Of a DNA stretch of 64,000 nt, positions 1 to 64,000 are shown piece after piece. Origin of the DNA: Raillietiella orientalis (Eukaryota); NCBI GenBank assembly GCA_036172245.1, contig JAYWIR010000006.1:3100001-3164000 (forward strand). Direction: 5' to 3'. The notes under the pieces were generated by a model, which was not told the DNA's origin, did not search any database, and saw only the letters and a list, made by a program, of their open reading frames with translations. A program made the translations under genes and the position numbers. How positions within the stretch are numbered: position 1 is the first letter of the stretch; each line of letters begins with the position of its first letter.

Positions 1-1400
1 GCAGAGGACGGGGACAGGACAATCCTCTTTCACTTTCTGTTCGGCAACGCCTGCTTGCAATCGCTGCCCGGGATTGCCACTCTTCCTTCCATGACGTGTG
101 GCCGCGGCTGTTTCCCCACGCCATAAGAGAGAGTGAGAAGGAGGATGAAACCCCAAATGGCTCATCTTTTTTATCGACAGGATCACCTGGTTGCGGGTGT
201 CCAGGAACGCTCATGGTAACGTTCCCTTTCTGCTCCGCCGAGGATAGTCGAGGGACCGTCTGCCCCTTTCCTGGAGGGAAGGGGACGGCTCCTGATCGGG
301 TCGCGTGCCATTATTATTATGCTTCAGAGCTTTAGCCCGGAGGCCAGGAAGCTGCCCCAAGCGACGCGTTGGAACCCTCCAAGAGAAAATACCGAATGGG
401 CTTGCCCCCTTTGCTGGCGCTCCGTATAGAGCGCAGCCACTCCAATCGGGCACCAAACGATCGTGTAGGAGAGGAACGGCTGCGCAGAAGCTCCTCACGC
501 TTAGCGGCAACGGGAGGTTGGATGCACGTCTTCCGGCTGGAGCTCATCCCTGCACTTGATCCTGTGGCGTTCTCGCGACTGCTTGCTGCGGAGCGCAGTT
601 TCCCCTCCGGGCGAGTCGGCCCTTCCCGAACGCCGTGCCATCTTCGCCGCTAAGAGCACGCGATCGATCTCGCTTGCTCTTAGCGTTCCCGTGCTCTAGC
701 CCTCCCTTCTGCGGAGCTTCGGGTCGACTTCCGGAACAATCTCTGCCGCGCACACTCGCTGCCCCAGGCGGCCAGATGCCCCCGCGTCGAGGCAGCCCTC
801 GGTCGAGCGGTTCGGCAGATCTCGTTCGGATTCGGCACGCGCACGGCACGCGGCGAAGCAACACCGCCTCCGAAGGGGCGCCCGACACCGGGCATGGGTT
901 CGGCCCCGCGGGGCGATTTGCCGAGGGTGAACGCGCTGCCGGGAGCTCGGGTTCCCGTTGCTCACGTCGAGCGAGGTCCGAAGCTCCGTTCCCTTAGGGC
1001 TCGGTCTTTCTTCTTCCGCCCGAGGTTGCGAGCAGCGGGAGAGTTGGCCAGCTTGCCTCTCGGACACCTGCCAGATGTTGACTCGCTCTCCGTCGCCGTC
1101 ACGGTTCCGGAGGAGGCTGGCGTGTGCCGACTGGCCAGAAGAGTCTCCAGGATCCAAGAGACCGACCTTTCGGAACGAAAGTTCACCGGTCCAGCGGCGA
1201 GCAGCCTCCTCATCTGCATAGGGGTGATGGACGACCTGGCATCGCTCCGCCGGCGCGTCGCTCCCTCGCCGACACTTCATCCTCCGAGTTCTGGACCAGA
1301 GGAACTGGTGGTAGTGAGGGGGGGCCCTCGGAAATTTCCCGAATTTTTCGGCTTTCGCCTTACATCTGACGGCCCTCCTTCGCCTCGGGCCCATCCAAGC
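1..1400 (-). mobile_element. Decayed L1/Tx1-type LINE ORF2 (endonuclease and linker)
   Basis: Minus-strand frames give GARLEWLRSIRSASKGGKPIRYFLLE (resembles GAxIRSR...GEKPTKYFxxLE) and ERVNIWQ (resembles LxDIWR); many frameshifts; boundaries approximate. Confidence 0.55.
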
Positions 1401-2499
1401 CGCAGCGCGCCGCCGCCTCGCCCGCAGTCTTCCAGAAGCCGCGTGGGCGGCAGCACGAGATACGTCTCGCCCGGGGCAGGAGGAAGCGGGGCGGGAAAGC
1501 TCTCCGACACCTCGCGCGGGAATTCAGCGCTTCCGGCAGTGCTCGCTCGCTCGTCTTCTTCCGCTGCGCTGGAGGCCGGAAAGCGACGGCCCGAGGTTTT
1601 TCCCGAGCGAAGAGTGAGGGTGGTGAGCGGCCCTCGACCTCCTGGAGCCACTCCCGCCCCTCGAAGGGGGCGCGGACTCGTCCTGCCGGGCGGAGAGACG
1701 GAACTCTTCGTGGTCATCCTCCTCCCGCCTCGAGGCCACCGCTGCTCGGTCGCAGAGGGGGACATCCAGGCAACTGTGTTTGAGATCCCCGCCTCCTCTT
1801 CCTTGCCTTCCTTCCACGGGATGAGAGGAGAGCCCTCTTCAGTGATGCTGCGGGTCAGCGGAGCCCTCCATCGACCCCTTCAACTTCCTTTCGGTTTGCA
1901 CGGGCGCCTCGAGCGGTGACCTTTCCGCCGTCTCCTCCTTGCGGGCTTCGAGACCCTTCCGCAAGTTCACGGGGATCATTGGTCGTGGTTCCCACGATCT
2001 TCGGCTCGTCTTCCCCCCTTCCTGCCGTCCCCGTCAACCCATGGGCCGCTTAAGATTCCCTGGAGAGTTGCTCTCCGTCGGTGCGTTGCCGTGGTTGCGG
2101 ACCGCCCGCTTCCAGATAGCGCGCCGGTCAGCTCTTCGCGTGCGCGCTCGGGATGCTGAGGCCTACCTGTGAGCTCCCACCAGGAGCTCTGCAGGCGCTG
2201 CAGCATCGCCTGCAGTTGTGGACCGATTTGGGGGGAGAAGGTACGAAAGGAACAGGGCGCTCGGACAGCCCCGTCTGCGATCTGGCAGGAGGAAGGGGCT
2301 CGCAACCATGGCAACGCACAGTCGGAGAGGCGACGATGCTCTTCAGGCCGATCCTCGGCGTCTCCGCGCGGACCTCTGGTCGTAGCCTCCTCCGGCGCGC
2401 GAGCGCGCCTCGAATACGAAACCGTCCGAGACATGACCTCTCGCCTCGAATCTCCTTCGGCGGGAGCAACAGCAGCAACGAAGTCCTCATGAAAATGAA

Positions 2500-3130
2500 A
2501 CTGCGCAACGAAAAAATGCGTGGCAACCCCTGACAGATGAGCGCTCCTCCATGCGCGTTGTTGGGATGCATTGCTCGTGAAGCCACCCTTTGATACCAGG
2601 ATGAAACAAGTTCGCCCGCGCGGCAAGGCCGAATCTTCTTCCCGTACGAGGACTTGCTAGGAGGAAGGAAGCTGGTCGCTGTATCGCCGTCGAGGTCTGT
2701 GGGCCGAGGATTCAGTCCATGTAACGAACCCCTGCACGAGGCACCCTCGCCTGCGTGCAGACGGACGTAAGAAGCTGGAAGGCAGGGACGGCTGTCCATG
2801 AGGCATGGGAGTCGTCCCTACCCTCTGCGAATCGGAAAGTCACGGATCTCGATCCCTCGCTGCCGCCCGAACCACCCTTGCTGAAGGGCAACAGGATGTT
2901 GCCTGCCCTTTGAAAAATGGGCAGGGCTCCTTGAACTCCGCCCCAATCGGAAAGGAAACGGAAGGAGGAGACGTTGCCTGCCAGCTTCCCCAGGAAGGTG
3001 TGCGAGCGAAAGCGCTCGGCCACCTGGTTAAACGTGGGGTCGGTCGTGCCTCGGGGGTCCCGTGAGTGTGCACGGAGAAGATCGGACTTCCGGTGGCCCT
3101 CATCCTGCGTACACTTTAGTCGCGACATCT
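2500..3130 (-). mobile_element. Decayed LINE reverse-transcriptase fragment
   Basis: DPTFNQVAERFRSHTFLGKL resembles DxxKAFDxVxHxFLxxxL; heavily degraded. Confidence 0.3.
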
Positions 3131-3626
3131 GATGGTTTCATTGGCTCGGGCTTCCTCCTCGCGACGCCGATGATGCACCGCGTCCACAGGCTATGGACGC
3201 GGCGGGTTCGGAGCGCGCGCAAATAGCCTTTGGTTGTGCGCTCCCCACTGGCATCTTAAAACGCGCCTTCTCCTGTCTCCGAGCACCCCAACCCCTTTCC
3301 TGACTGCGTCACAGTAGTAGTGCTGATGACCGATCTGACCACCTGATCTGACCTGCTGCGTCCTCGCCTACGTCGCAGAAGAACGCAGCAATCCGCTGGT
3401 TGCGAACGACCGCATTCTCCGATGCCCGTGGTCGCCGCCAGCTTCCCACACCTCCAGGTGAACCCCTTCATCCATCTCTGCGCACCACGGGAAGATCCAG
3501 ATGCAGCCACACTTCGCCCATCCCGCGGACCCAGAGGACGAGCTCCACCCGTTCGTTCCAGTAGTCTTCGCCGTGGCCTCTCTCCTACCCGTCTCCATGC
3601 AACGATCGACCTCGTCTCCCATGATG

Positions 3627-4625
3627 CCGATCAGAATCAGGAAACAGAAGTGTGCTTACTCTACAGGGATTCATGCACAAATTTACTTTAATATACACCG
3701 TTACTCCTGTTTGTTAACTAGATAGGACTCAGTGGTATGCATTTCATTAATAAAGCCAATAAGTTGTTGACTATATTGTTGAAATGTTTATACGTACATA
3801 TGAACACACAGTTAGCATATATAATATATATGCAAGATCATGAAGATAAGTATATATCCTTATTAAAATATCACACTTATATTTACACTATATGTATACT
3901 ATACTTAGATTTATATTTATAGACATATGCATATCAATATGTATAGACAATATAAATGGATATATATGAATATAAATATGTACAGAAATGTGGACGCATT
4001 CACATAAATGCATAGAAATACATATATAATTCTATGTATATATTTCTATACATACATTGATACATATAGTTGATACATATACATATTTATATGTCTGTAT
4101 ATATATTCATATGTATATGCATAAATGTGCATACATACACACATATATATAAACATATAAGTGTACATATTCATACAAATCTATATATTGATCATTATAT
4201 ATATATATATATATATATGCATATTTTTAGATGTATGTGTATAAATATGTATTCATGTGCATATATTTATATATATGTTTATACACACATATATGTATGT
4301 ATTTATATACACATAAATATGAATTTGTACACATCCATACATTAATCTTAACATACATATATATGTGAATATATATAATGATCCTATTTGTTTATTTTTA
4401 TAATTTTTCATATATCAAGGATATAATCAACAACTTATTGATTTTATTAATAAAATGTTTGACACTGAATCTTAATAATTACACCTGTTCCCATAATGTT
4501 ACTGTTCATAATGTGTACGTTAAGTTATAGGTGCGTTCCGATAAATTCGTACATTAATCTTTGTAGAAGAAAAAGCGCATGCGCATTTTGTTTTTCCTGG
4601 TCGTTCGGGATTTCGGACCGGACCC
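3627..4625. mobile_element. Foldback/MITE-like element copy 1: long imperfect terminal inverted repeats around an (AT/AC)-rich core
   Basis: Left arm gactcagtggtatgcatttcattaataaagccaataagttgttgactatat matches the reverse complement of right arm atataatcaacaacttattgattttattaataaaatgtttgacactgaatc; second copy at 28494-29125. Confidence 0.75.
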
Positions 4626-4899
4626 GCCACCAAGTACCCGTGGGGGCATTCCCGTTACCTGGGTTCCGCGGGAAGTCTGCCGGCTGGTGAACCCGTTTGT
4701 GGTTGCCCGCCCGCCCCGAGGACGATACCGGGCCCACGGAACGAAACCGCGGAGTGGCTCACCTCCTGGCCTCGGACGCGAGGGTCGGCAAGGGGAACCT
4801 CAAAATGAGGAAGGAGAAGGTAGTGCCCTCGTGCGTCCCTCCAACACCCCACTCGAAAACCATCCGTGGTCGGCGGTCATTTCCACGGTGAGCGGTTTA

Positions 4900-6460
4900 C
4901 TCTGCTCGCATTCTGCTTGTTTGTTTTTCTCTCCTCTTTCTCTCAGCCGTCCCTGCCTTCCATCCGTTTTCCCTCTAAGTTCGGGAAGGGAGGGGTTGCC
5001 TGGGAGATCTTTTCTGTGTCGGCCACCCTCGTAGTGTCGTCCGACCGCCAAGCGCGGAAGGTGCGCCATCGGCCAACTGGCGGTGTTTTGCAGTTAAGGA
5101 CGTCGTCCTCCTGTAGACGGGTGGAGCGCAAACCGCCTGCATGTTGGGCCTGCAGCCGAAGCACCGCGGGTTCCAAACATGGCGGAGGGGAAGGGGCGGC
5201 CGCGGATGATGCAGAGGAGAAGACTCCGACGCTGCGCTGCCCGAGGACGTCTCTCTCGCTGAGCGAACCAAACACGCCCGTAAAGGCCTCTTTTCCTTTT
5301 CTTGCCCTCCGGGAAGGGGGGAGGGAAGAATCAGGAGCGCTTCCCGAGACAGCCTTCCTTCCCACGGGGCCGGATGCCACCCCCTTGCCCCAACCTGAAC
5401 GGCCCGCAGACGGACTCTCTGGGACAAACTGAGCACCGGAGGTGGAGGAAGGGGTCGCAGTGCTCGCGAGAGCGGAGTGGGGGTTCCGTTGTGGTCACCC
5501 TAGCTCCCCCTCTTTTCGCCCCGTCCTATAGTGGCCGGACTCACCAGTGAGAGAGCAGGTGCTGCTGCCCCTTACGCGCAGAGGGTCTGGACGGAGTCAC
5601 GATGAGAGCGAAAGAAAGGAGAATTCAAAGAAAAAAAAACGAAATCTAAAAATAGATTCAGGGAAGGCGCGCTTCGAGATTTTCGCCCGTTGTTGTATTT
5701 TCTCTCCAGAAACAGAAGGAAGAACCATGGAGCTTCGATGCTCGACCAGAAGCGGGCAGCTTCCCCGACGAATTCGTCTCCTCTCTCCACCTCAACGCAC
5801 AGCATCCTCCTTCAGGGGAACGCCTGCAGCGCCACCGCGCCTTCCGTCCTGGAACCTCCCGCGAGGAATTAGACTCCCTCGGACTAGGCGTGGCTACGAC
5901 CTCTCCTCATCTTCCTGCCCTGGGCCGGAGGGTGCCCGACTCACCTCTTCCCCCGGGGGAGTCTCCGCGTTGGGAGAGTCTGGAAGCGCCGAGGCAAGCG
6001 GAAGGCAGATCGGCTGGCTCGCCCCGGGAGTCCCACGTACGAGAAACCTCACTTCGCGGCTCCGACCTGGGACGCGAAGAGTACGTGACCTGCGCGGCCT
6101 CGCTGCCATAGAAGCGCTGGCACGAAAGTCCGGCCCTTCGAAGGCAGTAAACGGACAAGCGGACGACCCTCTGCACTCTCAACCGGCTGCCGTGAAAGGG
6201 GGCCTGCTGGATCTCGACTGGCTCCTGGAAACTGGGCCTCTTGCATGATGGCGGGACTGCCAAAGAGCAGGTTCCGTGGGAGCCACCCTCGCTCCGTCTC
6301 CCAATCTCCAGGCACCGACAGGCCACACTGAATGCTGAGAGTCCGATGCCAACCGCCTCCGTAATACCGGACCACTGCCACCTTGCCGAAACCTCACCGG
6401 AAAGATCACCTGGCAACAGCTCCAGAGGCAGCACCAGGACAGCAGCTGCACCACGGTGCC
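4900..6460 (+). mobile_element. Possible decayed LINE ORF1 (zinc-knuckle remnants)
   Basis: KPPACWACSRSTAGSKH near 5130-5180; lies upstream of and on the same strand as the ORF2 remnant at 7190-9200. Confidence 0.3.
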
Positions 6461-6599
6461 GTCCTCGACGATGACCTCCAGGACCTTCTCCGAGAGATGG
6501 CGAACCCTAGGGGTTCACCGGTCTCCATCGGCCGGCCGCCTAGTGCCACCTGGCGCGAGCAGCAGCTGCAGCCGAGATGGAAAGGGAATCTCAGCGTCC

Positions 6600-7150
6600 T
6601 CCCTCGCTTTCTTTCTCACCCTCCTCTTCCTGGTCATTATCACCAGACACTGCCATTGCAGCCACGGTCTGATGACTGGAAGCCACCGTCATCACCATTA
6701 GCATCCACCTCTATAACCGTGCCACCAACTCCATCACCTCCATCACACGCAGCGTCAGCAGCTGCTGAGATGCCAGAGAACCTCACCATCCTCCCGTGCT
6801 CTTCCTCTTCCTCCTCTTTCCGTACCCCTCCTCCCTTCCTCTACCTCTGAGGCCTTCAGAAAAGCTCGAATGAAGAAGGGGAGCAAGGCCTTCCTTCCTC
6901 GATCATTACCACTCCTGTCATCATCATCGCTGTCCCCAGCACCACTGCCACCATCACCACCACCAGAAGCAGCAGCAGAAGGGGTACCAAAGAACTGCAT
7001 CAGCATCCTGTGCTCCTCCTCCTCCTCTCCCTTTTATCCTCTTCCTTTACTGCTCTTCCTCTGATTGTCCCCGTTGTCATTGCCGTCGTCTTCGTCATCA
7101 CGACTTCTACAGCCATCTCCGTTCCATCCCCTCACTCACTCACTCCCTCC
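6600..7150. repeat. Low-complexity (CAC/CAT/CTC) degenerate microsatellite region
   Basis: Runs of caccat, cagcag and ctcctc. Confidence 0.7.
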
Positions 7151-7189
7151 TCGCCGGCCTCTGCCTGCGCTCCTCTCCTCGTGGTTGCG

Positions 7190-9200
7190 TCCTGGAAGGA
7201 CGGGAGCGGGAGCGCTCACCCACACCTCCGGATGAAGGTGCCCCGGACCATCCTGCGCGCGGAGGCTGCGGCGGTAGTGCGGTCGACACTTTCAGAGCTC
7301 TCGTACCCCGGGGCATCCGAAGATACGACCAAACGGAGCCACGAGGCGCTCTGCGGATGGACGACAGGTCGCCGAACCTCCGGGAGGATGCAAGCACGTC
7401 GGACATCCGGCGAATCCAGAATGCTAGCCGGAGAACTCACCAATTGGAGACGCAAATCAAAAGGGATGATGGGCTCGCAGGATGAACCAAGACGGCTGGC
7501 AGCTTGATCAAACTACACCTCCGGAGGAGGTCGTCTGGGAGCGCCTGGGGAGTCTCCGAGAGAGAGAAACAGACCTCCCCTTCGGTTTCCCGATCGGGAT
7601 GGGAGCTTTGCCTGTGAAATGTCGGGGGCTGCCCAGCTTCCGTTCGGGCGCGCAAACTGGCCAATGCGGCGATCCTCAGAAGCCATTTTTTCCTCCTCCT
7701 TCCCTTCCCTCCCTTCTTCGTGCTCCGTACTGTGAGGTGAGCACACGGAGACGCTGCTCTCGAGGTGGGATCCTCTGATGGAGGCCCCCATCATTCAGAA
7801 AATGCAGAGGACGCACGGAGACTTGACCCGTCCGACCGGTTTCCTAGGAAGGCGGAAATCCAGCCCAATTCCCTCGGGACCGATGAGTGGCAACCGAAGT
7901 TTCGTCTTCCGCCGCGCTGCAGTCACCACGGAGCGGGAAGCCTTCCACTTCACCCGCGGTCTGCTCAGAGTACGGTCTGCTTTCGCCGTGTCTCTTTCTC
8001 TTCCTTTTTCTGTCCCGGGTGCAGGAGCATGTGGATGAGCGAGCCAGAGCGGTGTAGGGAACCTACGAACCCCCTCCATTTCATCTTCGGGAACTGTCCG
8101 GAAACCGGAAGAATCTTCCTCTAAACCTTTCCTGATCCTTCTTTCACGACGCTCCTTGCAACACAGAGCTCACGCCAGCTTCCCACCTCCATTTTCACGT
8201 ACCGCTACTCTGCACTCCCTTCTTCATCCTAGGTTGGCACAGCGCAGCCTCCTTGCCACAGCGCTGCCCTCCCTACGGGAGGCAAATGGCAGCAGCCAAC
8301 TGGCGAATTAGGAAGTCTCTTGAGAGATTGCAAGCAGGAGGAAGAAAATGAGTGGTTGGACCACAGGAGAGCTGACTGATGCTGCGATCCCAAGTGCCCT
8401 TCAACGTGGACTTGGGCTCTGGGGCGAGTTGCTCGGTATTCCTCGCCAAGATCTGAAGTTGTCTCCAGTGTTCGTAGACAGCAGCGCTCTCCCTTCGGAG
8501 TGACGACAGCCGGCACTTGTGCTGCTGTACTGTGGTCTTCCCTGCAACTCTCCTCGACATCACTGGACATTGGGGAGGACGAGCCCGGATTGTAGCAGGT
8601 GCAGGGTACGAGAGTCTCTCCCGCACTGCTTGTGGGACTGTGTTGCCCTTGGGCCCCTGTGGTAACGTTTTGGGACGACCCTGCAGACCCCGATTGTCAA
8701 CCCCAGATATGTTTTTAAACTCCTCTTGGCGCGGGATGCCCTACCGCCAGCCGCAGCCTTGGTAGTTGTTTGCTGCATTCGCGGGATTGTAGTGGCCACT
8801 GGAACGGCGCACATGGAGGACCATACGAAAGGGACGCCATCGAGTATGAATTTCGGCTTTCTGCGGATGGCAGCCAGATGGCTCCCCACCTAGGTGCTAT
8901 CAGGACCTACCTAGCCGGCATCCTGGACAGAGTGCATAGAACCTCCAGCCCTCCAGCTGGCAGTAACTCCTTCCCGGATCAAGGAACAAACTTCCCGGAT
9001 GGAGAGGAAATTTTTGTTTCTTTTCATAAACTTCTATTTTTCTTCTGCTTTCTTCCTCCCTTCCGCTGCCGAAGTGAACCTCACCGATCAGCTCACCGGC
9101 AGTCCTGCAGGTCCGTGGACAAATCGAGGGTGGTAGGGTCATGCGTTCTACCACAATTTTCGAATTTATTATAAATTTTATTGATCAACCCGGCGTGTCC
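7190..9200 (+). mobile_element. Decayed, internally deleted L1/Tx1-type LINE ORF2 and 3' UTR
   Basis: QLDQTTPPEEVVWERLGSL...DG..LPVE near 7500-7620 (resembles LDxPITxEEV...PGxDGLPxE); zf-RVT-like LLYCGLPCNSPRHHWTLGRTSPDCSRCRVRESLPHCLWDCVALGPLW at about 8520-8660; C-terminal DNA shared with the copies at 19.2, 49.3, 51.7 and 55.8 kb. Confidence 0.8.
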
Positions 9201-9649
9201 GGGTGCGGCTACGCCGATTCCCCCTTCGCGGCAAACGGTCTGGACAATACAGCTCTCGAACTTTCCTCCTCGCCGAATCCCTATCTCCTGCCTCCCTATC
9301 TGGACTGCAGCCTCGTTTCATGGTTCACCTTTTCGTCCCCATCTGAGCCATCCTTCCGATTTAAGGATGACATTGAGGCGGGGACATCCTGGACGTCATC
9401 ACATGACCATCTCAAGTATGCTGATCTCCAGATTCCAGTGTCTGGAATGGAAGCCTCAGCTCCCACGTGGGTAGTGGCCAGTGGGAGCTGAGACTGCCAC
9501 TGGCCGTTCATCCTCTGCCGTATCAATTCCTCCGTCCGGCACCGCCACGCTTTCTCCTCCCTCCTCCTCCCCCTCTGCCATCTTGCGATCACCCAAACGA
9601 GTGCCCAAGCAAAACGGATCTCCTTTCACAGGAAATCACTTAGGGGCAA

Positions 9650-10460
9650 GTGAAATGCCACCCTGGATGGGAAGGAACAACTTCTACAACAGGGGAAGAT
9701 GCATTCAGGGATACGGAAGCCGCGGATAGCTAAGTGGGGGGAGAACACGTAGCTGTCCGAATCTGGGAACGCACTTCGACGCCTTCGAGGGGGTGCTCAC
9801 AAGTTTGTCTTCACGAAGGGTTACTCCCTGAATCGTGGCCTTGAATCGTGCGGTAGCACGACAGGGTCCTCTCCTGCCTGACCGAGGAGCAGCCGGGAAG
9901 CAGCCACGCGTCCCGCTCAATCAGACCAGTCACCGGGAGGCAACACGCCTTGGTCAGCGAGGCCAAGAAGTCGACGCCTGGGTGCCAGATTCTCGCCTGC
10001 AGCCTCCCGAGCACACAACTGTGCCACCGCCTGTCCCGGGGAAAGGCTGCGTGTATCGTGGCAGCTTCAAGTGAGCCGCAGCCGCCCATTTGAACGTCCT
10101 ACGTCAGAGGTCCGGAAGGGCTTCGCGCATGTATTTGGCAGGCAATGCTTCGGAAGGGTGCAGCCTGTGACAGGAGGTGGAGACCCTTTGCTGTCTGGCC
10201 GTCTTCGCCGTTTCAGCCTCCATCCGAGACCCTGGTCTCGCGAGGGTCCGCTTGCTCATCTCGGCTGGTGGCCACCCATCTGTGGCTCCAGCAGATCTCC
10301 CTGGAAGGGCTCACGTCAGAGCACGCCCCATTTCCATCCATCGCTTACGGGTCCACCGCCCGGAGCACCCCCGAGAGATCGCGCACTGCCCGGAGCACCC
10401 CCGAGAGATCGCGCACTGCCCTGAGCAGAGGAGAGCATCAGGAAACGATGAGCCTCCGGC
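9650..10460 (+). mobile_element. Possible decayed LINE ORF1 with CCHC-knuckle remnant
   Basis: GFAHVFG...; GST...EHPREIAHCP knuckle-like remnant; frameshifted. Confidence 0.35.
10358..10421 (+). repeat. Perfect 30-bp tandem duplication
   Basis: gcccggagcacccccgagagatcgcgcact x2 followed by gccc. Confidence 0.95.
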
Positions 10461-13400
10461 TTCTTGCAAAGCCGAAATCTGAACAGCCGGTGGTCACTCT
10501 CCTCGCTCCTGTGCGCCTCAACATTCCAGCGTTCCCTCCAGGCTGCCACCGGGATGTGCGACTGCTCCTGCACCGGGGTTTCCGGTCCGTCCCGTTTCCG
10601 AGGGAGCTGCATCCAGGCGCTGCTCCAGGAGCGCGTCGATCGAATCGTTCCCGCCCCTCTTGATGGACTGCGGTGCCCTCCAGAAACCGTGGTGGAGACT
10701 GACTTCAGCGCGCCTGTGCCGCCTAGAGACACTGACTGTGACCTGCGCGGCATACTCTCGGCAGGCGCCGGGATCGCAGAGACCCGTTGCAATCTACTTC
10801 TGAGATTTCTTATAAATAACATAATTAAAATCAGGAATGAAATCAGGAAATTAATATTGCTATATAATGAGTAAATCATGTATGTGAATATTTTTATGTT
10901 ACATAATAATCTGAGCGCCTGCCGAGACTCATCGCCACGTGCTGGGGGTCTCGGGTGCAGCGAAGGGAGGAAGACGATTGGGAGGTGGCCTCGCCCACAA
11001 GAGGGTGTCGAGTCGCGGACTGCCGGCATTCAGCTCCGGTAGTAGAAGGAAGGAACGGCCAGAGTCAAAGAAGATCGACTCTTCCCTTCCTCTTCCTTTC
11101 CTCCTCCTCCTTTTCCTCACCCCTCCCACCCCTTCCGGACTTCCCAAGTGGCCGACGTGAGTGCCGGAGGACCCTCTCCTTTGAAGCTCCTTCTGTTGCT
11201 CCGGGGAGCCGCGTTCCCAGCTCGTTTGTTCCTTCGAATGAGAGTCCTAGAGTGACCGAGGGATAGAAAATTCGACCTAGCAGGGCGGGCGTCGCGGCAC
11301 CGGGAGCTCCCGGCTTCGAACTCGAGGCTGTGGGTTCGAAACCGTCCGATACGATGACGCGGAGCACCGTCGTGGGCGGCGAGGAAGCTGAGCGAGTTCG
11401 AGTCTGCGGCAGAAGCGCCTCGTCTTTGTGCGCCCGTCCTCGGATTCCGACACCTCGGAGGAAGGGGAAAAAACTCCTTCGGGGAGCGGTGACGACGGAG
11501 AGGGGGGACCTCTCAAGAGGAAGAATCGAACCAAACGAAAAAAAAAACGGATATACTGGAAAGTCTTCCTGGTTGGGAACAAAAAACGAAGGCGGCCGTC
11601 CATCATGTGAGATTTAGGACCAATTTGCAGAACGAAATCTAAACATGACCTCTGAGGGGGAAAAAAACGGAAAGCACGCGCGCGCACTCGGGATAAGGGA
11701 AAGTGCCGGTAGGTAAAAACACGGAGGGCTGAAAGGAAAGCGGAACCTCTCCGCCGTCCGGAACCCAGCAAAAAGGTAGAATGAGACGCTTCTCGGAGCG
11801 GAAGATTGCAAGATGGGAATATGGGAAGCCAGGAGGCGTGTCTCGCGGTGCACTGCGTGGAGCCATCTGCGAAGAGGTCAAATGAGGCGCTGTCTCGAAA
11901 CAGGGCTCCGCACTCTTTTACGCCGATGCTTTTTTCGTCCTGGTCATTTCCATGCCTGTGCCGACATCGTTGCAGAGAAGGACCGACTGGCCGAGAACGG
12001 ACCGCCTGACAGGAAATTGCGGATGTGCTCAGAGCAGCGGTGGGTGACCTTCTGCTGCCCACGGGTCGCGTGCAGACCGAATCGCACGCTGCTGGAATCG
12101 AGAACGCGGGGAGGCGTGCAGATTCGAGCCTCCTTCCGGAAAAGCTCCCGTTTTCCCTGTCTTTGTTTTGTTTTGCTTTTCTTCACGGTCTCGTGATTTG
12201 AATAGACCGGCAAAAAGAAGAGAGGAAAACCCGAGAAGTGACCGCAGCAGCGGTGAGCAAACTGAGGTCCGTAGCTAAGAAAACACTGTCCACCATGGGT
12301 GCTGCTTTGACCGAGCGATTCATGAAAATAACGATTAAACCTCAGACTGAGAGGATGGGATTTACCCGCCCGTAGAAACGACTATGAACCCTATTTAAGT
12401 TAAAGTGAATCGGATTTTCAATATAGTACACATTTGTAATTGTACTGATAATTTTGAAAACCGTAAGCGCATTCATTCACTACCAACAGCAATGCCTTTT
12501 TTTTAGGGGGGGGGACAACCTGTGGTAAAAGTAAAATTCTAATCGAAAAATTGTGAATGCATGTAAACGTATGTACATATTCCTGTATAGGCAGCATTTA
12601 CAGATACATATACAGATACAAATACTTTTGCATAGTTGCTGAAATTTGTGTTTACGATGTTATACATATTTTGATTTACGATGTTTTGATTTTCACATGT
12701 GGTTTATTCAAAACGGCGTCACTATTACGACTAACTTTGAAGTTATTTGTGGGCCGACCCACGAGTACTCATCATCCGTTATAGTGCATTCACTGTCTTG
12801 CAACGATGCACGAAAAATATCAGATTCTACTTATGGATTTTAGTTCTAAATTGTCGTCTGGTAACCCTTCTTAATTAGGAACAGGAAGCCATTCGGTCAG
12901 GAAGAGCGTTTGCCACAACCGTGGAGAATCTTCTGAAGGAATTTCTGAAAGCAGCTGAGCGAGTTATTCGAACTCGAAACCTTGATTATTATTGGTTAAC
13001 GAGAATGACGTAAGGGACGCCAAGCAGGCTACGTATTGTTGGCACCTAAATACTGTGTCCACTTTTTGCCCCCCCCCCCCTCCCTCTCCGGCTCAGAGAG
13101 GAACGCAAAAATTTTTCACATCACGATACATCTTCATTCATGATCCACAGCTCGGACGGGACCCCCGGAGATCTCATCTGTTCACATGTCTGCTTCTACC
13201 AAAAACGCTGAAGGTCGCGTGATGTATGTGCGTGTGTATATATTTATGTGTTTATTGTGTGTGTCCGTGTGTGTATATATACATACATACTTTGGAGCAA
13301 AGGACTCAAGTTTCACTCTTATTGTTATGTTCCTCCTCACGAGGAGACGTGCCAAACACGCGTGGCGCCGGCGTCGCGGCGTGTGCTCCCGCGACACAGG

Positions 13401-13929
13401 TGCGACTCATTCGGGAACATAAGGGAAAGCAGATGGAAGCGCACCTGAAGCTGTTCGCGGGCAGCGCACTTGCCGGCTCACGGCGGAAGCAACGTTACCC
13501 GGGGAACAGCTCCGTTTTTCCCGGACGGTTGCGACGACATCCCCCGCCATTTGAGATCCACTCCAAGCAGGCTGGAAGCTGATCAGCGCCGCGGATTCCG
13601 GATCAGTACCAACGTTTCCGTAGGTCCGTTTCCCGAGCGGAAACGGGGAGGGACGAGCGATGCGATTCATCTTCAGGGCTCCCGAATACCTCTGGGACAG
13701 CTACCCATTCCAACCAACCTGCAGAACTTGGGGAAAGAGAAGGAACAGGCGGGAGATGGCGGTCCATGGACACGAGGCTAACAGAGGAGTCCGGAAGGTT
13801 TGGTGGTAGCTACCAAGTTCGAATGGCCACGCTGAAGCTGAGTTTGAATGCTCGGGGTGATGGGAGGGAATCTGGTGTCATACGAGCGAAGAAAGGTCAT
13901 TCTGAAGAGGATGCGACAGGACTTTCGGA

Positions 13930-14550
13930 ATGGACGGGGGCATTCTTTCCTCTTTTCCGGCCACTAGGAAAGCACTCCCTTACTCAAGAGGAAGCTCTGA
14001 ATCGTGTCTGCTGGGGCTGTTGCTCCCCGAAGGCTCGGAATGCTGTCTTCAGCATCCATGCAATCATCATCTTAGTAATGAGGTTCTGATGCAAAGTGCC
14101 ACAGCGTCTGGGAGGGAGGTGTCACAGACCGACAGACCGCCTCCCGAGCCAGCAGATAACGGAATGCCTGGGCTGGAAAGTGGCTTCAGCATGGGACTCC
14201 AGCGAAAGGGAAAGTTGTTACATTATCACGGGGTCTCCAGATGCTCGAGTGGACAAGGACGCTTGGAATGTGGAGGTTGGCTCCGCACTTGCAGGAAGAG
14301 CCGAAGAGCCGATCAGATTCTCCTTGACTTTGCAATCCGATTTCACCACGTCGAAAAAGACTTCACGGGAAAGCAAATCGTAATTGGTAAAGTTAACAGA
14401 GCGCTAGAAGACGGGGCCATCAACATCCTCCGTTTCGAGGTGTCAGATGGCTCCAGCGCGACCCGTGAACCGCTCAGTCGGACTGCTCTGAGTGCTTTCG
14501 GTTTCCATAATGCTCGTGCCTGACCGCTGTCTAGTGGACTTGATAGGATG
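13930..14550 (+). mobile_element. Decayed non-LTR reverse-transcriptase fragment
   Basis: FRPL, LQHG.. and RADQILLDFAIRFHHV (resembles DxIxLDFxKAFDxV) in the expected order. Confidence 0.45.
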
Positions 14551-15404
14551 GCAAGTTCCCGTTTCGATTTTGGAGCAGTCGAAGGTCGGATGGCAGGCAG
14601 CTGTGTGTTTTTTCGGAAAGGAGGCGACTCGGAACGGCGTCGGCTGCCAGGCAGGTACAACCACCGCTTCCGCAAGCAGTGGCTCAGGACAGCGAACCCA
14701 GAAGTGATCGGCGAATCCGTGCAGGTTGTCAGCAAAGACCAGAAACGATGCGATTTCTGGCAAGGAAGCCAACACTAGGCAGAGATGCATCCGCCTCCAG
14801 ATAAGCCTTCTGCGGCTGCAGGAAAAAATGGGTCTGCGGACGCTCGAAACCACACTACAGCGCACGTCACGAAATCTGGAACATCGGGACCGGCTCGGTG
14901 AAGAAGACAAGAGAGAGTGCATCTGCATGAGAGAAAGTTGATTGGGAGGCGCTAAAAAAAAAAAAAAAAAATACTCATGCGTCCATGTCAAATGACCACG
15001 GTTGCTAGTAAAAAATGGTAGCAGTGGAAGTCACGAAAACAAGAAGGAAAACAAGGAAGTGTCTTCTGAGTTATTCTGCAGGAATTGTTTGCGTGTGTTT
15101 CGAGTTCCCCTGAAGCATCGTCGGCTCGTGGCCATCATGAGTTGAGATTCGAGTTTCCTTCTTTTGCTAAATTCACTCATCGTGAAAGCTCATCCGTCTT
15201 GCCAGCCCATTCACCCCCATCCTCTTGAGGCTTCCATCGTGCTGCTCGCTAGCAGTAGCGAGGGCGTGGCATTTGAAGAACCTTCGAGTGCGTTGGGGCA
15301 CGGAGGGGGCTCCAGCGCGACCCGTGAACCGCGCAGTCGGACTACTCTGAGTGCTTTCGGTTTCCATGATGCTCGTGCCTGACCGCTGTCAGTGGGCTTG
15401 ATAG
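14449..15404 (+). repeat. About 97-bp direct repeat pair (14449-14546 and 15308-15404)
   Basis: ggctccagcgcgacccgtgaaccgc.cagtcggact.ctctgagtgctttcggtttccat.atgctcgtgcctgaccgctgtc(t)agtgg.cttgatag; about 5 differences. Confidence 0.95.
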
Positions 15405-17559
15405 CACCTGGGAGCATTCGAAGGTTGCATTTCCTTTTAGCTGGGAGTCGAGCTCGCTTCGCGCCCGGACTGGATGGACTGCCTCGAGGGGGGGGGGGGC
15501 AGTCCTTCACGGGGAAGCTTGGAAGGGAATTCGAGCGGCGAGGTCGCTAAGGCAGGCGGGGTTTGTGCTCCCCTCCTGACACGCTGCCTCACACTGAAGC
15601 AAGTGAGTGCCCAAAGGGAATAAACCCGATGCGACTAAATTAGAGATGGATAAACAGTGATCTGTGGCATTTTTTTTTGTTAGTTACGAAAAAAGAATAT
15701 TAGCCGGTAAACATGCTCCCCTGTGATGCAAACCGCTGCCACACTTTGCCCTTGCGTCTCGCTCTGCCCTCCGTACGAGCAGTCTTCGACGGTATAAACC
15801 CTTAAGACCGGAGACGGTGACAAGAACGGCCCACTTTCTTTTACTTGTCAGATGTCGGAAGCCACCCATTATTCCAAGCTCTGCACTTTGTCTTCGGTTC
15901 TGTAACGGTCCAACGGTATCGAGCGAAATAATTTATCGTTCGCGGAATGTCTGACACGGGCCGCGCCCTGCGATGGAGTTGCGGAAAGAGGCTCGGAGCG
16001 TTTCCCTCTCAGAACGCGTCCGCCCATGAGGAATGCACCGCCTCACGGTGAGCGGGATGTCCACGTCCAAAAAATTAGCAGCCTCTCTTCTGGCGTCGGC
16101 GGAGAGCACTCTCCATGCCGCGTTTCGGCTACCCCCGTGACATGTCAGACAGAACGCTGATCTCGAAACTGGACGTCCGGCTTTCCTGGGGTTCGCCACC
16201 GAGCACGGATCGCCCCGCCGAAAGTTCCGTTGGACGCTCTCCTGTGAGTTGTCTGTGTAGCAGCAACGTGAACCCCTTGCGACACTACCCAGCCACCTGC
16301 TCCCACTTTTCATCGTGATGGGAAAGCCTTCGCTAAACAAACCACATCGCATGCAGTCAAGCGAGCTTGTCGACACAGCATCGAATATAAATGACCTACA
16401 TAAAGAATTCGTGTTGCGATGCTTTGCTAAGATACGATGCCGGGAGTGAAATGGGGCTGCTGATGTTTTTCGGCGAAGAGATTCAGTTTTCATTGCCATT
16501 GCCACGTTTCCTTCTCACAGGGTTCTCTTCTCGCAGAATACACGTGGTGCCAGCGCATCGCAACGCGTGCTACCGCGACACAGATACACCGGAATAAAAT
16601 GAGGTAGACAATAAAAAAAAAAAAGGCATTAAAAAAGTTAATTAAGAAAAACAAAAGTACCGCAGAACAACGTAAAGAACAGAAGAACACACTCGTCATA
16701 CGCTAGAATATTCCAAGGCAACCTAGGAAACATGCAAGAAACATGCAGAACTGACCGAAAGAGAACAAGGTGGACATGTAATGCATGCAAGTGATGCCAA
16801 CCTTTCTAAGGAGAGCACGACTTGAAACACGCTGTGAAATTCTTAGACAACAAAATGCGAAAGCATTTCCAGAAGCCACAGAAGCTGTGGTCAAGGTGAT
16901 TCAGAAAAGCCAGGTCATATAGCGAACATCGTTTCTGCATCGTCTTCAGCGGAAGACTCCTCATCAGCAAAAGAGAGGTGTGATACAGCGACGAACACGA
17001 CTTGAGGACATGTGGATTGGAGTCTCCAAAAGATTTGTGTGCTCCAGGCTCGCGAAAGATCCGGACGCAAAAGAAGATGGACGCAAAGTGCATGAGGTTG
17101 GGGGTGCACATGTTCGTCCTTTCTACCTGTAGACTACGGCAAGAAGCAAACTGATTTTTTTTTGGCTGTCGCCCGGTTAGTCCGCGCCATCCCGAGGTTG
17201 CTGAGCAGGCGCACATGTGGCACAGCATGCTGGAGACTCCAACATGTCGGAGCCTATTTCTTGAATAACGTCATTAGGCCAGCCGCCATTCGCGACGCCG
17301 TGCCGCAGTGTGTAATCTGTTGCCGGAAAAGAGCGAGCACTCTTTGATGCTGTAGCGAGCTCAGTGACAGCGGCGACCATTAGGAGTCTTCGTGTGGAAA
17401 ACCGGAAGCCAATTTCTTAATGCCAGGGTGGCTTCGATTTCTCTGCAAGCTTTGCAATCACTGTCCTTGAGGGTCCCAACAACTGCTGCAAGTACTCTTG
17501 CATGGTCTGGCACAACTACAATTTAATCGTTCCGAGGGCAGTCTAGACGTATCTGACGC

Positions 17560-19700
17560 CTACTTCCTTGGAGGGAATCCAATTGGGTCAGCTAGCAGGA
17601 CCTTCTTTGTTTTCCTGCAGGAGATGGACATCCTGCTTTGAAGTGCTTCTAAACGCGCGAACCACTTCTGACCCCTCAAGGAAGACACCTTCGGAAGCAG
17701 GAAGGTCGGGATATCTCTTTCCTGATCCTGCCTTCGGGATTCTACTTGAATGCATAGTTCCGGAAGTCCTTGCGCATGGCAATGGCGACCTCGTATGTGT
17801 CTCTTGTATGGATCTGGAAGTTCCTGGGACGAATGCAGCTGTGGCACTCGCCTGTCCAGAGCAGCACCACCATGCGGAGAATCCCAAACGCATGTGCAAA
17901 CTCGCTCATGCGAATCTGCGCGTGGGTCTTTTCGGCAGCCGAAAATCTCCTGCGGGCACAAAATTTCCGCGGCTGCCACCCGCGAAAGAATCCAAAATAT
18001 TCGACGACTTCGCTCTACCGCATGTCCACGTCCTGCTGCTGCTGCTCCGCATGTCCACCCCGGCGTCTACACTTGAGAGTACTCCTTCGAGTTGCTCAGC
18101 CGCAGGACCGGGCTTGAGGTGAACAGGGCGAAGTCGTCATTGGTGCCGGTCGGTGCGGCGTGGGCAAGACGACCGGACTGGATCCTCTTGGGGACCCACA
18201 CGGGCGGATAATTGGAGAACCATGGCGTTCCGTTTGGCGTCCGACCGTCTCCAAGAAGTAGAGATGGAGCTCGGCCCGTTCCAGAACGGAAAGTTCTACT
18301 TGCAGGATCGAGCCGCAGTGTCGAACGCGTTCGAGGCCCCCCTCCTTCGCCCCCTACTTTTTGTTTGCTCCGCTCCACCCTAGATCAAAAAACGGACTGA
18401 GGACCTCCTTAGGAAAGCTTTGTGGGGCACTGGGAGGTCCTGAGTAATGTTGATAGACTTGTGTGCTCCGCATAAGGACGGCGGACTGGGCCTCCTTACG
18501 TTGGAGCGGATGGAGCTTCAGCTCCAGATCAGGAGACTCGGCCTCACGGCGAGACTTTGGACTACGCCTTGGTGAGCGCCTGTACGCCTCCTCATCAGAA
18601 GAGCAGCTGGCTGCGATGGACTTTCTTCGGTCCGGTCCTCGTAGCCAACGACACCAGTCTTGGACAGTGTAGCCTACAACTGCGACAGATGGCTGCCCTG
18701 GTGCAGGAAAACACCTGGACTCCCTGCTTCCACGCGAACTGCACTACCTGGCTTCATGAGTCAATTTCCTCATAAGGAAGGATCCACGGCTCGAGCGAGG
18801 CGGAGTAGGTCTGCCTCCGAAGAGGGAGGCACGCTCGAAGGCCCCTGTAGAAGATCGTGCAGAACTCACGGAAACTGCTGTGGATCTCTTTCACCCCCCT
18901 TTGTCCCAGTGCTACCAACACTCGAAAACGTTAGGGACAGAGTCCTCCAGGCAAGATGGGAAGTAACCTGTCTCGTTCAAGGCAGATAAGAACTGGTACA
19001 CGCGTCGACAACTCGGCAGCTAGCGGACGATGCGACCATGAGTGTCCCGCCAAAAGGACTGCTACTCTGAGGGGAGCTGCTCGCGATACCTCCGGAGAGG
19101 GTGAGATGGCTCCCGGCGTGTTGGGACGGTGGCATAAGGTGGCGTTGCTAGTGGTGCATTGGGGAATCCCACGCAAAGCACGTTTCCATCATTGAACACG
19201 AGGGAGGGTGGGCGTCAGAGTTGCGGCGAGAAGGAGACTTTGCTGCACCTTCTTCTGGACTGTGCCACCCTCCGACCCTTCAGGGGTCGTCTATCGACGA
19301 TCCTGAAAATCCCAGAAGGCAGCCCCAGGAGCATTTTTAAGCGCCTCCTTGTTCGTTACGATCTGCAGATAGTCGCGTCGCTAGCAGTTCTCTGCTGCAT
19401 TCGCTGAATCGTGGCGGCCTGGAGAGCGAAAAGAAGAGGCCAGAATGACAGGGATCTCATCCACTGGACATAGATCTTTTTGAAGATCACATCCAGATGG
19501 TCTCAGCTGGAGCAGTCTGAGAACGCAACTTGTTAGCATCCTGGACAGGATACAGAGGACGTCTCCAGGAGAACAGTGATCCCTTTCCCTCATGCTCCTT
19601 TCCAAGAAACATCTCCCTCCGCTTTTTTCACTTTTTGCTTCTTTTTTTTTGTGGTCTTCCCTCCTCTTCTTCACGGAAACGGACTTCGCCGGTCACCAGA
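17560..19700 (+). mobile_element. Decayed L1/Tx1-type LINE, RT C-terminal half to 3' UTR
   Basis: GIQLGQLAGPSLF (QG motif region); NWRTM...QDRAAVSNAF; LRKALWGTG...LCAPHKDGGLGL (xLW...P..GGLG motif); LLVVHWGIP...CGEKETLLHLLLDCATLRPF (zf-RVT); T-rich 3' UTR. Confidence 0.85.
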
Positions 19701-19849
19701 CCCAGACTTCCGCGCGCACAGGGACTCCTCCACTCCGTCCATGGGATTGGGTCCTTCCTTTGGAAAGAGCATCATTACCCATTCTTCACCGAGAGGAAAA
19801 AGTGCTATTATAGGATGCGCCACGACTTTCCGGAAGTACGGCCACTCTG

Positions 19850-20640
19850 AACCACTTTGGGGATACGCGGGGTTCGCTCGATGAAAACGTAAGCCCTCGC
19901 AACCAAGTTTGTGGGTCCAATTAGTGGGCTCTTGCTCGGGGAGCGAGGGTCTTGGGTCTCTTCTTGGTCGCGTCCGCTTCGTTCGAGGAGCAAGCGGGCG
20001 TGGATGCCAGAATGGACCAGCCAGCTACCCACGTGGTCCGCTCGTTTGGGAAACGCGCGTGGGGCAGGAAGGCGTCTTCGGTGAAGCTGCGGGCTTCGAG
20101 CAGAACGGGAACATCCATGAAGCTCGCGTCGTCTGCGCGAACTTCAGAACTTCAGCATGGGGGGAGGTTGAAGAGCCCAAGGCGAACAGGCGCGAGACTC
20201 TCCGATACTGAAGAACAGGGAAGGCTCCTTATGGCCCATCAGATGGAGGATAGCCTGGCTACCGGCAGAGATGTCCTTGGGGAGCTGAGAGGCCCAGCGT
20301 GGTCGTAGTGGACCTACAAAGAAAGCGTCCAGAGCAAAAGGACTGAGGCGTTGGGGCAGACCTTTCAGATTCTGTCTGAAAGTCCCATGGAAGCCCCTCC
20401 CATTTTTCAAGAAGCTTCCTGGATGCCCTGGAACTCTCGCTAACTTCGACTACGGGCTGAGCCGCACCTGAAAGCGACCTCCTAACGTCACATCTTGCAG
20501 GAAAGAGCGAACTCCCGACGGAAAAAAGCGCGGGTGCGAAGAAAAGCTTCTGACATCTTTTGATCGAACACCAGGAACTGCAACACGAATGGAGACAGAT
20601 GGAACGCAGACTCTCCCTTCCGGATCTGACCCGTATTGGA
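19850..20640 (-). mobile_element. Decayed LINE RT fragment
   Basis: NGRGFHGTFRQNLKGLPQRLSPFALDAF resembles NG..S..F...GxRQGCPLSPxLF. Confidence 0.45.
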
Positions 20641-20699
20641 TAGTTATTGAGTTGCTTTTTCCTCCCCCCCTTTCCGATGAAATGGACTATTCCCGTAGC

Positions 20700-21318
20700 C
20701 ATACGGTCGTTAGCGCGGGAGTGCAGCTGCGGTCTCGGCCCCGTGGCGCCAAGCGTTGCAGGTTCGAATCTCCACATGGAGGACCGACTCCGAGAATGGG
20801 GGTGCATAGTGGGTTTCGAGTATCCCCGCAGGATGACGCTGGTTGGCCTGTTGGCTCCTCATGCGGTACTGGTGGAGGATGAAAGCCCCTGGATGCCCCC
20901 GTTGACTGGCAGAGATTGGAAGTTGACTTTCCGGGGTCCTTCCAGGAACCAAAGAATCCTTTGGAGTTCCCTTCCGGTTGCACGTCCTCGAGGGAGACCC
21001 TCCATCTTGCACCATGGAGCTGGTATATCAAGAATACCTCCCCGGATTATCCAAGAAGCTCGCTGTTCCCTTCGGGGAGTTACCCTCAAGAGGAATTGGG
21101 GAGCGTCCCTTCGTCCTCTTCAGAGGAGGAAACCAGGAGCGGATCCTTTCAGCAGGGTCCCTCCGGGGAGAATGAGGGAGAGTTTCTCTTCGGGATTCCC
21201 TCCGGAGACAACCAAGGAGAGGGTTCCCTTCGATGTTCCTTCCCAAGCACAAGAGGAACGGGCTCCTTCCTCCGGAGCCTTCCTGGATTCATAAGGGTCA
21301 CCCTTCCGGGGTCGTCTC
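20700..21318 (+). mobile_element. tRNA-headed SINE-like element, copy A
   Basis: B-box-like GGTTCGAATC at 20761-20770; core gagattggaagttgactttccggggt identical to copy B; shared 3' block ccaagcacaagaggaacgg..tccttcctccggagcctt..tggattcata. Confidence 0.8.
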
Positions 21319-23644
21319 CTAGCTGGAAGAGTTACACGCGCCCTCGGATGACATAGACAACGTAGAAGAGCTTCGTGAGCCACCCACCTCACCCTCCAAG
21401 GAGGCCGGCGGTTCTTTAGCATCCCTTGCAAACCAAAAAAAAAAGAAAATCTCAAAAGAAAGGAAGGAAAAGCACGGATTATTCAAGGCGAGGTCCGTCA
21501 GCCATGGTCCGCTTCTCTCGTGTCAATGTGGTGACCAAGCGCTCCCTAGAACATCACCACCATCCGCGCAAGGACACACCGTACCCCCTCCCCTCCCCCC
21601 GGACATCCAATGGTGCGGTTCTCCGAGCGACCCACAGATGGAAATTTCTGGAGATGAAGGATTGTAAAAAGATCGGGACAGCCCCACCAGGCAGACTGGA
21701 AGGCTCCCGAGACCCCCTCCCCCCGTTTGAGGTCCCTGATCTGCTGCACTGAACTCGTACTTGCAAGCAGACGTCCCGGCGCTGTTGCTGGCAAAAAGCG
21801 AAGCCCTTCGAGCTAGCGGGGAGCCTGCGAACGCGCGAAAATTCCCTTCCATCCCTGGAGCTCTGTGGTAGGTCTGTGCGCCCGGTGTAGCCGACCTAAG
21901 ACTAAGGCTAAGGTTCAGGACTCGCGCTGCATCCTCCGAAAACCAGGAGGTGGCTGTCCTTCCGGAAAAGTTTCCGAGTCCCGTTGGCTTCTCCTGGCCC
22001 TCCCGACCCCTGTTGTCTGACGTCAGTCTGGACAATTCCGGCGCGGGTGCTGGTAGTTGCGTCAGCAGCCTCCTCACCCCCGACTACCCACTTATTACGA
22101 GCTCTCGGCGACCTCTCGTCGAAGCGAACCGGTTGACGACTCTGCTGGGCATCAGCTCCGGTCTGGAGCAGGTGACCCCTGACCGCTAGACTCCCCCTTC
22201 CAAGCAGAATGAAGCAGACCTTTTTAAATAAAAGGTCAAACGGTGGATTTTCAAGCAGTCAGCAATCGGCTAGGTTTCTTTCCCCCCCCCCCCCTTCCTC
22301 ACAACGAAGCGATCGCCGGACATGGGTCCTCGGATGAAACCCCTGGCTGTTTGGAAACCAGGAAGCAGGGAAGGTGGCTTCGTTTCCGCGCTGCACCCTT
22401 CTTCCCTTCGTGCCCTTTACCCCCCGGCAGGTGGACAGCAGGCCGCGATCAGCTGCAAAGGTTCCTCTTCGTTGCACGTGGCGCATCCGTCTTGGCCATA
22501 GTGGGCGGTACACCTCGAGCTGCTCGCCGCTCTTCTTCTTCTTCTTCCTTTTCTTCTATTTCTTCTTAAGAGAACCCGTGTGCTTCTCCTTCTTTTTTAG
22601 CTCCAGCAGCTTCAGGGCGAACTTGCAGAACTTGAGGTGCTCCGCCCTCTTTCCCTGTAGGGGCGGATCTGCAGCTGGTCCGTCAGGCAGGACGGCAGCC
22701 TCTCGACGACCTGCCGCATCGCCTCGCACCGCTCCAGGCCCACCAGCGTGCCCAGTGTCCGCGACCGGCGTCTTCACCGGCAGCAGCTTCAGCAGCACCG
22801 CCACGGTCCCGACGCTAGAGCGCAAGAGGTTCGCGACTTTCTTCTCCTTACGTGAGAGGAGCCCTAGGTCGTCTGTAGCTGGTCGCATCTGCCAGCTTCC
22901 GGAGCGCCTTCAGAACGGAGGAGGATTGTAACTATGGCCGCTGGGGGAAAGGGGCAGGCCAAACTCCTCGTCACCACTCCCGCACTCTGCTGTCCCTAGG
23001 CAGGAAGGCGATGGAAGGAAAAGGCGCCTGCGGAGACGAGGAAGGAGACGAAGAGACGGAAGCTCCGGGAGCACCGTGGTCCCAGGTGGCATCTCGTCGT
23101 CCGCTCCGTCAGGGAGGAACCGACTGACCGCATCCCCGCTCCGCTGCAAGAGTCAGGAGCTCTGGAACCGATGGGGCGGTTCTTGTTCATCGGGATGGAT
23201 GATTCATGATGGCGGCTGCTCCGCAAGCGCGAGCCTCACGCTCCTGCGAGCATCTCTTCGTGGACCGGAAATTGCTGGACTCGAGCTGCAGAATCGCCAG
23301 GGCCAATGAAAAGCGCCTGGAGAGTTCGGGCAGCACCTCGACACACCCTCTTCAGCTGTGGCCACTCAGTGGATCTGTCATTCCGGATCGACCTGGTCAC
23401 CGTTCATGCAGTAGAGGAGTGACGTGAGCAGGCCCGAAACCAAAGGGAGTACCTTCGGTGGGAGCAGAACTAGGAAGGAGTGGGGGAAGGCCCGTAAACA
23501 GGAAGGAAGGGGAGGAATGGACTGGCTCCACCGTGCGGAATGTGATGCCCGAGACATAGGGGGGCAGGGGCAGTGGGCACCATGGAAGGGGAATCGACTA
23601 CCAACTCGTAGGCCGCCTACAAAGAAGCACGATGAAGGTTAGGG

Positions 23645-23890
23645 AAAGAGTGAATAAATATGGAGGAGGAATAAGTAAATAAACAAGGACAAGAAGATGA
23701 ATAAACAAAGTGAATCAGTGAATAAATACTGAAAAATAAATAATAGTAATAAGGGAATAAATGGGGAAGATACGGTGAATAAATAAGGAGAATAAATTAA
23801 TAAATAGGGGAGAAGGATAAAATGAATAAATAAGAGGAAAATGAATGAACAAGGAGAATAAATAAGGAGAATAAATGAATAAATAAATGA
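23645..23890. repeat. Degenerate (GAATAAAT/AATA)n simple repeat
   Basis: Repeated gaataaat units, sharply bounded inside GC-rich DNA. Confidence 0.9.
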
Positions 23891-26400
23891 GGGATCGCCG
23901 GCCACATCCTGCAGGTCCTCTGCAGCTGGCTGCGATGCAGACGGCGTCCCCGCTGGCTCGTCTGGGGAGACGAGGCCCTTCCGCCGTGGCCCTCGTCGAT
24001 GAAGAGGCGAGGCGCACGACCCTCGGCCCGTGCTGACGTGAGCGCGGGAGCCCCCGACCCGGGACGGGATCGGGCGACCGGGGAGACAGTCGCGAAGCAG
24101 GCCTCGGGGAGTCCTCACGGTGGAGCGCGGCAACCGCGAAACGTCCCCGACGGGCACCGAAGGGAGCCACTGTCCGGAAGCAGGTGCGCGACCGACTCCC
24201 CCCCTCGCCCGGGGAGGTCGGCGCCGGGTGAGCGGGGTGGATGTCGACCTCTGAGACTGCAATGTGCAGAAGTCCCTCCAGGCGGAGTGATCCTTGGGTG
24301 CAGGCCCTTCAGCGGGCGTCTCCACGCGGGCCACTGTCTGCGGAGTTTCGGCTCTGCCGTCGCGCATCCCGAAACCTCCCACCCTGCCGGTGGGCAGCGG
24401 GAGTTCCTCCCCTGCAGGGAGGGCATCTCTGCGGCAAATCATTGGGCAGTGCCACTGGTCAGCAGCAATCTTTTCGAAGAAAAGATTGCCGCTGACCCTT
24501 GATGGGGCGACAGCAGCTCCCTCCGCGAAGGACGGACTCCTCTAGAGGCGATTTCCTCTGTCACCGGATGACACGCGACGACAGCTGCTGAGAAAGACGT
24601 CCTCGCGCAGCCCGAGTCCGACATCCTCCGGACCCACAGTCTGGGGTCGCACCCGCGGAGCAGAGTCAGCGCAGAGACTTCACGTCCGTCGCGCCATGGC
24701 TGGCGGAGATTCCAGGCGGCTACGTCATCTGCAGAAGGCGATGACGGAGGAGCTCCGACGTGCCTGCAGCCACACGCGGAGGCTGCGTGGAATTCCCTGG
24801 ATTCCTTCTCCCACGCAATCAGGAGATCGTTCCCGCACCTATTTCACCCCCTCTTTTTGCGCGCGCGCCTGGCCCTAGAGGTGGGTGGGAGAATCCCGCC
24901 CCAACTGCTTGTGCAAGAAGGACGTTCGCTTGCGGACGAGCAGCCGGGCGCAACCGCTCGGCAAAGTCGTCAGCAAAGGCGAGAAGGACGGGAAGCGGAA
25001 GGAAGGTCGCCGAAGAAGGAGCGAAGCCGCAGGGAATAATCCGAGTGGAAGAAAAGAGGGATTGTGGAAGTGCAGGGCGGAAGAGGTGGGCCCGTCCCCC
25101 AGAGGACAGCGTCGGAGAGCGGGTGACGACCTTCTTCTGCGGAAGCCAATAAGGTGAACGTGCGGAGGAAGCGAGGGGGGGCTCCCGAGAGATTTGTTCA
25201 GGCGGGTTTCTTCGAGAAGACACGAGGAACGGTCGCACGGCGGTGACCCCGGACGGCGAAAGAAAGGAGCCAGCGGCTGCTCCCCCCCCCTTCCCCAGCC
25301 CATGGCCCGCACGAGCAACGCCGGCCGCGGCCCTTAGCTACCTGGGAATGCGGCATTCGAATCTCGGGAATTCTAACTTCAAACAACGCTTTGCGGTGCC
25401 TGGAAACGCGGCGTCTCCCACGCGACGGAAACCTCGGGCTCGGGTGGGACGGCGCGCGAATTCGTTGGGCTCGCACGGAGAGGGGCCACTCCCGGACCCG
25501 GAAGTGCTGGTGCCGCTGCTCGTGTCTCGGACACTCGAGGAGAAAAAATTCCCGACGGCCTGATTCCTTCAGAACGGGAGTTGGAGTTCCCTGATGGGGT
25601 CACGTGATCAGAACATGCCAAGGTTTTCCGGTGGCAGCTTCCCTCCCCTCCTCCCCCCGACCGCGCACGTGAGTGCGAGCGGCGTAGAAGCGGCGCGGAC
25701 CGCTTGCGTGTCGGAAGTGTTATGCGTGGGAGGAGCTACCCGTCCCCGAGCGCTGCGTGAGAAATTCCGCTCCAGGAGGTGCAGCCATCCGGTTAACCGG
25801 ATCGGGAAGCAACGGAGGGGCCAGTGGGAACGGGCCGGCACCTGCGACCAGCCGATGCTCAAGACGGGGACTGACCGGATCCTCGGGCGGCCGAACGTGG
25901 TGCTCCAGATGCCACCTGCTCGACGGTGTCGAGCGCTGGGCAGCAGCGCCGAAGGAGCGCAGAAGAGGAAGGAGGTCAAATTCAGAGTGGTGTCTGTGGT
26001 CTTCGCCGTGATAGGGACAGCCCGGGACTTGATGAGCCGGGTCATGCGTTGGGCGCGCCTTCCGGGCCAGGTGGGGAGGCCAGCAGCGCCCGCGATGGTC
26101 GGGGACTTGGGGAGTGAGGGAGAATAAGGGGCTTTCCGCCCCTAGAATTCTCATGGCACCCCACGCTGAACACGCCCTCCGGGCTGAACGTGAAAATCTC
26201 CCGAGCAAGCGGCCAGGTGGCGGAGCGCGCCGCCGCAGGCGATCGTGACGAAAACAGCCGCTGCCGGTGGAGTTTGCCTGGTAGCGGCCCGTCCCGAGTG
26301 GGGGAAGGGGGACGGGAATTCTCCTGCGAGCGCCGCCCCCTGGTGATGAGCTCCCTTCCGGGCAAACCGGTGCCTTGTGGAAGTTCCCATCGTCGGGAGG
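23890..26400 (-). mobile_element. Decayed L1/Tx1-type LINE ORF2 (endonuclease to mid-RT)
   Basis: In order on the minus strand: TRLIKS...LNLTSFLFCAP (resembles GRxI...NIYAP), LRGRRNPG (resembles GKxPG), FAAEMPSLQGRNSRCPPAG (resembles LPxLIxxEQxCxxPG), RRGPRRKGLVSP (resembles RGVRQGCPLSP). All highly diverged. Confidence 0.55.
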
Positions 26401-26599
26401 AGGGAAGGGGGGCGAAGCGAAAGCGACCGGTGAGCGTCGTCACCGTCTCGCGAGTGCACGAAGAGCACGTTCCAGTTTGCGGCAGAGGGGGAGAGGAAGG
26501 CGGAGCACGTGAGTCTCCCTTGGAAACGGAACCTGCCATTTTCCAGCTGGCTGCAAATGAATTACCGCACTCACGAGGGCCGTGAAGAAAGTGCAAGAC

Positions 26600-27400
26600 C
26601 ACGCCCTGAACCTCCGAAGTAGTGCAGGCGAAATTCCCTATTCGTGGAGGCTTTCCCCACCCTGCCTTGGCGAGGGTCGGGGCGGGGTGCTGTGCGCCAG
26701 CACGGCTGCGGACGTGCTGATTGAGAAGGAAGGGAGGAGGGGTCTTTCAGCTGGGTGCATGGAGAAGAGCAAATCTTCGGTGACCAGGGAATCTCTTGCT
26801 TCGTTCCACGATGCTCTTCTTCATCTTCTTCTTCCGGCTGTACCGGTTGCCGCTGGGAAAGTTCGCCCTTGCGTGTTTTTCGTAAAGAGCCTGTCCTTTT
26901 TGTGACCCGCCACGGGTGAAGTTCCCATCGCGCAGAAGTAGCGAAGTTTTCAGCGGTGGACCCAGTGACCCGATTCGCTCCTGGGCATGGATGACTTTCA
27001 TGGACCGCCTTCCGCCTGTACGTGACGCGGGGATAATAAATCAAGCAACGGGATGCTCGCAATTCGGGCGCTAATTGGTCACTACTCGCGCTTCCTGTTG
27101 ACGAACCGGGCTCCTGGGGAGGGTTCCCAGCAGATCTCGGCTTTCCCCACCCTGCCTGCCTTGGCGAGGGCTGAGGTGGGGCAGGGAGCGCCAGCATGGC
27201 TGCGGACGCGCTAAAGATCTCAAGGAAGCAGGCGCAAGGATGGTGGAAGACGACAGCGAGGAAAAGACGCAAGGCGCGTCGTGCACCACCGGGACCCAAC
27301 GCGCGCCAGCTCGGTGATGCAGAAATGACCTCAAATCGTGACCTCGCACTGCGGCTACCGTGGCTTCCGAGGGACAACACGAGAGAGGGGGGGGGGGGGG
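26600..27400 (-). mobile_element. Possible LINE ORF1 remnant containing a segment duplicated 490 bp apart
   Basis: ggctttccccaccctgcc..ttggcgaggg...gcgccagca.ggctgcggacg at 26649 and 27139. Confidence 0.4.
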
Positions 27401-28493
27401 GGCAGAACGAGTTAGCTGATGGCCCTGGCTGGAAAGCGAGAATCCGGAACCTGGTAAATGGGATTCTGCCATGCGTCTTTTCCTTCCTCTCCCTTCGTGT
27501 TTTTTTTTTGTTGTTGTTGTTTCCAAGGAGGAGGTGGGGGGAGGAAGTAGGTCGAAAAGCATCCCATCCTGAGGCCCCGAAACGGAACGACGGTACAGTA
27601 AATCACCGTTGCTCCCTTCCAGGGAAACGAGTAGACCGTCGCTCTTTGCACGACGGTCCATGTGGTCCCCACGGCAACGGGCTCGAAATTCCGAAGCCGA
27701 ATTACGATCCGTAGGCAGCTGGAGACTTGAGCTTCGCCCACTTCCTGCACAGGCAGAGAACCGGCCGGAAGCTCCTGGATGTCCTGGTTTCTAGGACGAG
27801 TTTCCCGAAGGGCTTCGGACGAAGGAGATGCGAAAGCCAAAAAAAGAAAGAAAGAAAACATCCCGAATTCGCCACAGGCTCCCGTCCCGCTTCCTCCTTG
27901 GCGGGTGGTCGCAAACCGCTTGCTCGCTTCGCTGCCTCCGTCCGGTGGTCACGTCGCTCTTCCCAGCTGACCGTGACATGCAGTGGAATGCAACATCGAG
28001 CTGATGGAGAGCCGACAGATGACGACGGGCTACCGCCGCTTGGTTCCTCTTCCCGCTACCTCTGCTCCTCCTTCCTCGGCCACCCGAAACCACCCGTCGT
28101 CACCCTCGGCTCGCCTTCCTGCCGCAGCCAGGGGGCGCAGAACCACCGCGCCCAATTCAAGCGAGGCGCTTCCTCCGTGCATCGGCTCTGCTCCGCGGTT
28201 CCCGCGCTCGTCTTTGTCTTCGTCCGGTCGCGAAGGGCTTTCTCTTCTTCCTCCGGATCGTTTTATAGCCTCCGCCGTTTTCTAATCGCTCTGCCGGTTC
28301 CTCCGCAGCCGGACCGGAATCGCCGACTTCCAGCCGCCTTTCCCATCCCTCGATCCTTTATAAATCAGCCGTCGCTCTCATCTCCTGAAAGCGGGAGAAA
28401 AGTGCATGGCTATTGCGTCTGCATTGCATATCATTACGTCTTCATTACCTTCGGACGCCATCGCTGCCTCTACGAAATAGGTTTCTGTTACAT

Positions 28494-29125
28494 GGGGCCG
28501 GTCCGAAATCCCGAACGACCAGGAAAAAGAAAATGCGCATGCGCTTTTTCTTTCTTCTACACAGATTGATGTACGAATTTATCGGAGCACACCCATTTAC
28601 ATACGTAGATATTATGAGCGGTAACATTATGGGAACAGATGTAATTATTAAGATTCAGTAACAGGCATTTTATCAATAAGATGAATAGTTTGTTGATTAT
28701 ATTGTCTCTCGCTCTATATATATATATGTCTATATTTGTGAAAGATTATAAAAAATAAATATATATTTGCTTATTATATTTGTTGATATGTATATGTATT
28801 TATACACATATTTATAGGTATATGCGTGCACAGATTTGTATTCATATGCGTATATTTATATTGCCTATAAACATTGATGTATATCACAAGCATGTATATT
28901 CATTTTTTTCAATCTTTAATATGTACATCAACTTATTAATTTTATTAATCCTACGCATGTCACTGAATCCTAATAAATATACATCTGCTCCCAGTAATAT
29001 CACTCTCAATAAAGTGTACGTCAGTAAGTTGGAACAACTGTGCATGTTAAAATAAATATGTACACGAATCTGTGTGGAATAGGCGCATTCGCATTTGTTT
29101 TTCCTGATCTTCCTGGATTCCGATC
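28494..29125. mobile_element. Foldback/MITE-like element copy 2 (opposite orientation to copy 1)
   Basis: 28497-28700 is a close reverse complement of about 4420-4622 (ccggtccgaaatcccgaacgaccaggaaaaa...tgcgcatgcgc...gtacgaatttatcgga...aacattatgggaacag); 29040-29125 matches the reverse complement of about 3627-3700. Confidence 0.8.
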
Positions 29126-29899
29126 GACTCCTCTCCTACGTCCCCACGCCTTTCAACATGTGCACGCCCCACGGTGCCCGCCTGTCCGCTCGCTGGCTGT
29201 GCTTCAAGGGAAGACGCTGACCCTCGTCTTCTGCCTCTTCGCGGGATGCCCTGCAAGGCGGCTTGGCACTGTCGGAGGCATGGCTCTCTGCCTGGGTCCG
29301 GGTGAAGATACCCTCGAAAGGCTCCAGGCCAGGAGAATTCCGTCTTTCCGGCTCCCCGACCCGTCGGGGGAAGATCCCGCATCGGGGAGGTAGGCAGAGT
29401 TCCCATGCGGCAGCACCGGCCTTTTTTTTTTCCTCGCGCGATCCTTCCCCACCTGCGACGAGCTTTCGCGCTCCCGGGTTCCCTCCGGCCGTTTGCCTAC
29501 CAGTGGGGGGTGGTAGGGACCCACGCTATGCAGACCTCCCTCCGAATCCGCGGGAGTGAAGGGGGTGCAGCCAGGAAACACACGGAGGATACGCTCTGCC
29601 CGGGTTCCGTCAGGTCGCTTTCGTCTCCGCACCGACCGGAGCCGCGCCTTCGGCCGCCGCGACAGCAGGGAGACGCTCCGAGACGTGCGTGGTCCACCTC
29701 ACCAGCGGTGCCGGGGCAGCGCCGGGGGGTGGACGACTCCTGGTCACCGACCTGATCCCGCCTTCAGAGGAGGCGGCTGCGTCGGACGGTAGCCTGGGTC
29801 GTCCCCGACAACCGATCGGCGCTCCGGAGAGGTTAGGGGGTCCAGAAGATGACCGGAGGCGGCGGTGGCCTCTGTCGCTTGGAGGCCGTCCTCGAAAGC

Positions 29900-30850
29900 C
29901 TCCGCCCTTCCTCCGAATCTGGTGGGTCCATCGCCTGCGGGTCGCCCTGGTCCTGGTCCGGCAGAGGCGGCGGCCATCCGGCTGGAGGAGAGATCCGTAG
30001 GAGACTGTCCTCCCCTGCCCCGGAGAGGGAGAGGAGTAAAGTAGGTTTGGAGAGGAAACGGAGGGTAAAGAGGGATGGCCGATACATAAGAAGGAGGGGA
30101 GAAGCATGGTCCGTGGTTGCCATGGAGAAGAGGATCCCCTGGGAGTCCGCATCTCTGCCCGACGGGGCAGATCTAAAGGGGCACCCTCGCCCGTCACCGC
30201 GGACCTCCGTATCGCGGTCGTGGGTCGTGGGTCTGCGAAGGAGGTCAATCCGCGGCCTCCCCTTCCTCTCGCCCCCGCCGCGCACTACGCGACCGCCCCC
30301 GTGGTGTGTTCGTCGTGGGCGCGCCGGGTTACCCCAGAACTGCCGCCGCCCGTTCTTCAGGAACTTCGAGAAGAACGCGCGTCCCAGGCCGGCTGCGCTC
30401 CCCGAGTGGGCACAGGGGGCTGCCCGGAATGAAGGGACCCAGGACTCCCTCGCCATGCTCGTCAGGGCGGCGAAGGCGGCGTTCAGCGCCAGAAGATGAA
30501 TCCACTGAGACCAACGTCTAGGACGGCCTCCGGGAGCTCAGCCAGGAGGTGCCGCACCTTTGGCCCGCGGAACGCGACCGGACGGCTCCAGGGGCAAAAG
30601 CGAGGAAGACGAGGGCACATTGGAGAGAGCGCGTGCTGGGAGACCCGCCCACTAGGAGCAGGGCCAGGAAGGGAACGGAGGATAAGGGGAGGGACGGCCG
30701 ATACATAAGAAGGGGGAGGGGGCAGCGTGCACCGTGGTTGCCATGGTGAAGGGGATCCCCGGAAGCCCGCATCTCGTAGCTTCCTGGGAGTCCCCCGAAA
30801 AACTTCCGGGACTCCCGAGCGACAAGGGGAGACCCCACCCCCTCAGCAGG
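29900..30850 (-). mobile_element. LINE ORF1 zinc-knuckle remnants, duplicated about 620 bp apart
   Basis: Minus strand ccatggcaaccacggaccatgcttc...atcggccat reads as a frameshifted (H)GQPRTCF...GH; seen near 30071-30137 and 30691-30760. Confidence 0.45.
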
Positions 30851-31454
30851 AATCGCCGTAGCCCCTTCGCTTCCGGAATGCTCCGGAGACTGGCAGAGAG
30901 GGGGGTGCGCTTCCCCAGCGCTTCGGAGGTGCCCCTCCCCGGCGAGACGACGTCGTTCCCCCCCTCCCCCGACCGTTTTCCCGCCGACCCCCCTCCACCA
31001 CCACAGTGGACGGGGGCCGGCAGAGCTGCAGAGGAGGGGGAGGGGGAGGAATGAAATCGGGGAGTAGGGGGAGGGAAGAACTTCCGGAAGACCCTCCCCT
31101 CCCTTGCCCGCCGGTCCCTCCTCTTTCCGCCACAGGGACCTCCATTCCTCAGATCGGAACTCCTGGGGCGGGAGGGCGCCTGGTCGGGAGGTCGCGTGGT
31201 GACCGCGAGCTGTCCTCTGTCGGCTGTGACCGGCTGGACCCCAGCCGACGGAGACCCCTCGCCTTCCTGGGGCCACCCCGGTCCCTCCCGAGTCGTTCAC
31301 GGGCATCGCCTTCCCTGGTGCCGCTGCCCGTTCCTAACCTCCCCCTCCTGACCAAGGAACTCTTCGTCCCTGTCTTACCCGTTCCCCTCCCGAGAAACCC
31401 TCGGAGGGGCGGGAGTGACCCGGGGTGCGTGTTGATTCTTCAATTTATGGGGAA

Positions 31455-32070
31455 TAACCCCGAAGGAGTGACCCCGATGAATCCAGAAAGGACTTCGGAA
31501 AGAGGAGGAGTCGGTTCCTCCTATGCTTGGGAACCTTGCCCTGGTTTCCTCCAATTGAAGCCCCCAGAGGGAAGTCATTTGTCCTCAGGGGGACCCCCCA
31601 CAAGGGAACCGCCTCTTCCCTCCTCTTCTGAAGAGAACCCCGGAGGGACGCTCCCCAATTTTCCCTGAAGGGCGCTCCCCGAAGGGAGCAGCGCGCTTCT
31701 TACACACTGGAGAGGCGACCGATCCCCCGAGGGGAATGTCGGCAACTCCATGGTATGCGATCGAGGGTTCCCCTCCAAGAGGTGGGACGGATCCATTTGC
31801 ACAACCGGAGAGGAGCCACGAAGGGAGCCACCGCCTCCTCGATTTCTGGAAGAACCCCGGAGGGTTGACTTCCAATCCCGGCCAGTCAGAGGGGTCCACC
31901 AGTGCCGTACCCCTGCCGGGACCTTCGGGCTGACCAGAGTCGTCCTGCGGGGCCACGACCTACCCCGCGTTTCTCGGGGTGTCGGTCGTTCCCCTGGAGG
32001 GATTCGAACCTACGGCGCTCGGTACCGCTGCGCGCGAAGACCGCAACCACGCGGCCGCCAACGCAGCCAG
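31455..32070 (-). mobile_element. tRNA-headed SINE-like element, copy C
   Basis: Minus strand: TTGGCGGCCGCGTGG (A-box-like), GGTTCGAATCC (32010-32000), then gattggaagtcaaccctccgggg and the same 3' blocks as copies A and B. Confidence 0.8.
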
Positions 32071-35000
32071 GACGGCGTACGGATCGGCGCTCCGGACGTG
32101 GTGATCACGGCCAAACGCACGGGGAGACGCGCAAGGATTGCTGAGAAATCCTCGAAAACTCTCCGAGATATTCGGGGAAAAGAGCGGGCGGGACTTGGCC
32201 ACCGGCCTCCTCAGCCTACAAGGCAGTCCCCACGTGCAGATCTGGAGAGGGGTCCCCGGCATCCAGGTTACCGAACCAGAGCGCGAGCGTTCCCGGGTGA
32301 TGGCGTGCCCGAAGGGCAGGAGCCACCGCATGCGTGGAGCTAGTGTGGTCCGCGTGAGTACCGTCGCCCGCATGGCAAGAAGAAGCGCGTCGAGGACAGG
32401 GGCGAAGGAAGTCTGTTTTCATGGTCACAGGAGGGTATCCGAAGACCGTCCTGGAGCCTCCACGAAGACTGTTACCCCTCCCGCCTAGCCGCAAGCGGCG
32501 GTCACTGCCCGTGAGAAGGAATAATGATGGTGAACCTCCCCGCCGAGCATCCGAGACGCGACCGGGAGCGGCCGCGTCTCGGGAGGAAGAGAACCAGTCG
32601 GTGCCCCCCCTTCCCCCCTCCCCTCACTCTCCAGAGCGCGCGTGCGCCTGGGACGTCAACAGCACGTGCTCTCCGCTTCCCTTCCTTCGAGGCCGCCGCG
32701 CGTTCTTCGTTGGGTTCGATAGTAGCATTAGCAGCAGTGGAGGAGGAGCTGCGAGGACCGCAACCTGCGACTTGAGCCGAGCGGAGGGCTTCGCAAGAAG
32801 TGGGGCGTCGCCCCGCGGCGAGCCACGCGGAAGAGTGTGGGGGCGGAGGGGGGGAGAGGGGGGGAGAAACCGTCGCTCCTCTCTCGGCAGCACTCGGCAA
32901 GTGAATAACCTGAAGGCGGAGGCTCCTGCGAAGAGTTGGGGATCCTGACCGTCTTCGGACCTCCGCCTTCCGGATTGGCTGCCGGGGAAGCCGCGGATGA
33001 AAGGATGCGGAACAGCCCGAGCGACTGCGCCCCGCATCGAATGGCGTGGGACCGACCGCGCGGGGCCGGCCATGTGCAGTGGAGAACTCCAACAGCCCGG
33101 CATTCTTCTCGAAGATCTGCGGGAAGCAGCAGCGAGCGTTTCCGAAGCTGAAAACAAACGAGTCCGCGAAGCAAATCCGTCTTTTTCCGTGATTCGCGAC
33201 CCATGAACGCGGTCGAGTCAGGAAAGGTCATCGAAAAAATAACAATAAATTAAAATACGCGCAAGAAGAAGGTATGGAGTGTCCGAAAACACACACACAA
33301 CACGAAAATAAAATTCCACCCCCCCCCCCCCTCGTTTCTCAAACTTCGAAATTAGAAGGAACCTGTGCGCACGCGCGCGCGCGCGCGCGCCTTCCCCCCC
33401 CCCCCCCCCCTCCGGTTATTAAAACGAAACGAAAATCGATCGCAAGAAAGAATGTCACCGTAGCGCCTGAAGAAGCGTCGCAGGAAATCCCCAAGTAGCA
33501 AAACGGAAGTTGTCCATCCACCCGTCCACCCGCCGGATGCAGCGTTCGCTGGATCCAACTGGGGTCACTTCGCGCTCGAGCGCGGAATGCTCAAGAGATG
33601 GCGCTGCGATCGTTTCGGCACCGTTTCAAAGCAAGAATTGCCATGGCGCCGATGCGTTTCCTCCGAGAAGAAAGCCCTCCGCGGTCCTACCAGAAAACGC
33701 GTATCGTGCCGGCTCATGAAGAGCGGTTCAGAACGCACATCCTTCGTCGCCTCGTCCCCTCCCCCCGTTTCAAGATGACTTCAAAGTTTCATCCGTGAAG
33801 ACGGGTTTTCTTATCCTTCTCTCAAAGCACTCAGATCAAATTTTCCAGGAGCGGAAAGAAGAATTAACGTGTCAAAGAATCTGTGGATTGGCTGGGGTGC
33901 ATGAAAGGGTGGACTTAGATTGGGTTTAGCTACTCGGAAGACTGAAAAGGGTAAGACGAAAAAGTAAATTTTACTTTGGAAAAAAGATTTTAAAAAAGAG
34001 AAAAAGAAAGGAACAAAAAAACATCCTCCTTCAACATTTTCAGTACAGAAAAAGGCTTCAGAATGAAAATCAGAAAACGAAATACAAAGCTTCATTTCGA
34101 TCACAAAGCAGCTAACTGGAACTTTCGAAAGAGTTCGCAGATCGTTAAGAAGAAACGCAGTTTTCTTATAACCTAATAACATGGGAAGTGTTGAATCCAA
34201 AGAACAAAAAAGAGAAAACCCATTAAACGATTTTTTCTTCTTCCTCTTCAAGCGCCTTTCTGTTTGAAAGATCCAAAGGAAAAGGTTTCGGTTCATTTAT
34301 TGTTTACTCTTGGGATTTTGAACTCCATTACAAAATATGACTAAAAGCGATCACCTTTTGTGAATGTTTGGAATGCTTTGCAAATAACAGATGGAAGTTT
34401 TGACGGAGTCACAAAACTTTTTAGTTTCCATTATTTACGATAAGCTGTTGCTGGTTCCCTAAGTAACAAAACAAAATACTAATATCTGATGTCATATACA
34501 AAAAATAAGTCCCCGAATTAAGCAGATTTTCAAAAACCATTTCATATTCGAGAAAGCAGCCTGAAGATAGAATATTGGAGTGAAATATAAAAGTGCCTTG
34601 GATCATCACCCCATGCAACTTGCTGCTGCTTTGAAAGTTCTGCCCCACAAATTGCGTACGGATCTTGCAATACTTTTGGCATTTCAGCAACTTATTACAT
34701 ATGCATGCACTTTTCTACTGATTCTGTGCTAAAACTCAATTATTTGTTTATTCACATGGCTTGCAAGTAAGCAAACGTATAAGATTGTATACTACGTGTG
34801 CTTTTTTGCGCGCTCCTGGTGATACTTTGCAACGTTCCAGCATCCCATATGACAAGTGGCGTACATTTGGTTCATATCGGGCTCCTTTCCTCTTTGCTTT
34901 CTTCTGTGCCATCACTACCGCGAAGTGATCCACAGACGCCGTTACAGTTCGGTCAGAGTCGTTCCAGCCAATTTCTCATACATCCTCTGCTTTTTTATTT

Positions 35001-37054
35001 GTGTAGTTAATGTGGCTAATCTAGACTACTGCATGTATTCTTGCGATTGTTTTCAACAGCTGCCAGAAAAAAAAAAAAAAAAAAAAACATGCAGCCAGTA
35101 AGATCTTGGCTACACTGATCTCATTTTAAAATTACGTCTTTCCGCTCCGGATCAGTACTTTATGAGAGCTGATTTCTATACTCGAAACTTCCTGGTGATC
35201 TGCCACACATTGTAACCCAGTATCTGCTTCTGGTCGTCAGAGAAACGAAAGTAGCTCTTAATGATCTCAGAAAACAAGCTTCGTTTTTGTGTTCTGTAGC
35301 ACTCAACACTCCTTTGAGCGAACGCGGACAGTCATTATTTTGTGTCGGCATTCCTAATCCGCTCAAGGAAGTCTTATTCTGCAGCTTAATGACAACTCTG
35401 TTCCTCTTTGAAGTATAATTAGAAAGCGAATAATTGACTGCAGGCTCAAGCTTAATCGTATTTGTTTTTGCGGCTCTACCGATTATTCATTTGCTCATCG
35501 ACAAATTGTACCTTTCAACAGATAATCTTATAGTAGCAACAGACATCTCTGGCTCTTGTGCCGGGTACATCTTGGATCACTGAACTGAACTGAAGACTTC
35601 AGAAAATGAAACCGTTCTGCTATCGAGTTTTCAGGATCAACCATAAGTGTTTCTGAGATGAGTCAGAGCGTAGCGACTCATACTATGACATAATCATGGT
35701 GACCGAATAGTACAATTCCTTTTTTATTGAAAGGTCTGAACTTACTTCTCGTGCAAAAATATGCATATAATGAAGGAATTGTAAGAGGCGATGACTGATA
35801 TGGATGCAAAATTGATAGCAGGCGATTAAAAGATGGATTTCTAAGACAGTATTGCCGATGGATTTTCAAATACAATTGATGTTTATTTAGCATAATAAAG
35901 CATGTGAGCCGAATATTGAAAGCAGAATTGGTTCATGATGAGGAAACTCCGAACGATTCCATAAAGTGTCAACAGATTGACTGTTATTTAAAGAAAAAAA
36001 GGGAAAAAGAAACTACCAAGTTTTCATAAACATTTTCATTGATGAAAACGAACCGAGAAATTCAAGTAATATTTTCAGAATACAAAAGTGGAGTTTTGAA
36101 ACATAACTTCATTGGGGAAAACATTTACTGAAAATGCAGTTTTCGGAAACGCTTTTAGCTGATGTGAGAAAATGGATCAGCTCTAATCTAAGATCACTGA
36201 TTACTGATCCTGATTAAAGAATTTGGAATTTCCGAGTAAAATCAAAGGAAAATGAATGCAAAACTGTGAAACTTTCGAATCTAAAAGAATTTTTTTTACA
36301 TATGTATCTCTTCAAAATACTCTTGAGTAAGATGTGAATATTTTCTTTCGGCAGCGTATAGACAGAAAAGCATAACCATTATTTTCGATTTTGAAGTCAT
36401 CGGTGGACCTAGGCATTTTGTTCGTTGATATTCTTTAGAGATCCACTAGTGAGGATAGCAGATGACTTTCAATAAACAGTGTAAGAAATATGGAATGTCA
36501 TGAAATCGTAGTTTGAAATTGAAGATTTTTTTTTCCCCCCCCGTTTCTCAATACGTGAACGTGCTTACAAAGAGCAGAGCAGAGGGTTTTGGAAACACGA
36601 CAGAGTAGTGTTTCAAAACATTCAAAAACACGAGAGCGATGAACAAATTAAATGGACAACAACATCGTTCACTTTTGACTGCCGCCACAAAGGCTCAACT
36701 AATACCTACGTCGTAAAACAGCTGCTGCAGACCAGTTCATCAGCGTTGGAAAATAATAAAAATTTGTACTGACACATGAAATGATCAAGACTCTCATTTT
36801 TCAGGAAGTTAAAAAATGAATTTCGAGTTTGGAACTCTGGTAGCTGAGTGCAAGACTGCGAACATGAGGAATAACAAAAGTGTTGCAAACATGTGTGTGT
36901 AGAACGGACAACGTGAAGTAGTTGACATTCTATTTTGGATAATTGTGGAAAGGGAGAGCGTTCTTCGAAGGTGTCCGAGTGGGATGAACCACGAAGAATT
37001 AGAATGTAACACCATAGAGTTAGTTCCTGTGATATAAAAATAGTTTCGTTTATC

Positions 37055-40000
37055 ATGCAACAAAAGCCAGAAGGTTTGGGCTGTTAATTCATTTGAATCA
37101 TGAAGTGGTTGTATCATTTGCAGGATCGACACCAGCAAAAACCTTCTTTGTTGTTCAGGATAATCCAGCAAATGCTCTGGCCCTTAACAAAGATAATTCT
37201 CAGGTTGCAATCGCCGGCAGAAATAGTAAGTTGGAATTTTTTTTTATGCTTGCATATTACTCTTTGCTTACATCTAGTTGAGTGCTTTTTATGTGTGTTG
37301 GTTGCGAGTAGCCTTGTGAGTGTCAGTTAGGTACTGGTGTTTTATTAGTGAATATGAGTGATGCCTACATTATTTGGGGCAGAAAAGTGCAGATGGATGT
37401 TTAACTGAAAAAGGCAACTTCAGTGATATTTGATCTGTGTTCCAGTTTTCAAAGTGTTTTCGATTGAGGAAGACAGCTTCACGGAAAAACTGAACCTAAG
37501 AGTTGGAAAAAATCTGAATTTGAATTTCTCCTGCAATGATGTTGTGTGGAATCATCAGGATGGTTTGTATAGATTTTGATTGTTTTTATTGATTTAATTG
37601 CGTCGTTTGGAATTTTATAAATAAGAAGACAATAAGTTATAAATAATAAACAGAAAAGCATTCTTGTAGAAGACTAATTATCCACTCTACAAATCTATAT
37701 TCAGTAAGAATGCCCAGGTGTGCATTTTTTGATTCCCAGGGCAAGATCTTCATAGGCGTTAATCTGAGTTTAATCTAAGGCATTTAAAAATGTTTGATAT
37801 TGGGTACTTAAAATTTGCAGTGAAGTCTTACAACAATTCGTTTTTGTTCATGACCATTGCTTATTGTGCAATTCATTTGATTTTCATTTCTTAGTTTTAA
37901 GACCAGTACTGTTTTATCTCTTCTGGTATCTCTTCTTTTCCTTGTTTAATATGCAGAAACAATAAATACAACTCTGGTTTAGAAAAATTCTTTCAACTTA
38001 TGTTAAAGTATTAATTGAAATCTGTCTTATGTATACGTGCAATGCTTTTAAAATGCAAATCTGCTAAGGCTCTCAGTTGGCACATTTTCTGACCCAAGGT
38101 TTTCTCAAACAAAAATGTATTCCATTCATACTTTGTCATGGATATATTGTAACTATATTGTAACACACTTTTTGTTTACAAATTGCAAGTATGCAAATGG
38201 AAATTTTACGAAAATAAGTAAGTGTTTCTTTGTAAACAAAGTATTAAATAAAATGCAATATTAAAGTCTCAGCTTTGTGATTTTTTTTGTATGGTGAACC
38301 TACCACATATATTAAACCTTTTCTCCCATGAGAAAGATAAATTTTCTTTTATTGGATCAATGATTTCCTATGTAGAACAGATTTTGGCAAAAATCTAATT
38401 TCAGTCTACCTATAGTAGAAATTCATACACTGATAAAATCAGATGCTGGAAGGTTTTCATTTTAAAACCTTAATTCATCAACACTGTAAATGATTCGAGG
38501 TTGTATACCGAAAACTGTTGAGAAGAACACAATGTATGTCTGTTATATTTAAAAATGCATACAGTTGAAAGGCAGTAGTTGAGATTTATGCTGAATGTGG
38601 GAAATAGTCTGTGAAACATTTATGAAAATGAATTATTCAGAGAATCATTATTTCATCATTCATGAGAAGGAGGAACACTTTTGAATACCAGAGTCTTTCA
38701 GAAATTTCATCCAAGCTTTTGATCTCAAATTTTTCATGTGTACATCATGTAAACTAAAGTTGAAGTTTATAAAATCTCATGTTTTTGAATATCAGAGACT
38801 TTCACGTTGTATTGCTTTCTAGATCAGTTTCTTGCCACTGCAGCAACCAATGGAGCTGTAGTACTTTGGAATTTAAATAAACCATCCCGCTCGAAGCATG
38901 ACATTGTTTTCCAGGCAGGCTGAGGTCATGCTACTGTATCATCATCCACCTTGTGCTGTTGTAGGACCACAAGCGCACTGTCAACAAAGTCAGCTTTCGC
39001 AGCACAGAGGCAAATTCATTGATATCTGGCTCCCAAGATGGCACTATGAAGTATTTTGATCTTCGTATGAAAGAAGCTGTAGCTACATTTTACAGGTAAG
39101 TCTGTCCTTTGTGCACATCCTTTTATCTGCTTTGCAGTCATTCAGGAAGTGTCCGTGATGTGCAGTTCAGCACACACAATATATTCCAGTTTGTTGCTGT
39201 CATAGAAAATGGTACAGTCCAACTTTGGGACATTCGCCGTTCAGACAAATGTGAAAAATCGTTTGCTGCACATTCAGGGCCAGTATTTGCTTGTGACTGG
39301 CATCCTGATGTGAAAGGAATGCTGGCTACAGCTGGAAGAGATAAGTGTATTAAGGTAGGTGTAGGTGTGACAGGATGATAGATAGAATGTGCTTTATCCT
39401 TGTATAGGTATGGGATGTAACTAGCAAGCCTACACCTCTTCACACAGTGCAAACTATTGCTTCTGTAGGGCGTATCCGATGGAGACCAAACAATAAAAAT
39501 CATATAGTTAGTGCTGCTTTGGTGGTGGACTGTAGTGTCAACATCTGGGATATTCGCAGACCATATGTTCCTTTGGCTAGTTTCCAAGAGCACAAGGATG
39601 TAACTACGGGCATTAGTTGGAAAGGTGATCCAGATGTCTTGTTATCTACTAGCAAAGTAACTATGGAATTATAATAATGGATAACAGTTGCAGATTGCAG
39701 GATTGTACTTTATGTCAACATTGCTTTCGGGATGCTGTATGGCATAGAAGTGTGCCAGTTGGTTTAGCCACTAGTATTAGGGGTGAATATTGCATTGCAT
39801 ACAGAGAGCAGCGCTCTTCTGAAACTTCAGGAGGAAAATTCCATGGATGTAACTTATTTCTGAGGTAATCAGTCTACACATTTAGCATAGTAATGAACTG
39901 GACGACATACAGAAAGCCAATAGGATCTGCAGAAAATTTTGTGCAGGCTACTAGCACAATGTTGACCTACCACAGCACATCAGCTGCCTCCAGTGCTAGT

Positions 40001-41241
40001 GAATGGTTATTGCATTCAGCCCAGCATTATCTTTTGGAAGGACGTAGTTTGGCTGATATTTGTGAGCACAATGCTGCTCTTGCAAGACGCTTCAACAGAC
40101 ATCATGTATGGCACACCTGGTGTATCATAAAGCATTTGTATTGCACAACTCCTGTGGACAAGACGAGAGCTAATTCGGGTGCAATAGGCGAGCAAGAGCC
40201 AGCCGAACTCAAAGGTCATTTAACAGGAGATAAGGAAGTGAAAGAAAAAAGTAGTCATGTTGGCACAGCTGATGGTAATGACAGTGATCCAGATGATGTT
40301 GAACCTAAGGCACGGAGTCTCACTCACATAGCTAGGTACTTGAATTCAAAGAGAAAGATGTATCAACAAAATATTATCCAGCGGGACTAGAGGAAAGCAG
40401 GAAGATTTTTTCTTTGGAGAAGGAAGCTTAGATCCTCTTCCCTTGGATACCAGCAATGGATTGGCTAGCACGCAAGAATGGGTCCTGCCTGAAGAAGCAT
40501 TTTATCTTAGACACGAGATTGAAGGTCGCACTCCGCCCCCAGAAAAGTTTGCAACTCCTTTTTTCCCTCACAGCATGGATCTTGGTGAATATTTTATTGC
40601 AGAAGCCTTCCCTCAAATATATTGTCCTTTTAGGAGTAGACAGTGGAGATGAAGAAGAGCTGGATAAAGATGAGCCACCTCTGAAGGTGATACCTCCCCC
40701 AGGTGTTCCCTTATATGACTTGACCAGTTGTGTGCTGGCTGCAGTGCACCATTATGCTGAAGTAGGGGAAATTCAGACTGCTGCCACAGTACTGCTAGTT
40801 GTGGGAGAACACCTGCAAAATTGCATCCCTGAACCTATTCAGGAACATTGGTACCTCTCCTATATTGAACTGTTACATCATTTGGAATTGTGGGATGTGG
40901 CCACTTTGGTTCTTTCCCTGAGTCATTTGCCCCAGATTGAACAGCTTAACCAGCAATCTACCACCTTTCATACTAGTTGCCCACACTGTCACAGAGGCTT
41001 AACACGTCTTGGCTGGCATTGTGAACGGTGCCAGTGTGCCACCAATACATGCAGCGTATGCCACCAACCAGTGCATGGTCTGTATGCTTGGTGCCGTGGT
41101 TGCGCCCATGGAGGACATCTTGCTCATCTCCATGAGTGGTTTCTTAAACACACTGAGTGCCCAACAGGTAAACAGACACATGAATTGGTAGAGGCTTATG
41201 TTTCTTTAGGATGTGGCCATCACTGTTACAACTGGTGCTGA
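37055..41241 (+). CDS. WDR24: GATOR2 complex protein WDR24 (WD40 repeats plus C-terminal zinc-binding/RING-like region), 12 coding exons, about 760 aa
   Basis: Exons assembled in frame: 37055-37073, 37124-37225, 37446-37562, 38823-38914, 38965-39095, 39138-39354, 39408-39656, 39701-39864, 39913-40335, 40382-40584, 40634-41167, 41210-41241 (2283 nt). Recognisable WDR24 motifs: [134 protein letters not shown]. The 19-nt first exon is the least certain part. Confidence 0.95.
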
Positions 41242-41327
41242 GTAGATGAATATATTTCACAAGCCTGGTATGGCTTGGCAGTAATAGCATTTTAATATGC
41301 CCACTTGGGATAATGCAGAGTGTTAAA

Positions 41328-42140
<813 letters not shown>

Positions 42141-42354
42141 ATTAAAGTTTGCTATTTGTCCAACTGCTGTTTTACTATTTTGTGCAACTGACTACAAATA
42201 TTCAATTTAGCATTTTCCTTGAACGGCTATCAGCTAAGGAAGCATTGCACACAAATAAATACAACGATACGATCTTAAGCATCAATATGGTTCCAGAATG
42301 CAATGACACAAAACTAGTTTCACTTAAGGCATAAAGAACCATGCAAATCTACAC

Positions 42355-42387
42355 CTGCAGAAAAGAAAAGAAAAAAAAAAAAAAAAA
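42355..42387 (-). promoter_or_regulatory. Strong splice acceptor of a probable 5' UTR intron of Ral
   Basis: Minus strand reads a long T tract then cttttcttttctgcag|gtgt, about 215 nt upstream of the Ral ATG. Confidence 0.55.
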
Positions 42388-44869
42388 CCAGCGGATACAC
42401 AACGTACAAGCAAACTCAACGTGAGCAAAAGACAATAAATCAAAGCAGGAGATATCAGCACTGGAAAGTCGATTCACCAACGTGTTTTCCCGGTTGTTAT
42501 CTGGACACAACTCCTCCCCACACTCGGGTTCGGCTCGGATCCGTCAAGGGGCCAAGCCCTACGATTCGCCGATAATAATTGTCGGTCGGGAGTGATCGGC
42601 GTCGTTTACTTTTCCTAATTTGCTTTCAGGCATGGAGCATTCGGTTTCCCGAGAGAACTTCCAACTGGCCAGGCTTTTTTTTTTTTTTCTCTCCCCCGGT
42701 CTTTTCCTTCGAGGTGAACGTGCCGATGGAACCGACGGGGATCGATTCTTTTTCGGACTTACGAGAGACAAAATTTTGCAAGTGTCTCGAGGAGCTACAA
42801 GAAACTTTCGAAATGCTATCGGCTCAAAACGTGCAGCATCCCTTGATCCCGACGAGTTGTCTCCGGGGGATGGTAATCCTGCCATTAAAGGGGGGGGGGG
42901 GGGGGGGGGGGAGGAATTCTGCGAAGAAGAAGAAAAAAATGAAGGTTCGGTGGTTCCTTCATCGTGTTAATCCACGGGCATCTCAGGTTTTCGTACGTCT
43001 TGGAAGGAGTGTTTCCTTACCGGACCTTATGAGAACAAAGACAGTTCGTCAGTTCTTTGTCTTTCGGCAGTTTCTCAAGTGCGCCTCTTCAGCACACGAG
43101 AGCGAAATTTTTGCCGAGCCGGCAGCTGGTTGCTCGTGAAGATGGGTGTGTGATTGTGAAGATAATGTACGATATGAAAACGAACACTCACACACTGATA
43201 TGCAGTGGACTCGGAGCTGAACGCAAAGATGATTATGCAAATAAAAAACGGACTGAAATGTCTGATGAACGGACGATCACCAGGAAGCTCCACGCTGCTG
43301 TTTGGAAACGAGCAGAATGAGAACTTTTTGTATTGGCGTTTGACCTTCCGTTTTGGTTCACATTGCATTTCACATCACAATGCTGATTCAAAGTAATAGC
43401 TTGCCAAAAGTAGAGGGCGCAAGCTCTTTTTAAAACCTTCCTTGTCTCGTTGGAATGATCAACGTTCTATCATTTCAAGTCATGAATTCTGCCTGGGAGA
43501 AAACGAAAAACCAACCAACGTTTTCATGATTCGTCCATGTCATACATTAACAAAAAAGGAAAAAACAGACTCCTGAAAACTTAGCCTAATGAATTCAGGT
43601 GTAAAATGTGCAATTGATAAGCAAGCACAATGTGCCTGTAAATGCTACTGTGCCCAATAGCCCTGACTACTGACAGATACTACATTCTGTTCCTCATTTC
43701 ACTTATGCCACATATGATGAAATCCTTCACATAGAGTTCCAATTTCTTCCATAGCACAGTCATTTTTTTTTTTTTTTTTGGAGGAATAATGGTTGACTTA
43801 GCGAGTAATATGCGCTGCAATGCACTCTATGCTGAATGCTAAGCAACTCTGTGACTTACAGGGAGAAGGCATAACCACCAAAAATACTTTCACCTTAAAC
43901 CCGAAGGTTTAAACAGTTCCGTTCTTTGAAAATTTTTCTTTCAGAGGAACACAACGTCCATTAAAAAAATACCTTCTTAACAGATGCTGTGCATTTTTTT
44001 TACACAGCAGCAATCAATGTAAGCGTATAACAACTTTAGAGTGTACACATCGAATGCACTGCTTCTACTCTTGAGTGCTTTCTCTCTAAGAAACTGCTTG
44101 CGTGCTCGCTGGTGTACCGTCCAGAGGTTTTCCAGGATGAACTCCCGTTCAAACCACAGGACAGATGCATTACAGAAGCACTGTGAAGAAAGTACACAGT
44201 TTACCCGCTGTAAGAAACTGATGCTATATATGAGCTGTAGAAGCCGAGTGCAAGAACTTCTTCAGGAGTCTAAAATGGATATTCTAGCTTCCCAGTATTT
44301 TGGAAGATGCCAGTTGCTCCCAGGTAAGCAATTCAGAATCGCCAAGTAGCCACGGGAGTGCAAACCGATTTTTACGATATCGAAAAGAAAAAAAAAATAA
44401 AATCAGCCTCACCAAGAAGTCGTATCTACACACTGCAGGCACGGATGGCTTCCTTCGGTAGTCAGATTGACCGATCTCGGACAAACATGAATCGAAGTGC
44501 ATCGCATAATTTTATAGGAAATTCTAGAAGTGAAGGCTAGAAAGTAGCCTCTGTCAACTGCATGCAATTAAATCATTGTCCATCAACAATGGACGTCATC
44601 GTAATGCATTCAAAAAAAGGCAAAAAAAAAGTGATTCATGACTTTTTATCACGAATTTAGCATGAAAAAACACTTTGAGTATTTCCGATCTTTTGTGGTT
44701 CTCGCCCTCCAGTACAAGGATTCACAAGGAAACCGTGAAATCCAAAGTCTCGAATTTCATCGAACAATTTATTGACATTCTCCAATCATGAGGATTTATC
44801 TTTTGATAGATGCCAGAATTCTCCACAAGCGGTGAAAGGGTTCGGAACGCACTCTCAGCAGCTCGTAAA

Positions 44870-45060
44870 GTTCAGACTTTTGTGGAACCCGGAAAGGATC
44901 CGATCCTGGAATTTCCTCTCCTCCAGGAGGGATCCCCCGCAAGGGATCCGCTCCTGTTTACTCCTCTGAAGAGAACCCAGAAGGGACGCTTCCGAAATTC
45001 AGAAGGACGCAGCTTCCCCGAAGAGATCGGGCTCGCTTCTCTGCACTCTCTGGAGAAGTG
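44870..45060 (-). mobile_element. Partial (body only) copy D of the SINE-like family
   Basis: Reverse complement reads cttcggggaag...gcgtcccttctgggttctcttcagaggagtaaacaggagcggatccctt, matching the internal repeats of copies A-C. Confidence 0.7.
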
Positions 45061-48000
45061 ATGGCGACACACCTACTCCGTCAGTCCGACGCGGAGGGGT
45101 CCCCCCCCCGCCCCGGAATAGGGTCCGATCCTTCACAACCGGAGGGGAGCTCCCGACACTCATCGGTCGCACGTGCACGGTAAAGTGGACCTGGGGGGGA
45201 GCCGACATCCTCAGAATCTCGTATGCTTCGTTGAAAGCACAATCTTCACTCCTCATCCGGCAGGATGGGGGATGAACGACAGTAAGCTGTTGATCATTCC
45301 CCATTCTCGTTCTCTCGGACTGCACTACCGGAGCACTCTCTCACACTGCTACAACAGCATACCGACCATTCGCAGGCATGTGAAAAAGACACCCACAGTC
45401 AGTATTTTCGCGGGCGCAGATTTCTTGTCCGTAATCAGGCAAAAGCGAGTAAAAGTGAAACAGAACACGGACGCATTAGCGGCATTCTAATATCGTTTGT
45501 CAAAGCTAATTGGTTGGTACACAAGGCTTCTGTCTTAGCCTCTTGCATAACTGCGCACTCGATGTGACACAGCAGTTGCCAGACGTTACAGCTCTTTCCC
45601 CCCATACGGCTGCAGGTAGATGACTCCTTGCCTATACCTCCGTGAAGCATCTAAGCAGTGAAACGCTCATCGTCGCTCTCAATCGTCGAAGCAAAGGCTC
45701 TTGTTCCTTGCACCTCGAGGAATCCTGGAAAACACATTAAACACGTCGCAAAACGCATTCGGAGCCGCGTTCGTCCACGCTGGGAAATCGCACCTCAATT
45801 GTCAAAGAGTAAAAAGGAAAGGTCTTCCGTGATAATTTATCTGTTTCGCCTCGAAACGAAAGCAACCATCGGAGCTGCATGCAGGGGTCACAGCGGGCAT
45901 GTGTGCGAGGCGTTTCCAGCAGCACAGTCGGAGGCAATGAAAACGAAGATTTGAATGCAAGGAATGTCGGGACAGTTCAGGGAATCTATGGAGGTCGTTT
46001 CTCCGTCACATGGTCATGCTAGCTGCACCACGAATGGCGCAGAGGGCAGGGCTCAGGAACGGAACAAGATGGTGGTGGTTTTGTGCATCTTGATGAAGAC
46101 AGCGACGTGACCGCACAGCAAGGTGTACACATGCGGGAAGGTTCAGCCCTTTGAACTGGGAAATCAAATCAGGGAGAGCAGAAGGAAGGGTCGCTGCAAT
46201 CCCCTGCTGTCCCCCAAGAAGACTCCAAGATCGTGGCGGCGCGCCGGCATTCGTGCCTCGAAGAGAATTTCAGAGGTCATCCGTGGCCCAGCAGGAAATA
46301 GGGAGAAAATGGGCATTCCGTTTCGTTGTTGTCAGATTCCACATACACGAGGATGTGTATGTGAGTGGAAGATCATTGAAAAGTGAATCTTCGAAGATGT
46401 ATTAAGAGACCACTCACAAACGCCATCGTGACCTTGAGAGAGCCGGTGCCTCCTTCTTGCGTTCATCAGGTGATAGGCAAGCAGGCCTCGTTGTCGAGGG
46501 TAGCAGGGGAGCAGTTGGTGTCGGGAGAGAGGCGTGGTGGCAAACTGATTGTGCATCGTCTGCTACCCTCCAGGTGGCAGCAGCACGGTCCTGGTCGGAA
46601 ACTCGGGACAGCCCTCCTGGGACGCTTCGCCGGGGTCCGGGAAGCCATGAAGGAAGGGAACATTCAGAGGAACTGCCTCCTCCCAGAGTGACTGGGGAGT
46701 TCTTCCCTTGAGAAGCCGACGAATGCATGGCAGCGGCCGCCGGCTACACAACAGAGGGTCAGGGAAACACCCGGTCCTGTTGCTTGGAAGGAACAGAACG
46801 TTGGGTAATCGAAATGGAGGATAGGGAATTTTTTTCCTTCTTCTTTCTTAATAATTTGGAGATCGGAAATGCGCGCTGTAGAATTGCGGGAGGGAAACGG
46901 GTCGTGACGTCACGGGTCACCCATTCCCGGCGAAGGGCAGGAGTAAAAATCGAGGAGAATGCCGGAAGAATTCGCGGCCACGAAGGCGATAGCGGTGACA
47001 TCATGCGCAAGCTCGGGAGGAGGGGCGAGCAGCCACGGAACGGAGGAGCGGCGAGCGACGATCCATCCTCCGCGTCCCGCCCGATTAGCCACGCCGAATT
47101 CCATTCGAAAAAGCAAAGCCTCTTCTCCCTCCACCCACCCCGCCCCTCTTTCCGCTTCCCCGAGCTTCGCACGGAAAGCCGGGGTCTTTCGTTTCGGTCA
47201 CCGCCGCCGCTGCGAAAGGAAGCCCCCGGCAGACCCCAGCAAATCCAAGCAGCAGCAAAGGAAAAAATCCCCGCACGTCCGCTCGACTTGCGCCATCCGG
47301 CGCTCAGGTCGCTGAACTTCGGCATCCAGGGTTAGAAGGGGGACGAGCAGGAGGCGGGGAGGGAGGAGGAGGAGGAATAGGTCTTCGGCGCTATCATGCA
47401 GTCGACCGCTCGCGCACTCTCCATCCGATCTGCTATCGGGAGATCGGGTGGCGTGCTGGCTTTTCCTCCCTTCCGCTCCCCCCCAAAATGGACCGCCGCC
47501 TGTCGGAGATAAACAGGGAACAAAAGACAGCCGAGGGTCTCTAGCCGATCTCGCGGCGAGATGCGAGCCGACAGTCCCGGAGCGCGGGCCGCTTTTCGTC
47601 CACAGGACTCTGAACAGGAGGAACTATACCGAGCGGGGAAGGGGTCGGGAGTGCTGTAGGGGGAGGAAGGAGGAGAAAAGCTCATTCCGGGTTCGGGAAC
47701 GGGAGGCGGCGGCGGCGCTCGGTCGCCACGCCGCGGGGAAGGAAAGGCGGCGGCTTTCGGAACCGGATGCCGTCTCCTTGGTGCGGGGTCCTCTCTCGGA
47801 GCAAGCCGGAAACGGAAGGCGTTCGGACTTTGTACGCCCTGCCGTTTCTGTACATAAAGTAATGTCTGGAAGGAGGAGAGGGAGTTGCCAGCATCCTCTT
47901 TGCCCCCGTCCCTTGTTCTTCGCTTCTTCCCACGATTTCGGGAGGTCTTCCCATCCCTGTCGGGGGAGCGGCGATCCATCCTGCGCTTCCGCCGGAGCAT

Positions 48001-48720
48001 CCCGGGAATGCTATACGCTCTCCCACCTGATGGGATTCGCTCCCGGAACGGCCTAGCTGGCAGGTACCAACTCCCGGCGTTCCAGAGTTCCTGATCTGGG
48101 TCTCAGGACTCGTCATGCTCCCCAACAAACACCACCTGCTTGCTGGCACACCTTCTGAGAGTGCGCCACAGACCTTCCTGACCTCTTTCGGAACTTCCCC
48201 ATGGCGGGTCTGCGAGGCTGCCGGCGGCCATTGTCCGCACAGGCGGAAAGTCGAGCCGCGCGCGCCGCATGGGTGAACCCATGAGCTGAAGTCCGCGTGT
48301 AGCACCCAGCGAACGACACGGGTCACCTACCCTCTAATTCCCGTTCCGTAATGGTGGATGACGCGTGACGTCGAGTCGGCATTGCAGTCCATTTCCGCGT
48401 GGGAGTGTGGTCGGCGGTCGTCCGCTTCGCCTGCCGGGACTTCAGCATTATTGGAAGGGACCCGTCCTCTTTCCTGAGGAATTCGTTCGGGGAAACTCCG
48501 CCCTGGAGGCCTGCTTGACCCCTTCCTAAAGCCATTCGAAGAGCCAGAAGCACGCTATGGTTTTGGGACGCTCACGTGTTGTTCTCGACGTCAGGGACTT
48601 TTTCTTGCATGTACGTGGATTTCGCACATGCCATGTACGAGCACTCCTAAGGCCTCGTGTCCACCAAGACTCTAGGGAGAATTTCTGCGATAAATGGCGG
48701 AGCGCACCTTCCGATGCATA

Positions 48721-49280
48721 CTCTGGCGGTCGCGTGGCTGAGGCCTCCGCGCGCACGCGCAGCACCGAGTGTCGCGGGTTCGAATCCCACCCGAGGAAGT
48801 ATCGATGCCGAGAATGCGGGGTTGGGGTGCGTCCTGGTACACAGTTGTGATCCCTCCCCCCTCAGGGTGACTCTGGTTGGCCTTATAGGCTTCAGGTACG
48901 GCATAAGTGGAAGCCGGATGCTCTCGAATGTCCCCGTTGACTGCCGAGATTGGAAGTTGACTTTCCGGGGTGCTGCCAGGAATCAAGGAAACAGTTCCCT
49001 TCGGGGTTCTCTTCCGGTTGTGAACATGGAGATGATTGATTGATACCTCTCCAGAGCTTCAAGAAGCACGCTGTTCCTTCAGAGGAGTAAACAAGGAGCG
49101 GTCCTTTCCGGGTTCCCTTTGGAGAAGAAACGAGAAGCGACCCCACAAACAGGGGGTCCCTCCGGGAGAGAATAAGGAAGAGGCTTCCTTAGGTATTCCC
49201 TACCAAGCGCAAGAGGAACGGACTCCTTCCTCCGGAGCCTTTCTGGATTCATAGGCTGGTCCCTTAGGGATCCTCCCTCT
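48721..49280 (+). mobile_element. tRNA-headed SINE-like element, copy B
   Basis: TGGCGGTCGCGTGG A-box-like, GGTTCGAATCC at 48777-48787, core at 48946-48971, 3' block shared with A and C. Confidence 0.82.
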
Positions 49281-49830
49281 GAAGTGGCAGGAGTCGGCGT
49301 TTCTGGTGTTGCATGGGAAACTCCCCAGCAACGCCCGTCGATCTCACTGTACCTGGGGAGCTGTGAGCCCGAACTGCGCAGGGAACGGGAATCTCTACCG
49401 CACCTGCTTGTTGACTGTGTTGCCCTCCGGCCCCTGTGGTTGCGTTTCGCAACGGCCCTTGGGGCACCTTCGAACGCTCCCAGAGACGTGTTCAAGCGCC
49501 TCTTTGTGAGCGATGCCCTTTAGCCTGACGCAGCCCTAGCAGCACTTTGCTGCCTACGAGGGATTGTGGCGGCCTGGACCTACGCCAGAGATGGACAGCG
49601 CGATAGGGACACCATCTGCTTCGCCCTTGGCTTCCTGAGGACGGCAGCCAGATGGCCCCATCTGGGACGTATCCGGATGGAATTTGCCGGCATCCTGGAA
49701 AGGATGTAGAGGACGGCCTGCAGTGGAACGTGATCCCTTCCCCAGCCTCCCTCTCTTTGTAAAGAGCGTTCTTTTTTTCTTTTTTTTTTTGTTTGCCCCC
49801 ACCCCCTCCACTGCCGAGTCGACCTGGAAC
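49281..49830 (+). mobile_element. 3' end of an L1/Tx1-type LINE
   Basis: KWQESAFLVLHGKLPSNARRSHCTWGAVSPNC..RESLPHLLVDCVALRPLW (zf-RVT), then the shared C-terminus, tgatcccttccc, a T tract and ctgccgagtcgacc. Confidence 0.85.
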
Positions 49831-51599
49831 TCTCGAAGAAGTTCACGACCATCGTCCCCTTTTTTTGACATGCGACGAAATCCCCACATCCAGGCCTGAT
49901 GCGTCGTGGGTCGCTCAACACCGTCTTGTGCTGCGTCTATGCAACCGTTAGTGTTATTTGGGAATACAACCATGAAAAGCTGTGAGTCAACGGTTTTAAC
50001 AGGTGCCGGCTCAGCTTTCCCCTGGTCACATATGTTTTTTTATTGTATATTCGGTACAATTCTAAAGAAACGCATTCAAGACATCTTCATTTCTGCACGA
50101 AAGGCGCCGTCATGAACTCTGCGTGCCAAGCGTAACATTGAAAGCATTCAATGAAACCATGATCAGCTGATTAACCCTTTGAGTGCTGTGGACGCATGGA
50201 TGCGTCCCACGAAAATTATCGGACTATGCACGCGTCGACGCGTCTGGCAAATGTTTCTACTACCTCGTACACGCGACTTAATTTGGCACTATCCACGTTT
50301 GAGATGGACGCCTGCACTCACGTTCTTATCATTCCCTTAGCAACGGCAGCAAACGAAATTTTATTTCTATCGGCTAACCAGTGTCCGAGAGGTGACTCTC
50401 TGAAAAACCGAGAATAGCATAATGTAGTTGTGTCGTATACGATTTATTATGCTCTACCACGCCCAAATGAATTATTGATTTCATTGGAATTATTATTTTT
50501 AAATGAATACGGTACAAAAAATGAAACGATTCTATTTAATGAGGTGTAAATAAACAATTACAATAGTAAATTGAATCAGCACTTTATGTGGTCAGTCGGT
50601 ACCTCGATCGAGCACGCGGCACGCGAGAAAGCGTGCCGTCCGCAGAGGTCGCCACTGCGACTCGCGTGTGGTCAACACAGGACGTTTCCCCTCATCCAAA
50701 GGAGTACATATATTCGTGTTACACTGTATGCATTAACAATTATTTCTAATAGAATCAAGTGATATGGTAGCGCGATTCCATGTACACATTTCGCAGTTCC
50801 TGTGTCCAAGTCATGCAATGTTCAATGAACATTACGTGTAGGCGTATACAAATGGTAAAAGCACTTTATTGAACGGAGTCACCCGTGTGTCATCCGTGGG
50901 GGCTCCCGATGATACGAAAAGGAAGGCCACGCCCTGATCCACAGGGTGCCGCCGCGGCCGCGCTGTGAGGAGGCACGGAAAATCTCTCTGTAAATCTGTT
51001 GAACTTCCAGGCGCTTCCGTGTTGTCGCAGCCGGCCGGCAGCCTCCAGGTCGCTGTGCGACGCTCCTCTCCTGCGTTCGCGTTGAGAGATCCCGAGTCTC
51101 GTTTCGCTGTTTTTTTTTTTTTTTTTTTCCGTTTTCCCTTCTCTCTGGCGCATCAGCTACCGCGCGCCGGACGTTCCAGAGACCTTGGAAGGCGACGCCT
51201 TCGCCCGCTTCCGGAGCTTCCGGTGAAACCTTTGGCCTGTTCCGCCGGGCCGCCATCTGTCGCTAGGGAACCGGTAGCTCGCCTTGCACCTCCACCCACC
51301 CACACGTGCCCTGGAAGGTGCACGTTCTTTCCGCGGCTCCACAGCAGCCGCACGCGCTGCTCGCTGCCGCCGTTTGGATTTTCTCCCGGTCAATCCGGGA
51401 CTCCAAAACACACGCGCAACTTTTGTAATAAAACGCTCCAATGTCCATATTCGTAGTGGAATTGCAATCTCACTACGCGGATAGAATCCTGGAGACTGTG
51501 CTGCTCGAGAGCAACTTGCCGAGAGAGGAACGCGCAAAACAGACAGCAAACAGGCAAAACAAAAAAGATGAATGCATAAGTGGAGCACAGGAGGTTTCA

Positions 51600-53700
51600 G
51601 AAAATGTTGGGGAGTAAGGAGGCACGGAAAGGCTCACAGATGCCTGAGTGGTGTCCTCCTCATCCTTTGCCGGATGCTCCCTCCATGTGCCGAGAGAGAT
51701 GTGGTGCTCCTCAAGAAGGAGATTGCTATCCGGATGGAGTCTCTGGTCGTCTGTCCTCTGTCATTGCGGATCCCAGCCACCGCTACGACACCGGCGTCGA
51801 AGCAGCAGGGATCGGTGCTGCAGGCGACATTCCTCCGCGAAGGAAGAGGCGCCTCGGCAGGCTTCTCGGGTCGCCTCTCGGTGAGTCCAGGGACGCAGCC
51901 GAGCCACTCCGGAGGGCAGCACACTCGAAAGGCAGGTGCGGAGAAGGTTGTCTTTCCGCCGCATCTGCCACGGTCCAGGGCCGCACCTTCTTTGGCTCAG
52001 AGTTGGAAGCGCGCGTTGCGTGGGGCAACCCGATGTGGCAGTCGCAACGCCAAGAGCTTCGGGCATCTTTTCCGTGTCACCGGCACTTGGGCGAAGAGCT
52101 TGGACATGAGCCCAGAGGACTTACGGTTCCTCGCAACGAACTCGAGGAACGGGTGAGAGGCAGGAAGGAATAGGACTAGAACTCCATCCTCAGAAAGAAG
52201 AAGCGGACCGCCAGACCTGCTTAACGGTGGGGTGAGAATCTCCTGCATTCCATCGCAGGGGCGACTCGGACCTTTCGGTCGCCTGGCTGGCGAGGCGAGT
52301 CCAGTTGAAGCCAAGGGACCATTGGAGGGATTGGCGAAAATAGGAGAGAGGGGAACTGCACCGGGTTTTGGGGGTCATTTCCTGCCTGCCTTCCTCAGGG
52401 AGACAACGCTGCCGCTGCAGAGGAACTTCCCCGTAGGGATGTTGGGGTGCCCGACGACGCGTCGCAGACGAGGAGAGCCGTCGGCAGGCTTGCAACGCCA
52501 AGCGACCTCCGGCCGCTGCCCCCACGCGCATTGTCGTGGGGGAAGCTTCTATGAAGGATATTCGTTCTGCTTGCATTCCCCCACGCGAGGCCTGCGTGCC
52601 ATCACTGCGCACGCAGCCCAGTCGACCCCCTTCCTGTGGGGAGCGCGATCCATGGACCAGCGAGCGAAGCAGGAGGATGCATCTCGAGGCGGCAGCAGTC
52701 CGCATCTTCGTCGCCCTTCGCTTCCTCCCGTCCTTTTGTCCGTTGCCCCGCAGTCGACCCTCGAGTCGGCGCCTGCCCCGAGGAGCTGACTCCGGCAAGG
52801 GGACGAGTGGCTTTCCTTCGCTTCACGCGGTTGTTTTCCCCACGCCTCCTTGGGAAAAGTAACCGCCCGCGTCATGACCGCGCGTTGCGGAGCCTGCGGG
52901 CAAGACGCTGCGGCGGTGGACGGGAACTGAACCCGACGCACCTTCGTGGGCCCAGCGGGAGGGGCCAGGTCCATGGAGCACCGGAAACCTCATGGTGTCT
53001 GGAGGCAGAGTTCCAGGACGCAATCCTGGAAAAGAGGGAAGGGATGCTCCGCTGCCCTTGGCGCGAAGCGACGGTCCGCATGCCCCTCTCTTGACAGGGA
53101 CAGCGCGCGCCATCCCGGACACGGTACCTGCCCTCCCCCGTTTGTTCTCTCGCCGTGTGCCTGAGGCTATGGCGGGAGACAGGACCTGCCGGTCACTTCT
53201 GGTGAGGCGCGAGAGTCTCCCAAGGCGATTCCCGGGGTTCTCTTCTCAAGCGGAGGGTCAACAGGCACCGTGCGACATGGGCAAGGGGCGAAGCGCGGCT
53301 GCAGCGGTTCACTCTAGCGGCAGACCGGAGAGACGGCAAACGAATGGCGAGTGCCCCGGAAGCTCGCGAGAGGGCGCCTTTCGTTGTCTCGTGGAGCCTG
53401 GGCGCTTCGACGCGACCAGGGTCCCATACCGTGCGTCCACGGGGACCGAAAACCTCGGATCCCGGATACGACCGGGGCGTCCAAGAGGACGCGGTTCGCA
53501 CGCGGACGCTTTCGCTTCCATCGCGGCGAACTTCCTCGCAAAGACTCGACGCCGCCGCGAGTGCGTCGCACTGGCGGCGTTTCCCAGCGACGATTCAGGT
53601 CACCCGACGACCAACACGCCCGCTGCTCCCAGCGTGTTCCTTTCCGAAGCCGCCTGGAGGAGAGCGAGGGATTCCTTTTTTACGTGGAACGGAAGCTTTT
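51600..53700 (-). mobile_element. Decayed, internally deleted L1/Tx1-type LINE
   Basis: SRIASWN near 53030 (start of the APE endonuclease); HLPFECAALR...PRRLFLR near 51830-51950 homologous to the zf-RVT tails of the other copies. Confidence 0.7.
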
Positions 53701-55812
53701 TGTACAAGAGTCCTGGACCGGACTTCTGCTCCTCTCTTCCCTCCAAAGAACGCTCCCCCCGCCCGTGGCACCGTTTCGAACCGCTTCGAGAGCGTGTGGG
53801 AAGATCTGCGTGTGGGAGTGGGCATTAGCAGGGGAACTGGTTTCCGCCTGCTGCCCTGCGACAGGACCCGAGTCAGCTGCGTTCCTCCCGTAGGCATCAT
53901 CTCTCCGCAGCATACTTCAGAAGGAGGCGCACCGAGCACGTCGGAAGGCATTTGAGCGAGCCTGAACCAGCCGGAGCACAAACAGCAAGGCAGAAAGAAA
54001 GGCGATCTCAGAGGACGAAGCGAAATTACGGTGAACCCACCCCCGTATAACGCGCGCGAGATAGGTCCCCGCGTTATACGAGCCGTATGGATAACACGAT
54101 AACGTTTGGAAGAGATACCAAGTGCTACTTAAAACGTATACCAGAAGGATATCCATTATTCCACTTCTACACTCACCATTATCAACAGTAAAAATACTAC
54201 CGATATAAGCGTTTATAAACACTATCAGATAGAAATAATCAGTACCGAACTCCTGGGACTCCTGGAACTCCCGATCAATCAACACAGCCAAACACAGTTC
54301 CATAGCCCCCTCACAAATTCCAGGCAACATCATAATTAAAATCTCATATTCATTCCTCGTCGCAATCATCTGAAACAAAGAGGAAAAAGTCAAGAGTGCT
54401 TGTCTATTATAATTGAACTTCGTCGAACACCTTTAGAACTTCGCTGATGCTTAGCCAATTTGAGCAATTCAGTCGTTTCAGCTCCGTCATTCTCCATATC
54501 GAGAGACGCGTCTTCTCGCGCAGTTTGAACAAAATGGAATCCAACCCACTTGAATCACGTGTTCGCATTCTTCTTAAAAGCTGCTGAACGGACGGTGCAC
54601 CACGGAAGTGGAACTTGTCCACGGCGGCGCGCGAGCCGCTCCGCCGTCTTGCACGAGGACGGCCGCTCTCTTCGTCGCGTTGTACGAGGGCTTACCGTAC
54701 AAGTGGAGGCGTATGAAAGCAGAGGCAAAAGAAAAGCGTGTCACGTTTGTCGCTGCCCGCTTACTGCCGTGGTTGGGCGACGGCAGAGGGAAGAGCACCC
54801 ACCGACGGCCATCTCTTGCACAAACGGAAACAGTGAAATGAGAATGAAAAGGCAATGAGGATACGAATTTGCTGCAGGAACCGTGTGGAAGGTTACGAGA
54901 CACATATGCACTAAGGTACAATAAGATACAGATGTGTACGTTTACCCAAAATGCTCGTGAAGAACAATGTGACTCGATGAGGACACCGTTTACTACGGAA
55001 CCAGGGCGGTTCCTCCTGTTCCAAGGTTGGTTTCGGGTGTCCTCGACTTAACTGCCATAGCACCATGTCGTTATGTGCATCATCCGTTCGTTTCCAGATT
55101 GGAAGACGCAAATACGAAATGCGGCTGTATCGAACGCGGTTGTCGCGAGCTCCTGGTCGCAGCGGGCAACTGACCTCTTCGTGTTTCGTTAGGGAAAGTT
55201 TATGCATGTGGGGGGGAGGTAAATGGGGTTCTTGGTCAACAGGGAAATCTCTTTGCGCTGCGAAGCCTTTTCGGCTGCTTACGTGCCAGGAGAGGCCGTA
55301 GCCCCTGGTGACCAACATTTCGGTAAACTAGAGAAAGAGCTCCCTCTAACGAAAGACATTCAGAGATTTTGCACTTTGCTAACATTTGGAGCACCCGCAA
55401 AGAACGACTTAGCTGACACAGTATTACAAAAAGGGTGCAATGACCAAGACAGGGAAGGGGCAAGGCATGCGGCGGTGATTCCAGCAGCTCATTCACAAGT
55501 TCAGAAAGCTACGCCAGCGGCCGTGACCTTGTGCGAAAAGAGTTAGGTAACATCCCAATAGAGTAGCATCTTAAAATCCCTTCATTTTCCTTATGAAGTA
55601 CCTTAAATATGATAATCGTCTCTTGTACTGTGAATCTGGGATTTGTTAAACAAAAAAGCGTTCGCTTACATTCCGTGCAGTCCACTCATACAATTTTGGA
55701 GATAACGTATAGGAGTAATGGATGCCGCTGTGCTCTTTATAACCCGGTTTCCTGTGTACATAATCCACAATACTGATTCATGTAAACATGTAGGGTCACG
55801 AAAATCCATGTA

Positions 55813-56225
55813 CCTCGCTTGCAGCCCTGTGCTGCCTACGCGGGATCGTCGTGGCATGGAGCAAAGCGACGGGAGGATCCAGCGACAGGGATGCCACCGT
55901 GTACGCCACGCGCTTCCTGAGGATGGCGACGCGATGGCCCCATCTGACATCCACCATCCAGCAACAGCTTGCCGGCATCCTCCAGAGGATGACGGACCCT
56001 CTCAGCAGACTGTGATCCCTTCCCGCTCCCCCCCCCCCCAGTTTTGTTAATTTTTTTGTTTTCTTTTTGTTTCGTTCCCCCTCCCCTCTGCTGCCGAGGT
56101 CGACCGCGCCGGTCTGCGCACCGGTAGCCCGGCAAGCTGATACTTTCCAGGGCGTGGCCGGTCCAGTCACAGATTATAGAGGTTTGTTCGGAAGAATAAA
56201 CGTCCCGGCGCAACAGGGTTTCAAT
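55813..56225 (+). mobile_element. 5'-truncated LINE insertion with a 14-bp target-site duplication
   Basis: CGAAAATCCATGTA at 55799-55812 and 56226-56239 flanks sequence homologous to the LINE C-terminus and 3' UTR (tgctgcctacgcgggat..., gccggcatcct, tgatcccttccc); AATAAA at 56195-56200. Confidence 0.85.
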
Positions 56226-57074
56226 CGAAAATCCATGTAGGGTCACGAAGAAGCGCTTCTTCCTTTCCTCGGTTTTCTTCGGTCGTAGGTCGTAGGTCTT
56301 CTTCGGTATCGAAAAACCTGGCACTCAATGGCACAGAAATGGTACGTTTTCTGAATCAAAACCACAGAGAAGATAAAGTGTATACTATATGTAGGGCGTA
56401 TTCTACTTTATGCATCATGTGAATTGTATATGCATCGAGTTGTCGAGTATTATCTTTATTTCCTCAAACCGTGGTTACGTCATGGTCGGGAGATCATCTT
56501 TTTCCCGTTGAAACCGGGCCTTCAAAAGATGCTGGAGTTCCACGTGAAAATTGTGGCTGAATTCATTTATCAAAGGCATGCTCCTCTATTAGTTTCGAGA
56601 AAACACATGTGAACCAACCGAATTACAGTTATTTCTTGTGAGGATAAAGTAAAACTTTAAATCATTACTCATGCAGTAATCATTACTCTGCTAGAGGGGA
56701 CTAAGTTTCAGGCGCCATCACGAATTGCAAAATAAAGGTATTTATAAAATGAAAGATATTGATCCCACATTTTTTGGAAATTTCGGAAATCTTTCTCCTT
56801 GAATCTGCAAATGACACTGAGCAGTAAACAACACACGAAAGTGTACAGTCTCAATTATTGCATCGACAGGATGAAATACATCCCTACGTCATGATGGTCA
56901 TCAGTAGTACTAGTGAATGATCCTTGCGCATTAAGAGATACTTTTCGTGATACGATAGCTAGTGTTTACTTTTTTCAGGGAGTTTGCAAAGCTTCGTATC
57001 TTGTGACATTGTAGGTTGTTTAACACTTTTGAAAAATTTGATTTTCTTCGAGCCCAGTTTCATTTCTTGTCAAA

Positions 57075-58337
57075 ATGGGTGTCCTTAACAATCCAATATT
57101 GAGTAGGAACAGGAGACAGAATGAAATTAACCTCGAAGATCTTGAAGGGTAATAAATATTCTGTACTCAATTTATGTGTTTCTTTTTAACCCAAAATGAA
57201 AACTAGCACGCATTATTATTGATACATTGGTGCAAACATAGTAGCAACCCTTTGAAAGTATTGTTGAACTTTGAGGTTTTAGGCTGTTTATTAGTTGATG
57301 TTATATATTATAGCCTGGAGGATTATTTATACATTCAAGATGACACTGAAGATGAAACGTTATCAAATGAAAACTATCTCATACAAATCAGAAGAAAAAG
57401 AAATAGGAATACACGACATCCTGCAGTTCTGGAAACCACATCCACATTTTCGGGAAGAAAACAAAGCAGAAAGAGGTGTAAAATGTTTGAAAGCGGTAAA
57501 ACAGGTGTATATTTTTGGGCGTAAACTATCAATGTTTGTATTTTCTTATAGTTGCATTTCTTTCTCAAATGGCAGATGAAGATGACTGCAATCGTGAAAT
57601 AGCTATATGTGACTTTATCGAAAACTCAACCTCTGCTTTTTTGCAGCTTATGGAAAATGAGGACTACTTACAGGTAAAATACACACACACACACAATAAA
57701 AACAGGGATTCGAATAATTATTGGGAGGTGCACTTTCAAATTCAAGTGCCCTTGGCAATTTTTATGATTTTATAGTTGCGGGAAGTGTTGGTCTGTTGCA
57801 CAGAGGAGCAGCAGGAAGCCTTGCTTGACATGCATCAGGAAACTACATCATCAGAGCAGAATACTGGGTCTTCAGGGTCTTCTGGAGACTCCAGAAAAAT
57901 TCACCCTGCACTGTCTCCTCAGATGGCATTCCAGACTTTGGACAGGCAGCTACGTAATCTGCTTGCCAGTCGTCACATACCTGTTGTGCGTGGGGAAAGG
58001 TGTTTCCATACTGCAGCAGGCATGTTTTTATAGGGTGTTTTGGATGGCTTGGAAAGTGAACTGACCAGTTTTTTCCTCAAAAATCCAACATCTGTCTTTT
58101 GTTCCCAGCGATTACCTTCATATCATAGACTTCTTCTACATGGTATCTGCCAGTATCATCAACTACTTAGTCACAGTAAGTATGAAAAAAAAAAACAACA
58201 GCAACATTCTATCTCCAAAATGTAAAGGTTTTGGGAAAGGGAAACTCCGTTGGACCAGAGTTTTCAATCCTTGGAGTGACTTCATCCTTCCATCTGTATT
58301 GTTAGCTGAATTGGTTCAAAAGCGATTAAATAGATAG
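57075..58337 (+). CDS. R3HDM4: R3H domain-containing protein (R3HDM4-like), 6 coding exons, about 279 aa
   Basis: Exons 57075-57148, 57314-57495, 57552-57673, 57776-57985, 58034-58175, 58228-58337 join in frame via GT-AG (840 nt). Contains the R3H-associated segment (RKQSRKRCKMFES-VAFL; EEQQEALL; AFQTLDRQLRNLLASRHIPVGVLDGLESELTSFF) and the R3H motif SYHRLLLHGICQY. Confidence 0.88.
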
Positions 58338-58432
58338 GGGTGTACCTATATGGGGGGCAGTGGGGTCTGACAATGCGATTGTGTAGATGATGTGTATACC
58401 CTTTGGGTTCTAGCTTTGTGCCTTTTTGTTTC

Positions 58433-58438
58433 AATAAA
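58433..58438 (+). promoter_or_regulatory. AATAAA polyadenylation signal of the R3H gene, overlapping a candidate 3' splice site (AG 58438-58439)
   Basis: ctttgtgcctttttgtttcAATAAAG|tgctgtgaaaATG, 95 nt after the R3H stop codon. Confidence 0.6.
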
Positions 58439-58449
58439 GTGCTGTGAAA

Positions 58450-59119
58450 ATGAATGAGGAAGTTTCGAGGGTAGCACAGCAGAAGGCCTATCTGGAGAAT
58501 GAAATTCAGCAGGCACAGGCAAAATTGAGAGATTTGAAACAGCAGGGTGTACCCTTATGGACAAAGTCCATGTCATCATCACAGCATCAAAAGAAGTGTC
58601 AGCTTGCCATGGAAAGTTGCCATTTACAAGGTCGAAGAAGAGTACTAGAGGAGCTGCATGCAGTCTGTGGGCGTGAGAGAGTCAACAATTATGGCATTGG
58701 CATCCAGTGTTTCCTAAGGTATTTGCATTGCATCAGAATCCAGAGGCACATCTTGAATCAAATCACAAAGAGTTGGAATATTTGCAGAGCATCAACACAA
58801 AACTAGATAATGAATTAGAAAAGTAAGTGAGGTTTACTTAATAAACAATTTGATTTTTTCCGGATCAAGAGATCAAATTGTTTTCTTGACAAATGCTAGT
58901 ACTCAAAACACGTTCACGCCATCTCTTCATGTTAATTTTATTTTGTTGATATTTAAGAAGTTTGTTGATTTTTGGGGAAACACATTCCAGTCCATAACAC
59001 AGTATTCCTTTAGGTTTAACAAAATGCTGGATTCGTTAGTTTCTCCCTTAAATAAAGCTGCAAGTGTGGGTGAATGTGATGAGATGCTGTTGCGTTTCAC
59101 ATACACTAAGCAGGCAATG
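58450..59119 (+). CDS. Unidentified spliced coiled-coil protein, 3' end unresolved
   Basis: ATG 58450 opens MNEEVSRVAQQKAYLENEIQQAQAKLRDLKQQ...LEELHA; exon 58719-58822 (VFALHQNPEAHLESNHKELEYLQSINTKLDNELE, donor GTAAGT) joins in phase 2 to exon 59014-59119 (KFNKMLDSLVSPLNKAASVGECDEMLLRFTYTKQAM, donor GTAAGT). Heptad-like composition and phase-compatible consensus splice sites; first intron boundaries ambiguous; family not recognised. Confidence 0.7.
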
Positions 59120-60699
59120 GTAAGTCTTCATGGTAATCTGTTTGGATCAGTTCTCATGAATGGTCTGATTTTTTTGACCCTTGCTAGTGTTTATTTCATA
59201 TTCAGTGATGTTGATTCCATGAAGTCTACATCAACACTTGAACTTTAATTTATTGGTAGTATTTTTTTATGACAGCTTTGTAACTTCTGCAAGTCTTGTA
59301 GTTTTAATTTCTACACTCTCTTTTTCTGTTTTCATTGGAGCTGTAAGCTCCAGCAGATAATTAATGAAGTATATTTGAACTCCAAAGCAAGATTACTTTA
59401 TGTAGTGTTCTATCAATGAAGAGTGTAAATACAATATAAGTAGTTTAATGTTCTTATGTATTGTGTAATAATTTGTAGTTGTGTTGTAATTTTCTAAATT
59501 CACCAATAGGCTTGAAAGTCAACAAATTTTAAAAGTAGTATTCTAAAAAAAAAGTCACAGGACAGTTGAGTGCACAGACAAGCTATTGTAAAGTGTTTCC
59601 CACGTAATAAATGAATCTTATATTTTCAAAGCAAGTGGCAAAAAACTGAATGTAGCATGGAGATCCTTACACTGGTTTTTTATTTCCTAGAGGTGCAATC
59701 AACCACGTAACTTCAAGATTTCAATATTGATATGATGAAAAGATTTCATAGGTCGAGTTCAATTATTTTAACATTCATTTCACTTTTCCTATTACAGTGG
59801 TTTGCTAATGTATATTTGCAGTTGGGTTTTATGCAGAGAAATGTTTTTTGTGGATTAAATGCATCCCATTTGTATGATTGCTAGTTCAAAAATTATCCTT
59901 GTCATTGAACTTGGTGTGTATTTATTGTGATACACGAAAGATTTCAGCCGTCTTCTTCTGTAAGTGAATACATCTATTAGAATTCAGCAATGGTATGAAA
60001 TTAGTGGTCACTACAGTACGAAATGCAAGTGGAGTGAATTTAAAGTGAAGGCTTTTGTGGCATAGCCGCTTTTTCTCCATTAGAATATAAGCTGTCGTGT
60101 AGCCTCACATTTGTAAAATCAGACGTCAAAAGTCGTCAGTATAAAAGAGATAGTGTTTATCAACACGAAGCATTGTGGTTTGACAGCGAAGTGTGTGTGT
60201 TGCTCTCCGTAGTTTGTTGCTACTTCCGATTCATTCCAACCTGTGAACTCCTGCAACCCCGAGGCAAATCGCAAGGTTGTGTCATAGGTTGCTTCCTTCA
60301 GGAGTCCATGCCAAGTGTGAGAACAACTGTGCCAATTTGTGCTTCACGTGCTGTTGTGGGTCACAATGAAAGGGAAGCATAGGTGTGCTTCTCTCACCGA
60401 AAAGGATCAGTCAGCACACACCCTAATGGGATCAAGGAATTTGTGCCTCTTTGACCTATAGGGTACGGTTTGGCTTGAAAATGTGCCCAAGAGTGGATTG
60501 TAGCCCTCGTGCACCGAGGAAGTCACTGATCATTGCTAGTTCTGGTACTTATTCGGAGACAGCCGGAAAGGAAGGAATTCTTGCTTACGTACGATTTTCC
60601 AGAAGAGGGTCCTTCTCGGATAACCGGCCAGGTCACGAGTGTCGAAATCTTGTTGAGATGCCGAGCAGAACCGTGGTGTCGGAATTTCAACGGATAGGG

Positions 60700-62775
60700 T
60701 TGCCGGAGAGGAAGAGCCGAACGGACCCCGGTCTCTGCAGCCGTTTCTCCGTCTTTGTAGTTTCGAGTCCTATCCCGAGGAATCTGGACCAGGCAATCAG
60801 CAGATGAGCTCGATCCGGGAAGCGATGATCCATTGCTGAACGTGTCCACTGGTGGATTCTCTCGAAATCGAATACTGAGCGGAGTGTGCATTCCATTGCG
60901 AAATTCTCGAGCGGGGCTGCCTTTATTGAACCCGCGGTGTGTAAACACTGCGGGCTCAATAAATTCTTCTTGCAAGCCACGCAGAGACGAGGGAGGAATT
61001 CTGCCGGTAGTGAAATGAGATCGTTCGGTTGCACTCTGCTGTTGAGAGCGTGCAGCTCAGTGCAAAGGAAGGCTTTGCAGTTGTACAGTCTCCTTCGGTA
61101 GTAGGAGTTTGGCGGCTGATTTGGAATTCGGCTTGCAGTGTGGACGTCAGTCCACTGTTTGGATGATGCTTCCTCTTCCAGTTGCTGTGGCGACGAAACC
61201 GAATTGCTTTCGTTTGACGACCTCAGTGGGTCATTGTAAAATTGAGAGACCTTCCGATTCGGTTCTTGAGGATTTTTTTTTTTTTTTTTCCGATCATCGC
61301 CGTTGCAATTTGCCCAATTGCAGTTATGTGTGATTGTCTGGGTACGGATGGGCTTAAGTTCTTCGTTTCTTTTTGTGTGTGTGTGGACGTAAATCGTAAG
61401 GACGATCCCATTACTTTCTGCCGTGACTCCGTTCATGAAATATTCAAAATTGCTTTTTACTGCAGTAGTACGTAATGGATCCCAAGGATAGGAAAGGAGA
61501 GTGGATCCCGGTGAACACCAATCACAGCACCTCGGCCGACAGACAGCACAGGAAGTTCGTGTTGGTACGACGCCCCGGCCTATTCGGTGAATCTGTCAAA
61601 TGCCGTGGCGTCGATAAAGCAGTCGAAAAAGAAAAAAAAAGAAAAGAAAAAAGGGGGAAAAGCCAGGGATATTTTAATTTTCCCCTTTTCAGGATCTACT
61701 TTGCGATATGCTCCCAAAGCCTCCCGACGGCTTCATACCCCTGAAAGTCTTGCTCAGCGTAAGTAGGTTTTCGCCATTTTCGCTTCCTGCAGATTTCCCG
61801 ACGGCAAAGGAGTCGCCGCAGCTCCGGTCGGGGGGTCTGACCTGTGAAATGTTGTCCTCCGAAACGCGGTCTCAGAGGTGGCTTGTGGAAAATGGCGAGG
61901 AAAGTTTCGGCGGGGTCTCGGACTCTTTTTTTTCTTCTTTTTTCTTAGAAGTCCCCAGAAGTATTTTCATCGTGCAGCAAATTCTTAGATACGGTGCTCG
62001 TTTCGTTGATGGCTGTTCGAAATGTTAAAATGTAGACGGCGCCGCAAGAGGCAGTGTTTCTTCTTTGTTTCCTTTTTTCTTCTTCCTCCCGCCGGAAAAA
62101 AGCTCAAATCGTTTCGAATGAAAACATCTGGTCACGCAGGTTCCGGAACATTTGAAACCATTCTTATGTAAATGAGAATCTTCCTTTGTCATCCAAGTAC
62201 GAGGAAGGAATGGTTCGTCCCCTGAAAGCGAGAGGTTCGATTTTGGTGTATTTGAGGAGTGTATGGCACGCGGTATGTGGGTTTCGAGTATATTTGTAGC
62301 AACTTTTTTTTTTTTTTTTTCTTTTTTTTTTTTTGTTTTTACGGTTTCTGGCCGTTTTTTAACGGCGCCTGGAACCGTAAAAATTCGTGTAGGAACAGCG
62401 CTCCTTTCACGCAGCCAATTCAGGGGCAAATGGCACTTCGGCGTTGTGAGGTACATTTTTCAGCTGCAGCATCAGCAAAGAGCCCTGCAAAGAGTTCGCA
62501 AAGCAGCGAAAACATTCGAAATCGATGTGTTTTCGCAGACACGTGCGGCTCTTGCACGACAGAATCCCGAAACTGCATGTCGTGGATGCTGCGCGCTGGT
62601 ACAGCGGACAGCTTACCGTGGTTACGGTCCAAAGCAAACACTCCTTGCGAGGATGCGGTAGCTGATCTTTCGGCGCCGCCGTCACGTGCAGTGGCGCGTG
62701 CGTGCGTGCTCTGCCCTGGCCGGATAAGCGTGCCCTGCGAACGGACTCCACGGAGATGGAGCCTCATCCGCTTAC

Positions 62776-62807
<32 letters not shown>

Positions 62808-63150
62808 GTAGAGTAGGTGTGCCTTACGTGCTCTCTTGATTTCGTTTTTCCTCTCCCGACGATGCCGTGCCTCCTCCCATTCGGAGCCAAAGCACCCCGC
62901 GAGGTTCTGTGCGTTTCGCATTTCCGCCCCTGCGGGTTGCCCGCCGAGGACACGTCGGGTCGCGCAAATGCGACCGCGGTGTTCGCGGAACCTCAGCGGC
63001 AGCGTTGGGGCTCAAAAAGAGATGCCACATCAGGCGTTTGCGATCCCACAATGGGATTCTGTGCAAGAGGGACGATGGTCGAACACTGCCCGAGCAAAAA
63101 TCATTTTGGCGTGACGCGCAGCTGTGTTTGCAGCCTTCGCTGTTTCCGTT
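60700..63150 (-). mobile_element. Decayed hAT-superfamily transposase
   Basis: In order on the minus strand: ARDGGAE...QGV (resembles DGAxxMxG..GV), FRCFANSLQ (resembles HCxAHxLNL), PNSYYRRRLY, TLRSVFDFERIHQWTRSAMDHRF..AHLLI (resembles ERSFSxLxRIKTxLRSTMxxxRLxxLxLL, hAT dimerisation domain). Interrupted by unrelated DNA. Confidence 0.65.
62776..62806. repeat. (GT)n microsatellite
   Basis: Direct observation. Confidence 0.95.
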
Positions 63151-63495
63151 GCTGGGAAAGCGCGTTTCAATGTACGGCACTTTTTTTTTTTTTGGTACAG
63201 TTGGATGGAAGACGGGAGTTACGTGCATCCGAGAGATCCGAGGATGGATTTTGCCTGCATCTGTTTACTTTTGTTTGCAAGCATCCGGGGAAGGGGGGGG
63301 GGGACGAAATTCGCAAAGAGAGGAATCGTGCCCTTAAGAATCGGTGCAGACACCCCACGCATCCCCCGCGTGCCCGATAGCCAAGTTCGTAAGCGCTAAT
63401 GACACGTGCTGGAAGGCAAACCTTTTCTTTTTTTTTTTTTTAAAAAAAAAAAAAAAAGAAGTGCGTTTGCCGTAACTGATTGTAGCGGATGCTTT

Positions 63496-63521
63496 TATAT
63501 ATATATATATATATATATATA
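63496..63521. repeat. (TA)n microsatellite
   Basis: Direct observation. Confidence 0.95.
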
Positions 63522-64000
63522 ATATGGGGGCTTCCGAGTTGAGGGTGTGAAAATGATGGGCCCCCTCCACGTTGCTCATCATCCGCGGAAGATCGGATTT
63601 GAACCATATAGAAACGAAAAACCTGAACCACTTGGCGTAGGGCTGAACCGATTTGTTTTCAGCATCCTTTCACTTAATTATGTGCACTTGGTAGTTCTTA
63701 CGAGTGGTTTCTGTTATGCCATTTCTCCACCGCGTAAGGACGGCTTGTGCATTGTACTAATGAACATTGGACAGCGTGTTGACATCGTTGGCGTAATGTA
63801 CTTTTCCATCCTGTGGGACACAGAAATTAAGTTCTTTCTGTGTTAACGTTATCCATGATTGGGTGTGCGTAGCATGCTCCAGTGTTTCTTTCGCTGTAAT
63901 CTGATGCTGATGCATCTCAGCTGTTGCTCATTGGATCGTGTTTTTTTTTTTTTTTTTTTTCTTTCCTTTTTTGTCCCCGTGATGACGTAACATATTTCTC

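What the first reader, a model, noticed from the sequence alone, without database searches (positions are those of the whole stretch)
57075..59119. Two tandem genes joined by one element that is both a poly(A) signal and a candidate splice acceptor
Seen: the R3H gene stops at 58337; its AATAAA (58433-58438) ends a pyrimidine tract and supplies the A of an AG (tttttgtttcAATAAAG|t); the ATG of a second spliced coiled-coil ORF lies only 11 nt after the hexamer, about where cleavage would occur. There is no room for a separate promoter and 5' UTR. Also seen: R3H exon 1 ends in phase 2 (GAA GG|gt, 57148) and would join 58440 in frame (..EDLEG-AVK-MNEEV..), whereas the phase 0 and phase 1 donors hit stops. 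Established: nematode SL1-type operons place the upstream 3'-end signal next to the downstream trans-splice site, and SL trans-splicing exists in some crustaceans. Inference: a bicistronic unit resolved by competition between polyadenylation and splicing (shared first exon, shared UTR exon, or SL trans-splicing), giving mutually exclusive products.
Basis: partly seen in the sequence, partly recalled or inferred. Interest (0 to 1): 0.72.

Follow-up and report, generated by a model that had tools for sequence, protein, structure and literature searches.

The report
R3HDM4 and CENP-K share one promoter
In a crustacean- or insect-type genome, a chromosome-segregation gene (probably CENP-K) starts 112 bases behind an unrelated RNA-binding gene and seems to lack its own promoter, so the two are probably made from one transcript by alternative splicing, an arrangement known from flies but untested here with RNA.

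Summary
All coordinates check out: stop 58337, AATAAA 58433-38, AG 58438-39, ATG 58450. The hexamer is above chance (132 of 5000 shuffles). The AG is a poor acceptor: 5 of 47 true acceptors score lower, it has no branch-point motif, and a rival AG at 58413 is as good. The dual-use element is therefore unproven.

New here: (1) Gene 2 is probably CENP-K. The only CENP-K match in the genome is a terminal exon 6.6 kb downstream, beyond the window, in matching phase. (2) One CpG-poor domain covers both genes with no promoter-like rise at gene 2 (7 downstream versus 17 first genes, p=2e-4). (3) A leader exon (donor 56342) lies upstream of both. In two other pairs of this genome, the upstream gene's first exon carries the ATG that the downstream gene lacks.

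Best reading (0.45): one promoter, with cis-splicing of a shared 5' exon either into R3HDM4 or past it into CENP-K, competing with poly(A) use. Spliced-leader operon: 0.27; no SL RNA gene was found. No RNA test was possible. The scan noted about ten similar pairs elsewhere in this genome; I re-found six.

The parts
56328..56341 (+). 3' end of a candidate shared leader exon, holding two ATGs (56328, 56339); donor GT at 56342
   Evidence: Only donor of 2.5 bits or more between 55800 and 57149 (4.5 bits); lies in the CpG-rich zone, o/e 1.2-1.3. Inferred, no RNA.
56342..56978 (+). candidate 5' leader intron ending in a very strong acceptor (G at 56978)
   Evidence: 6.7 bits, above 46 of 47 true acceptors, TRAY at -28
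57075..57148 (+). R3HDM4-like coding exon 1 (phase-2 donor 57149)
57314..57504 (+). R3HDM4-like exon 2
   Evidence: frame-compatible splice sites
57552..57673 (+). R3HDM4-like exon 3
57776..57985 (+). R3HDM4-like exon 4 (R3H-assoc)
   Evidence: PF13902 E 3.9e-4, below curated cut-off
58034..58175 (+). R3HDM4-like exon 5 (R3H domain)
   Evidence: PF01424 E 2.7e-5, below curated cut-off
58228..58337 (+). R3HDM4-like last exon with stop; ATTAAA at 58325-58330 is an alternative poly(A) hexamer
58338..58449 (+). 112-nt spacer with four short upstream ORFs
58412..58413 (+). rival acceptor AG (TAG, branch-like TRAY at -23)
   Evidence: 0.0 bits
58433..58439 (+).
   Evidence: hexamer in 132 of 5000 shuffles; acceptor -0.8 bits, no branch motif
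58450..58672 (+). gene 2 (probable CENP-K) first coding exon, helix-rich
   Evidence: codon model favours this frame; single copy; no direct family match
58708..58822 (+). gene 2 exon 2; needs a 35-nt intron 58673-58707 with weak sites
59014..59119 (+). gene 2 exon 3, strong phase-0 donor at 59120
   Evidence: donor 5.8 bits
61693..61758 (+). gene 2 candidate penultimate exon, phase 0/0
   Evidence: acceptor 6.8 bits, joint best of 67 in the gap; best phase 0/0 exon of 31 open candidates
61759..64000 (+). in-window part of the last intron of gene 2; it continues past the window end to the CENP-K terminal exon at G000:C6:3165696-3165845 (L043:1696-1845, about 1.7 kb beyond the window), which has AATAAA 15 nt after its stop
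   Evidence: terminal exon: only match of PF11802 in the genome; Pfam E 3.6e-4, sole family; only PDB hits are CENP-K
57000..59900 (.). continuous CpG-depleted domain spanning both genes
   Evidence: o/e 0.12-0.39 at 58300-58700 versus 1.1-1.3 at 56100-56500

Best explanation
One promoter at about 56.2-56.3 kb drives a single pre-mRNA that yields either of two unrelated mRNAs by cis-splicing. Route A: the leader donor (56342) joins the strong acceptor at 56978, the six R3HDM4 exons are spliced, and the RNA is cut after AATAAA 58433 (about 58450-58465), which removes CENP-K from that molecule. Route B: the leader donor (or the phase-2 exon 1 donor) skips all of R3HDM4 and joins a weak acceptor in the spacer (58413 or 58439); splicing continues through 59119, 61693-61758 and the terminal exon beyond the window, giving a CENP-K mRNA as the minor product. 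Shown from DNA: the signals, the phases, the CENP-K terminal exon, the CpG footprint and two same-genome precedents. Inferred: promoter position, every splice junction, use of the hexamer, which spacer AG is used, and that exons 58450-59119 belong to the CENP-K terminal exon.
For: No promoter-type CpG rise at gene 2: o/e in the 500 nt before the start is 0.18-0.52 for 7 downstream genes and 0.48-1.21 for 17 first or independent genes, Mann-Whitney p=2e-4. A leader donor/acceptor pair exists upstream of both genes. Precedent in this genome: MMAA and CCDC134 have no ATG of their own, and each upstream gene carries ATG|GTAAGT at its 5' end in the required phase 0, in PAM16 as its ATG exon and 7 nt inside the inferred first coding exon of the PI3K gene. 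ATGGTRAG occurs 14 times in 343,016 nt, about 0.0024 per 60-nt window. Both the leader ATG 56328 and exon 1 are in frame with gene 2 via 58440. Four short ORFs in the spacer argue against simple reinitiation. The arrangement is known in Drosophila (PMC4528330 passages).
Against: No RNA junction was seen. Both spacer acceptors are weak (0.0 and -0.8 bits) against a far stronger competitor at 56978. The in-frame joins carry little weight (1 in 3 for one ATG, about 2 in 3 for two). Donors of 3 bits or more occur about once per kb, so an upstream donor is expected by chance. The 500 nt before downstream genes is coding DNA of the upstream gene, so low CpG is partly expected, and two first genes (0.48, 0.51) overlap the downstream range. 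VHL exon 1 is not in frame with the RUVBL1 acceptor (my reading), so a shared coding exon is not general. The PI3K first exon has no Pfam match; its assignment is inferred. An unchecked scan note reports a leader 'from elsewhere' on CNBP in this genome (e1-7631493).
Confidence: 0.45

Rival explanations
1. Spliced-leader operon. A short leader RNA encoded elsewhere is trans-spliced onto 58413 or 58439 (and onto 56978), as in C. elegans SL1-type or Ciona operons with little or no intercistronic DNA.
For: 112-nt spacer with a hexamer beside the acceptor, as in SL1-type operons (PMC1488885 passages). Six other tight pairs; 5 of 6 have an acceptor of 3.3 bits or more within 30 nt of the start, against 4% of 157 null windows at 4 bits or more (pairs chosen from earlier notes, hence biased). 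The host looks pancrustacean, and SL splicing occurs in amphipods and calanoid copepods. Unchecked note e1-7631493 reports RNA with a foreign leader on CNBP.
Against: No SL RNA gene found: Rfam SL1 0 hits; donor+Sm pattern 121 matches against 95 controls, and none of the 8 examined was SL-like; nothing beside 8 of 43 5S genes; no orphan gene behind a U5 upstream motif in 7 loci; amphipod leader core 0 hits. These tests have low power. The 56978 acceptor has a partner donor. None of 5 downstream genes with their own ATG is in frame with its acceptor (offsets 2, 4, 5, 10, 23), so a leader ending in AUG is not favoured, and the two ATG-less genes are explained in cis.
Confidence: 0.27
2. CENP-K has its own small promoter inside the last R3HDM4 exons or the spacer (overlapping genes); the AG after the hexamer is incidental.
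For: The acceptor at 58439 is no better than chance. A T-rich stretch before AATAAA is ordinary for a poly(A) signal (recalled). ATG 58450 has A at -3, like 10 of 16 starts examined. Drosophila has 3'UTR/5'UTR overlaps that FlyBase treats as unremarkable.
Against: CpG o/e is 0.12-0.39 across 58300-58700, among the lowest in the locus, whereas the 5' ends of R3HDM4, WDR24 and RalA are near 1.
Confidence: 0.11
3. A mature dicistronic mRNA. Read-through of the hexamer keeps both ORFs on one mRNA, and CENP-K is translated by internal entry or reinitiation, as at Drosophila dicistronic loci.
For: Poor downstream element after 58433 (T 0.15, 4 GT/TG in 40 nt). The 112-nt gap lies within the -34 to 319 nt range of exclusively polycistronic fly loci. 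One CpG domain.
Against: Four ATG-initiated short ORFs in the spacer. It cannot explain the ATG-less downstream genes of this genome.
Confidence: 0.1
4. Exons 58450-59119 are not the front of CENP-K but a separate small or decayed coiled-coil gene, so the CENP-K pairing is mis-drawn.
For: No tool ties these exons to CENP-K or to any family. The model needs a 35-nt intron with weak sites. Stop-free runs of 112 codons occur in 5,670 nt of non-coding DNA. The distal introns are CpG-rich.
Against: The terminal exon needs about 200 upstream residues. No helix-rich open frame exists between 59120 and the terminal exon (EKQLAM fraction 0.19-0.37, against 0.49-0.55 for the three exons). Phases 0-0-0 match, and the joined length is 220 aa against a 263-position profile.
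Confidence: 0.07

Closest known systems
Drosophila gene pairs sharing a promoter and 5' exon(s), e.g. Ip259/RpS27A; 130 genes share non-coding 5' exons, 10 pairs and one triplet share a start (PMC4528330, passages)
   Same: Unrelated same-strand genes, one promoter, alternative splicing of a common 5' exon.
   Different: No transcript evidence here. In this genome the layout recurs with 42-167 nt gaps (7 pairs), and in two pairs the downstream gene appears to borrow its ATG.
Cholinergic locus and Su(var)3-9/eIF2gamma (PMC2776167 passages; PMC1435931 abstract)
   Same: [quoted passage not shown]
   Different: Su(var)3-9 is an exon inside an eIF2gamma intron; here a whole six-exon gene would be skipped and its poly(A) signal sits at the second gene's acceptor.
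C. elegans SL1-type operons and Ciona intercistron-less operons (PMC1488885, passages)
   Same: 3'-end signal next to the downstream acceptor, mutually exclusive products; AATAAA is present in the three characterised SL1-type operons.
   Different: They need an SL RNA and an unpaired acceptor. No SL RNA gene was found, and the cleavage site here would fall downstream of the AG, over the second ATG.
CENP-K (Pfam PF11802; PDB chains 7pb4_K, 28op_K)
   Same: The terminal exon matches profile positions 213-254 and chain residues 220-255.
   Different: Model about 40 aa shorter; N-terminal exons not matched by any tool; score below the Pfam cut-off for the single exon.

Membership tests
SL-resolved operon (SL1-type / Ciona type) | An SL RNA gene (leader exon, donor, Sm site) in the genome | tested here: inconclusive
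   None found in five low-power searches
SL-resolved operon (SL1-type / Ciona type) | Non-genomic leader on the downstream mRNA | not testable with these tools
   No run could be listed; the old CNBP retrocopy was uninformative
SL-resolved operon (SL1-type / Ciona type) | Genuine unpaired acceptor before the downstream ATG | tested here: inconclusive
   Two weak candidates, 0.0 and -0.8 bits; upstream donors exist
SL-resolved operon (SL1-type / Ciona type) | Same strand, very short gap, poly(A) hexamer at the acceptor | tested here: met
   112 nt; hexamer in 132 of 5000 shuffles
Shared-5'-exon gene pair (alternative operon) | Downstream gene lacks its own promoter | tested here: met
   By CpG proxy only: p=2e-4, 7 versus 17 genes
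Shared-5'-exon gene pair (alternative operon) | Upstream exon with a donor able to reach both genes | tested here: met
   Donor 56342 (4.5 bits) and exon 1 donor 57149; expected by chance at about one per kb
Shared-5'-exon gene pair (alternative operon) | Both splice forms seen in RNA | not testable with these tools
   No run could be listed
CENP-K | C-terminal CENP-K block | tested here: met
   PF11802 E 3.6e-4, 20.6 bits, below cut-off 27.2; only PDB hits are CENP-K, E 0.044 and 0.16; sole genome match
CENP-K | N-terminal long helical region homologous to CENP-K | tested here: inconclusive
   Helix-rich and in phase, but no match exon by exon
R3HDM4 | R3H-assoc domain followed by an R3H domain | tested here: met
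   PF13902 E 3.9e-4 and PF01424 E 2.7e-5 on single exons, both under cut-off; the name R3HDM4 for this architecture is recalled

The most novel reading that the evidence does not exclude
This pancrustacean organises many unrelated housekeeping genes, here R3HDM4 and the kinetochore gene CENP-K, in true operons resolved by an undescribed spliced leader, alongside cis 'ATG-borrowing' units, with a poly(A) hexamer and trans-splice site overlapping as a switch. I found no description of SL-resolved operons in arthropods in six literature searches (listings only). The copepod and amphipod papers contain the word 'operon' 0 times.
Probability: 0.27. Interest if true: 0.75.

Novelty: new member of a known kind. 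Interest (0 to 1): 0.45.

Why it matters
If the cis model holds, the supply of a kinetochore protein depends on a splice-versus-poly(A) choice inside an unrelated gene's transcript. The genome would also use shared 5' exons, even borrowed start codons, for unrelated housekeeping genes at seven or more loci, which affects annotation and ideas on how operon-like packing arises without spliced leaders. If the SL model holds, it would extend operons to arthropods. The CENP-K identification also adds a divergent arthropod member of the inner kinetochore. One long-read or 5'-RACE data set would decide all the pairs at once.

Tried and rejected
RNA: no RNA holder was listed for 56900-59700, so no reads could be laid; this is no evidence either way.

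Gene 2 identity: exon-wise searches gave nothing usable. The one representative hit, P0002, is a repetitive protein without a clear family. Three families were tried as leads from recall: CENP-H and HAUS2 hit elsewhere at E 8.3 and 0.5; CENP-K hit here. R3HDM4 exon 4 found no homologue among 70 candidates.

Motif as a genome-wide signal: pyrimidines + AATAAAG + ATG gave 61 matches against 35 reversed controls, with nested duplicates; the pattern did not fit this site, and none of the 25 loci inspected looked like a gene start.

SL RNA gene hunts: SL1 model; donor+Sm pattern (8 of 121 examined; the multi-copy hit is mitochondrial-like DNA); 5S neighbourhoods; snRNA promoter route (top U2 copies were 5'-truncated and U1 flanks shared no motif with U5); amphipod core; CNBP retrocopy 5' flank. 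All negative and of low power. A leader ending in AUG was considered and is not favoured (0 of 5 in frame, chance 0.13).

Comparison pairs: 6 of 7 sought were found; the Ku80 search found nothing. Of 20 LSM matches, 11 starts were used; the rest had no start I could place or were duplicates. My ab initio parser mis-spliced R3HDM4, so it was used only as a guide and introns were curated by eye.

Full report
Setting. The window lies on contig C6 of a 210-Mb assembly. Introns are mostly 40-60 nt. The WDR24 gene in the window has its best matches in a horseshoe crab, a spider, a millipede and insects at 42-50% identity. A nuclear copy of mitochondrial DNA has tRNA-Leu(taa) between cox1 and cox2, the pancrustacean order (criterion recalled). 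So the host is probably a crustacean or hexapod without close sampled kin.

Observation. The R3H gene has six coding exons with compatible phases and weak R3H-assoc and R3H matches, the R3HDM4 architecture (name recalled). Stop 58337, AATAAA 58433-38, AG 58438-39 and ATG 58450 are as stated. Exon 1 joins 58440 in frame and the other donors do not. The hexamer appears in 132 of 5000 shuffled spacers, so it is probably selected, although its downstream element is poor and an ATTAAA overlaps the last codons at 58325. The AG is unconvincing. On a matrix from 47 curated acceptors it scores -0.8 bits; 5 of 47 score lower, 136 of 472 decoy AGs and 35% of 157 null windows reach it, and AAG is used by 3 of 47. 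It has no TRAY or TNAY motif (21 and 35 of 47 true sites have one; 160 of 481 arbitrary AGs have TRAY) and one A in -35..-15. The AG at 58413 scores 0.0 with a TRAY at -23. The dual-use element is thus one of two weak candidates.

Gene 2. Exon-wise searches found nothing. A codon model trained on 1,926 codons favours the ATG frame to 58671, then 58708-58822 and 59014-59119; the model needs a 35-nt intron. Of three families tried from recall, CENP-H and HAUS2 did not hit here. The CENP-K profile gave one match in the genome (2 candidates scored, E 0.42), 6.6 kb downstream on the same strand and 1.7 kb beyond the window end. That exon gives PF11802 as its only family (E 3.6e-4, below cut-off) and only CENP-K chains in the PDB, and has AATAAA 15 nt after its stop. 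An exon at 61693-61758 has the joint-best of 67 acceptors in the gap and is phase 0/0. The joined model is 220 aa, and no other helix-rich frame lies between. Gene 2 is most likely CENP-K; the link of its front exons to the terminal exon is inferred.

One unit or two. CpG o/e is a proxy for germline methylation of gene bodies (PMC5915941, passages). It is 1.1-1.3 at 56100-56500, falls from 57000 and stays at 0.12-0.39 across the start of gene 2; the 5' ends of WDR24 and RalA are near 1. Seven downstream genes have 0.18-0.52 in the 500 nt before the start, 17 first or independent genes 0.48-1.21 (p=2e-4). Against over-reading: the downstream windows are coding DNA of the upstream gene, two first genes overlap the low range, and the distal CENP-K introns are CpG-rich again.

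A leader exon. R3HDM4 has an acceptor at 56978 that beats 46 of 47 true sites, and the only donor of 2.5 bits or more between 55800 and 57149 is at 56342. The ATG at 56328 before this donor is in frame with gene 2 via 58440 and makes a 13-codon upstream ORF in the R3HDM4 form; via 58414 both leader ATGs give short ORFs that end before 58450. These frame matches carry little weight.

Same-genome comparison. Earlier scan notes listed tight pairs. I re-found 6 of 7 sought: VHL-RUVBL1, PAM16-MMAA, REXO4-CNBP, PGAP1-STRAP, UTP23-NAXD and PI3K-CCDC134, with gaps of 42-167 nt (domains confirmed; the names CNBP, STRAP, REXO4, UTP23 and PI3K class II rest on domains plus recall and the notes). Five of six have an acceptor of 3.3 bits or more within 30 nt of the start, a biased sample. 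None has hexamer and AG overlapping; one has AATAAA 17 nt before the AG and three have no hexamer. MMAA and CCDC134 begin at an acceptor without an ATG. PAM16 has an ATG|GTAAGT exon about 3 kb upstream, and the inferred first exon of the PI3K gene holds ATG|GTAAGT 7 nt after its own ATG. Both are in the phase the downstream gene needs. The background rate is 14 in 343,016 nt, a set that includes this site. This is the best DNA evidence that cis-splicing past a whole gene is used in this genome. It does not fit VHL-RUVBL1 as a shared coding exon.

Spliced leader. Five searches found no SL RNA gene, all of low power because leaders are lineage-specific. An intronless CNBP retrocopy at about 70% identity has a 5' flank that matches nothing else. 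One unchecked note claims RNA evidence of a foreign leader on CNBP (e1-7631493); I confirmed its DNA layout but not the RNA. SL splicing is documented in calanoid copepods (PMC4664967, passages and section 4), and leader sequences are listed for an amphipod (PMC5111886, passages), so the rival stays at 0.27.

Mechanism. Most likely one promoter near 56.3 kb and one pre-mRNA. Weak spacer acceptors predict that CENP-K is the minor product (inference).

Comparison with known systems. It works like Drosophila pairs that share a promoter and 5' exons (130 genes; 10 pairs and a triplet share a start; PMC4528330, passages), the cholinergic locus (PMC2776167, passages) and Su(var)3-9/eIF2gamma (PMC1435931, abstract). 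It resembles SL1-type and Ciona operons in layout (PMC1488885, passages), but membership cannot be claimed without a leader. Also read as passages: PMC7986045, PMC12460157, PMC7668243, PMC12678787. Douris et al. was seen only as a reference entry. No supplements were read; the FlyBase supplementary lists could show whether these pairs have fly counterparts.

Verdict. A real, tightly packed and probably single-promoter pair; the second gene is probably CENP-K; the dual-use element is unproven. New member of a known kind, interest 0.45; 0.75 if the spliced-leader reading (0.27) proves true.

Noticed in passing
G000:C33 about 101-139 kb and 273 kb (L173, L174): Repeats with an 18.3-kb period holding decayed mitochondrial DNA (cox1, tRNA-Leu, cox2, atp6, cox3 and further tRNAs) interleaved with GC-rich DNA: a tandemly amplified NUMT or an assembly artefact.
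   Followed up: partly
window 37100-42400: WDR24 (+) and RalA (-) converge with stops about 85 nt apart; RalA has a strong acceptor about 220 nt upstream of its ATG. Several LSM genes also have close convergent neighbours.
   Followed up: partly
L166:4290-4306 (-), G000:C15: ATG|GTAAGT inside the inferred first coding exon of the PI3K gene, in the phase needed to give CCDC134, about 9 kb downstream, its missing start codon.
   Followed up: partly
G000:C22:3060295-3061055 (L163): Intronless decayed CNBP retrocopy, about 70% identical, with what looks like a partial duplication of its 5' part.
   Followed up: partly
L128/L157, G000:C28 near 1418.0 kb: LSM2 coding sequence starts at an acceptor with no adjacent ATG exon and with largely CpG-poor DNA for about 4 kb upstream; its start exon was not identified.
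   Followed up: partly
window 55787-55812 and 56226-56249: Two exact repeats (16 and 14 nt) 430-450 nt apart upstream of the candidate leader exon, containing GGTCAC, which recalls a fly core-promoter motif (motif recalled).
   Followed up: no
window 59348-59368: Possible 7-codon phase 0/0 micro-exon of gene 2; both sites are weak (-3.3 and 0.8 bits).
   Followed up: partly
L085-L092; G000:C24, C40: The eight top U2 matches all lack the U2 5' end; 5S genes often occur as inverted pairs 1.2-1.7 kb apart.
   Followed up: no
L153 4600-4640; L156 6740-6790: The acceptors before NAXD and STRAP are directly followed by donor-like sequence.
   Followed up: no
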